Shown here: positions 1 to 64,000 of the stretch, piece by piece | Layout of the letters: each line of letters opens with the position of its first letter | Numbering within the stretch: the first letter of the stretch is position 1 | Origin: Fistulifera solaris | Lineage: Eukaryota | Assembly: GCA_030295235.1 (NCBI GenBank) | Contig: AP026162.1 | Location: 1,116,001-1,180,000 of the forward strand | Direction of reading: 5' to 3' | DNA: 64,000 bases | Made by a program: the position numbers and the translations under genes | The notes under the pieces: model-generated | Told to the model about the DNA's origin: nothing | Databases searched by the model: none | Seen by the model: only the letters and a program-made list of their open reading frames with translations

Positions 1-473
1 ATCGGTTAATTCCACCAGTATACTTGCAGGTAACTTTGATGCGCTTGAGTCGGTACGATCCTCAAATTCATCTAACACGAGCGGAAGTGCCTCAATAAAT
101 GAACCTTCGCGGAGGGAGAATAGAAACTTTTGATCGTTACTACGACAAACAAGTCGAACAGAAGTTGATTGCACCATTTTCTTCAGGTCATACCGCGGAG
201 TTCGATAATCATTTCCAGGGCCGGAATTGTAGAACGAAGGCTCGGGGGAATAGTTGTACTCATCTTCGTCATCGAGATCTGCAGCAAAACGCGGCATTGC
301 TTGAGAGTGTTTTCAACACACTTATTGTAATAACGTCTACTCCTTTGATCGTTTATCACAAGCCTCGTAGAATAGTCAACCTGAAACGTTGAGAGTTGAT
401 AACCTTTCAAGCTAAAGACTACTGGTATATGTTTCACAGTTTTATTTTTAAAGGCAGCAGCGTATCGTCGCAT
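1..473 (-). CDS. 5' part of a hypothetical protein running off the left edge, probably with one frameshift near 190-230
   Basis: ORF 183..509 contains ATG (MRRYAAAF...). A second minus-strand frame (DLKKMVQSTSVRLVCRS...LVELTD) stays open to position 1. No recognisable domain. Confidence 0.35.
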
Positions 474-717
474 GATCGCATCGCATAAAAAGCGAGAGCT
501 GCCGCGCACCGCGAACCGCGAATAACAGTCAAAACAAGTAAATGTCGTAGCGGTCGCCTGGTCATAAAACGATGATGATGAATGATGATAAATAATACCA
601 GGTATAGCTGCATTGTTTCATCGTTAGCCTACAAACTAACCAGGTTCTAATTTACAAGAATTCAGTTGCAAACACAAAATTGTTGAAAGGGGCGAAACCG
701 AGCACTTCCGTTGCGAA

Positions 718-1320
718 ATGAATGAAGAATCGACGGCACAAGACGATGAACGACATGGTATTTTGGCCCATTTCGAAACCTATGGATGGAAGCCAGATCC
801 TTCTTTGCCCGACGATGAAAACATAATGGATCTCGTATTCATAATAACAAGAGCTGCCAAGCTAAAACAAGGAAGCATGGCATGCATTATACTTCGTCCA
901 CCGGATTCTTCGACCGAAGAAAGTCAAAACAACTCTCTAGTGAACAGGATCATAAGCATCTCGAATAACCAAGCACTCTACAAAGCAGGTAACAGTGACG
1001 TCCACGCAGAGATCGTTGCTATTGGAAATGCAGCTCAAAGAGGAATACCAACAGATCAAGCAACAGCATATATCACCATGCCGCCGTGTAAAAATTGTTT
1101 TGGGGCTCTCGTTTCAGCTGGGATCAAACGAATTGTGACCGTTTATCCACCTCGTGAACACTTTACTGCCGTTCTGGCAAGGTTGGGGATCGAAATGGTT
1201 GCAATTGAAAACCTTGCTGAGGTCCGATCCCGAGTGGACAAGCTCATTGCTGCTTACAACGACTTGCCAGCAAGTAAACGTCAAAAGAGCGACGATAGTT
1301 CCAATTTAGAACCATCGTGA
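718..1320 (+). CDS. Cytidine/deoxycytidylate deaminase family zinc protein
   Basis: HAE motif (SDVHAEIVAI) and PCxxC motif (TMPPCKNCFGALVSAGIKRIV); intact 200-aa ORF. Confidence 0.88.
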   Translation: MNEESTAQDDERHGILAHFETYGWKPDPSLPDDENIMDLVFIITRAAKLKQGSMACIILRPPDSSTEESQNNSLVNRIISISNNQALYKAGNSDVHAEIVAIGNAAQRGIPTDQATAYITMPPCKNCFGALVSAGIKRIVTVYPPREHFTAVLARLGIEMVAIENLAEVRSRVDKLIAAYNDLPASKRQKSDDSSNLEPS

Positions 1321-1874
1321 TGTTGACTTGTGCATACGACTAGTGCGCTGGAGTTTTAATGACGCTAAAAATTACGCTGATTAACTTCTGGCACCTGTTA
1401 CTGATTTAAGTTTCATTTAATTGAGATCTAGGGCTCGCAAATAACTCCATATATTATCCTGGGTGATGTTGACATGAGAGCCTGGCTAGTTTGTCAACTT
1501 TGATTGTCGACTTATAAGTCTTTGGGGCGTACTAACATAGATTATGGGTCTCTAGCTCTAGCGTATTGCTCACTGCTCACTCGCCTTGGTCGGCTGCTGT
1601 CTGCTGAGGTTATAGGGACGATAAGGATGGGGTCAAAGCAAACAATACGGCACTTGTACTATATCATGCCTAAGTAGTCTCTTTGTGTCCAGTAAGACAT
1701 TTAGTTGTACACACTGATGTCGCAACGTACATTTCGACGAGTTCAATACCGCATACCTCTTACCCGCATTACTAAAATTCTTTGTCGGTCGCTCCTCGTT
1801 TTTTCAATCTTCCTCGTTATGCGCATCGTTGCGGTCGATCAAACCCTGCTCCAAACAATCACATTCAAATAACA

Positions 1875-2561
1875 ATGGTAGCTTCTGACACCAAAATCAT
1901 CGATGGTCGCGATCATCTTTACGGTCGCTTGTGTAGTATAGTGGCCAAGGAATTGCTCGCCGGACAAAAATTGTCATCGTGCGATGCGACGAAATGTGCA
2001 TCTCCGGTTCACGTGAGTCTCTTTCTATCGTTTCTTCATTAGTGACTTCTTCCATGTGACTTTACTAACAGCTCTAATTTTGATTGATATACAGTGACAC
2101 GAAACAAGGTCAAATATGCCCAGTTCCGTAACAAACGCATGAACACCAACCCCGGCCGAGGACCGTTCCACTTCAAAAGCCCCGCCATGATGGTCTGGCG
2201 AACTATTCGAGGCATGGTAAACCAGAAAACGGTCCGAGGACAAGAAGCGCTGCAGCGCTTGTCCACCTTCGAGGGTATTCCGGCTCCCTATGACAAACAG
2301 AAGCGCGTTGTCGTTCCAGCCGCCCTTCGGGTTATGCGATTGAAGCCGGGCCGCGATTACACCATCATCGGTGACCTCGCACACGCTGTCGGATGGAAGC
2401 ACCGGGAACTTCTGCAACGCTTGGAATCGAAGCGTAAAGCTGATGCGCAGGAGTTCTTCGAGAAAAAGAAGGCCAAGGTTGCTCTTCGCAGAAAGGCTGA
2501 AGAAGCTGCCTCGTCGGAACTTGCTAAGGTTAACGAGGTTCTTGCTTCTGCAGGTTTCTAA
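1875..2561 (+). CDS. RPL13A: 60S ribosomal protein L13a (uL13); intron 2013-2094; 1-nt deletion in the A-run at ~1966-1970
   Basis: IIDGRDHLYGRLCSIVAKELLAGQK / IVIVRCDEMCISGS | LTRNKVKY...NTNPGRGPFHFKSP...RLSTFEGIPAPYDK. The GTGAGT...ACAG intron restores the frame. Confidence 0.95.
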
Positions 2562-2852
2562 CTTTATAGGATGAAAAACTGCTGACTTTACATCATAACT
2601 GTTGTAGCACGATATGCCTTATCTGTTTAAGCTTCTAGTTACCACGTATTGTAGTGTGATTTCGACCTCGTTCTTGTCTTGGCGGAGAGCAGACAGGCTG
2701 CTGTGCGGGTTTGACAGCAGGACCGTGCTCATTGCTCACAAAACCTTGCTTCGTCGCCAACAAACTAATTTTAAGAGTCTAGTTCAAGCGTGCTAACAGC
2801 TTCACAGTAGAGAAACAAATAACAATCCGAACCCTTAGTATTAATTGAGAGC

Positions 2853-3833
2853 ATGACAGCGAAAGTGCAAAGCGTGGGCTTTATTGGGGCGGGGATGATG
2901 GCATCGGCTGTGATGGTAAGGCTGTCCTGCAAAAACAACTTCATTATCTTTTGTTTGTCTGAATGCAATGTCATGAATAGGAAGGACTAGTATCAAAAAT
3001 GTTGTGGATACTCCTGGCTCCATTATCTGCTCCGATTTGTTCAAAGAAGCTTTAGAAAAGGCAGCCGAGAGAGGATTCAAAACAACTGAATTGAACCGGG
3101 AAGTTTGCGAGTTTGCTGTTGACGCTATTATTATTGCCGTAAAACCAAATGCAGTTCAGACAGTCTGTCGCGATATCTTGGCGGTTGAAAACAAAACTGC
3201 TGTCATTATCAGTATTGCAGCTGGCGTTACTTTGGAGGAGTTAGAGCGTGGCCTTCCGGGGAGACGTGTCGTACGTATTATGCCCAACACCCCTTGTCAA
3301 GTGGGTGAAGGCGCATCTTGCTACAGTCTTGGAACACTGGCAAATACGCAAGATCGTGTGATAGTCGAAGTTCTTTTTGGTGCCGTTGGTTTGATCCGTG
3401 AAGTTCCGGAACATTTGATCAACGCAGTGACAGGCCTTTCTGGTAGCGGCCCGGCTTACGTGTTCATGTTTATTGAAGCCTTAGCTGATGGTGGCGTTCG
3501 TGCAGGTCTCACCCGAGCCGATGCTTTGAAGCTCGCGGCCCAGACCGTCAAAGGAGCTGCTGAAATGGTTCTCAAAACGGAAACTCATCCCGGTGTACTG
3601 AAGGATCAAGTTTGCTCGCCTGGAGGAACGACTATTGCGGGATGCGATGAACTCGAGAAAGGGTAAGTCTGGGCTTTTCGTCTTGAATTGCGTTACCCTT
3701 GAAGTCTCACCTTTTATGAATTCAAAGAGGCTTTCGTTCAGCAACTATCCAGGCGGTTAAAGCCGCGACGAAAAGGAGCATGCAACTCGGTCATGTTGCC
3801 GAAACAGATATTACTAACAAATACAACTTGTAA
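2853..3833 (+). CDS. proC: Pyrroline-5-carboxylate reductase; introns ~2916-2980 and ~3663-3727
   Basis: VGFIGAGMMA Rossmann motif, AVKP, ISIAAGV, RIMPNTP, TGLSGSGPAYVF, VCSPGGTTIAG. Confidence 0.93.
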
Positions 3834-4340
3834 AGTTTAGAGGAATGTCTTGTCAGGAAACGTCGATCGCATAGAAGATATGGAGTAATTCAACCCACGA
3901 TAGCCCCAGGGCAGTACTCTAAACCGACTATGGTGATCAAGTTGTAATCAGAATTGTTGTATCAGCGCTACAATGAAATCGCTCAAAAGGCTTGAATAAA
4001 TTAGACCGTTTCTCGTTAATATTTCATTCATTCATTTTCAACATGTGACTGACGTATCTTTTGAATCGCGAATTCTATTTGTCGTGGTGATCGATTTCGT
4101 CCTCATTTACTATCAAACAAAGTGTTGGTTTATGCGGAAACACGACTTCCTTATCTACGCACTCGGACATGATTTTGCCGTTGTTGGGTGCCGGATCGAA
4201 ACAAACGTCGTCGCAAACAAAAAGCGCAAAAACACGCAAATGCTCAAAATTCCAACCACTCGTTTTCGCATTCATTGACAGTCGCCTCCGACTCCATCAG
4301 CGACGACGAATCTTACTTTCAAACACACCAATACTCTACC

Positions 4341-5307
4341 ATGGATCGAAAAAATGCTAGTCCTCCGGGAAACTGCCGCTTTGCGGTGCCAAAGAAAGGA
4401 CGATTAAACGAAAAGGTCATGGAAATGCTCAGCGGAGCGGGCATCGAGTTTCATCGTGAACCTCGTTTAGATGTTGCTCTTTGCAAGAATCTGCCGATAA
4501 CTATCGTATTTCTACCCGCATCGGATATCGCAAAGTACGTTGGCGAGGGTGACATTGACTTGGGAATCACAGGGTACGATGTTGTCGAGGAAAGTATGGT
4601 GGAAGTCAACAAAATCATGGACTTGGGATTCGGCAAGTGCAAACTTTGTGTGCAAGCCCCTGTCGTAGACGAAATCAAGAATGTAGAGGATTTGGCTGGC
4701 AAAAGAATTGTGACGAGCTTCCCTGCACTTACCAAAAAGTTTTTCGGACCATTGGATTATAAGAAGGGTGTTGAGACGAAGATTAATTTTGTATCGGGGT
4801 CAGTAGAAGCGGCTTGTGGCTTGGGTTTGGCTGATGCTGTCGTAGATCTCGTGGAGACTGGAACCACGATGAAGGTGCGATGATGTTTCTGTTAGGCAGC
4901 TTTCTTGTTTGACTTGACTTGTGTCAGCTTATTTTGCGTTTTTCTCCGAACAGGCGGCTGGCTTGGAAGTTGTGAGTGACATTCTGTCGACGCAAGCGAT
5001 CTTGATCGCCAACCCAAAAGCCCAGCACCAGGATATTGTTGATCTCATACAACGACGATTGGAGGGCTTCATAACGGCGAGAAATTCTGTATTCGTTGTC
5101 TACAATATTTCTAATCATTTGCTGGCAAAGGCCACCGCAATCACACCCGGAAAGCGATCGCCCACCATTACCGCATTGGATGATGGCGAGTCTAAGTCGG
5201 TTTCTGCTCTCGTTCCCAAAGCCAATGTGAATGATATTATGGATCAGTTGCACGATATTGGAGCAACAGACATCCTAGTTATGAATCTGTCGAATTGCCG
5301 TATGTAG
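4341..5307 (+). CDS. hisG: ATP phosphoribosyltransferase (long form); intron ~4875-4953
   Basis: FAVPKKGRL, DLGITGYD, DLGFGKCKL, GSVEAA, ADAVVDLVETGTTM, and C-terminal domain TPGKRSPTI...GATDILV. Confidence 0.95.
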
Positions 5308-5373
5308 CGAACTTTTTAAGAAATGGATCTTAAATGCTAAATTCGATATTTTAAAACGTGTGATTATTTAGCT

Positions 5374-6292
5374 TTAGTCGTCACTCGAGCCGCCACGGTT
5401 CTTTCCGTGGACTACACCGAGAATATAATCATCCCCTCGTTTCAAAACGCGGTCGCTCAATCGGACATTGTCGGGCAAAATCACTCGGTCAACGCGAATG
5501 ACCTCCTTGAACTGCAAATTTGTACATTCCAGCTCGAGGCGTTCCGGGATGGGGTGCCCTCTCCGACGAAGCACTCAACGTAACGCTGAATAGGAATAAT
5601 AAAACCGTCGCGTTTTAAAGCAGGACTTTCTTCCTCGTTCACGTAGACGAGAGGAAGACGAATCGGTCTGCCAGCATGGTACCGACAGAAATTGGCACAA
5701 TAGATTGTCTCCTTTACGGGATGTCTTTGGACGTTTTGCGGGATAACTCGATGGACAGTTCCACTACTATCATCGTCTGGGTCCTCTACGGTCAAATCAT
5801 ACACCCTCGACTCAAAGCTTCGATGATACCGATCTAACTCAGCCTGTAGCAATCGCCAAGGAGTCTTGATGAGGAACTTGCTTTCGGGCTGATCCGATCG
5901 GATACCCAAGGAAGGATCGCCTCCGTACAAAATTCCCGGAATCATCTTTTCTTCACGTAGCCATTCGCTGCTACGCGACCCTGTCTCCTTTCCGAGTCTC
6001 GTAAATAGCAAGTCAGAGGTCGAATATTGAGTTCGTAGCTGTCATCCGAAACAGTCTTTGATTCGACATCATTCGACTTGATAATAGGTGCCGATGCCTG
6101 CTGTTTTTCTTCCTCTTGAAATGCAATAGGATAGTTTGCTTTCAAGTAAGCTAGAGTAACATCATCCGTCTCGGCTTTTGCCTTTGTGAGGCCTTGGACA
6201 AAAACGGAAGGGTCTTGCCGAAGTGAACTCAAGGCCTTTGCGAGAACTCTCCTATGTAGCGGTAATCTACTTGATAACCTTGAAGCAAACAT
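5374..6292 (-). CDS. rplY: Organellar (probably mitochondrial) ribosomal protein bL25/Ctc family; two frameshifts (~5990, ~5560)
   Basis: LREEKMIPGILYGG, VQRHPV...NFCRY, IPERLELEC...VIRV spread over three overlapping ORFs; Arg/Ser-rich transit-like N-terminus MFASRLSSRLPL. Confidence 0.78.
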
Positions 6293-6463
6293 CGTTGATG
6301 TGCTGTGTTTTTGTTAAGGCTAATTGAAGAAATTATAATAGCAGGTACTCCGTTATAGTCGATAAGTATAGCATGCTTTGCAATGCGGTCGACGCGATCG
6401 TCGCGGAAAAAAGAGGTCGGCGGGTGCGGCGATTGACGCTGACGCTGACGACGGACTGCCCAC

Positions 6464-6486
6464 TCATGACTGAAATGCAGTCGTGA
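6464..6486. repeat. Dispersed 22-bp hairpin motif, copy 1 (variant copy at 6799-6824)
   Basis: TCATGACTG-AAATG-CAGTCGTGA; the same motif occurs at 26557, 26776, 26979, 52281 and 52487. Confidence 0.75.
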
Positions 6487-7460
6487 TATCCCGCCACTTT
6501 TACATTACGAGATCCGTGTAGATGTTCAAACCGACATCGAGCTGCTGATTTCCAATGCAGCAGAAATAGATTTCATCGTGATAATCCTTGGTAAATAACA
6601 TCAACAAGTGTAGCTCATCTTGGTAGAAAAGTGACTGATTTTTTTACGCTTTGACTAAAAGTTGTGTTTCGATTACTGTACTTGGATAAGTGCTACAGTT
6701 TTTCATTGGTGATACCATTGTTTTATATCCATCTTAGCAGCACTAGATAGCAGAATGAATCGAACTGAGGAAGTCTGGCTCGAAATCAAAACAATCTTGA
6801 TTCATGACTCATAAGCAGTCACGACAAAAGGTCGCAGACACATTAGCCTATAGCGATTTTGAGGAAGAACGATCCGCAAAAATTTTCCGATATCCAGATT
6901 CGAAGCGGGTGTTGCAAATGATGCTGATGGTAATTTCATCGTAATCAAGTCAATTATGACATGGAAATTTTGCAGAACGAATTGAATTGAGGCAGCATTC
7001 TGGCTCTAAAGTCGGCCGTGACTGTAACGCAATCGTGGTCTGCTTGAACCAACACTTTGAGCCTATAGTAGTTTCGAAGACCCGCTTTGCTTCGACCTTC
7101 GACCTATTATACTCCGTATTTACTTTGTATTTACGATGAGATATTTGTCGATGAGAAATATTTCATCTCATTGCAATTAATAATGCTAATACCAAACTAA
7201 TAGAGTTATAATTGCTCGTTATTTTTGGTGCATTCATGCTGCTTTGCATGGCGTTCGTGTCGTCTGAGAAGTAAGATAGAGGGTGTTCAGCATCCCTCTA
7301 TGGTTTGCTTGGCAACTATTAGGGGACAAGCCACGCATGCCACGGCTCGTTAAGAAGGCGACTCAAATATCTATTCTAAGTGGCAATCATTGCTCATCCC
7401 CCAAGCGACTTACCATTCGATTGAAACGTACGTGGCCGTCGTACATACAGAGGAAGAGTT

Positions 7461-8420
7461 ATGGATGCGTCTGAATTTGCCACAACGGATACAGCCCACG
7501 ACGAATTTTGGGATATTGCTTTAGAAACGCACGGAACAGCTTCTTTGACAGCCCATGTTGACGATGCTAGTAGCTCTTCTTCCGAGGATCACTCGTTCAT
7601 CACGACAACACGTATTACCTATCGGCTTGAATGTCCATCGCGACCACCGTTTCGGGTGTCTTTGAGTCCTCTCGCACCGAAATCGGGAATATGGAGTCCT
7701 TTGGGATCCGATATCTGGTATGGATCCGCGCTACTGACTGCTTTCTTGTTCACGGAGGAAGACCACCCAGCAGCTGAACGATTGCACCGTTTTCTTAAAA
7801 CGAACCTTGCATCCGAAATAATGAGAGAATTCAGTGTCTTGGAACTGGGAAGTGGTGCAGTGGGACTAACGGGTCTTGCTGCTGGTTGGATGCTACGTTA
7901 TCACCCTACAATTACATCAGAAGACGGATTAACGCGTCCAATTCGTATTATCTTGACCGACAATGACGAAGATGTCCTTCGACAGTTGAGACAGAATATC
8001 GACCATAATATCGATGCGGTACAACACACGCCTTCGACGACACGCCAGAGCATAAATTACAGTGTGGAGTATTTGGATTGGCATGAACCATCGCCTTTAC
8101 TTTCACCCGTGCAGTTTGTAGTTGGGTCCGAGCTTGTTTATAACAACGAAACGGCGAAAGCCTGCTTTGAGGTTGTGTGTTCCTTGATTGATCAAAACCC
8201 ACATGTCCTGATTCTCATCATTCAAGTTTCAGATAGAGATGGATGGAGAAATCGATTCATTCCCGGACTTCAGCAGCGAGACAATGTAGTCGTGGTAGAA
8301 AGTGTCTTATCAGACCCTTTGCTTCACGAGCGAGCAGCCAGCTTGGTTCGTTTTGGAGGCACGCTCAATCGAGAAGATTATTCGCTATGTTATGTATACA
8401 ATGACCAAATGTCCTTCTAA
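7461..8420 (+). CDS. SAM-dependent protein methyltransferase (METTL21/Methyltransf_16-like)
   Basis: GSDIWYGSALL, VLELGSGAVGLTG, ILTD, YLDW and VVGSELVYN motifs. Confidence 0.85.
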   Translation: MDASEFATTDTAHDEFWDIALETHGTASLTAHVDDASSSSSEDHSFITTTRITYRLECPSRPPFRVSLSPLAPKSGIWSPLGSDIWYGSALLTAFLFTEEDHPAAERLHRFLKTNLASEIMREFSVLELGSGAVGLTGLAAGWMLRYHPTITSEDGLTRPIRIILTDNDEDVLRQLRQNIDHNIDAVQHTPSTTRQSINYSVEYLDWHEPSPLLSPVQFVVGSELVYNNETAKACFEVVCSLIDQNPHVLILIIQVSDRDGWRNRFIPGLQQRDNVVVVESVLSDPLLHERAASLVRFGGTLNREDYSLCYVYNDQMSF

Positions 8421-8504
8421 ATGCGCTTTCATGATTTATCTTGTAGCTTTAACCATTTACATTGACTTCTCTAGTTCAGCGTTTCTTTCGACAACAATTC
8501 TCAA

Positions 8505-9932
8505 CTACATTAGTATGCAATCGGTGTCTGGTGCCGTGGGTATTGATATTTTCCGAAGGACTGCGAGCAATGGCGTCCATTCTTCGTCATTATTAAGTTT
8601 CGGAAGCACCATGGAGTAAAAACCGTAATCACCCCTCTCCTTCGGCCAGGTTTTCAAAACAAACTCTTTGAGTTGGTCGTCCGACATGCGAGGAGAGCGT
8701 ATCAGTGCTTCACGAGTCGCAAAAGAGCCATGCATTCCAAGTACTCCACATAATGAAAAGAAACAGTTTCTTTGGAGCAACAGTCCTCTCCTTTTAGCAG
8801 CTCACCGTACGATTTGTCAAAACCACGAAACGCCTCCATACCTTCATGCTTCTTGTTATACCAGCCGTCAACCTTCCCTGCCACGACACGCGTCAGCGGG
8901 AACGCATGGAATCGATGCCACTTGTTGTGTTCTCTCGTATCAATAGCATGAATGCCGATCGACTCAAGGCATTGCGCGGTCACAAGACCTGGATTTCCTT
9001 GCAACCATGCAGACGCGTCCGGTCCTACCCAACATTTGTCCGCGTGTTCGTCCCATTTTTGCATCAATTTCTTCATAGTTCCCCGCGAAAGTAAATAACC
9101 AGCCGCTCCGGAATTGAACACGTCTTCTTTTCCGTTCCGTAAAGCGTGTCCGGCGTACAAATCGTCTTCAGCATTCAGTCCATCTAGATAAGTACACAAA
9201 TGCTCCGGTATTACAAACGTATGATCATTGACAAAAAAACAAAAATCAGGATCCACCCTTTCATGAATGGCACGGATTGTATAAAACAGTCGAGGCAGAC
9301 CATCGTCTACACCAATCATATCCGGCAAAAGAAGCGTTTGAGGATAGCTAAATGTGTCACTGGGTTCTTTTTCCTCCGAAAATGTAAGGTGGCTTCCCTG
9401 GGGAAACTCGGTCTGGTTGTGTAGAACGAAAATAGCCCTCGCGTACGGTCCCCATGTTTTATGAATCGAGTCCAGCCGGAGACCACGACCTTTGGGGTTC
9501 ACCACCGATGGCACTGTCGACACAAAAGACGAAAATGAATTGATGAGGGAGACGGAGCACACAAAATGAACTCTCGGAGCATCCGATTAAGTACTTACTG
9601 ACAACGGTCACAAAGCGCGGCGGCCCTGAATAGAAATGGTGATGAAAACCCTGTCGTCTTCGACGAAAAACAGCCGTACCGTGTGCCCATGGATTTCTCA
9701 TGACATGTAAAATGACCTTTCGGTGCTGGTGATGCAACAGAACGTATCCCAAAAAGAAGCCCAGTATTAGAAAGATTGCTACTGCCAAGGCAGCACATCG
9801 ATCTTCCCCTCTCCGACGCCGTTGTCGTTTGCCGGATTTGGGATTGTCACTAATACTATTTGGACTTGGATATTCGGAAGGCATATCGTCTTCGATGACG
9901 TGCTTCTTCCGTGCGTGTAAATGAGACGCCAT
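8505..9932 (-). CDS. GT31/Fringe-like glycosyltransferase (core-1 beta-1,3-galactosyltransferase-like), type II membrane; intron ~9517-9597; frameshift ~8730
   Basis: N-terminal TM helix (ALAVAIFLILGFFLGYVLL), KTWG, FVNDHTFV, YAGH, FNSGAAGYLLSRG, CCSKETVSFHYV. Confidence 0.8.
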
Positions 9933-10275
9933 TCTCTTTTGATTGTGCAGTATTAGTAAAGGACTCTACTTGTAGCGAATCGCGGCTTGTTTAATAATGT
10001 ATGGTGCCAATAATAACAAATAATGTTGTAAATTAATGCAAATAAGGCACTTTGATCGGAGTGAAGTATCTTTGCGTGATGCGTCGTGCAAAAGCAAAAG
10101 TCTTTTTTTAAACGGACAACACTAACTACAGTGAAATGTTTAGCTCTTTTTTCACTATACAACTCATCTTACGGTACTCGGAACTCGTCCCCCGCCCGCC
10201 TTATTATTTTTTTGCAACAACCAATGCGGCCGTTTTAGTTTCATTGATGATTACCCTGTAGGCAAAGTTTGTAAC

Positions 10276-12191
10276 ATGGATGACCTATTTGCCCTCGTCG
10301 AAGAAGATGATAATCAACAGGTTCTAGGAGGAGATGATGCGTCGCAGACCTCTGACCCTCGTCGAGGAGCTTCTACTTCTCCTGCCCCTCCGAGGGATAA
10401 TATTCAAGAAAGACTGTCATCGTCGATCGATGCACAAATTGGTTTACGAATTATCAATCGCAAGATATCGGGAGCCGAAATGATGGATATGATCGCGGCG
10501 TCAGTCTATCGATCGCCGGCTATGCTCAGTGCCATGAGTCTTAACGATCTCAACAACCACATTCTCGCAGAGCCCACCTTGGTGGTCGATGCTTCGACAG
10601 TTTGTGGCCGCACCAACTTTTGCACTGTTGGGATGGTCTTTTCCAATTCCGGGACACGAACGTCTTCTACGGGAAATGCCTTTTGCGCTCTGACATTGGG
10701 TAATTTTGCTAGCGGACCTGCGATTAGTGTTTTACTCTTTGGGACTGCCTACAGCAAATACGTTCGAGCTCTGACACCGGGAAAAGTCGTCTTTTTGGAA
10801 AATCCCCGTCTCGTGCCCAGTAAAAGCAATAAATCCGACCGCAAAGAAACTTCCATTTCGTTTTCGGTCAGCATTGAGAGGGAGATTCAACTCGTGGGAG
10901 ATGCACAAGACTTTGGAATTTGCAAAGCAATGGTTCGCGGAAAGAATGAAAATGGACAGTGGACGGACAATGCGAAACGCTGTAAAACGTACGTGGATAC
11001 TCGCGAGTGCTTGTACTGTAAAGTGCACCGTCAGCAAAACAACGTCGTGGATGAATCGTCGGGAAATAAAATGGAGAAACTCCGACAAGAAGCAAGAGAG
11101 AATCCGTCTCAAACCAAGTTACCGGGTCATCGACCGGGAGATCATTTGCAAAAACCGACCAATCCAGCACAGTCCATGCTCCGTTCGGCGGCTCAGCCAT
11201 CCGTGGGATCAAGCGTCCGTGCTTATCAACCATATGAAGCTAGGCAACAATCGACTAATCCACTCTTAAAAGATTGCGTCGCTAAGCCAGCAGTACGACG
11301 CGGCGCTGGGTCTGCCGCTCTATCGAAAAACCTACATCAAGGTTCGACTAAAATGACCCCTGCTACAACGAGTCAATTACCTTGTCGGGGTATCGCGAGC
11401 AATAAACGTTCGTCCGTTTCGACCACTTCAAAACCAGATCTTCTTAGTCAGATTACCGGAGGTCGATCGAATGGCAACAAGAGGAAATTCGCATCGGTCA
11501 ACACGGACACAGGTCATTTCGATGGCCAAGTTCCAGTGCCCAAACCCAAGCAGTTTGCTCCTATCGATCGAGAAAGGGCCTCCATGTACCAGGCCAAGCA
11601 TCAACGGCCTGTTCTAGAAGTTGGGTCAAAGTCTGAAACGTACATTCGTATGCGACAAAGACAACTAGCAGAACAGCGCAAGTGCGACATCAAAAGTCTT
11701 CCTTTGAGACCCACGCCGCAAAATCGGCTCCTTTCTCAGAAGAATGGCTCCCATGTGCTACAAAAAGCCAAGGGAAGCGACATTTTTGGGTCCGTCAGCA
11801 AAGATGAAATGGCGCGTGTTATGGCTGCCAAAAGTCGCTTCGCCGACGAAGCGGACGCGGAGGAATATGCTCGAGCAAGACAAGCCGTATCAGAGCTCGA
11901 AAAGAAGAATTCAAGACATTACGAAAAGACAAGAACAAGCAAAACACAACAAATCAACGACCGTCGTCGATCAAGACGGAATATTTTTGCATACAATGCA
12001 AACGAAATTATGTGAAAGTTCCACCGTCGTGTCACCTCATGGAGCACAAGATACGTGTCGATCGAAAGATTCTAGGTAATCAAACCACGGCGGAGAAGCG
12101 CATGATGCTTTCGACGAAAAGTGTGGAAGATGGCGGTATGGTTTTGGCACAAGGTATCGATTGGGACAGTCGATTTAGCTATAGATCCTAA
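10276..12191 (+). CDS. MCM10: DNA replication factor Mcm10; frameshift ~11905
   Basis: OB-fold region followed by zinc finger DFGICKA...RCKTYVD...CLYCKVH. The shifted frame gives a C-terminal YFCIQCKR...C...H zinc motif ending TAA at 12189-12191. Confidence 0.85.
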
Positions 12192-12239
12192 AACGATAGG
12201 TGTCTTCATGAGCACTGCTAGTACCAAACGATGTAAAAA

Positions 12240-12788
12240 TTAATGAGCCTCTTCTTCGCAGTGGGCCTTGTATGCGTCAGCGCTCAACAATGACTTCAAT
12301 TCCGCTTCGTCTTTGATTTCGATCTTGACAAACCAAGCTTTGCCTTCGGCCTCCGAGTTGACCATTCCGGGCTCATCCGAAAGAACTTCATTGACCTCAA
12401 CTACAGTGCCGCTGACAGGTGCATATACATCCGATGCAGCCTTGACAGATTCGACACTTCCAAAAGATTCGCCCTTGGCGAATTCGTCTCCTACTTCTGG
12501 AAGATCGACGAAAACAATGTCACCCAATGCAGCCTGAGCGAAATCGGTAATTCCACAAGTACCGATTTTTCCATCTACTTTGACGTACTCGTGGGCTAGA
12601 AGAAGAAACAATAGTTACTGAACTATGAGGAGAAGCTTTCGATTTCTAATGTTTCAGTAAAAATCCTTACCAGGAGTAAAATAGGACGAGAAGCGGACAC
12701 CTCCGAGGTGTGTGACGCGGCTCATACGAGCGACGCTGTCGAACGATCGACGAGCTACTGTGCGTGTCAAGAAGCTAACGGAAGCCAT
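12240..12788 (-). CDS. gcvH: Glycine cleavage system H protein, mitochondrial; one intron ~12597-12671
   Basis: HEYVKV, GITDFAQAALGDIVFVDLP, lipoyl motif VESVKAASDVYAPVSG; exon 1 has an Arg-rich transit peptide. Confidence 0.95.
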
Positions 12789-13014
12789 GTTGTATGTTTT
12801 AGTAAGGAAACAGGAAGATTTTTCTTAGCTGTTGATGTTACTACGATTCTTTCAATGAATGCTATGAAACTCGTCTTATCACTTTACCAATCTCGTCGCT
12901 TTTTCATTGCGATCGATGCGGCGTTGCCGTTGCGTCACTGCGGCAGTATCTTCAAAATGTTGCAAACGTCACACCTTCATTGTTGAGGCTCCTGATGACG
13001 TCAACACACATTTC

Positions 13015-14865
13015 CAACAGAAAGTCTGAGCCTGCGGTGTTTTCACGTATCCAGAAAATCTGGGGAGTGGTGTTTTCACATTCCCAGGAAATCTGGGGGT
13101 ATGGTTATTATACTCCGTACAAAGTACTACGTACTGTACCTGGTACGTGCTCCATTAATAAAATCTGGACCTGCTTCCAGAAAATCTGGGGGTGTGGTTA
13201 TTATACGAGGTCCAGAAAATCTGGACCACTTGTATTTTCACGCCACCAGGAAATCTGGTTGATTGGTATTTGCACGTGATCCAGAAAATCTGGACCAACT
13301 GCATTTTCACGTTCCACCAGGAAATCTGGTGGGGTGGTTATTGTACGTGGTCCAGAAAATCTGGACCACTTGTATTTTCACGCCGCCAGGAAATCTGGTT
13401 GATTGGTATTTGCACGTGGTCCAGAAAATCTGGACCAACTGCATTTTCACGTTCCACCAGGAAATCTGGGGGTGTGGTTATTATACGTGGTCCAGAAAAT
13501 CTGGACCACTTGTATTTTCACGTCACCAGGAAATCTGGTTGATTGGTATTTACACGTGGTCCAGAAAATCTGGACCAACTGCATTTTCACGATCCACCAG
13601 GAAATCTGGGCGGGTGGTATTTACACGTGGTCCAGAAAATCTGGACCAGTTGTATTTTCACGTACCCAGGAAATCTGCGGGAGCACGTTCAACCAGAATA
13701 TCTGGGTGTTTGATGTTTACACGTGGTCCAGAAAATCTGTACCAGTTGTATTTTCACGCTCCTAGGAAATCTGGGGTGTGGTATTTACACGTGGTCCAGA
13801 AAATCTGGACCAATTGCATTTTCACGCTCCACCAGAAAATCACGGGGATTGGTTTTAAAAGTGGTCCAGAAAATCCGGACCATTGTTTTTTCACGTTCTC
13901 AGGAAATCTGGGGGAGTGGTATCTACAGTGGTCCAGAAAATTTGGACTAGTTGCATTTTCACGTTCCCAGGAAATCAGGGGGTGTGGTATTAGAAAATCT
14001 GGACCAGTTTCATTTTCACGTTCCACCAGGAAATCTGGGCGGGTGGTATTTACAAGTGGTCCAGAAAATCTGGACCAATTGCATTTTCACGTTCCACCAG
14101 AAAATCTGGGAAGTGGTGTTTACACGTGGTCCAGATAATCTGGACCAATTGCATTTTCACGTTCCACCAGAAAATCTGGGAGTGTAATAATTACACGTGG
14201 TCCAGAAAATCTGGACCATTTGTATTTTCAAACTACCAGGAAATCTGGGGGTTCGATATTTACACGTGGTCCAGAAAATCTGGACCAGTTGTTTCTTAAA
14301 ACGTTTGCAGGAAATCTGGATGACTGATATTGACACTGGTCCAGAAAATGTGGACCAGTTGTTTTTAAAAACGTCTGCAGAAAATCAGGGAAAGTGGTAT
14401 TTACACGTGGTCCAGAAAATCCGGACCACTTGTATTTTTACGTTCCCAGGAATTCTGGGGGTGTGATATTGGAAAATCTGGGGGTTTATTGTTTTCAGGC
14501 CTCCAGAAAATTTGGGGGTGTGGTGTTTTCAAGTCTTCAGAAAAAATGGACCAGTTGCATTTTCACGAAAAAACTTTACACCGGTCCAGAAAATCTGGAG
14601 CAGTTGTATTTTCAAACTACCAGAAAGTCTGGGTGACTAGTATTAACATTGGTCCAGATAATCTGAACCAGTTGTATTGTCACGTTCCCAGAAAATCTAC
14701 TGTTCCAGAAAATCTGGACCTGTTGCACTTTCACGTTCCCAGGAAATATGGACGTTGCGGTATTAATACGCCTCCAGAAAATCTGGGCTCTAGTGGTGTA
14801 CCAGGCATTCACGTTTCCAAAAAAATCTGGGAGTGTGGTATTTACAATGCTCCAGAAAATCTGGT
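13015..14865. repeat. Tandem palindromic satellite: ~35-bp monomer, 70-bp dimer, 140-bp higher-order unit, roughly 50 monomers
   Basis: Core CCAG(A/G)AAATCTGG recurs about every 35 bp; TGGTCCAGA-AAA-TCTGGACCA recurs about every 70 bp; near-identical 140-bp blocks start at 13211, 13351 and 13491. Confidence 0.97.
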
Positions 14866-14999
14866 AGTGTGCGTTTTGGACGTATGTTGCATCGCGTAGC
14901 CCTTGTCGTCGTCGGTGCCGCCATGAAGCGAATGGAAACATCATCTTCTACTTGCTATCCACCCAGTCCATTTTAAATAGCAAGATCAACAATAACATA

Positions 15000-15992
15000 A
15001 TGAAATTAAGAAGAACGATCTTATTCTACAATTCAATCGCAGCGTACAGCGTCGAAAGCTTTCCAATGGCCATATCTCAGCAGAAACGCCAATATCGGAA
15101 AAGTGGTGTTTATTTTTTGAACCGATTCCTCCTCAGCCCCGAAGAAGTCAGTCAAGACGAAGATTCTTCATTGCCTTATGCTGTTCTTGGGAAAGATGAC
15201 TATCGGACGATTCACGCGGCAAAAATCTTGAATCTTAGAAATGGAGACTCCGTTCGCGCTGGTCTGGTCAGTTCTGAAGATCACAACGGCTTTCTCACCG
15301 ACCATGCCACTGTTCAATGGTTACCCGAAGGAAAGGTCAAAAAGGCCGAAGTTTTAAACAATGGCGATCCACCTGGATCGCTCCATATCAGACTGCAATC
15401 ACTTGAGTCGTCAACTCAGCGCTTTTCCCACTCCGTTAGTCTCATCTTGGCCTTGCCACGCCCGCTACAACTAGGTAGGATGCTGCCCATGATATCCCAA
15501 ATGGGAGTTGATCATTTAGTTCTTACAGAAGCACGAAAAGTACCAAAAGATTACTTCGGATCTCATCTATTCCGAAAGCCAGAATTGTTAACCGAACGAT
15601 TGATCGAGGGTCTCTGTCAGTCGGGTGATACGAAGCTGCCCCAAGTTACAGTTGTCAAAAATCTCTCGCAGTTCATGGACGATACACTGGACGAACTGTT
15701 TCCTCTACACAGTCATGCAAGAGTGATTGCGCACCCACAGCGAGTCGTCAAAGATCGAGTGATTGAGTCTGTTCGAATGCGCTCGGTCACTTTTCCCACG
15801 GATTCACCGAGGAGAATGGTTATTGCGGTAGGGCCCGAAGGAGGCTGGGAAGAGCCCAATGAAATCGAGAGATTTGTCAATCAACATGGCTTCCAGCAAA
15901 TTACGATGGGTACACGGGTGCTTCGAAGTGATTGTGCGGTTGTGAGTCTTTTGGGATTGGCGCACGACATTTGCGATGACTACTCTGGATGA
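15000..15992 (+). CDS. rsmE: 16S rRNA m3U1498 methyltransferase RsmE family, probably organelle-targeted
   Basis: HAAKILNL, LILALPRP, EGLCQSG, AVGPEGGW, MGTRVLRSDCAVV (SPOUT fold). Confidence 0.9.
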   Translation: MKLRRTILFYNSIAAYSVESFPMAISQQKRQYRKSGVYFLNRFLLSPEEVSQDEDSSLPYAVLGKDDYRTIHAAKILNLRNGDSVRAGLVSSEDHNGFLTDHATVQWLPEGKVKKAEVLNNGDPPGSLHIRLQSLESSTQRFSHSVSLILALPRPLQLGRMLPMISQMGVDHLVLTEARKVPKDYFGSHLFRKPELLTERLIEGLCQSGDTKLPQVTVVKNLSQFMDDTLDELFPLHSHARVIAHPQRVVKDRVIESVRMRSVTFPTDSPRRMVIAVGPEGGWEEPNEIERFVNQHGFQQITMGTRVLRSDCAVVSLLGLAHDICDDYSG

Positions 15993-16522
15993 GCGTCTGT
16001 CTACTATTTGATAACGCTTCTGACGATGTGTGCGGAAACTGTTGTGAGATGAGACGTTTTACTAAGCCTAGTGCCGATGTCGCGTAGCTGTTACAGAATC
16101 ATCTTACGTCGAATTTTTTTTAACTTTCTTGACTTGATGCAGCGAGAAACATCGACCGTAACGCCATAGTCGGCGCACATTGTAAATGACAGACAGAGAG
16201 TTCTAAGACCTTAATGCGTATGCGTTTCCGACTTGATCGATACGGCATCGTGCTGCAGAGATCTCGAGCTAAACTCCAGCAGTGTGTGGTTTTCGTTGTC
16301 ATTTGGAAAAGTCTAATAGTGTTCGATTATTAATTTATCTCAATCCCCATCAAGATAAGCTTTCTATAACTTTTTTTGTGTGTTGTACGTACATGTAGCT
16401 ACCACCTTGGATGGGCGGATAAGAATGCTTAACAGGAATTCTAAAGTGTATATACCCCGCAATCATTGTCATCCAAAATTCAGCTGGACACAGATCCCTT
16501 TTCCACTTGACTTCTTCTCGCT

Positions 16523-17395
16523 TTATATTTCCTCCAACAACTCTTCAATAGCCGATTCAAGAGTTAACGGGTCTTGCCGTTTCGGATACAAATCAATTGC
16601 CATTCCTTCACGATCCACTAGGTATTTGAAGAAGTTATGCTCAACTTGATCTTCTGGCAACTGATTTTGTAAAGCTTTGAAAACAGGATTTTGTTTCAAA
16701 GACGAAGAAGCAAATATAGGGAAATTGATATCAGGAAACGTTGTTTTCAAGAAATGGTCAATTTCATCGTTCGTTCCGAGTTCCTGATGATAGTCGTTGC
16801 TGGGAAACGCCAACACAGAAAAACCCGACTTGCCGTACTTGGCTTGCAACACGATTAGCTGTTCGAATGTGACCGTCGTTTTGCCGCATTTACAAGCCGT
16901 ATTTACCACCAACGTGATGTTTCCGGCGTACTGTCGCAAGGAAACCATGTGGCCTTGATTGTCTTCAACCTCTAAGTTATAAATCGAATCAGGTGGCAGG
17001 GAGTCAGCTTCAACTCGTCGAGCTTCTAGGCCTGGCTCATGAAACCCAGCACCTTGACGGTAGCGCAGCCTGGGGAAGGTATCGACGGAAGATACGGAAG
17101 CAGCCGTTAGAGTGACCGCAATGGCTACCATACTGAGCAAAAACGTTAAAATCAGCCTCTTGTTTCTCGTTTCCTTTTCTCTTAGCAATTTCGCCCCTTT
17201 CTCGCCGTCGTCTGCGCTTGACGAATCGGTGGGGAACCACATCAGCATGATATCAAACTTATTTGCCGCACAAGATTTTCTGCAGGTTGCCGAAGAAAGA
17301 AGTCGAAGCGTTGTCCTCTCCTCTTCATCGGATTTTCTGCTCTCTGTCACTGTATACGCTGATAAGCCACACAGACAAGCAATAAAACAAAGCAC
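16523..17395 (-). CDS. GPX: Glutathione peroxidase family protein (Cys type) with N-terminal TM segment; true start uncertain (ATG at 17248)
   Basis: SIYNLEVED, LVVNTACKCGKT, VLAFPSNDYHQE, NFFKYLVDREG. Confidence 0.85.
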   Translation of the reverse strand: MLCFIACLCGLSAYTVTESRKSDEEERTTLRLLSSATCRKSCAANKFDIMLMWFPTDSSSADDGEKGAKLLREKETRNKRLILTFLLSMVAIAVTLTAASVSSVDTFPRLRYRQGAGFHEPGLEARRVEADSLPPDSIYNLEVEDNQGHMVSLRQYAGNITLVVNTACKCGKTTVTFEQLIVLQAKYGKSGFSVLAFPSNDYHQELGTNDEIDHFLKTTFPDINFPIFASSSLKQNPVFKALQNQLPEDQVEHNFFKYLVDREGMAIDLYPKRQDPLTLESAIEELLEEI

Positions 17396-18072
17396 GATAG
17401 CGAGTCGGAATTAGTCTCTCGTTTCACCAGATAACAAAGAGAGAATAGTGCTGTTCTTCATCGTCAAACAGGGGTGCGGAATAAAATAACAAAAAAATAA
17501 GGCACGGCAAGCACGTGAGTCCCGAAAGCCCATAAACATGCTTATTGTGCCTATAAGTAGTCACGAATAAGTCATTACCGTTTCGGTGATACGGTTTAAC
17601 GGGAAGAAGATCTCTATTCATTCGTTCTTTCCTCACAAACCATCACTATAGTTGACGATTCGAAAAGCGCGAAACACGTGACCAGGGGTGCGATCGTCTT
17701 GCCTTTAAATAATTGCTATTAGAAATTGGCGAGGTTACATGCTTGTTTCCAATAAGTTTGTCAATTGACTTTAATTCAACGCAATCGGCAGACTTGTGTG
17801 ATGCATTCAGAAAAGTGCATAAACTCGGTCAGTCGCAAACCGAGCTCCAGCCTACAGCCGAATCTTCGGACCGATGTACATTCGTAAGACGAAGACTGCA
17901 TACCTTCATCTGTCAAGATAAAAGCAGATGCTTCCACCAACGGCTTTCTTGCGTTAACCTTACTCTGTTCCAACCAGGAAGACGAGGACCCCTCAATTTA
18001 GGTGTCATGATGTGTTCACGCGTCCAATACGCAACATCTCTTATATCGGTGAATGTGTCGTACTCAGTTACA

Positions 18073-21000
18073 TTAATTGGGTGGCCAATTCCACACACTT
18101 TTATTGGTTCTTGTATCAAAAAAGTACCATCGTTTCTGGCTCTTCGACCACGAACATATCCACCCAGCTGGTAAGTCAACATCAGGTTTTTTGTCTGGGT
18201 TCAAAAGATTTAATGCAATATATGGTGGTACGGGTGGCCTGCTTGTCATTTGCAGCTGCTGTCCTTGCGAAGAGACCGATGCATCTGACTCCGTGCGTAT
18301 CATCTTACTTGATTGCAGAGATAAGTTTTGCATAGTAGATCCTATCGAAGAGTTAGAGTCTTCGCGTTCAATGAGTTTCCTTTCTATCGGCACCTTGGCT
18401 TGCCCTGGTCCGCTACTCTCTGCTTGTTGGATCACTCTTATTTGAGTACCTTCGTTCTGAACATTACTTTGCTCACTTCGAATAGTGTTAGCTTGAAGTT
18501 GAGGTGGTGGCCCCGGTGGCGGAGGGGCTTTGAGCGAAGTCCGCTTTGGGGCAACTCCGGGCGGTTTTGGCGGCGGTGGACGTGGTGGAGGTTGCGGGGC
18601 TTTCTTTGTACTTATACCACTGTGAATTGGCGGGTGTTTAGGAAGCGGGGAACTTTTCGTTGGACTTGCAGGAACTTTGGGGTTGCCGCTGACAGAAATG
18701 GCAGGCGCAATAGGCGGAGGGATTGAGGGAGCGTTCGTTTGTGGCAATGTTGATGTCTCGCGTGGTACTTCGGGGAGCGTATTACTTTCTGCTCTTCTAG
18801 ATTCTGTCTCCAACCGCGCTACTTTCACGCTAGGCGAGGGATCTGGATCGTCGGGTTCATCACGTTTGGGGGAGCGTGACGGTGACTTGCGGACAAAAAC
18901 CGCCTCACCTTCCTCAACCGAATCGAAGGAATCATGAGGAGGCGACCCACAAGATGAACGAGAGCTTCCAATCAGTGAACCGATCCCTCCTTGCTGCATC
19001 GATGGAGCCTGCGAGAGAAACTTCTCAGGGACCAATGAATCCGCACGCTTCTCTTTGTATGGATTTCCAAAGTTTACCATAAGCTTTGATCTGATTCGTG
19101 TCTGCACGGAATCCGCAAACTCACCCGTCTTTGTATCGAAGAACGCGACAGGGAGAGCATCGTCATCCACCGACCATACTGGAGATCCATCAACGGCTGT
19201 CGTAGCTGCAACACCCGCTGCATCGTTAGATCCGTAACCTACGACAGGGGACCGGGAAAAGACCAGACGTTCTCTGTAGTCTCCCATTTTTGTGGTAGTT
19301 GTCCTGTTTAGGGTGGAGGCGCCAACCTTTCCTACAGTGAGAATACATTCGTCGGTTTCACCAACCGAACTTCCGTAGCGCTGACAATTACTCCCCCCGT
19401 TGCTCACGCCTTCTACGTGTAAGCCCTGTGTCAAAAGGTTAGGACCGCCAAACAGCCACCGCCTTCGTGATTCATAGTACGCCAGCAAACATGATTGTGG
19501 GAGGTCGCCCAGAATTTCAACAACGGATTTTGGAGACCTTGATTCGTCTTCTCCAATAACTGACGTCGCATCACTCTTTGTCTCATGACCTTTTCCTCCG
19601 TCTTGCTGACGACAAGTCCCGACCTGCCATGGTGGAGGCATAGTTCTTAGCGCTGCTAAATAGCTATCCACGCTACCTCTTGCATCGAATTGCCCGTAGC
19701 GTGGGCTATTGAACCTTTCTGAATTTTGCTCCATAGCGACATTTCTTTGCCTTAATGATGCTTCTTGCCGTTCTTGTCTTTCGATCATATCCCTCGATCC
19801 TTGCTCTCCATTTCGTATTTTCAGCATGCAAGATTTTGAGAAACACTGCATAGCCACAGTCTCCGTAGTATCAGCTGGTAGGAGAGAATGAGCTACAGAT
19901 GGCAAAACGTGTCGCAAGCTTCTCTTTAGAGAATAAGAATAGTAGGGAGGAAGCCGAAATTGATAAGCTCGGAACTCGTTTTTCCATTGTTCATCCAGCA
20001 CTACAAGAGCTTTCGCTGCTATTTGCTTATGTATCAAGCTTTGCTCTATGTCTCCCTCTTTTTAGGAGCGCCAGTTCTGCTTTCTTTAAAGCTTTGTGCT
20101 CGTTCTCGGCTGCACGTAGCAGCAGAGGTAACAAAACGTGTGGTTCCGGCGGAAGAAGTGTTAAAGTCGCCAATCTTCCAGGACCTGCCTGGGAAGCAAT
20201 AGTAGAGCTCTGCAATGGGACATGTAGAATGCCAATATTGAGAGCCGAATCGGCATCGTCAGATAGAGAAGGTCTTCCTGCACCTCTACAGAATACAGGA
20301 AAATACTCTAATTTACTGCTCACTGAAACTTGTACCGGCGAACCTCCCTCTTGACCCAACCACTCGCATACATAGACATCTCTTTGAAGCAAGCGAGCTG
20401 GCTGGCCGACTAATTTGCGATTGCTTGCGATGAGTTGATCAAGGCGATGTAACATCTTGATGATAGTGGTTGGTTCAAATGACTTAGATCCAAGGTTCGA
20501 AGGGACTTTACTGAAATATAAAAATGGCTGGGCCATCCTCGGAGGTAAAGTATCAAGTTTCTTGTTGGGAAAGAAAGCTTCCGGAATAAAATAAAGCGGA
20601 GGTCCAATGCATTGCGGAGGGTCAGCTGTGTTGCTCTGTAGTGACTGCATCGTGGCGTGTGATCCTGTATAGAGCATCATCGCTCTTAGAGCCGCACCAG
20701 AACCTTCTTCTACTTCAAAAGACTGAAAAGTACATACAGGGCCTCCGTTGACAAAGCAAGAGCCAGGCGCCGTCTGGATTATATTCGGAGCTTGGATACT
20801 CGGCTGTTGGATTCGCAAAAACAGCGGATCAGGAATCGGAAGTTCTCGCGGAAGGGCGGGACGTATGCGTCTCACTAGAGCCTCCGTGATGCCTTGCAAA
20901 TTTGCAGAGCTTCGTACCATCCAGTGTGATCCTCCGGTAACTTCACAAAGTGCTCTTAGTTGTGGGTGCAAGTACTGACTGCTTGTCACACCTTCGCGAC

Positions 21001-21796
21001 CTCCAACACCAAGGCAAAATATTCGCTGGTCCCATCGAAACGGTTCCGTGTAAAACTCTCGAAGAGGCTGAGATCCGAATTGTAGCTGAAGTGTTCCACC
21101 GCCTAACTTCGGCGGCTGACGCAAACAGGCTCCGTCAGTCACTAGTATCAAGCACGCTGGCTGCAAAGCCGCCGCCGCGGGTGCTCCGTTCGACGTGGAA
21201 ATCGCAACGTTTGGTAATCTTCCCATTCCGAAATTCTCTGTCAATCTATTATGAAGGCGATAGCGAGATAAAAGCTGTAATCCTGATGATAGCGCGGCGT
21301 TCAACCCGACTGCTCCACCGCCATCCACTGGGAAGGGAGAATTGCCATCCCATTCTGCAGCCACTAAACGCTTCAGCTCCCTTTGAAAGCTTTCTATGAG
21401 CTCATGCCTTTGTACACCCGATCCGTCTACAACAGAACTCTGTTCAGTCTGCATTGTATTTGTGCTATCAGCTAGAAATCGTGGTCCAAATCCCACAAGC
21501 AGGCGTCCAGCAGCTCCACAGGTACTCGTGTCGGGATACTGCCGACTCGTGGTCAGGAGAAGGAAGGCATCGCCACCATTTAAATTGCCCTTTTGTCCTA
21601 AGTTGACAATCGACTTTTGTAAAGCAGGGTCGGCATCTTGCATTAACAGACGTGTATGTTCGCTGTGTCGCTTTCGAAGTTGACGACTGAGATCTTCGAC
21701 AACCATTTTCGCGACATCTAATCGAGACATTCCCGAATCACCCGCCGCGGGGCGCGTCATTGTAGGAGAAGTATCGATAACAAAGACGAATATCAT
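18073..21796 (-). CDS. INTS6: Integrator complex subunit 6-like (VWA domain) with Pro-rich tail and C-terminal WW domain; frameshift ~20040
   Basis: MIFVFVIDTSPTM...SRLDVAK, ENFGMGR, EPFRWDQRIFCL, LCEVTGG, LPPYY; C-terminus LPAGWICSWSKSQKRWYFFDTRTNKSVWNWP. Confidence 0.85.
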
Positions 21797-22186
21797 GTTT
21801 GCACATTTACAAGGACGAAATAAAATCAATGCTTTTTTCTCAATCAGCAATCAAAACATCGCTTCTTTTCGTAGCATCGATTCGTGAATGAATTATTTGA
21901 ATCAAGCGTATGAAAAAGTATTATACACTTTCAACTATACACGTAACTCAATGTGCCTAGTACACTCTAAGTTATACTTCAGAAACGTTGGGGTCTGCCT
22001 TTCATCCGTCAATCTCCCTTGCTGGTCGCAATAAATTTTCTCCCCGTTCATTTTCGAAGTTATTTCTTTTCCGTCTTTCCACTTTCTATCATACTACGTA
22101 ATATCAAACCTTTAACTTATTGGAAATAAACAGCGATACACCATTTCAATCAAATTGTATCATAAAGAGACAACCCCCAAGGTAGC

Positions 22187-23502
22187 ATGGACTTCGCTAG
22201 ACCGCACTCCATCAAAAAATCGATAGTATCGACTTCCAACATTCGGGTCGTCGATGCCGAAGAACCCCATGCGTCCGAAGATCACCAGAAAGCAGTGACT
22301 TCTCGGGAAGAACTGAATCAAATGGTTGTTAGGGCGTCGAATCAAGCAACGAGAGATCTTATACTTGCGTCGTATCCTGTTGAATTGCGTGACGATCGAC
22401 TTGCGGATGCATCGCTCTACACCGAGCGATCGATCCCTCGCAAAGAAATAATTCAAGTGGGAGATCTTGTTGTTATTATGGAGTCCTTTGACCGACTGAC
22501 TTTTGCATACATTGAAGAAAAAGGGATTTATTCAAATAGACACGGACATTTCAGCCATAAAGACTTTATCGGCAAACCCTTTGGTAGCAAAGTGCGATCC
22601 AGAAACAACCAAGGCTACGGATTTTGTTTCCTGCTAAAACCCACACCTGAGCTCTGGGCTAGAAGTCTGACACACCGAACACAAATTGTACATGAGCTTG
22701 ATCAGTCCCAGATAATATTTCAATTGTATTTGCGGCCGAACATGACTGTTGTCGAGAGTGGAACTGGAAGTGGTGCCATGAGTCATGCGATTCTTCGAAC
22801 CATTGCACCTCACGGCAAGCTACACACGTATGAGTTCAACAAGATGAGAGCAGATACTGCCAGAAATGAATTTGAAAGAATGGAGTCAATCATCTGGTCA
22901 CTGTGCATCACCGCGATGTTTGTGCGAAGATCGAAGCCGAAGCCGGTTTTGATTTACCGCCACGTTCCGTCGATGCCGTGTTTTTGGACTTGCCGGAACC
23001 CTGGCATGCTGTTCCTCATGCAGCTAAGGTTCTAAAACCAAATGCACGCATAGCATCGTACAGCCCTTGTGTGGAACAAACACAGAGAACCGTGGAGGCA
23101 ATGAAAAGGCCGGCTTCCATTCCATGAAGACCATGGAATATCGCCTTCAAGAGCACTACGTTGACGAAATCGAATACAAGAGTCCTCCAAAGGCAAAGCG
23201 ACCAAAATTTGAAGCGCACGACAATGAGGCAAGAATCATGTCGGCCAGCGCAGCAGGGATCAGCAAGCGGCAATGGCGAACAAAGTGACGATCTAAGTGA
23301 CGAGGTTGAGACAGGAGACGATGGTGAACTCGCTGGAGACGAAATGGGAGAAGGTAATGAGATCAAAGCGAAAATGGTTGTCGCTCGACCGTTTGCAAGT
23401 ATGCGGGGACACTCCGCATTTCTCACTTTGCAACAGCCGGACTTCACGCCTAACCATAATGCAATCATCGTAAACAATACTAGTTTCGCGATGATAAGCT
23501 GA
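22187..23502 (+). CDS. TRM61: tRNA (adenine58-N1)-methyltransferase catalytic subunit; frameshifts ~22880, ~23105 and further 3'
   Basis: LKPTPELWARSLTHRTQIV, VVESGTGSGAMSH, DAVFLDLPEPW, SYSPCVEQ, MRGHSAFLT. Confidence 0.92.
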
Positions 23503-23620
23503 ACTTTCTTGTCACGTGGGTACTTTCCCGCAGAAATAAGCCCGAATAAGTATTTGAGCTGGGTGCGATACCGTCAGAGCAAGGTTGTGATTCGTGAATA
23601 CCTGTAAATAATTGCTTCTG

Positions 23621-26069
23621 TTATTTATCTTCTTTTAATAGTTGGTCGGCTAGCATTCTTAGACCAAAAACACCTCTGGGTTCTGTATCCATGTATTCAC
23701 ATTTGGTGACTCTGGGTGGGTTGCCCATTGAGGACAAGAATGATTCCAGATTGTCGATCGAAATTTTTTGCCCGTGACTAACATGCGATACAAAGTTTTT
23801 CAGGTCCTTGTCATTATCCTCCAACACCTGGTTCACGACCACGTTCCGAACCTTGATCGGCATATCAGGGGCTTCAAATGTCAAGTCATTAAGTAAACGG
23901 ATACTCTCACGCGCGGCAAGCTCGCTCGCAATTGTGACGATAAGAAATTCAGTCTGTTCGGCATCGGCAAACAAATCTTCTAGGTCGTACATCTGAAACT
24001 GAAACGACAGCAAAGCCGACTTTGCTGTAGCAGCAGCATTCGCAATCTGTTCTGACCTGGACGAACCGCCGATGAACATTTTCACCAAGCTGTTTGAATT
24101 GACTTTTTCCGCGATGGCCAAAAGACGCTCAATCAATTCTGCAATAAATCCAGGAGTGCTGAGCATACGGAGCGTGTGCCCTGTGGGGGCTGTGTCAAGC
24201 ACGATTCTGTCATAATCACCGTTCTTTACCAGCTTAATGATTTTAGCCAAAGCGACAACCTCATCAGTACCAGCTGGAAGTGTATTGAATACTTCTTGGA
24301 TTTCTCGTAGAGTGTTGCGCAAGCCGGCATCAGCTTCGGAAGCATCATCCACACCCACTAGCTGATCGACCAAACCTTTAAATTCACTGAGAGATGCGGC
24401 AGGATCTATCTCTAAAACAGAAAGACTTCCGTCACCAGGAGGAACCCCTATCAAAGGGCAATCCACGAGGCGGCCTCCTGCCAAATTCATATCGATTGCA
24501 TCACCCAGACTGTGGGCAGGATCCGTGCTGATCAAAGCCACACGGTGCCCCTTCGCGGCCATAGTTACTGCCAACGAAGAAGACGTTGTTGTCTTACCGA
24601 CGCCTCCCTTTCCGCCGCAAATGACCACCTTTGGCGAGTCGCGCTCATTATGAGCTTCCATGAGATGAGAGAAGCCAGGATTCTCAGCGTAGCACTGATT
24701 CCCGAGATATGCCAGAGCCGGGACACCAACAAGTTCGACATCGAAAAAGGGTACCTTTGTCAGACAAATAGGATTTGGACTTCCATTCGCTCTGTACGCG
24801 TTGCTCTCACTAACTTCCTTTATTGTTGCACTCAGCTTGTTAATCCATCTCTCCTGACCAGAACGTCTCCTTTCATAGTATTTCTCAAGAGGGGTTGTAT
24901 CTTCTGTTTCCTGGTAGCCGATGCACTGGTTGACCACAATATCGGTGACACTGACCTGCTGTGAGCCAAGCTCCGACACAAGACGTTTTGACTCTTGCAC
25001 ACCAAGCTTTGATGGGATTGCAACTACGATAAAATTTGTTTTCGACCTGTCTTGTAGTTTTTCTCGCAGAATACCCATTTTGGTCCTAAATTTTTCCAAG
25101 CGGTTAACTGCATCGTCAATTGCTTTTGCCCTCTGCTCAGCTTGGGAATTTCCCAAAAACGCTTGCAGGGTTGAAGTAAGACCAGCCAGTTTCATCCTAA
25201 GGTTGATAAGCTTCCCTAATAATCCATCCAAGAACTTCGGTAGAGCTAATAGACGGAGGGTGTGACCTGTCGGAGCAGTGTCTACTACAATTACGTCAAA
25301 GTCACCCGCCATAGAGTCATTATCCAATACATTCGAGAGAGCCACCAATTCATCGAGACCAGGAGGAGGATTGTTGAGCAAACCACTGAATTCTCGAAGT
25401 CCAAGGCTTTCGAGAATGTCTGGCGAAATGTTCAATGCTTCCGCCAGCTGATCAATATCAAATGCAGCTAGATTTTCCCGGAACTCATCCAGAGCAGCTG
25501 CAGCATCTACCTCACAAGCAAACAACCGTCCACCTGTCAACGGATCTGTCATCTGTAAAGGTTTACCATGGCTCTTTCGTAAATCTTCATCCAAAGCATC
25601 GCCTAAAGAATGTGCAGGATCGGTGGAGACAATGAGGACCTTAAGATCCTTCTGTATATCAGATGCCAAGCTCACCGCGAGCGCAGAAGAGACGGAAGTT
25701 TTCCCTACTCCGCCTTTTTTTAAATAAGGGTGAGTTTTACGTGATGAATGGCGACGCATCGCTCGACAGAACTAATGTGCGTTCCTGTACCATCGTACCT
25801 TTGCCACCCACAAAAATAGTTCTTGTACCGCTCGTCGACGAATCGCTTAGGTCATCCATAAGAGTTTTCAGCGAGTAAAGAGAGGATTGCGTTTTCCTCG
25901 TAAAACATTCCGAACGCGGACGAGCTAACGGGGCAATCGTAGGATTCTCGACTCGTCGAATCCCAGTTTGTGGATAAAATCGTAAAACCCGCAGCGGCTG
26001 GAACGCATCGATGAAGCCGAGAATCAAGCATGCAGCTATCACGTTCACCAAGGCTCTTTTTGATCGCAT
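23621..26069 (-). CDS. arsA: Tandem two-domain ArsA/GET3 ATPase with plastid-type bipartite presequence; intron ~25714-25798
   Basis: Two copies each of GGKGGVGKT, STDPAHSLGD and DTAPTGHTLR; signal peptide MRSKRALVNVIAACLILGFIDA-FQP. Confidence 0.92.
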
Positions 26070-26544
26070 GATGAACTTCTTACATGAAAACAAAAGAATA
26101 GAATACGAATGATGCGTTTTTGTTTTTATATAACGAAAACGCATCGCATGTCGCATGCACCATCAACCGCAAAAAAGTGACCGTTTCCCGATACGACACG
26201 TGGAAGACAGCGGTACACGAAGAAAAATCCATACCGTAAACACAAACACTGGATTATAGTCCTGTTTTAAAAAGGATTACTGGTACGAATAGGCCATATT
26301 TGCTCTCATTGCGATAAAAGAACTTCCGCGGCATTTGCGAATGCGCAACTCGATTTTGAAGTCGTTGATGTTTGCGGATCGTTGATATTCATAGTTTTAC
26401 TGTAGGCGACGGACGTCAGTCATGAAGATGTAAGTTTATGAGCCAAACTACCATTATAGACGCCTTCGGCAAGGGGGAAATCTTGCCTTCGGCATCTAGC
26501 CCTTGCGGGGAGCCTTTTTCGTTCTCGCCTAAATACGCCGTGGA

Positions 26545-27137
26545 TTGATTCATGACTCATGACTGGAGTGCAGTCGGGCGAAATACGGACAACACTCTGG
26601 CCCATACTGAATACGAACGACAACATTTCGCAAGGCCCTTCGACGTAATATACATATACAATGACGTGTATTTCAAACTCTGCTAAGAAACTATCTAATT
26701 GCCAACTGCGACAAATAATGAAGCCCAAGATATCTTGGTGAACGAACGAATTTTGTCGCTCGAACGAATATTGATTCATGACTGAAGTGCAGTCGTGGCG
26801 AAATACGGACAGCACTGGAAGACAACGTTTCGCAAGGCTCTTCCACGTCAAAAATATGATGAAGTGTGATGCAAATGCTGCTAAGGCCTATCTTCATGCT
26901 ACAATGACAATTGGATCTCAAGATATCTCGGTGAACGAACGAATATTAGGCAGCATTGCCGCTCGAACGAATATTGATTCATGACTGAAGTGCAGTCGTG
27001 GCGAAATACGGATCGCAAGGCTCTTCGACGTCAAAAATATGATGAAGTGTAATGCAAATGCTGCTAAGGCCTATCTTATCGCAACAATGACAAATGGAGC
27101 TCAAGATATCACGGTGAACAAGCGAATTTTAAGCAGC
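26545..27137. repeat. Three diverged tandem copies of a ~200-bp non-coding unit (starts ~26545, ~26771, ~26974)
   Basis: Shared blocks TTGATTCATGACTG..TGCAGTCG.GGCGAAATACGGA, CGCAAGGC.CTTC.ACGT, TGCTAAG..CTATCT and CAAGATATC..GGTGAAC. Confidence 0.92.
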
Positions 27138-27472
27138 TTTGTTGAAGCAGACGGAAATTCTGCATTCTTGTCCAGCAATAAGCGACGCTTTTCTTTATAT
27201 AATACGGCATATATAGACCAGGCGGGGAGGATTTTTTTGTGCTCGCCCTTTCTGCAAGCGGGGGCTCGCTCACTCTAGAGAGGGATAGAGTCATTCGTTC
27301 GTTCTGCTACGTGGATAATCCGGTACCGTACAGTATCGCGATAAACAACCTTTCGCGGCATTCGCGATTGCGTACCATTGATGACTGGCTAACTATAAAT
27401 TCTTTGACTTTGATGATTTTTCGGTTCTAAAGCAAAGATTTCTTCATTATATGGGCTTAGATTGCTAAACAG

Positions 27473-30187
27473 TTATTTGACACGCTTAATAAAGCGTCCC
27501 TGGTTTCGTTCCATCAAATCCCCTCGACTTGTCATAACAGATAAAGCTCGCGTTACTAACACAGCATTGTATCCCTGGCCGGCTGCCTCTTCCACCAGCC
27601 TTTGCTTATTGACTGTACTTCCGATGGTTAGTCGACTTCTCAAAAACGATTCAGTCCGTTCCATCTCAGCTCTATTCGGGGCCGCTACAGACGCAAATGA
27701 GACATCGGATCGTTGCTGATCAGCCTGATTGGCTGCCATGGTGCTGACCTTGAAGATACGCAATGCTTCGTTGACATCTTCTGGTTGAACATCGGAATCC
27801 AGTCGCATCTTAGCCAAACTTTCGGACAGACGAACCAGGGCCTCGAGCTGTCGGACGGTAATGGGAATGGTTGCCTGAGTAGCCTCACCAGCGACCCCAC
27901 TGAGCTGAATGGATTGCTTTCTTACATCATCGCGAATTTTCACGTAGGAACTGGATAGCACCTCTCCCGCTTCTTCTGATAGACGTGGTGAACATTTCGA
28001 CTTGCAATACTGCACGTATTTCTTCATTGCCGCAATTGAAAGTTCACCTTCCCCCGTAGTCGCTACTTTCGTTACATTTTCAGTGATCGCCTCAGGTGAT
28101 TCGGCATTATTACTGAGCATAAGACAAGAAAGATGAGTTGAGACTGCCGCAAGCGCTTACTTCAAACGTATTTGGAGGTCCTACCTGTCGTTACCAATGT
28201 GGTCACTACTGCTGTCACCCACCGCCGCTGCCGCGTAGGAGAATCCAGAATCCATGCTATCTGCTCCGGCACGGAACCGGGCTTCAACGTTCGCCGTACC
28301 AGAGGAATTAATGTGCACACCCATGACGTGCTGACAAATCATACGATCACGTTCTTCTTCGCGGACATCACGAACCAGAAAGATGACATCAAATCGGCTC
28401 AAAATGGTGGTCATCAAATCAATATTCTCCGACGCGCTCTTAAAATCATCATAGCGTCCAAACACAGGATTTGCTGCTGCAAGAACCGACGATCGTGAAT
28501 TGAGAACAGTGGTGATGCCCGCTTTTGCCACACTGATTGTTTGTTGTTCCATGGCCTCGTGAATAGCCACTCTATCAGCGGGTCTCATCTTGTCAAACTC
28601 ATCGATACATACAATACCTCCGTCGGCCAAAACCATCGCACCGCCTTCAAGATAGAATTCACCTTTTGCGTTCCGAACAACTGATGCAGTGAGACCTGCT
28701 GCAGAGGAGCCCTTTCCTGATGTGTAAATGCCGATGGGAGCAACTTTTGAAATGAATTTCAAAAACTGGGACTTGGCCATGGAGGGATCACCAAGCAACA
28801 ACACATTGATATCACCTCTGAGACGGACGCCATCGGGAAGACGCTTTTGGCTCCCGGAGAAAAGCTGGCAAGTAAGAGCTTTCTTGATGTCAACCGTGTA
28901 ACTTCCAGAGATAGTCGGTGCGATCGACCGAGACAAAATGTCGTAGACATCCGTTCGACGCGCCAACATTCGAAAAGCTTCTTCCTCCGAAGGCGTAAAG
29001 GTCACTGCTTGGCCGTGTGCATCATTATCTCGCGTCATACCGACGACTCGCAGATATACGGATTTCGTGACCGAACCACTTTTGTGACTTGCTGCCGATG
29101 TGAACATGGTGGGAATACAAAAGACAGAGACCCGAGTGCCAGGAGGTGCAACATCTACGAGCGATCGTTCTACCACCATGAGAACGGAACGCGGCATCTC
29201 ACCGGTGGGAACGCGTTCAGGAGATTCCTGAAGCTTAAGCGTTTGTTGATCTACAAAATGCGAGTCATCGGGGACGACAGCGTAAGGGAAACGCGGGCAT
29301 TCTCGTTCTTGAGTACTTCCCGGGCATTTCGGAGGCAAGATAACACTGCCGAAGGGTCCATCGGTCGCGAAGACTGTGCGTTCGTGGTCGCATGAAGAAC
29401 ATCGTAACTTCAATCGCACCGCACGGTTTTTAACTGGGGACGTACTGATGACGATGCCTGGGCATTTAATCAACATATTCATGTGCTCACTGTTGATGGA
29501 ACGGAGATTTGTGCTTTTCAAATTGCCTTTCAGCAAAATTTGAATCGAAATACCTGCCAGAGACTCTTCCAAGATATCCGATGGAAGAGGGTTGTCCATG
29601 TTCTCAGGATTGGCAGTGTCTTGTGCCACTTCCATATTCTGTGTAGCGTTTTCCGCAGTAGCTTTACGAACATCATAAAGAATAGTTTTGAGTGCATCCG
29701 CAGCGCCCAACTCCAAGGCAGGAAGCAACAACGCCGGTTGGCTGATCAGAAACCCCAGAAGCGACGCGTCGTACTCGCCAACGTGAGAAATATCAATCTC
29801 AAGCTTTGCTTTATTCGCGTTTTGTGCAGCAGTTGCTACGCTTCTCGCATTCATAACCTCTTCATCGTTGCCGGCACTGTCGTTTACCATCGTACAACGC
29901 CGATGCATTCTCAAGAGCTTTTCGCGATAGAGAAAGCGGTTGCCAAGGCGGTAGTTACCTATTGAACAAATACGGTGAGAATCCTTAGCTTGCGAGAGTT
30001 TGAAATATGAAATATCAAGTAATGACTTACGAAGAAACTCGCGAAAATGACGGCGAACGGCCTTGATATCGACATCACTTTCGTCATTATTACTAACATT
30101 CGGTGGCTGCTCGCCTTGACCAGCATCGTCCGTCCGCGTCTGTAGCTGCTGATGAGAGAAATACAATCGACTCTCGTCAAAATCCAT
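27473..30187 (-). CDS. MCM5: DNA replication licensing factor MCM5; introns ~29960-30028 and ~28120-28185
   Basis: LKLQESPERVPTGEMPR, RGDINVLLLGDPSMAKSQFLK, GKGSSAAGLTASV, IDEFDKM, ILSRFD, ITVRQLEALVRLSESLAKM. Confidence 0.96.
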
Positions 30188-30677
30188 CTGTGAATGTTGA
30201 AGGGGATACTTTCTATTGCTTCGAATGTAATAATATAGTACTTGCAATGTTTTTTTGTTGCGATTTTCGTCTGCGATTGCGATCGAGCATTGGAAAAAAA
30301 GCGCGCGTTTGTGTGCGTCTATGCGGAAGCTCTATGTAAAAAACGTCCTATCTTATCCGTTCAAATAATTGGTTAAATATCAAATAAGATTCAAAACGTT
30401 GTTTAATTATTTTCTCCCCCAGACTACACTTACTGTCATAGTCTTAACGCGTGGTGGTAGTTTTTTTTAAGAAGCTTGTGGGTGAGAAATCGACTAACCT
30501 TCTACTTCAATAAAGAGGAAATCTATCTAAGCCAATATGAACGAGAACCTGTTGTTACTTTATCCATAGCGCGAATCACAACATAATGAACAGTTGTTGC
30601 GAATAAGTTTTAAAATTCCCTCGAGCTATAAGGACACAGCGGCTCAGCTCGTGCAACCTTTTTCAATCCATTACTCA

Positions 30678-31976
30678 TCACTCATCACTCCCACGAACGG
30701 CAGCTGCCAATCTGTCTCTGAAAAAGGAAGCGGTAGACATCTCCTTCGTTATGGTATGCGTGACAGCTGCCAAGTTCTTCCAGTGATCGCGATAAGTCCT
30801 TTTCATACCTTTGCCGACAAAGGTGACGCGGTGTGCGTCGGCCCGTCGAAGATCGCCAAGAGGTTCCGGTGGCGAATCGATGAGATCTTGGATCGACTGA
30901 TCGACCGCAGCTGCACTATAGTTGGCTCCGTCTTCGAGTGCGCGCAGCTCTGCTTCGTATTCACTCCGTTTTTCGATCTTTTGCAACTGCTCCGCGTGCA
31001 GTGTCTCGCCCGCCATCACTCTTTTCTGAAGCTCGTCACAACTGTGAATACGACCGAGCAACTTTTTGCGCAACTTTTTCCCAGAACAGGTCAAGATACG
31101 TTGCCGCGCTAGTTTGGGAAACCAGATTTTACGAAGACCGACGCGTTCTTCTTCCGACATCTTCCCAATAAGTGATGGGTCCAGTATGAAAAGTTGATGG
31201 ATGACAAGTGCCGTTGCCACGGATAGATTGAGCGAATCAGCATATCCCCTCAAAGGCAAGTAGACACGGAGATCAGCATTATCCAGCATTTCCTGCGAAA
31301 CTCCTACGCTCTCCGTGCCCATCACAATGGCAATCTTTGAGGGCAACGGCCAATTACCGGATTCATCCAGATCTTGCTTCGTCAACGGCACTGCTTTTTG
31401 ACTTAGGTCGGTGACCCAAACCTGATGACCGGTTTTTCTGCAATGCGCTAGACACTCGGCTGTTGTTTTGAAGTCTTTTATCGTCAACCATTCGGTAGCA
31501 TTTTGTGCAAACAGACGGTGCTGTTTTCGCTGCTCAATTTCTTCCGCAGATAACTTTACGGTCATCTGTCTTGGCTGCCCGTTTTTGCTGCAGTCTTCCA
31601 CCACGCCAGCTCCGTCCGTCATAGCAGGAGGATCTATTAACCATACATTTTGTATACCGAGAGCTTCCGCAGTTCGCAGGATTGCCGAGTAATTGTGATC
31701 GTTCGTACATCGCTCGACCACCACAGTGATACTACTCGTTCGAAGTCGAATGACTGCTTCTGCTTTTCGAATGAGGCGAAGATCTAAATCAGGAGTGTCC
31801 ATGATGACATTTTCTTTTGGAGAAAATGTCCTCGACCGATCCAGTTTCCTTTGATTACTTCTTTCTTTCACCCATCGGATCAGAGCTGGGGCCAGCACGG
31901 TAACGGAAAGACCAGCTCCAATTCCAAGCCAAAAGCTTTTTACCTGTACTGTTTTGTCGGTCTTCATGCGTGCCAC
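30678..31976 (-). CDS. SpoU/TrmH-family RNA 2'-O-ribose methyltransferase
   Basis: VVERCTNDHNYSAILRTAEALG, IVMGTESVGVS, LPLRGYADSLNLSVATA. Confidence 0.9.
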   Translation of the reverse strand: MARMKTDKTVQVKSFWLGIGAGLSVTVLAPALIRWVKERSNQRKLDRSRTFSPKENVIMDTPDLDLRLIRKAEAVIRLRTSSITVVVERCTNDHNYSAILRTAEALGIQNVWLIDPPAMTDGAGVVEDCSKNGQPRQMTVKLSAEEIEQRKQHRLFAQNATEWLTIKDFKTTAECLAHCRKTGHQVWVTDLSQKAVPLTKQDLDESGNWPLPSKIAIVMGTESVGVSQEMLDNADLRVYLPLRGYADSLNLSVATALVIHQLFILDPSLIGKMSEEERVGLRKIWFPKLARQRILTCSGKKLRKKLLGRIHSCDELQKRVMAGETLHAEQLQKIEKRSEYEAELRALEDGANYSAAAVDQSIQDLIDSPPEPLGDLRRADAHRVTFVGKGMKRTYRDHWKNLAAVTHTITKEMSTASFFRDRLAAAVRGSDE

Positions 31977-32423
31977 TGTACCACTTTTGATATGATTACT
32001 TTGTTTCAGTTAGAATTGGATCATCGGCGAGGACGAAATGGGCGCGGCTTTCGTTGTTCGTGGTGAAGAGTGCACTTCGATTTCTGTCCCGCGTCTGACA
32101 GTCACGAGCTAACATACTATGAAAGATGACGTGATCCTAAAACCTCCACTCCTTTAACTTCGTTCATACAGATAATATGTCTTCAATCATGATCAAACGC
32201 ATATTTTGGACATGCATCGGTCAAGCACAGTAGGGCCGAGGGCTCTGTAATTCATCCTCTACGGCAAGGTTTACAAGGTACTGGTGAGAGATTAAAATTC
32301 CCTTGCAGGGCCAGAGAGCTGCCTAACAACCTTTTATTTGCAGCTTTATGGATTAAACCTGATGATCAAAGATGGTTATCGGTTACTTTAAGAAAAGAAC
32401 AAGGTGCAAGCAAACTCATGGCA

Positions 32424-33668
32424 TTACACCACATCAGGCCATTCGATCGGAAGCTCACTTGGATCGTCAAAGCAACTCCCGAGTTCATGGTCTTTCTCAC
32501 CCCACATGACACGCTTGGCCAGTACTTGAACCCCTGCTTGTTCGGCCAGGCGCAAATATTTAGCAAACGATGGGCAGGAATCGGCATTGGGACGAAAGGC
32601 TTCCGCATCTCCACGCACAACTACGAACAGAACGGTAGCCTTGTACTGGCGCTCTTCGACAAGGCGCGTCAACTCACGAACATGATTGATCGCTCGAGCT
32701 GACACAACGGCTTCTCCATCCGGTCCTTTTTGTTTCGAATTACCCCAGGGGAAAATTGCTGTGCGGCGGTAGGGGACACGGGATGAAAGGAAACGACATT
32801 TCATAGTATCCGAAGGCGGCGCCTCCACGTAGTAGTCTGTGTCAACTACCTGTTTCACCTCAACCAACCGTTTGCTACCATCTTTGTGCGTAATCTCAAA
32901 ATCACTCCGCATGTTTCCGATGGTGACTTGTCGCTTTACCGATTCTACAGGGCCCAAAACATTGTTTCGAATCCAACATTCGGCAATTCTTTCTCCTAGA
33001 TTCGGATGTGCTCCGACCCACGTTGGCGGATACAGTTTGGGGTGCAAATTGGACTCGTCGACCAGGAGAAGCTGAGCATGGAACTCGCACTTGGGAGTGC
33101 CATATTTTGGGCTGACAGCATCCGCACCAATCTTGTTCCCTTTCTTATCAGTAGCCGCTTTGACGAGTAACGTACATCCAGGAATACACTTTCCACCCAT
33201 GTCCAAGTTCGGAACATGCGCGATTGCTACTCGACCCGAGTCGATCAGTGCGATATCAGCCACATACGGACTGCGATTTCGCTTTGAAGGTCTCGCAACC
33301 ATTTTTGCTAGAACCAGTTCATCGTCTTCATTAAACAGCGAAAATAGTTCTTTGCTTTCCGTGTCGGGGTCTGCGGCGAATAGTTTCTTGGCGGCCAACG
33401 GTCGACCTGTAGCCGATGCCAAAGATCGTCTCTTCCGTGGAGGGAGACTACGGAGATCAGCGCTCGAAGTTCGTCGTGAACGACGAGTAGCAACCATTGC
33501 AACACAAAATGAAGATAATCTGGCGCAGGAGTAAAGCATGAAACAAGTGGAGAGGATGAACACACTCCGCTGAAAGATGAATCTTCCACGCTGATGGGCC
33601 ATGTCAGAAAAATGAGGTGCAGAAAAATCTCGTTGGTGTGTAATCAATCGCGGCAAATGAACAGTCAC
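32424..33668 (-). CDS. sfsA: SfsA (sugar fermentation stimulation) family OB-fold + PD-(D/E)XK nuclease
   Basis: RP..RN...ADI, AHVPN, RSDF...VEVK, FP.G, SARAINHVREL, LFVVVRGD...FRPN...FAKYL..A...GV. Confidence 0.82.
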   Translation of the reverse strand: MTVHLPRLITHQRDFSAPHFSDMAHQRGRFIFQRSVFILSTCFMLYSCARLSSFCVAMVATRRSRRTSSADLRSLPPRKRRSLASATGRPLAAKKLFAADPDTESKELFSLFNEDDELVLAKMVARPSKRNRSPYVADIALIDSGRVAIAHVPNLDMGGKCIPGCTLLVKAATDKKGNKIGADAVSPKYGTPKCEFHAQLLLVDESNLHPKLYPPTWVGAHPNLGERIAECWIRNNVLGPVESVKRQVTIGNMRSDFEITHKDGSKRLVEVKQVVDTDYYVEAPPSDTMKCRFLSSRVPYRRTAIFPWGNSKQKGPDGEAVVSARAINHVRELTRLVEERQYKATVLFVVVRGDAEAFRPNADSCPSFAKYLRLAEQAGVQVLAKRVMWGEKDHELGSCFDDPSELPIEWPDVV

Positions 33669-34115
33669 GAGTTTGTCATAAAACTGAACAATACGTCACC
33701 CTTTCCTTATTATGGCCCCTCTCGCGCCCAAAGTACACTACCAAACACAGTACTTCAAGTTCCGGAAGACATTCGTTGACGTGTCTTTGACAAAATTGCG
33801 CGAATTGTCTCTCGCGCTTTGTGTACGACAAGCGAGTACCGGTCCCCACTGTATCTTTCAGCTTGGTTTACTAGTAGTATCGCTTTTGTGTACACATTGA
33901 ATACCGGAAATGACCGTTTCATACACACCACGATGGTGCTTCCGATCTGTTCCGGGAAGTTTGCAAATTTCTTCCCAGCGTGCGGCGTTCGAATTCGTCT
34001 CGCTATGTGCACTTCTGCCTTTCTGCAAGAGGTCTCCCTTTCTTGCCCAAACGAAGCGATACAACGTATCTTCTCCTCCCATTACTGTTGCAAAATTGGG
34101 TTCATTTGCTTGAAA

Positions 34116-35018
34116 ATGACCGTTGCTACTACTGACGAGGCAAGGGGAGGTCTTGATATTGTGAAAACCTCCCTCTATTCGTCTCAATCATTGCAGCTTA
34201 CCTTCAAAAAGCTCGAACCGATCGACTCCGAGTTGATGAGGGCTCATAGTGATGCGAACATCACGCTGGGCACGGCTGCTACCGAGGATGAGATATCTGA
34301 ATCTTCCGTCGACTTTAAATGTAAACTCATTACCGACGAACAAGGAGAAAGTGAAGGAGCTCTCGATGTCGGCGGAGACGAGGAGTCGTTGGACGACGAA
34401 GGAAGCAATGGGGAAGACTTGCAAATGCTCGTTCAATCTACAATGGCTCTATCTTTGTGCTCAAAACATAAAAGACCATCTATCAAAGAATACGACGCCG
34501 CATCCATTCCGATCAAAGACAAGCCCAATGCTTGGAAACAATTACCAAAACCTGACCTTGGCTTCATCCGTACTATGTCAGCGCCAGAGTCAACATTGGA
34601 CAGGTCCTCACGGGACAATCTGAAACTCCCTCGAAAAGTTCGGTTTCACGAGATTCAATTTCGTGAATACGAGCAGACAATAGGCGATAATCCTTGTGTT
34701 TCGTATGGGCCTCCTATCTCGCTTGACTGGGACTATGAAGAATGCGGAAGTATCGACGTTGAGGAGTACGAAGCCAACCGAGGGAGGAGGCGGGGTATGC
34801 GCGAAATGATCATGAACTATTATGTTCGAACTAATTTGTTGACATTCAAGTACGGAGCGACTGAGAAGGAGTTGAAAGCAGCCACAAAGGCTGCCAATAG
34901 AGAGAAGAGGTCGAGGGCCATTACGAAAGCACTGCTACCATATCAGCTGGTTGAAGATCTTGCACAATCAGCAGTAAGAAAGACAAAACGTCTAGCAAGT
35001 GGCAAGCGACAGTGCTAA
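34116..35018 (+). CDS. Hypothetical protein with CSRNP-N-like motif
   Basis: KVRFHEIQFREYEQTIGDNPCVSYGPPISLDWDY motif (contains an RVxF-like KVRF); long open frame. Confidence 0.65.
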   Translation: MTVATTDEARGGLDIVKTSLYSSQSLQLTFKKLEPIDSELMRAHSDANITLGTAATEDEISESSVDFKCKLITDEQGESEGALDVGGDEESLDDEGSNGEDLQMLVQSTMALSLCSKHKRPSIKEYDAASIPIKDKPNAWKQLPKPDLGFIRTMSAPESTLDRSSRDNLKLPRKVRFHEIQFREYEQTIGDNPCVSYGPPISLDWDYEECGSIDVEEYEANRGRRRGMREMIMNYYVRTNLLTFKYGATEKELKAATKAANREKRSRAITKALLPYQLVEDLAQSAVRKTKRLASGKRQC

Positions 35019-35187
35019 ATCTTGATTTTGCTCGCATTTTGAATGCGTTTTTCATTCCAACAATTTTCTATCAAATTTTATATCAACTGATTTCTAAATA
35101 ATTGTTATAGAACCAAGATCTATGGGCTGCAAAGCCGAGTCTACCTATGAAAATTAGCCGAACGAGAAGTGTGGCCTTTGTTTTTGC

Positions 35188-36622
35188 TTAGACAACTTCA
35201 CTGAAGGAGTGGGCGGGGTAACTGTCGTCGTCGTTCAAAAAGTCGTGGATACTTGCATCGTCTGCACCGTAACTCGACTGCAATGGAAAAACAAGATCGG
35301 TACTGGCTACATTCTGACCCCAGTCACCAAGTATCTGTAGTAGCCCATCTTGTTCGTCAATGGAGGCAGTAACGATACTTTCGAGAAGCGCCTGCTTGAG
35401 TCGCTCGAGTCGGTTTGAAAATTCACTCTTCAACGATTCGCTATCGGATTGATCCATTACATTGCCACTGGCCGAAGAGTCCTTGCTAGAATGGTTAACG
35501 ATGTTCATCAACGGATCATCCCAGTTGCAATCAATATCTTGCCACGAAGCGCTGAGATCCAACGAGAGGTTATCCGAGAAAGAATCATCTACACCTAAAT
35601 TGCTGTTGCTTCCTTTCGACTGGCAACGGCCTACTTGAGTTTGTGTGAAGCTCAACAACTCAATTGGACGCTTGTTGTGATTCGGTTCCGACTTGATCCG
35701 ACGATCCTCGACGTGTCGCTGTGCTGGATGCTGCAAAGCGGTGCTGCCGTTTGGAGTGACGTAGTTCGTACCATGGAACGTGTGCATCTGAGAAGCAGGA
35801 GACGCGTTATGTTCGAAACTTAGCACGGAATCGAAAGCAGATGACGCGACGGCTCGTGGAGATGCAACAAAGAAAGTAGGAGCAACGGGATGCACATAGT
35901 GGTGTCGAACATCATGTTCGACAGCACGCGCAGATGCCGATGACGGAAGACGGAGAACTTTCTGGCGTTTAGTAGCTTGAATATATTCGGAAGTATTGGA
36001 CTTGACGGGCCCGTCATCAGAAGCGGAGACTTTATTAGTAGCCCGTTTTGCTGAGTAATAAACATGGAGAAGACGATATTCGACGTCCTCTTTACCGTCA
36101 GCTGCGTACATCGTCCACAGGGCTCCTCCCTTCTGTTTACTGTAATCGGCACGGCCTTTGGGATAGCAGTATCGTTGCTGAATAGCGGTAGGTTGTGGAA
36201 ACTGAGGCCCAGAAAGGGACCAAGGGCAAATTTCGGGAAGATCATCTTCCATCATCAAGTGACGAAGATGGCGTGGGACTTTCGGTTGATCCTCACCGCC
36301 CTGCTTTTTTTTTCTTTGCAGGTCGAAGCAATACGTAAAGACCATCTGTCAGTAATGAATCACAAGCAATTTGTTAGATACTTGCGTAAGTTTAAATGAA
36401 AAATACGTTCGTTGCCGTACCATCAAACTCAAATGCAGGAGGCGACAGCTTCAAGCCCGTTGGCCCGACGGGTACAATCTGGAATCGCAGGTGATTCGGA
36501 GGAGCTGTACCATGATGAAGCGATTCAAAAATAGATCTCACATCCGCGTCCGACAAGCGACGCATCGGAATTGTATTTTGGTTCATCAAGGAATCGGTTG
36601 TACGATCATATTGTGGGCTCAT
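35188..36622 (-). CDS. Hypothetical protein, candidate transcription factor; intron 36346-36420 (or 36346-36406)
   Basis: ORFs 36392..36640 and 35188..36345 can be joined by a GT-AG intron; compact N-terminal domain, KRQK basic patch, Ser/Asp-rich tail. Confidence 0.65.
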
Positions 36623-37208
36623 TTTAGAAATCAAGATCAATGAACGTCCGCTGGTTCGTCTCGGCGAATTTATGAGAAAGCTTCATCATACCTGCTGTAG
36701 GGGACTGACGTATGGTCCTCGACTGGTCATTGATGGCAATGAACCTGATCTTGATTGACATCAACGTCGAAATTTATCAAAATAGGTGCGGCGGTGAGAA
36801 AAGTCGAAATCCATCAAAAAATGAACAGAGCAAACGTTTTTTTATTGCACGTCATACTTCATAATCGATAGTCCAAATTGTACTTAACACCAAACTTCTG
36901 TTAGGATAACGTTCTACGTCGTAACGCGTTTGAAGTGCTAATCATTTTTTCCTTGTGGTATTCAGACTTAGTATGCCCGCTACAGGATATCGTATACTCG
37001 AGGCTGGTGGCCATTGTCGTTGGAGATTTGAAAACTGCCACTGACAAAAAACAAAAAACACGCGGGCAAGGAGCACACGTGACATAAGCCGCATTTAAAG
37101 TCAAACTATCAATACGCAATACATTGACAAAGTAAAGTTACTTCAAACGTACCAATATTTTTACTAGCTTCTTGAGTGCATGATCTTTGTTTGAAAAGGC
37201 GAAGTAGA

Positions 37209-39695
37209 ATGGCGTCACAAGCGGCGAGTTTTGGTCTTGTGCGCCTCCCCGAGAACCTACGCAAAAAAATGAATTCTCCCGAGCCGCTATTCTCTCCTAG
37301 CGTGACGAGAGGGGCGAATGGTTTGCACTGCATGTTCTCGCCCGAAGACGTTCCTTCTGAAGAACGGGGCGAACTGCAGTCGATTAACGAAGAATACGAC
37401 TTTAACACCGACACAATCCTTTCTCCAGAAAAGCCTGCGAAACATACAAGAATTGACAGTCGTTTGCCCACCATCAACGACATCCGCTCGCCTGAAAATA
37501 ATATCAAGAGGGCTCCGATGGAAAGTCCGTATTCGATTGTTTCCCAAAGTACGATCGAGTCTTTCAAAACGGCGGCCAGCATCGACATGCTCAGTTTACC
37601 CTTCATTGAACGTTGCACCTCGGAAGAAAAGTTGGACCAGATAGTGCGTCATTTGAAGGAAGATGGTAACTATCCGTCTCTATTGTGGAGTGCTGAACAG
37701 CGACTGGCAGTAATCCGCGAGAAGTGGAATCAAGCGAATCAATTCCGTTCGTCGTCAGAGCTGCGCGGGCACGTCGATTCGTTCATGGTGAAGGAGAAAT
37801 CGGGCGCCGATCATGAAGTCTCATTACAAATGTCACTGTCTACAGATTATGACGAGGAAACAGTGTCTCCGGTGAATCAAATTTTTGTGTCGAAGCCACT
37901 AGTTGCAGCTGACATGTCGGAATATAAAACCAAAGACGAAGTGCATCACCTAGAGGAGATGATCAAGAAGCTGGAAATGCGGTACGCTCGAGAATGCAAG
38001 CTCAATGAGTCAACGATTCGGACGTTGAACAATGCTATCGAAGCGACTGAGCAAAAGTCGCAACGCTTACAAAACGAAGTGAACGCCATCAAGAATGAGA
38101 ACGTGGAGCTCTATAGGCTGGTTAAAGAGAAGTCAGAAGAGGTCAACAAAGTCCAAACGAGCCTTTCTGGATCGGAAAGTTTGAAACACGAACTTCTGTC
38201 ACAGATCAATCAGTTGAAAACGCAGCTTGCCGAAGCGGAAAGAAAGGCACTCGATCGCACTTATCCCAGAAAGATTCACTCTCTCGAACGGCTTTTGCAA
38301 TCCGCTCAAGAAAGCATTAGAGAAGTTCAACTTGAACGAGATTCGATGCTCAAGGGCATCTTTCAAATGCAGGGTAAAGACATTCCCTCGAAGGTAAGCC
38401 GTATCGCGTTTCCTTGCTCTCTTTGCAGCGTCGCTGACTCACTTCGCCGGTAGTTATCAAAGACCGATAGACAGCAAATCATTTCTGATTTTCGCGCGGA
38501 CTCGAAATCTTTCAAGGTAGCTCTTGAGAAGACAATGGTTTCCTTAGCTCATGCGGAACAGAATGCGAGCAGTGAGAGACATAGGGCTAAAATGGTAAGT
38601 TTTTTGTTGGCGAAGCGAGTGAATCCATTTGTTTTACTAACATAATTTGTGTCTTCTGGAAAGATCAAACACAAGTACGAGCGACAGCTGAAAGAAGCGA
38701 CCGCCAGAATATCTGAACTAGAACAAGAGGTCATCGCATTTGTTCTAAAAATGGAGAAACTGGAAGTGAGTTTAAAGGAAAGCCAACAACGAAGATTGAA
38801 AGAAAAGAGCGAATGGGAGGCACGTGAAAATCGCTACAAAGAAAAAGTTCGTGAACTTAATCAACAACCAAATGGCGTTCCCATGAGTCTTTTTAAGCTC
38901 ATCAAGGATGAGTCCGAAGCCCGTAAGATAGAGATTCAAAAACTCAGAAAGAAATCAACAGAATTGGAAAACACCCTCTTGCAATGGGACGCCGAAGCAA
39001 AGGCCAGCATGGTGCAAGAACGATCTCAGATGAATCTAAAGCCGGTATCTCAGGGCAAGATGGGAAGTCTTCAATCTTATCCTCGACAGAAGAGACAGAC
39101 AAGTGCGAACGACAACATGCTCCAAAGCTCCAATCAGCCTAGCGTTCCAGCTATTGCTTTCAGAAAGAAGTTGGCGATCCAAACGAATTCTCCACAAGAG
39201 GTGAATCAGCCACAACCCTTTACGGATGCGGTGGCGACGAAACTTCCTGAGAAATTTGAAAGGGGACGTGTTAATGTTGTATTTTCTGGCACTCAACTTA
39301 CGCCACATGGAAGCAAAAAGATTAAAGTCGCAACGATCCCAGCTCGAGGAAAACCAGCAACAGATGCTCGCACTCAAGCTGGGAGTACTTTACAGGTTGC
39401 CGTTAAAAGTGACGGGAAAGCGCCACAAGATCGTCCGGTCTCTATGGGGAGCCAGGCCGCACTGAAGATAGATACAACAAATCACCCAAGTTCTGTTCGA
39501 TCGGATAAAGAGAACCAAGGAAACAAAGTGAGCTTCTCGTTTCCTACCCCTAGCGAGAAAGGGCAGACAGGACACCAATTACGGTTGAAGATGGTTAGGG
39601 AAGCAGGTGGTCGAAAGGGTCTTCTGGAGAAGCTAGAGAAGATGCGATCTCCGCGATCTTCGATGCATTCAATGGATGAGAAAACGTCACAATGA
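37209..39695 (+). CDS. Large coiled-coil protein; introns ~38394-38453 and ~38594-38663
   Basis: Long ORFs with heptad-rich E/K/L stretches; GTAAG donors at the ORF ends. Confidence 0.7.
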
Positions 39696-40191
39696 TTGCT
39701 TACCTGGTTTGGACAAACTATCAGTTATAACTTAAAGCAATTCCCTTATTCACCAAGTAATGGAATGTCAAGCGAGGTAAACGTATTGAGAACGTTATTT
39801 TAGTATTCTTGGGTCTCTCCTCTTAGAGTCTTAGGTCTTACCAGGTACCGTAGCTCGAAACCATAGACTAGCTAGCCTAGTTCTTTTCCAAGGATTAATG
39901 ATTAATTAACGACTCTCTAGTAGAGTTACGGTTAGCTATATCTTTAATTAGTAAACAGTTTATCATCGTACCGGCACCGATCCTACTTGAAGTTCGTACT
40001 CTCCGTAGTTTGGCGTCCGCACTGTTTGGACGGCAAAAACAAAAGTGACACATGTCGATTTTCTGCAAAGATTTTCTTTTGTTCTTTTTTCGTGGTTGCT
40101 ACAGAATAAGCGGGTTCGGAAAAAGCCGTTTTTTTGCATTGCAACCGAACAGTGATCGAACGTAAACCTGTAGTCGTTCCTTGATTTCATC

Positions 40192-41539
40192 ATGCGAAAC
40201 GCTGAATCTTTCGAGACGATGGAGTCTCAGATTCTGGACTCCGCCACGTTGGTATCGCGCAATGGTGAAGGGGACGATGGCGACGAGTCTCTAGAAAGAG
40301 ACGTAGTCGATATAGATTTTGAGGACGACGGCATTCTTATTATGCCACCTGACTTTGAAGAGAAAAGTGATCATGACAGCAGTCTTTCGCTTCCAGAATC
40401 TGTACCCAGCACCGTTGGTAGTGTTACGGAGGCGAACAACAGAGAAGCACAAGGTGATATTAAAGGACGAGGAGAAGGAATAGAGCGCGAAGATGAAACA
40501 AAGGAAGGTACTGGAATCGAAGACGAGAATTCCGAAGATCGCAATCGCGATAGCAGCAGCGAGCTTGTCTATGCGCGGTCTGGTGTAACTTGGGTAGGAT
40601 ACATGTGCTTCGGTGCTATGCTTTGCATCCATTTCTTGACATTCTATACGAAAGGTGGCGAAATGACCCAATCCGCTAACAGATGCTCGCAGATTAGCTA
40701 CAATGAAGCCCTTTCCAAAGTCAGTGTGCTGGAGAAACAAGTGCGCGATCTAGAAGCCGTACAGGAGGAAAACGAAGAACTTCGAAAAAGGAATGCGCAC
40801 TTGGAAGGTCTTGTCCAGTCGATGCAAAAGGTGCAACGATCCAACGACAGTCTTCGCATGAGAAACAAACTTTTAAAAGAGAAACTGGAGTCGAACGACA
40901 ACCTTCGTTGTGAGCAGGAAAAGAATTTAACAGCAGCGATGAAAGAAGTGACCCGCCTGGCGGACACCGTGAACACGAAAGCCCGGGATTTTCGGGCGAT
41001 GAAGGAGTCAAAGTGTATGAATTCGCTCGCATCGCTCTCCGAAGAACGCGATCGACTTTTAAGAAAAAACCAGGCGCTTGCAGGGACAGGTAAAGAAAAT
41101 GAGAAAGAAGCTTGACCGAAAAGATGAAAGCAAGAAAGAATCGGAACCAAAATCAAAGGAACCGTTCCCTTGGGAGAATACCGACGAGACCAAGCAACCA
41201 ATTATCGAGAATTGCTGGTTACGAGTAGGTCTTGGTGAGTGCTCCAAAGGCGCCAAATCCTCATTGCATGAAGGAACACAGAAAGTTACCGAGTCTTTGT
41301 GGAACGCTAAGAAGACATTTTCGACCACGTTGCGTGACCTCAAAGAAGGTCTCAAGGATAGTGCTTCGTCTTTGTTCCCTCCGAAATTTGATAACGGCAC
41401 AAACCATGATAAGGAATCCAAAAAGTACTACGAAAAGGTCGAAGAAGATTATGCGGATTACTATGACAAGTTCCAGGATGATATAATGGAGTTCGTCACG
41501 AATAGCGTAGAATCGCTGAAAAGAACGAGCGCATTGTAA
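40192..41539 (+). CDS. Hypothetical protein: acidic N-terminus, single TM helix, coiled coil; frameshift ~41090
   Basis: 307-aa and 153-aa overlapping ORFs; TM segment VTWVGYMCFGAMLCIHFLTFY. Confidence 0.65.
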
Positions 41540-42021
41540 GTATCGGAAACACGGCCAAGTCGGTCTTTACTGGCTTAGTGTTTGCGACAGCGGCTTCCCT
41601 TGATTGTTTCAAGTACTTTTGTTGGTGGTCTTTTTGGCGAAGATGGTGAAGAGAGCGATACTTGAATACCGTAGAGTAAGCTGGAAATATATATTTATTA
41701 AATCTTATCTCTTGCATTGTTGAAGTAGATCTCTTACGAGATGTCTGAGATCTGCCTGTCCTCATAGCTTGTATGGAAAATCGCATCATGATCCTTAGCT
41801 GAAGGGCCAACGGACAAAACAACACTTTCACGATCGTACCGGCACTCATTTGTACTGTTTTGTCTGATCGGCAGTTGGATGCGTGTTGGATTTCGGCTTG
41901 CTGCGTTTGTTCGAGCATTGCGCGTCTTATTTTGCTTGTCGGTGCTAAGCGACCTACTCGACCAGACTTTGTTTTTAATGCAACATACTTTCGCTGAACT
42001 GTCACTTTAAATTAAAGAAGA

Positions 42022-44369
42022 ATGAGTGGAGGAACACTCGACAGAACCGAGCAAATTTCGTTCCGCATGGACGAGGAGGAACCGGGGAGGTATCTGCCAA
42101 TGGTGAAAAAGGGCGAAATACAGCGCGAGTTTGAACCCGAAGACATGCCCCGTGTCCTGGATTTTTGATGGTGCTGTGGAAGCTCCGATTGATGGAACAC
42201 TCATGTTTTGCGTAGAGGCTGGACAAGAAGAGACGAAGTTTTACACGTATCACTTTTGTTTGCGTGGTGGCTTTCTGTTTTACTTTGATATCGAAGATGT
42301 TGACGACAACGCCGGTCCATACGTAACCTACCACGGTCCTCCGAAAGGCGTCGTCCCGTTGGATAACGTGGAAGTAGATTACCCACCCGGAGGACGCCGA
42401 TTGTTTCGGGAGCATGCTCAGTCAGAAGCGAGCCGCGGTTACGAAATCGTCATGCGGCACGAACCGGCGGAGGAGGGAGAAGAATTTAGAGCGCCTTCGT
42501 TCCTTGTCGCGGATAGTCTTACTCGGAGAGAGAAGTGGGCTGACGCGATTCGGTCACGGAGCGAAATGAAATTACCGACCTTGTTACGAGCAGGGTACAG
42601 CAGCGCGAGGATGGCAGCTACCGCTGTGGGTGCGAACGACACACCTGCACCTTCCGCAACGCAAAGCACCAAAGCTAGCGTCCGCAACGAAGAAAACATC
42701 GATTCAAACAAATTGAGCTCTTCGAAAGGAGCTGCAGGAAAACTATCGAATATGCATCAGCAAGTGCTTAGAGTGTCAGACGATACCAATCTAGCAGGTG
42801 CTGTGATGGAATTTGGAACGGCCGATTTCGATGAAACCGCTTGGTTGAATCATTTCTTTCAATCGCACAATGATGCCGATGCTGTTGCAAAATGTGAAGC
42901 GATGGAAAAGTGGCAAATGGATATGAAACGAGACTTGAAAGGTGCAGTGCTGGAACAATATGAATACTTCGTTCAGGCATCAGGAGAAATGACAACTATG
43001 GGTCAAGAGGTTACAGCACTAAAAGACCAGATTGAAAAGCAGAAAGTTATTTTGAATGAAATGAAAGCCATAGATTTTACCGGTTCTACGAATGACGATG
43101 ACAGGGACGAAATAATGGGCAGAGAACAAGACGAAGATGAATTGCCAGAGGACGATCTTGATGCTGGAAGGTTCGGAAGGAAGGGAGTAGATGAGAAAAC
43201 GTTCTTTAGTGAGTTATCGTCGCTTGATGAGGGCCTTGCGAGTGGACAGCGACGTTCAAGAGACGCAGAGGAAGAAGAGGATATAGAGGACGCACCCCCT
43301 ATAGACGTCCCTGATTGGCTCGACGATACGGTCGAAGATATCGAATCGTTTGTCCGTGAATGTCGCTATTCTGACGCAATTGAGCTTTACTTGAAAGCGA
43401 AAAGCGAGATAGCCGATTTGATGGACAAGCACGAGAGACCAACTGCATATCGTCTTACCTTGAAGCAGAGGGATACACTTCGATCGATCAAGAAACAACT
43501 TGAGGCACTCGGGCAAAAAAATCAGTGATCGGCTGGACGATTCGCTAAGACGTCGTAATGAAGCGATCCGGCAGGTTTCCAAGCGTGAAAGAGGCGACAT
43601 GGCCGCGTTGTTGATGCCCACCATTTCACCCTGCGCAATCAACGACGACGCTCTCTATCTCCAGCTTCTTGTAAAAATGGGCAGAAACAAAGAAGCAGCT
43701 GACGCTTTTATCGCGCGACGTTCTCTTGTCCTTCTCGACACGCTCAATGAAAGTCCAATATCGGGAGCTGGGTCTGTCGATTTGGTTATTTACGCCGCCC
43801 AGCTTAGTCAATCTTTCTTTTCGTCTCTTGCCACTTCGGTTGAAAGCTTTCTCGATCTTTTTCTGAGCTCACACTCCAATATGAACGGAGAAGCGAACGA
43901 GGATATCAGTATGGACGCATCATCTCTACAGTCGTTGTCCTCTAAGAACCTTCCGGCGGGGGCCACGGCATCAGTTGTTCTTTGGTGCGATGCTGAACTC
44001 ACAAAATTTGCTAATGCTTTTGGAGGAGCTCGGATTCTCTCAAATTTAGCTTTAAGTCCGCCACCCCGGGACGAGCCAAAGAAACCACGGGTTGTTGGCG
44101 GAGGACCAGCTGAAGACGGGATGAAAGACAGAAAGACTGCGCTCGATGTTGCCGCTCAATGTATCGACCAAGCATTTAGTTACGCAGCAGCCAATTTAGA
44201 CGGAGTTGGACTTCCTTTAACCCCAAGATTAGCGGAATGTATTCGGGCTAGACTGAAAGGGTGCGAAGCTGAGATATCACTGTTGCTGGATGACAAATGG
44301 GACCATCTGACAAAGACCTGGCGAAGCGGTGGCGAGGAGTTGAACGGTAGTGATCACATGGGTATATAA
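42022..44369 (+). CDS. EXO84: Exocyst component Exo84-like (PH domain + Vps51/Exo84 helical region); frameshifts ~42163 and ~43520
   Basis: PH-like LRGGFLFYF...PKGVVPL...REKWADAI; DFDETAWL...LKGAVLEQYEYFVQASGEM; DWLDDTVEDIESFVRECRYSDAIEL. Confidence 0.78.
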
Positions 44370-44445
44370 TAGCAAAGAGACTGCGTTGCATGCGATCATA
44401 GTAGAGTTACGTCAACGTGTAAACTAGTTTACATATTTCGACATG

Positions 44446-44724
44446 TCAAATCAGTCCATCGTCGATGTCTTCATTAGGAACAAGTTGCATATCACCAAGA
44501 ACTTGACTCGCTTGCTGATACCGTATATCTAAAAGTCTTTGTTGACGACGAAGACGCCATCTTGCGTAAAGACGCCATAAGATAAAAACAGCCACAATGC
44601 AAAATAAGAACAACAACCCAAAATTTCTTTGCGCGTCGTCGTCTAATGGCTTATTGGGTGCGGATGTCGGAGCAATGGTCGGTGGAGATGTATCTTCATC
44701 TCCTTCTAGCTTTCTTGGGATCAT
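44446..44724 (-). CDS. Small single-pass membrane protein (5' end may extend further)
   Basis: PTIAPTSAP stalk, TM segment FGLLFLFCIVAVFILW, then basic RRQQRR. Confidence 0.55.
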   Translation of the reverse strand: MIPRKLEGDEDTSPPTIAPTSAPNKPLDDDAQRNFGLLFLFCIVAVFILWRLYARWRLRRQQRLLDIRYQQASQVLGDMQLVPNEDIDDGLI

Positions 44725-44898
44725 AATAAGTTGACGACCAAGATAAGGCGCTGCTCTAATCTATTGAAATGATAATATCGTATCCTTTCGACGATGTTCA
44801 TTCGACTAATCTATTACTCCGTACACAGTACTCCGTATTCGCAATGCGCGACAGCCACAACTATACCAGGTAACAACACATAACTACTTACTCCGGAG

Positions 44899-45228
44899 TT
44901 TTTTTTTTTTTTTTTTTACTTCGTAAAAAGTATCCGGGTGACCCCTCTGTCGATAAATTTCCCTACGAGAGCTACGAGAAATCTACGTAGACATTCGAAG
45001 CGTTGCATCTTTCATCATTCTTTTATCATTTTGATTTCAAATAGATGAGGCTTGCTGTTTGACGGTATTAAGCAAACACGTCTCCGAAAGTTACGATGGA
45101 AGCGCGGGACAAATATATCCGAAAGTAGGTGAGATCGAAATCATTATATCCGGGTACCCCCTCTGTAGATAAATTTCCCTACCAGAGCCACGTGAAATCT
45201 ACGTAGACGTTCGAAGCGATGCATTTTC
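44899..45228. repeat. T19 tract followed by an ~80-bp direct repeat (copies at 44931 and 45147)
   Basis: TATCCGGGT..CCCCTCTGT.GATAAATTTCCCTAC.AGAGC.ACG.GAAATCTACGTAGAC.TTCGAAGCG.TGCAT occurs twice, 216 bp apart. Confidence 0.88.
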
Positions 45229-45900
45229 CAAATTCTTACGCTCTGAAATTAATTTTGAAACAGATTATTGTTTATTGGCACGAATTGTCCATGTCGGAGG
45301 AAGCGAAGATGACATTGGTCCAAAAATACCACCAACTGGTTGCTCGTACCAGGTACGTCTTTATTTTCCTATGTGTGCTTCGTGAAACCTTAGTCTAAGC
45401 TATCTGTCCCATAGTATGCAAAACAAATGGAAGAGTTTTCAGCAATTTAGAAGAGAACATTTCCTAGAACCTATGTTTACATTTTAAATCAGCATAATCT
45501 CTCTTGTCTCCTTTTGCAAGGCCTTGTGCAAAGAAAAGCTCAATAATGCAACATTTCATAGAAAATGGTTGTTTCAAAAGTAATATTTTCAAAATGACTT
45601 TTATAATTTAATTATTCAATCTTTTAGTAAGAAAAGACACAATAAAAACGATTTATGTTTGTATAATTGGAAAAATGGCTTTCATTGACACCCGTTCGAC
45701 ACTGCTACTATCAGTGTTGAATGTACAAAGTACCGGTAGGGGGCAAGATTGCAAAAAGCGATGCGATCGATGAAGCGACGCATGCTTTTCATTATTTTTC
45801 AACCCAACAAATAAGGGCCGTCTTAACGTTTTCTTCATCGCTCTCCATCACAATTACCTTTCGTTGACTATCATTATTTCTAAAAGAAGTAGCAGCAAAA

Positions 45901-46500
45901 ATGGACGACTTTGATATGGGATTACTCGATGACACGGAGTACATGAAGACCGTGTTGCGCCAGAAGATGCTTGGTATAGCACCTGTCTTTCTTTATCGCG
46001 TGCCCAAGGAGAAAGCCCCTGGGGTTGAATATTTGTGAGTCTGAAAGTTGCATGTTTTGTTTGTGTCACAAATTTGCTCACGTCTCTCGACTGTCCCATT
46101 ACTTTCGTTCGACAGAGCCGACGAATGGAATCTTAAAAAGCCATTGCAACAATGTTCTTTACGCATCGAGCGTCGCGGAGATGTTCTCTTGATCGTATTT
46201 ACATTTAGAAAAGAAGATATGAAGGGAAGCGCTTTGTTCGCTTTGTGTAAGATTGACTTGGTTAATACGACTTTGCCCATCGTCCATTGGGTTCAACCCG
46301 TTGGTGATTCTTCGAGATATTTCGCCGTACGAGTGGAAGACGAGAAAGGTGGTCGAGAAGCAGTCATCGGTTTGGGATTCAGGGAGCGAGAGGAAGCGGA
46401 AGACTTCTGTCAATGTTTGGCGAACTACTCAAATGCTATTGCGCGTGAGCGTTTGGAGCATGCAATGGAAATGGTCGAAGACGTCGACGAAGATGTCTAA
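45901..46500 (+). CDS. NECAP: NECAP (adaptin ear-binding coat-associated, PHear domain) protein; intron ~46035-46116
   Basis: VFLYRVP, ADEWNL, VQPVGDSSRYFAVRVED..GREAVIGLGFRER.EA.DF. Confidence 0.85.
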
Positions 46501-47065
46501 ACCTATTCCTCTTCATTTCCACTTCTTGGTAGTTCACTTGTCCTCTTTACAAATAAGCAGTACGCAAGCAAAAGACCTGTTACAGCCACCACATGGGCTC
46601 CCTTGTTCTAACAAAATCTGAAGTAGTTTCGCATTATTGACTCGGTGCTTTGTGCGATTGTTTCTGTTAGAATGCCATGTCTTGTGCTCTTACTCGTGAC
46701 CTGAACATCTCTACCTAAAGCTTAGAGATAGTAGGATATCAAGGATAAAGGACTCGACCTTTAGCAGGAATGGAAATGTGCCTCCTTAGCTGACGCCTTC
46801 GGCCGTCGGTCACGTTTAGGGTCATTCACATTCGAGTTTTAAGGCTAATAATTTTTACTGTCAAACGTAGTGTGACAGGTCATAGTCACTGTCATCGGAC
46901 GACAACCGGAATTTTTCCACCTCAAAAAACGCTGATGGCAGGGATCTTTTGAACTTTGAGCAACAACATACAGTACTTTGGTTGTCGTGATTCGTCTATT
47001 GATCCTTTCTTTTGTCACTTTACTGCGGTGTGTTCGAGTTGTTTTGTCGACAAAGCGCGCCAATA

Positions 47066-47998
47066 ATGTCGGATAGCGATGACTCCTCCGACTCCTCGTC
47101 GGACTCCGATGGACCCTCGGCGCTCTCCGCGTTCATGAGTCGCCAGACGAAAAAGCGTGGAGACATAACAGCTTACAAAGGCTTTGAGGAAGGCGATGAC
47201 GGTTCTATCGCTCAAAAAATGAGAGCGGTTCTCGCTTTGAGAGAGTCCTTGGGCATTGACAACGACATTACCTTCCTGAAAGAGCAGGAAGAAAGGGAAA
47301 AGGAGAAAAAACGATTAGAAAGCATGACATTAGAAGAAAGAATGAAAATGGAAGAAGAGCAGGCCGGCGATATCATGGCGAAGATTCGTGCTCGTCAGGC
47401 CGAGAAGCAAAGGAGCTTGATGCTCAAAAGGCGACACAAGCAGAGGCTCGTGCGGCACTTGAAGCACAGTCTTCACCATCAGCCGAGCCTGATATGGCCA
47501 TAGATGACGCGGAAGCTGAGGGTGTCAAAAAGAAGAAAAAGAAGAAGAAAAACTGATGGAGCTGAAGAGGAAGCGGAGAAAGGACCAGAAATTGAGGGCG
47601 ACACCAAAAGAAAAAGAAGAAGAAAGACGTGACCGACGATGGATCGGATAATGAAGCTGACAAGGACGAAAAGAAGAAGAAGACAAAAACGAAGAAGAAG
47701 TCAGAGTCCAACGACGATGAACCAGAGGGTACCGAGGAGAAGAAAAAGAAGAAGAAAAAAGAAGCCGACGAATGGTACTGATGGAGAACCAACGGAGGAA
47801 GAAGAAACAGGCGAGACGAAGAAAAAGAAAAAAAGTAAAAAAAGAAGACTGACGATGAAGCTGGAGAAGACGATGATGGCGGCGAAAAGAAGAAAAAAGA
47901 AGAAGAAACCTAAGGATGGTGAGGTTGAAGCCGAAGCTGCAGACGGCGAAGGGGAGAAAAAGAAGAAAAAGAAAAAGAAGAAAGATGAGGAGGAATAA
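47066..47998 (+). CDS. Low-complexity Lys/Glu/Asp-rich protein, with several frameshifts in A-runs
   Basis: MSDSDDSS... followed by repeated poly-Lys/acidic blocks across shifting frames, ending KKKKDEEE*. Confidence 0.6.
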
Positions 47999-48406
47999 TC
48001 TATCTACATGCTAATAAGTGCAGCCATTGCTCTATAGAATGCTACAATCTTCTTGCATTATACCGGATCTTTTAGTTAGTTAAATCTGATGACATTATTT
48101 TGCTTATTCGACACACGACGGAGTTAATATTTTTTTTACCCAGTCGCTTATTAATTTCGTGACTAAATCGATACGGGACACACAACTACTATGAATGCGA
48201 AAACCGCTGCGGCTTTTGTATTTTATTCAACGGTTATTATTTTTGACACGGCCTTTTTTCTTTCGCGCTCACTTTTTCGCGAAATGAACAAACCGCTCAA
48301 CGGCAGGTGTGCTTATTGTGTGAGAAAAGCGCATTAATCGTAACTTTATCTTGTTAATCTCGACCAAGAGCGAATCGGGAAAGCAACTTGTTATCGTCTG
48401 CTACAA

Positions 48407-49602
48407 ATGAGAGCACGACTACGGACGACGTTCCTGCTTTTAATGGCCCTTTTTTCTTTTATTTCAGTTTTACAATATTTCATAGTTTTGCAACCCTTGA
48501 ACAATTCCACTTTGCTAACAGCGACAGCAGCAGCTCGATCACTTGCTGCTTTTGTGGACAGCACTTCGGAATTCAGCGCTCGGTCAAAGGACTCTCTGAC
48601 GGTTTTGAAGGCAAGCCAGACGAACTCACACCGTTTATTTCCGACGCATGATTTGTTATCCCTACGACAAAATCTCAAACAGCTCAAAGAGCAAAGACTT
48701 CATACAAACTCGACCCTTGGCCGACGACCGTTCTTTTCGAGTAAAACTAATCAGAAGATGTCTGGAGTATCGTCCACCAAAGGTGAAACTGCGACAATAG
48801 ACCTGGCGCCGTCGAACCAAACAGAAAACCGAATAATATATTATCTTCATATTCATAAGAGTGCTGGGTCGACCATGTGCATTGGAGCACAGACAAATGG
48901 CATGAAAACCTCCAACAAGAACTGCAATGTACAAAGAGATCAACGGTGCTGCGGAGGCGGGGACGGCCTTGAATCACAACGGACTTTTGCCTTGTCGACC
49001 AAGAAGAATTTCGTGGCAAATGAACAAGACATGTACGACGCCATGGATTTAGAGCATTATCGCTATGTTGTCACTCTACGAAATAGTCGCGACCGGTATC
49101 TGTCTCATTGGAGGCACGTCGTCCGCGCATTGTATCCAAACTACACGACCACCTTTGCAACTTGGTGGCAAAATCAGCCGGACAACTGGAATTTTCGTAA
49201 GATATGCGGTACGAGGTGCATGTCGGTACCAAAGTATCAGATCACGGAAAGCTTGTTTCAATACACGGTCGATAGACTCCATAATTTTGAAGACATTCTT
49301 CTTTTCGAGCGTTTCAATGAAACGTTTGCGACGTTCGCACAAAATGTGGGATGGGAAAAATGCCTCTCACCAGAGGCGGCATGAAGAAGAATGTTGCATA
49401 CCCTGATGCAGGAGGAGCATGGGATCCGTTGATGAGTGCACTCGATGACGCGCTCTACGAAATAGGAGAAGCACGAGCCCGGGGTGACGCTGAAGCACCA
49501 TTATCCGCGAAAACATTAGACGCAGTTCATCGTTACTTCGAAACTGGCAAGGACCGTTTCTGCGATTCCCCCTGTTGCTCGAGCGTCTGTTCTGCTTATT
49601 AG
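48407..49602 (+). CDS. Golgi-type sulfotransferase (Sulfotransfer_2-like); frameshift ~49358
   Basis: N-terminal TM helix; 5'-PSB motif YYLHIHKSAGST; 3'-PB motif VVTLRNSRDRYLSHW; late LDDALY. Confidence 0.82.
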
Positions 49603-50035
49603 GCTGGTACCTAGTATAGGTTACGAAAAAGGCACCTTTCGTTTGCAAGGGGACAAAGCCTCGGCTCGTTATCCAACATTCACTTGAGCAACTACCTACA
49701 TTGTCACATTGCTATAAGTAAATTATTTGTAGTTCATTTGCCTGTGCAACGGTGAGGTTAATCTCAGCAGAATTAGCAATATGCAAGCATTAGTCATAGT
49801 TTCATGTTTTGGGCGACTAAATAATATTCGACCGACCTAGTTTTGGTTCCCGATGGACCGTGACTCCAAAAGTCATTGAACGTCAAACTTATGGAATGCG
49901 GAGAACATGTTTTGTGCGCACAACGGGCGTTGCACGAATCAGCCATAAGGCCAACGAAACGGCATTGTGCAACGACTTCTTCTTCATCAAGTAATTCTTC
50001 GTTATTACATCAGTAATCGAGTCTCTTCTGTCAAC

Positions 50036-51807
50036 ATGTCGACAAAAGAGAGGTCGAATATACCGAGCGTTATCTGCGCTCTGATGGCGAGTCTTACTAC
50101 TGGAGGAACGACCTATGCTTTTGGGTTCTACGGAAATACGTTGAAAAAGACATTAGATCTGACACAAGGTCAAATAGGAGCAATCTCCACTTCATTCTTT
50201 TGTGCTGGACTGTTTAGCTGGATACCGGGTCTTTGTGCGGATAAACTGGGGACGAAGTTCTCCATTGCACTGGGGGGATGTTTGGGGGCAGCCTCGTTAC
50301 TCGAGTTCTGGGCCGTGTCACGTCAGTTTGTGATCATCGAACGGCAGTTTCTTGTTCCTTTACTTTCAGTTTTAAGTGTCATGATATTCTTGTCCAACGC
50401 CATGGTGACGGGATCTGTGTTTAAAATTATTGCCGCCACATGTGGACCCGGTAGCAAAGGCTCGGCGGTGGGCATTGCGAAAGGATACGTCGGCCTCGGT
50501 GCGGCAATGTACGGAGGTCTTTTGAGTCCCTTCGGCAAAGGAATCAAAGTGATCTTGACTTCATACCTATGGCGGCTTTCTTTGCTATCGTTTGTGCGGT
50601 ACTACCGGCAGTGACTGTCCTGCCAACGAAGCAACAAGTCGACTCGACGTCGTTTGAGGACAATTTGACTCCGTTGCACTTTCGGATACTGTTTTGCTCG
50701 TTGATTACTATGGCGATTCTAGTCGCAGGGAGCAGCTTATTGTCTTTGTTTCAGGAAGATGCAGACGCTTATGATGGAAACGACGGATCATCGGATGATC
50801 TAGGACCGAATTACGGAATGTTTTTCGTCTTGGTCACAGTTTGGTTGGCCCCCATAGTCGCTCTCCGCTACATTCCTACTAGCCCTACAAGCGACGGTGT
50901 CGAACTGACGATCATTGATGAGATGGACGAAGAAGAACACGACGAAGAAGGCAATTTTCGTCCTACAACATCTCGCACAGACCTTAAGGTGTCAAGAGAA
51001 ACGGACGCAGAAGACTGTCAAAGTCATAGCGAGGAACACGATACGTTGTTAAGAGCAGAAGATCAGGTCAACCTGAACACAGAAATAACACGCAAACCCA
51101 TTTTAGGCGAAGATATGAATCTGTATCAGATGCTGCAGACGCCGACAGCTCTTCTTATGCTGTGGACTACAACGATTCTTGTGGGCTCAGGAACGGTGGA
51201 GACGAACAATATGGGAGAAATGGTTGAAGCATTAGGTTTGGCCAAATCCGTAGGTCCCGCATCGATGACACTTTTCTCGGTGGCACAGTGTGCGTCTCGT
51301 GTTTTGACCGGCGTCATTTCAGAATCTGCTCTTCAATGGAATGTGAGGGGTTTCGGAATTGAAAAGGGTATTCCGCGTCCGATGTTCTTGGTATTTGCAT
51401 CCATACTTGGTTTCACGGCACATTTGACTCTGGGATTCGCAAGAAATAAACTTTTCTTCGTTTTGGGTGCTGCTCTGTCCGGCGGCGCGTTCGGTATGGT
51501 TTGGCCAATGTTGGTTTTAGTAACTGGAGAGTTGTTTGGAACCGGCAACGTTGGTGCGAATTATATGTTTTTTGATGGTTTCACATCTGCCACTGGTACG
51601 CTGTTTTTATCGCAAATTGTCGCGCAACGTGTCTACGACAAGCACATTGATGCCAATAGTGAAGATACGACAACCTGCATAGGTATGGTTTGCTTCCGTC
51701 AAACGCACTTGATCATAGCCGCGCTCATAGTGAGCTGTATGGCGACCAGTTTAGCAACTGTTTACGCTTCGCGACATGTCTACAATAAGCGATTGCATTC
51801 GCCATGA
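50036..51807 (+). CDS. MFS transporter, nodulin-like (NFD4/MCH1 type); frameshift ~50522
   Basis: GTTYAFGFYG..LK..L, GLCADKLG, KGSAVGIAKGYVGLGAA, GELFG..NVGANY, CIGMVCFRQT; about 12 TM segments. Confidence 0.88.
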
Positions 51808-52273
51808 TTACATGGTAACAAACTGCCTAGCTGGATAACAACTGACTGCTATCGCATTACAATTCATAAAACAATCTTCTCGATGCTCCCGGGTTGTGTG
51901 TCCATTCTAGTTTCAGTACGGTTGCAGATCCAGACATGCGATTCTCTTGTATACTATTCAACATTGAATAAGTATCGATAATCAGAGGTAGTCTACGATC
52001 TACGATGTTTGCAAAATAATAGACGTAAAGTACCCTTACCTTCGATAAACAATACCCTTCACACAGAATTTCCGTGTGTCTCAAAATTATGCTAAACAAA
52101 TTTGCTGATCGACCAGAGGCACCATTTCTACATGAAACAACATAGCGTATATGCTTAAATCATCGGAAAGTAATTGTATATTAAATGAAAGTGTTAACGT
52201 ATTTTTATTGGAAAGATGAACGATGGTTCGGTAGTAATCCTTTAGCAATCCTTCTCGAAAAAATAATGTTACA

Positions 52274-52509
52274 TCATGACTCATGACTGATGTGCAGTCG
52301 TGGTAAAGTTGAGGTACACCTTCTGCCTATTGAAAATACTCCGCTAGAAGTTTCGACATTGAAATCGTCGTCTTGCGTGCTGTAATGAAGCTGAATGTAA
52401 CATTACTATTTCTTGAATTATATAGCTAAGTAAGCTAGCACGACGAATGGTTTTCTTGTGGCCAGACGTCTCGCAACGAAGTTGATTCATGACTGAACTG
52501 CAGTCGTGG
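52274..52509. repeat. Two copies of the dispersed 22-bp hairpin motif (52281, 52487)
   Basis: TCATGACTGATGTGCAGTCGTGG and TCATGACTGAACTGCAGTCGTGG, 206 bp apart, with dissimilar intervening and flanking sequence. Confidence 0.8.
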
Positions 52510-52721
52510 AAAAGGAAATATACACATAGGCCTATAGTCGAGACACATCAAACGTTATGCGTCCCCAGAAATTTTATACAAGTACCCAGAAAACCAGGAC
52601 GCAGGATTTTCTGTTATCGCAAAGACACACACGGCCAACAACAACGAGCAATGAGCTTACATGCCCCCAGTGATCTTGTCATAAATAATTTGTAGTATTC
52701 CAATCTGTTCCAACTACATTC

Positions 52722-54095
52722 ATGAAAGACGTCGAACGCGAAGGAGATGGCGAGCCTTGGGTTTCGGGAGAAGGATATTCGCCTCTCGTCGGGTCGGACT
52801 TCAGCATGATGGCGATTTCGTATGGCGACGATGATTCGAGTGATTGTGGTCAGAACGTCGACGAAACGGAAAAGGGGTTTGTCAAAGTGAACGATGACGT
52901 AGTAATAAACCAATTAAGAGTGGGTGGCAGCAGGGATGATAACGAACTTCTTACAAGGAACTACGAGACACTGGCCGAGCAAGCGCTTGCTGCTCTCGAA
53001 GCAGACTATCTTGCCACCATACGGCTTGAAGAAGGTCACAGAAACGGTAAGGTTACCGAAAAAGAAACGGACACCAGCTGTGCTCAATTCCTTCAGCCTT
53101 CCATGACCGAGAGGCTTTTTGAAGAAACGGAATCGCCATCCGAAAAGGTCTCTCCTGCCGTTTTTGCGACGCCCGATCTCTTCCCAAAGGAGGCGAAACT
53201 ACGCGAGACGTCAGTCGACCTGGAAAAAGTCCGAAAAGCTGTCGAGTCCATTGAGATTAAGAATCCGTCGCTGAAAGCAAATTTTGAAACGTGGGATCTG
53301 GATCAAAAAGAAAAGGTTGCCCGCGCGTCCATTTCCCGAAAATCACATGTTTTAATACCAGACGGCCCACGCCGCGCGTTTCTCAAGGAAACGACTAAAG
53401 CCAAACAGATTACGCATACACTAAGCCGCTCCGCTACCATTGCAGAGGCACTGGTGCGCCTGAATGTCATCGGCGCAAAGGTCTTCGAAGACACATGGTG
53501 CCTCAATGTTCACGTCATTGGTTGTGATCAAGTTGAATGCGAAACGGACGATCGGATTCGAACCTATTTTCAACCACTTGTGCGGTGGATCGGGGCGCAA
53601 CACAGAGGCCCCACGAGTATACACTTGAGTTTGGTGGGGCCAGGAATAGTGGAGCGTGATGGTTCTGCTTCGGTAAATCTTTTATCGGGGTCCAACAGTG
53701 ACCGCCTACAAATAGCTCATGCCAGTTGTCATAGTGCTTTGTACAAAGAATGGCTATCATCTGAAACGGACAAGCCAGATATCATTATTGCCTTCAATGC
53801 AGGCATTTGGGGATATAGTGATTGGTGTGCTACTATACGGATAATTGCCGAACGGAAACTGCAGGTTCCTTTTGTTGTCACGGCATATACATTACAAGAA
53901 GCAGACGACGATTACGATGTTTTAGAAGAGGGAATAATCAAAGCACTGGCATGCTCAAAGGAAAAGATCGATCTCTGCTGTATATGGGAACCGGAGATCA
54001 ACCCGTTCGCGAGCAAAATGGATCGGCCAACTCAAAGCGCCCCGGCAGGAAGACGGTATCGAGAGAATCAAGCATGGCAAGCTTGGCGACTGTAG
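52722..54095 (+). CDS. MSS51/ZMYND15-like C-terminal domain protein
   Basis: VHVIG...E, LSLVGP, PDIIIAFNAGIWGYSDW, VVTAYTLQEA, NPFAS. Confidence 0.7.
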   Translation: MKDVEREGDGEPWVSGEGYSPLVGSDFSMMAISYGDDDSSDCGQNVDETEKGFVKVNDDVVINQLRVGGSRDDNELLTRNYETLAEQALAALEADYLATIRLEEGHRNGKVTEKETDTSCAQFLQPSMTERLFEETESPSEKVSPAVFATPDLFPKEAKLRETSVDLEKVRKAVESIEIKNPSLKANFETWDLDQKEKVARASISRKSHVLIPDGPRRAFLKETTKAKQITHTLSRSATIAEALVRLNVIGAKVFEDTWCLNVHVIGCDQVECETDDRIRTYFQPLVRWIGAQHRGPTSIHLSLVGPGIVERDGSASVNLLSGSNSDRLQIAHASCHSALYKEWLSSETDKPDIIIAFNAGIWGYSDWCATIRIIAERKLQVPFVVTAYTLQEADDDYDVLEEGIIKALACSKEKIDLCCIWEPEINPFASKMDRPTQSAPAGRRYRENQAWQAWRL

Positions 54096-54192
54096 TTTTA
54101 TTGTGCAATAAACAAGCAACTTATAGATTATAGCTCCCATCATTTATTCGTAAAAAACCTTATATGCGCCAACTACAAAAATGATACTCTTT

Positions 54193-55015
54193 CTAAACGA
54201 CTTCCGTATCCACCATTTCGGTATTCGCTGACTTTGTAGGAGGACGGTCAGCGACTTCTCCGCTTGACCTCCACCACGACAATGAAAAGATGGCATGATG
54301 TTCCCGTGATCGCGCGACATGCAATGTATAAACACCGTAGAAGAATGCCAGTATGCCCGCAATGAATGCAATGAAAGGATCCATCCACCATGCATCGGGT
54401 GAGCTGTCGATGATGAGTGTATTCAAGAACAACGCGGCCGCCAAAATGGCACCAATCAACGAGCAGATTGCATCTTTGTAGAGGGACTCTGAATCCAGAG
54501 CCTTGGAATATCTGATTTTGATGAGAGCAATCGCTCCAAAGATAAGGATCGAAAAGAAACTGAGTACAAGGGCAGCTTCTTTTCCGTTTCTTCCTGTCGA
54601 CCCTGCGCAAAATCATTTATCGCGGCGATAATCACCTGAAGTCCTAAAAACACCAAAATGAAACTAATAGCAACGCTGGCACGAACTTCACGGCCTTCCA
54701 ACTTGGCTTTCACATCTTCATCCAACTGATGCGGGGCAAAAAATCGCCACAAAACGATTGCATCACTGAGGAAGTCTACGCAGTTTTCGAGACCGAATGC
54801 TAAAGCTAAGGAAAGATCTTGACGCTAATGCATGGAGACATATTTGTGAGGGAAAACACGAAAGAAACCGGAGGCGAAGAGTGTCGTCTTTTGAACGAAC
54901 CTACCATCCAAATCGCGATTCCACCAAACGCCGTCAAGAAAGTAATAACCAAACAAGCCACCGCTAAACGGTAGGCATCTTTAATGGTAGGATCGGACCA
55001 GCACTTCAATCCCAT
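54193..55015 (-). CDS. TMEM163: TMEM163-like cation (Zn) efflux-type membrane protein; intron ~54809-54903; frameshift ~54545; N-terminus may extend to 55234
   Basis: DFLSDAIVLWRF, REVRASVAIS, SLYKDAICS, WWMDPFIA; about 6 TM segments. Confidence 0.72.
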
Positions 55016-55600
55016 CGTTCAAGAAGTTCTTTTATTGGATAACAACGTGTTTTTGTATTCGTTTTCATCGTGTTGCTCGTCTTGCACGATCTCCCCCTTT
55101 GCGTTTTTTGCGCCTTTTTTCTCTTTAGTCCCTCGTTCTACTATAGTACAAACAGTACAGCCCACGCAATGTCGATGATTAGTCTTTCGTGACTCAACGG
55201 TCATTTGTGGTTTTCCTTGAATGACGTCGGCCATGCGTCGGTCGGATGCTGCGGCTGCGGTGAAGAGAAAATAGTTCGAGCCTTAATCGGAAAATCAGGC
55301 TTTCGGCTGACTAGCAGACGGAATGATTGAGAGCCGCAAAGCGCGGGTGGACGAGAGTGCGCCGCAGCCATTTTGTCGACCCCAAGAGGGGCAACAAACA
55401 AGCGAGACAAGTTGCCGTTTGCTCGCTACAAATAGCAATCGATCCTTTGCAACAATAAGAGGGCCTGGTCAGAGCTTTGCGAAACGTCAGTTTGCATCTT
55501 TCTTGAGCTCTTTATCCTGATTAACAGAGTCTTCAAATCAACGGAGCTTACTTCAATTGAAACATTCAAATCGACACTAAACATTGCTGAACTCGAAAAC

Positions 55601-56940
55601 ATGGTTGTTTCTTCTACACTCGTCAATGTCACGGAAGATGCGGAACTGCGCATTGTCGGTTTGATGGCGGACGCGGCTCCTTCGAATTTACTGGGAAACT
55701 CGTTTCGCGACACTTGTTCGGCTAGTATTCACAATGGAGACGCATCGGGACTTTTGCAAGCAGTGGTAGGAGACACTGGAGCCGTGGCTTCCCTCATGAT
55801 CTTGCAACTTGACGAAGCTACGGCCGCCATGTCGATTTTAGCGGCACTTTTAAACCGCGTGGCGGAGAAGAATCAACAGTCGCAGCTCGCAACGGCTCTG
55901 GCTAGTGCTATTCGTCAGTCGGGGGCGGAAGCGGATAATGCCACGCTCAAACGAAAAATGTTACTTCTATCGATCCTTTTTAACATGAGAGACGAACCGG
56001 TGGAGAAAGTTGCGCTACTTGATATTTTGATGCAATTGGCGGGTAGTAATGTTACGGAATTCTTGTCACCCGAATCGACATTGGGGAGCTTGTTGGCAGA
56101 ACCAACACGCTCGGGCGGAGCACTTGCCTCGGGGAGTAACGGAACATCCTCCGACCGTGGTAGCGCGGCCACTTTAGTAGCCGTCGATGCTACCTCATTG
56201 TCCCGTCTGGCTGTCATGTTAGATGCCTGGAAAACTCCATTACCAGCGCGTCAGGGCTTGTATCGAACGGTGGTCTCCGTATTACCCGACACGGATGTAC
56301 GAAAACAACGTTTTCTTCTTCTTTGACCGAATCATACAGCTCTGCGGATAAAAACAGCATTGAAGCTGCTAGAGAAGCGGCTATCGGAGCCATTCGGGAT
56401 CCTGTTACACTGTTCGTGCAACAAAGAAACTTATTGAAGCAACCTGCTATTCAGGCTCTGGAAAGTCAAGACGCAAAATTATATGGCCTTTTGCAAGTAT
56501 TTCAGGAAGGAAAGTTATCAGATTATAATCAGTTCGTTCAAAAGAACGGCGGGAATGAAGCGGCTTTGTTGAGCCCGTACGGCTTACACCCAGAGAATTG
56601 TCGCCGAAACATGCAAATCTTAAGTTTGTGTTCGTTGGCATCGGAACACGAAGAAATACCGTACAGTGTTGTTGCAGAAACTTTGCAGCTAACAAACAGC
56701 GACTCACAAGTGGAGACGTGGGTCATTGCAGCAGTTGGAAGTGGTTTGCTTCAAGCAAAAATGGATCAGCTGTCCAAGATGGTTATGGTGGAGCGATCGG
56801 TAGTACGTCGGTTTGATGCACAGCAATGGAAAATTCTTCAAGCTAGACTCCATAACTGGAAGAAGAACGTAGGAGGTATCTTGCAGGTTCTGAAGGAGCA
56901 TCAAACATCGACAGGAACAGCTGCTACGACCACGGTGTAA
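55601..56940 (+). CDS. EIF3M: Translation initiation factor 3 subunit M (PCI domain); frameshift ~56322
   Basis: AIRDP, LYGLLQVFQEGKLSDY, NMQILSLCSLA..EEIPY...VETWVI.A...GLLQAKMDQL...RRFDAQQWK.L..RL..WK.N. Confidence 0.88.
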
Positions 56941-57312
56941 TCTTAATAGAAAAGAAGATTTTAACTTGATACGTCCGAAACTCATTATAGGCATAGGGAA
57001 GCCTAATGGTAACAATCGAATCTCTCAGCAACAAATAGATAGTAAGAATGGGACAGAGTCTAGTAGCCACCTCTGCCACCGGAACAGATTCGACGACTCA
57101 TGAAAGAGTCATCGTATTCGGTAACTAGTTAACCCCCATTTCCGTCAATCTATTCCCGGTTACTATTAAGAGAATGCTGAGATGGCTTTAAAAAATGTAC
57201 TACGTATCTCTTATTCTCGTTAAAAATCTTTCTTATGGCTTGTCCTCGCAGCTGTAGAAAATATAAAATGCTATTGATGGTGGAGGTCGGTGTTTGGGAT
57301 GCCTAGTCGTAT

Positions 57313-58161
57313 CTAGTAGCCCATCATGTGCTTCACAGCGGTAAGTGACCTTGGCTCCCTATAGAAAATCATGAATTCGTTGTCTGCAGTGTCGCCATAG
57401 ACTAGAGTGCTAGTTCGCCTCTGAAGACTTCTCAAGTTAGCACCTCCTTTTCCAATAAATTTACCCACATTCGTTCGGCACCTGACATGCCGTGCCAGCT
57501 TCATGTCTCGAGAATTGCAACGATCAGAGGACATCGTAGAGCAGCTTCCAGCAATGCTTGGCCATCGCCCCTTGCGTTTAATTCATCTAGCTGCTTTTCT
57601 GCAACAAGCAAAAGCTTGTCAACGTGCCCGCTTGCCCAAGCTTTCATTTGTTCGGTCAGAGGTCGGGCGGCCCAAAAGGTTGGATTGTGTTTGTAGACAG
57701 ATCGGTCATGGGGCGAACTCTCATCAATGCCATAGTACTTAAGCATGTCCTTCAGGCTGACATCCGGGCGACCAGTTAAGACCTCGTGGTAACTCGCCGT
57801 GACATGAATGTTATTAACCGTGATACCGTGGAGATGAAACAGCGCATCTGGAGTCCATACGAACATCGTGAATTATTTTGACGACTGTTTGAGATTCCAG
57901 AAGTTCTTTCAGCTTTGCACGAAGAGCTGAGCTGACACCGTACTTCGTTCCTACATCTACCAAAAAGACATCATCGGTTTCGGCAAGTTTCCCAAAGTAA
58001 AGAGCGACAATTTCGACCGTTCCCGCTCGACTAAGATGCACACCTTCGCAATCAAACGCTACCGAAGGGTGTTCGCTTTGACGTGCTACAAGGGCACTAT
58101 CAATGGCGGCGAGGAATGAATTGGCATTTCCATTGCCCGTTGAATCGACAACCAAAATCAT
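57313..58161 (-). CDS. EXD1/Egalitarian-like DEDD 3'-5' exonuclease domain fused to a C-terminal KH domain; two frameshifts (possible pseudogene)
   Basis: VAFDCEGVHLSRAG, LKELLES..VVKIIHDVRMDS, FWAARPLTEQM; KH motif VGKFIGKGGANLRSLQRRT. Confidence 0.75.
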
Positions 58162-58796
58162 TGTATCTCCTTCTCTTTCTGTAACCCCTTCTTGAAATGT
58201 TGGTAAATTATGGACGTTGCGCTTAACGCAAAGATCGCATTTGCACACATGATTCTCATCATGCGAACACGGGTTCACAGTTCCTTTGATAGCACAGTAG
58301 GACGAAAAGAAGCTAGATCAATGTGTCGTTTTTGATTGGCTGTTGAAGCTTTCGTTGCTTTCGGCAAATGAGAACCAATGATGCCATTCGCTGCTGAAAG
58401 ACATTCAGAATGAATAGGTGAAGATTTTATGGAATTGCGGCTGTACAGTACGCAAGACGATTACCATTCTCTAAAGCCTCGCTAAGAGTCCTTCGCAGTA
58501 CTGTAGTACCCACATCAACGGTGTGAAAAGATACCTCTCTCTTTCTTTTTCCTCACAATATATTCAGAATTCACTAGGATAGTTCCTTGGTTGAACAGCG
58601 TGAACCTTTGATTTCTTAGGATTATCGGAAGACTGCGAAAGATCAAATAGATGTGCAGCAGCTTCTGGGCTTGATGAAAATTACCATCACCGCGCAGCGC
58701 TGCTCACTTGTCGACACCAGAGGTATGGACAAACGAGTGTTGTGACATGCTACGCCGGATCGTACAGCTGCGTAACTTCATGAGCTTGACTTCAAG

Positions 58797-60051
58797 CTAG
58801 TGAAATGTCCCGAGAAAATGTATCTTAGGGAATCCAACTGCCGCGTCCGAGTAAAACCCAGAGGCAATGTACTCATTGGTGAAAAGATGAGACACCGGAA
58901 GCACCAGCATCAAGATCAGAAACGTGCGTATTGGTCTAGGGACATGTTTGCCGATCCAAACAAACAAAGGTGCTTGTGCAAACGCATGTTCTCCCTATCA
59001 GCATCAGGCCGTTCCAGGTAAAGAAGAAAAATTGCGCTCCAAACGATGGCACGTACGGCTTCATGCCAGTCCCGCCTCGAAGTGTCATCATGACGAGCTC
59101 GAACTCATGCAAGAGTCCACTGGCCACAAAGGTTACAAAGGCGGCAAACGAAACCGAGAGACCCGCGTTTCGGAGAGGACGGTAAACTCCTCGTCGGAGC
59201 GTCATCTCTATGATTTTATTCCATCGCTTGCCCCAAAAGTCGGAAACACTAGTGCTGCCAAACAAGGGATTGTCGTTGAAACCGCTCATACTCAGACCAA
59301 CGCATAACGACGCGAGAATTCCGAGACCAATGGAACCGGCTTCCAGGAGTCGGCTTGTGAGTAATGCCATGACAAAGTTATTGGCAATGTGTGTCCAGCA
59401 ATAGAGGTCGATCACTCTTTCGATGGGCTTACGGTCAAACAAGATGTAGCCCCGAGGCAGGAGCAAATTGTAAAGTAGAGTACATTCCACAAATACACGT
59501 AGAAACAACGCGATTCGACTGATAAGCTCGGAGCGAGTGACCTTATTGGGTTGATTGGTTTCCGGGTGAAAAGTAAATTGCAAGGTGAAAGCATTGTAAG
59601 CGACGAAATTGAGATAACTTTCCGTTGCAAAGACAGGGAGTGTTCCATGCATGGTCTCTAGACATCGAAAGAAGAGGACAGCTGGCATTCCTCCGCATAG
59701 ACAGAGAAGCAACGCAACATTTTGAATATCGAAAATCGGAACAACGATGAACGGTAGGTAGAGCACAGCTGGGCATATGATTCCGTAACCGATGATGTAA
59801 GCTTGAGAAGTCCCCAAGTTCCGGAAAACAAGAGTGTACATTGCTGTGGCGACAAGAACGTTGATAAACGCTTGTAGAACAAGAAAAAGGAAACTTTCTA
59901 TCCAGAATGACATGTAAGGCAATGCCAATGCAATCTTTCCTAGAAAGGGAGCATTAAACATAATATCTGGTTTTCTGTCGTCGACGTCAAATTTCTCAAA
60001 CAACTTTAGAACATCCATTTTCTCATGCGACTGTACCAGGTACTTGTTCAT
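58797..60051 (-). CDS. Wax synthase / MBOAT_2 O-acyltransferase; frameshift ~58985
   Basis: FNDNPLFGSTSVSDFWGKRWN, TFVASGLLHE, FFFTWNG; multiple TM segments; the shifted frame ends ...FLGTFH* at 58797. Confidence 0.85.
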
Positions 60052-60447
60052 TGTCGATTGAATGCGATCAATGAATCTCTTCAAATAAAGAATCATCATC
60101 AATCATCATCATCTTCAGTCCTCATTATTTTTCATGGTGGTCGGCATTCGGCATTCATTCGACATGCATCATCGCATCAGCAACACTCTCATGTCTCATC
60201 GCGACGTGCATCGTCCTCATACTGCATAGATTGAAACGTATTCCGGTGGTCGGTGTATGGCTATTGGTTGTGCTCACGTTCTCCAGATAACTGGCAAGAC
60301 AGAAAGAAAACAAGAGGTATCAGCTAAGGTGTACGTTCACCGTGACGACTATGATGCAACTAGTGGAAACAACAAACCGTTAACTTCGAGTTCCGCGAAC
60401 CGTTTTTCTGGATCCTTTTTGCATCCACTTTTCCCATCGCCGTCGTA
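59881..60447. repeat. Segmental duplication, copy A (partner at 63445-63997)
   Basis: Collinear near-identity from AAGAAAAAGGAAACTTT..TATCCAGAATGACATGTAAGG to CATCCACTTT.CCCATCGCCGTCGTAG. Confidence 0.95.
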
Positions 60448-60568
60448 GGATCTCTCGTTTGATCAACAAGGATGAAGAAACTCGCACAATGCCGTCTGTT
60501 GACTTGGAAGACAGCAACAACAAGCAATCTGAGCAAGAGCAGGTGCTGGCGAGATTTCAGAAGCAGAA

Positions 60569-62955
60569 ATGAGTGAGAATTCGACGACGACGTCGGCGGG
60601 TCGAGACGACAGCAGCGACCTGTCCGCCGAGGCGCGAACGGGTCGAGAAGGCGCGAGCCCAAGCAATGACGACACGTACATTGTCGAAGCTTTGTTCCGC
60701 AATGGCAAGATTGGCCGTAATGTGGTCTGGCTCGCACCGCCGAGTGACCCTGAAGTCTCATGTCTTCGCGCAGGCGATGTGATCCAATACGAAGACTCGA
60801 CACCAGGCCAAGGTGAAACAATGATCGTTGCGATGGTCATGGAGGTTCAAAGAAGCTTTTCTACGAACTCTGTGGATCTAGTGGTACGTTTTGTGTAGCT
60901 GCTGTTTTGAAAGCAGCAAATGAAGTTATGCTCAACTTTCTTCTTTAACATTAACAGATGAGTAACGACTCGTGGTGCTTGAATAACTATAAATTGAACA
61001 TCCTGGAGCGGGTTGTATATTCCTACGATGAAGCGACAGGCGCCCACAGCAAGCGTTGGGTAAAGTTTCGTTCGACGAAAGACTTTCATTTTATGCAAGA
61101 TTGTTTTTATGACTTTAGCAGCAATAAGATGGTCCGCGTCGATGAGTATACGGGCGAGTACATGAAGGAGATTCGCGCAAACCAACCCCCGCCGTCACCA
61201 AGCGAGAAGGACGATTACGATTCAAGACGATTCCCGCAGTCATCACGGACCGCCACGACAAGGGTTTCTCTCGATTACCGTACTGATCTGGGAACGGTTC
61301 GCGCTCTTCAAGAAGAAGCTACCAATCAGGAACCTGTACTTGATGCCAATTATGAGGATTCCTTGGATCTCGGGCCTGCGTCGGACGACGAAGCGGAGGA
61401 AATCGATAGTGTTGTGGTTGGGGAGGGTAGATCAGAAGCGGGGTTCTCGACGAACTACGCTGAGTGTCCGGAAGACCTTCACCGATGCAGCAAAAGACGA
61501 AAACTGATGGGTGGTCCGGCTGCTAAAAGATACTCTTACTTCTGTACTTGCCCTGTGTGTAATGCAAAAGGTTTCGAGAAGGCTATGTACATATCTTTTG
61601 ACGTCGACGAAGCATTCGTGTACAAAGACACAGAACAGGACGAGTATGATTGTAAACAGCAAGTGATGTTGACTGAAGACAGTTTCCTTTCCCCGGACCA
61701 TAGATTACCGAACGTGTACAGAAAGCAACGAGATCGTCTTCGTCGGCATCTAAAGAAGACGGCAATCCAATTTCCGGATTACTTAGTGCCAGCGATCGCT
61801 TTTCTTCACAGCGAATCAGATGAACTTATAGGGAAAATGACTGTCGGCAAGTTACGATCCAACCAGTTGACCCGGGACGGAGCCAACTCGATTGCATTGG
61901 AATCGGTAAACCATGCAACCGGCCCCCAAGCCCGCCATTCATTGCCTGGTATGAGAGGCGGCAGTGATCCATCCGATCTTTCACCTACCGCCTCGCCGTC
62001 CTATACAAACGGCCTTGGGTTCAGGTCGTTTGCACAACCTGAAGACGGCGCGACTCGAACGATACGCCCACAATGTGCTCCCGGTCCCCAAGCCCGCCTT
62101 CCTTTACCTGGTAATCGAGGCGGTAGTGATCTATCCGATGGTCTGGCTCTTTCACGCACCACCTCGCCGTCTTATACAAACGCTCGGCCATCTGCGCAAC
62201 CTGAAGGCAGTGCGATTCGAATTCTACGCCCACAACGTGCTCCTGGTCCCCAAACCCACCGTCCATTGCATGGTACTAGAGTCGATAGTGATCTGTCCGA
62301 TGTTCCGGCTCTTTCACGCACCGCCTAGCCGTCTTATACAAACGGCCTTGGGTTTAGGTCATTTGCACAACCTGAAGGCGGCGCGACGCAAACGACACGC
62401 CCACAACGTGCTCTCGGTCAACCGCAATTTGATGTCACGACTGAGATGAAAATGCTCACACGACGAGTCCTTACGGCACTAGCGGCAGATTCTACGACTG
62501 GCCGGGCGAGTTTGTCGCAAAATCTGTTCAGCTATTTGGAATACTCCGTACACAAAATTCGCCAGAACATACCCAATGAACACACAGTTGATGAAACTAA
62601 ACTCAACGCAGTAACGTCTTTATTGGACCATGTTTCATTGACAGGGGAGCTGCAGCAGATGTTTCAAAGAGGATTGATCAGACAGGAGGTGCTTCGTATA
62701 ATAGAAGAGGCTGAGGAACGTATGCATCAATGCCTACTAGTCTGTCTCCGCGAGTTTCCACACGCTGTAGAGCGCACCTTCACCGACGGTTCCGACAAGC
62801 TGAGAGAACAGAATTCTCGTTTAAGTTTCAAAATTCTTGCGGTCATTCAGCAAGTGTCAAAAAGTCGTGATGATGCTGTCGAGGTGAATGTGAAAGATGA
62901 ATTCAATCGATTATTGTCGGGCCTCAAGAAGTGTCTGGATGTATTGATTATGTAA
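60569..62955 (+). CDS. Hypothetical protein with CxCxxC motif and three ~54-aa internal repeats; intron 60884-60957; in-frame TAG at 62326-62328
   Basis: A phase-0 GT-AG intron joins ORFs 60569 and 60958. The frame stays open after the TAG and runs into ORF 62446..62955. Confidence 0.65.
61921..62415 (+). repeat. Three coding tandem repeats of 162/162/171 bp
   Basis: Units start GG(C/T)CCCCAA at 61921, 62083 and 62245 and encode GPQ...G..SD......T.SPSYTN....AQPE....RPQ.A. Confidence 0.9.
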
Positions 62956-63444
62956 AAATGATTATAAATAATATGAAGCTCACCGCAATAGTTATTGGAC
63001 TAAAAAATTCACTGTTGTAAGCCTTGTGACAATCAATTGTCACCGAAAGGAAAAAATGGAACACGTGAGTTGATGTCATTTAGCTTTCTGTCTGAAACAA
63101 CAACCGCACACCTCTAGCACGCGGTGTGAAACAGAAGAAAGCGGGACGAGATAACCTACAAGAGGATTAACTGATGAGGTATGAGGTGCGACGTGCGAAT
63201 CATCGACGAAATAGAACACGCATCGCAGGAATTACAGCAACTGAAGACTTTATCTTGTGAATTTGCTCGACATCATCAAGTTTTTTGTGATCTAGAGACG
63301 AAGAAATAGAGATCCTGCTTGTAAACCTCAATTGATTACTGACGACAGCAGCAATCAATACATGGTCATCTCTTTCTTCTGCGACGTCATATTAGCGAAG
63401 CCTTGGGCGCCCTCCGTTTTCTCCGTCCTTCCACGACAAGAGAC

Positions 63445-63596
63445 AAGAAAAAGGAAACTTTTTATCCAGAATGACATGTAAGGCAATGTTAATGCAATCT
63501 CCCCTAGAAAGGGAGCAGTAGAAACACTATGTCGAATTTCTCAAACAACGCTAGAACATCCATTTTCTCAAGTGACTGTACCAGTTATTTGTTCAT
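63445..63596 (-). pseudogene. Truncated, indel-disrupted 5' fragment of the wax synthase gene
   Basis: Homologous to 59881-60051 with a deletion, indels and an early stop; homology ends abruptly at ~63445. Confidence 0.75.
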
Positions 63597-63997
63597 TGTC
63601 GATTGTATGCGATCAAATGAATCTCTTCAAATAAATATATTATAATCATCATCTTCAGTCATCATTTCTCATGGTGGTCGGCATTCGGCATCGGCATTCA
63701 TTCGTTTGAATATATCAATCATCGTCTCATGTCTCATCGCGACGTGCACCGTCCTTTACTAGTACTACATAGCTAAAAACGTGTTCCGTTGCTAGCTATA
63801 TAGATTTTCCTACTCTTGACTTTCTCCAGATAACTGGCAAGACAGAAAGAAAACATGAGGTATCAGCTAAGGTGTACTTTCACCGTGACGACTACTATAA
63901 TGCAACTAGTGAGAAACAACAAACCGTTAACTTCGAGTTCCGCGAACCGTTTTTCTGGATCCTTTTTCCGCATCCACTTTCCCCATCGCCGTCGTAG
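63445..63997. repeat. Segmental duplication, copy B; probably continues beyond the window
   Basis: Matches 59881-60447 with small indels; offset about 3550-3564 bp. Confidence 0.95.
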
Positions 63998-64000
63998 ACT

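Follow-up and report, generated by a model that had tools for sequence, protein, structure and literature searches.

A palindromic minisatellite array between gcvH and an RsmE-type gene of Fistulifera solaris belongs to a dispersed and apparently undescribed repeat family

The spacer between gcvH and an RsmE-type methyltransferase gene of the diatom Fistulifera solaris contains a 1.85-kb array of palindromic monomers, which is a large copy of a dispersed short-repeat family and is supported neither as a centromere nor as a recognisable jumping gene. The best explanation, to which we give an even chance of being correct, is that the array represents the local expansion of one member of a non-coding minisatellite superfamily found genome-wide, that its 13-bp core is a recognition site and that units with an intact core are copied preferentially. 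The features of the locus are given below with their positions in the window, i.e., the whole 64-kb stretch of DNA that was analysed.

12240..12788, minus strand: gcvH, encoding the glycine cleavage H protein (PF01597), with one intron at 12596-12670 that is skipped by a contig of run X4
13017..14864, plus strand: minisatellite array with 54 monomers (about 34-36 bp), every one of which consists of an imperfect 13-bp palindrome and, after it, a T-rich linker; types A and B alternate and form a 68-71-bp dimer
13108..13155, no strand: non-repeat interruption with short TAC...GTA palindromic words, like words being found in or near other arrays
13177..13665, plus strand: youngest block, about 3.5 copies of a 140-bp higher-order unit, with diagnostic variants private to the window locus (25 arrays counted)
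14026..14445, plus strand: second block, older, in which the periodicity is limited to that of the 70-bp dimer; monomer identity 0.82 at lag 2 and 0.75 at lag 4
15000..15992, plus strand: open reading frame of the RsmE-type RNA methyltransferase gene (PF04452)

The two genes flanking the array are divergent and were identified by Pfam as GCV_H (E 1e-42) and Methyltrans_RNA (E 1e-24). Read from the sequence, the start codon of gcvH is 228 bp from the array and that of the RsmE-type gene 135 bp past it; the contig of run X4 that omits the gcvH intron extends to 12851. Three further observations were made elsewhere in the window: an MCM10-like frame at 10144-12200 ends prematurely close to 12015, where several letters are different in run X1, which may be an assembly indel; a single frame on the minus strand at 23621-25771 encodes a tandem ArsA/GET3-type ATPase with two domains; and a 162-bp tandem repeat of 2.3 copies overlies open frames at 62031-62419.

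The initial annotation had counted roughly 50 monomers built on a CCAG(A/G) dyad, and this count was borne out. When the core CCAG(A/G)AAATCTGG was searched on the plus strand, 54 copies with at most three mismatches were found between 13017 and 14864 (50 with at most two mismatches, 28 exact), and the rest of the 64-kb window contained only three matches, each with two mismatches. Monomers of type A, which have long arms, and type B alternate along the array, but the perfect palindrome that had been ascribed to every second monomer was found in its 21-bp form just nine times. The two linkers are homologous, as had been proposed; their identity was 0.47 compared with 0.32 ± 0.09 for shuffled sequences, and the homology is thus modest but present. 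Tandem Repeats Finder gave periods of 33-36, 69-71, 140 and 210 bp, the 140-bp period having 3.6 copies with 93% matches at 13177-13677. In the block at 13177-13665, monomer identity was 0.64 at lag 1, 0.82 at lag 2 and 0.94 at lag 4, and the corresponding values at 14026-14445 were 0.61, 0.82 and 0.75. Therefore, the 140-bp unit is confined to the first block, and the suggested growth from 35 to 70 to 140 bp fits the data, with its last step seen only at 13177-13665.

With its head-to-tail, non-coding monomers and higher-order units, the array is a satellite. Its GC content is 43.7%, and the count of low-GC windows was 0-1. None of the frames over the array, including one of 291 amino acids, matched Pfam, and a coding reading based on that frame was discarded. 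Rfam gave just three weak matches on the array, all far under the gathering scores. A scan for sigma-70 promoters, inapplicable to a eukaryote, showed merely a hairpin and a T-rich tail per unit. The array strand folds well, with a hairpin potential of z -7.7.

Not only the 54 cores and the 35/70/140-bp hierarchy but also independent contigs, which agree inside the array, demonstrate that the array is real. Contigs from two runs of different studies were identical to parts of it, without differences, which speaks against an assembly artefact: run X1 contigs matched the array region exactly at 13797-14051 and 12735-13224, and a run X2 contig matched exactly at 13797-14091. The X1 and X2 contigs cover the array in parts, none of them end to end, and one run may be the source material; therefore, the independent confirmation applies to the array with its exact length excluded. 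The depth over the consensus-like unit was at least 60-fold that of the flanks.

The genome of F. solaris is a 51.7-Mb allopolyploid with compact, intron-bearing genes, in which the window flanks are 87-91% identical to contig C2 and C3 is 86% identical to C4. The 19-bp palindrome of type A had 250 exact matches in the genome (control, 0). The first 100 matches listed, in agreement with local counts, fell into 33 clusters, of which 13 were on C1, 2 on C2, 9 on C3 and none on C4. The 13-mer core had 1,338 exact matches (control, 4) and a sister palindrome with TT..AA outer arms had 1,380 sites (control, 0), these two counts overlapping in part. At least 21 clusters with at least two exact cores were found in the first 1.29 Mb of C1, i.e., at least one cluster per ~60 kb. 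C2 and C4 carry more diverged arrays, so the contrast between C1 and C2 and between C3 and C4, which rests on pattern listings and targeted sites, is one of close copies of the C1-derived pattern. The core and the first linker recur in families with periods of 52, 57, 70 and about 208-250 bp; in the 52-, 57- and 70-bp families the spacing from A to B is constant (33-36 bp), whereas that from B to A is variable. Array lengths across the family range from 0.1 to 1.9 kb, and the intergenic arrays, which are spread over many chromosomes and vary in presence and length, have the properties of a euchromatic satellite. The initial annotation held that many scattered copies inside a known transposon family would speak against a centromeric or structural role; many scattered copies were indeed present genome-wide, but not within a known transposon family.

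In metagenomes, the paired-core pattern gave eight matches, each with only two or three cores and unrelated linkers, and these were read as chance. Related arrays were found in none of the viral contigs, and there was no plasmid or phage match, in collections that may contain no records near this genome. A published description of the palindrome family was not found in the literature, but the repeats in the supplementary figures of one preprint, of which part was available (10.1101/2021.11.10.468027), may be the same family. The minisatellite is apparently undescribed and lineage-restricted, and the kind of DNA that it represents is already known.

On the partner chromosome (C2), the window site carries 9 units in 288 bp instead of 54, a six-fold difference in size. 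The partner site was resolved for 14 arrays, of which 10 were absent from the partner (L031 twice, L032, L033, L036, L038, L039, L040, L053 and L127, the last viewed from C2) and 4 were shared (the window, L034, L051 and L052); for L035, L041 and L050, no homoeolog was present in the stretches compared. Most of the empty partner sites were too diverged for the junctions to be read, and absence in the partner can reflect loss instead of gain. At L033, a block of ~530 bp stands in place of 42 bp, with no duplication. One linker variant was sorted by chromosome set: form one was found in arrays on C1, C3, C5, C7 and C13, and the second form was dominant on C2 and C32, including the shared site, with single copies also on C1 and C3. 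Identity was 0.833 within arrays and 0.807 between arrays, a small difference in the direction expected of concerted evolution. The linker variant is sorted by chromosome set and the variants of the 140-bp unit were seen solely in the window among 25 arrays, so the arrays exchange sequence across a genome and expand in place. Two pairs of loci may be mentioned here. L038 (4452-4657) and L039 (3590-3797), which lie 47 kb apart on C1, share a 209-bp segment (97% identical) that follows the array at one locus and precedes it at the other, possibly a co-copied flank or a circular permutation. A 52-bp-type array at L036:7755-8001 (C1) and a 35-bp-type array at L129:9310-9500 (C2) probably occupy the same spacer.

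When units were chosen by their linker alone (94 units from 11 arrays), the core was 0.95-0.96 identical to the consensus, compared with 0.58-0.85 elsewhere. In 16 arrays that were recruited via an exact core match and whose variant counts are not independent of each other, singleton changes amounted to 23.9 per 1,000 sites in the core and 34.4 in the linkers, variants present in at least two units to 0.063 per column in the core versus 0.357 in the linkers, and the array majority deviated from the family consensus at 0 of 396 core columns versus 43 of 625 linker columns. With hypervariable linker positions set apart, the values were 0.06 for the arms, about 0.07 (0.073) for the loops and 0.25 and 0.31 for the linker boxes. 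In the 132 full A palindromes, 73 arm changes were single and none formed a compensated pair; this is a weak test, only 1.2 double changes being expected. Selection for a hairpin within the 70-bp family was rejected, as there were no compensatory pairs, and the core appears to be kept as a sequence and not as a hairpin. The intact 13-base core amid a drifting remainder hints at protein recognition, and the failure of core variants to spread suggests that a hidden reader recognises the core. That the array consists of dyad binding sites, an idea already contained in the initial annotation, would fit both the high identity of the core and the lack of compensation among the 73 arm changes.

Core conservation may also be caused by faster homogenisation, because the core is present in every monomer and is symmetric. 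Taken to its end, this leads to a fully neutral satellite with no core-reading protein, in which uniformity comes from gene conversion or template switching that corrects the core more often than the linkers because each dimer has two copies of the core and because it is present in all families and on both strands. We consider this explanation unlikely, albeit worth serious weight. It is consistent with the singleton rate of the core, which is near that of the linkers (23.9 versus 34.4 per 1,000), with the strong hairpin potential (z -7.7) and with the outer arms, which vary symmetrically between families (GT..AC 174, TT..AA 37 and mixed 14 of a total of 462); such symmetric classes could also be yielded by a hairpin or template-switch process. 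However, the linker boxes are homologous too, and yet variants spread in them four to five times more often than in the arms. Moreover, the 3-nt loop, which is beyond the reach of symmetry correction, is constrained like the arms (0.073 versus 0.06), and the spacing from palindrome A to palindrome B is held at 33-36 bp in the 52-, 57- and 70-bp families. These three observations speak against the neutral explanation, with which the constrained loop is not easily reconciled.

The arrays are located upstream of at least one gene. With crude ORF calls and with the window placed in the divergent class by hand (automated count, 19), 20 of 32 array spacers were divergent compared with 8 of 27 window gaps of at least 200 bp (p 0.02), and none of the 32 was convergent compared with 5 of the 27 (p 0.002). 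Convergent gaps may just be filled by 3' UTRs, in which case their avoidance would suit a neutral satellite as well, as does the gathering of retroelement tails and other repeats in the same spacers. Array spacers often contain two further dispersed repeats as well, one a family of 210-430 bp and the other a short hairpin module (L037:4130-4950, L046:2870-3500, L035:1130-1540; L031, L041, L044, L057 and L130). Several arrays are interrupted or flanked by TAC...GTA palindromic words, which also occur in other spacers (window 13108-13155; L031:4650-4780; L123:3555-3600); we take them to resemble excision footprints of TA-targeting transposons.

The same orientation data (convergent, 0/32 versus 5/27; divergent, 20/32 versus 8/27) would be consistent with use of the arrays by the host, as clustered putative factor sites, most likely of the heat shock factor (HSF) family, that tune adjacent promoters and differ between homoeologs. 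The sister class, TTC-nn-GAA-W-TTC-nn-GAA, goes in this direction. The TTC/GAA sites bound by oomycete HSFs can have gaps of 0, 1 or 2 bases (PMC11267843) and HSFs are the largest transcription factor family in diatoms (PMC11986044), and both gap tolerance and abundance would favour host use. But if a heat-shock element is defined as at least three alternating TTC/GAA triplets with 2-base gaps, just one of the four triplets of the window class is perfect and the sister class has gaps of 2, 1 and 2; the top reported PtHSF2 motif is telomere-like and unlike the palindrome core. Furthermore, the other subgenome does without 10 of the 14 sites, the window site differs six-fold in size, the neighbours in the window are housekeeping genes, and the orientation test was built on crude ORF calls. 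Regulation by the host is a quite unlikely explanation. An HSF-type binder is a candidate for the putative reader of the core. A bolder version, which we regard as distinctly unlikely, is that of transposase-free, self-spreading arrays of factor sites, with several thousand cores and a putative heat-shock-type reader, that would have arrived in front of genes separately in each parental genome and would set the stress response of homoeologs in the hybrid. In the hybrid genome, promoters can be compared in matched pairs of which one carries an array and the other does not, and an effect on homoeolog expression is thus testable with ordinary RNA data.

DNA transposons typically show presence/absence differences between subgenomes and promoter-side placement, and both are seen for the arrays. 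The array might have been the internal or subterminal repeat of a transposon of some other family (MuDR, hAT, Mariner, Crypton, Polinton or Helitron-like) whose ends have since decayed; the initial annotation had named the internal repeat of a non-autonomous transposon as one possibility. The L033 array has a short inverted match at both ends, but this match is under the 95th percentile of the null. A shared terminus was not found in the flanks of 33 loci, and terminal repeats in 34 arrays were not in excess (inverted 7.4 and direct 7.4 versus 7.3 and 7.3 in the null), a comparison in which old, decayed ends could be missed. The lack of common flanks and of a terminal-repeat excess speaks against a transposon, as do the Harbinger loci: of 20 10-kb loci taken from 24 DDE_Tnp_4 matches, only 1 had an array, on one side only, and the palindromes at the other loci differ in sequence, so a Harbinger subterminal repeat was rejected. 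At L107:3448-3565, a 20-bp tandem repeat with a similar palindrome and a 4-base loop lies beside a Harbinger-type transposase. A profile search with Helitron_like_N (PF14214) gave no match, the control being silent too. An origin from within a transposon is highly unlikely.

Least probable of all, and in our view extremely unlikely, is a function as a centromere unit or as a dispersed (holocentric-like) kinetochore site, the former also put forward in the initial annotation. The higher-order satellite structure is in line with it, and so is a preprint on F. solaris in which just 8 of 22 chromosome pairs showed a clear low-GC peak and three putative centromeres contained small repeats (10.1101/2021.11.10.468027). 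However, the first 1.29 Mb of C1 has at least 21 clusters, the arrays are only 0.1-1.9 kb long, and most sites are not conserved between homoeologs. Phaeodactylum centromeres are described, in the text available, as low-GC and repeat-free (10.1101/096016), whereas the array has a GC content of 43.7% and a low-GC count of 0-1. The array thus lacks what marks a diatom centromere, namely, low GC, about one copy per chromosome and a position kept in homoeologs. Taken together, the family is dispersed, the array is not low in GC, neither terminal repeats nor target duplications nor common ends were found, and only 1 of 20 Harbinger loci carries an array, so neither the centromeric nor the transposon-internal reading is supported.

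A separate observation concerns a published centromere motif. Motif 1 of the F. solaris centromere/ARS motifs, as printed in the available part of the preprint (10.1101/2021.11.10.468027), had 35 matches in the genome with at most one mismatch. The copies have one common end and are cut at varying points at the other, and the longer ones run into frames with reverse-transcriptase motifs (RVT_1, E 5e-4, below the cut-off); the last frame of the retroelement matched only unnamed protein clusters in a protein atlas. Therefore, motif 1 probably represents the 3' tail of a non-LTR retrotransposon that is truncated at its 5' end and has some 100 candidate copies, presumably of the type labelled CRE. 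The tails are found at loci L138-L192 (e.g., L144:1480-1815 and L181:1531-3216), some of them inside palindrome arrays. Of 54 distinct tail loci, 11 had at least two cores at a distance of up to 900 bp, a number pooled from 8/30 (two being one duplicated region) and 3/25 (one locus being repeated). At 774 kb of C2, a tail interrupts an array whose C1 partner has no tail. Most motif 1 tails are away from arrays, and none is in the window. For diatom engineers it may matter that a published centromere/replication motif looks like a retrotransposon 3' end.

Returning to the recognition-site explanation, the building block consists of two 13-bp palindromes ~34 bp apart. Recombination-based repair or circular intermediates would carry copies of short blocks to new places between genes, and the seeded blocks would expand by slippage and unequal exchange. 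The core would be a sequence-specific site for a putative DNA-binding protein that acts as a dimer or oligomer, and copying would be confined to units whose core is intact. The array would then be selfish or tolerated DNA, with no host function needed for its size of 1.85 kb.

Bacterial REP/BIME elements are ~35-bp palindromic units of two alternating types with two linkers, which form hundreds of intergenic clusters and are associated with an HUH (RAYT-type) transposase. The diatom arrays are like them in unit size, alternation, the two linkers and the hundreds of intergenic clusters, but their units are head-to-tail and eukaryotic. Like diatom centromeres, the array is intergenic, non-coding and 1-2 kb in size, but it is not low in GC, occurs many times per chromosome and is not conserved in position (10.1101/096016; 10.1101/2021.11.10.468027); none of the three motifs printed for F. 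solaris is the array palindrome (10.1101/2021.11.10.468027). The same preprint mentions repeats between LPAAT genes, in supplementary figures, and describes arrays of double-hairpin elements of 75 bp and 35 bp in the mitochondrion of Thalassiosira pseudonana (10.1101/2021.11.10.468027). By this description, these are similar to our arrays in having two hairpins per ~70-bp unit and a 35-bp sub-form, whereas the F. solaris arrays are nuclear and dispersed. In Caenorhabditis, Helitrons supply arrays of heat-shock elements (PMC6927752). The likeness lies in lineage-specific repeats, clusters of the TTC/GAA type near genes and differences between genomes; in F. solaris, however, no Helitron ends or helicase were found (with a silent profile control), and the window core is a poor heat-shock element. 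The euchromatic satellites Cast1-Cast9 of Tribolium castaneum, for which seeding by recombination or circles has been proposed (PMC11610590), differ from the diatom arrays, which have monomers of 35-57 bp, a fixed palindromic core, lengths below 2 kb and a compact genome around them. Both are spread through gene-rich DNA on many chromosomes, exchange sequence between these, elongate and homogenise locally and lack regular junctions.
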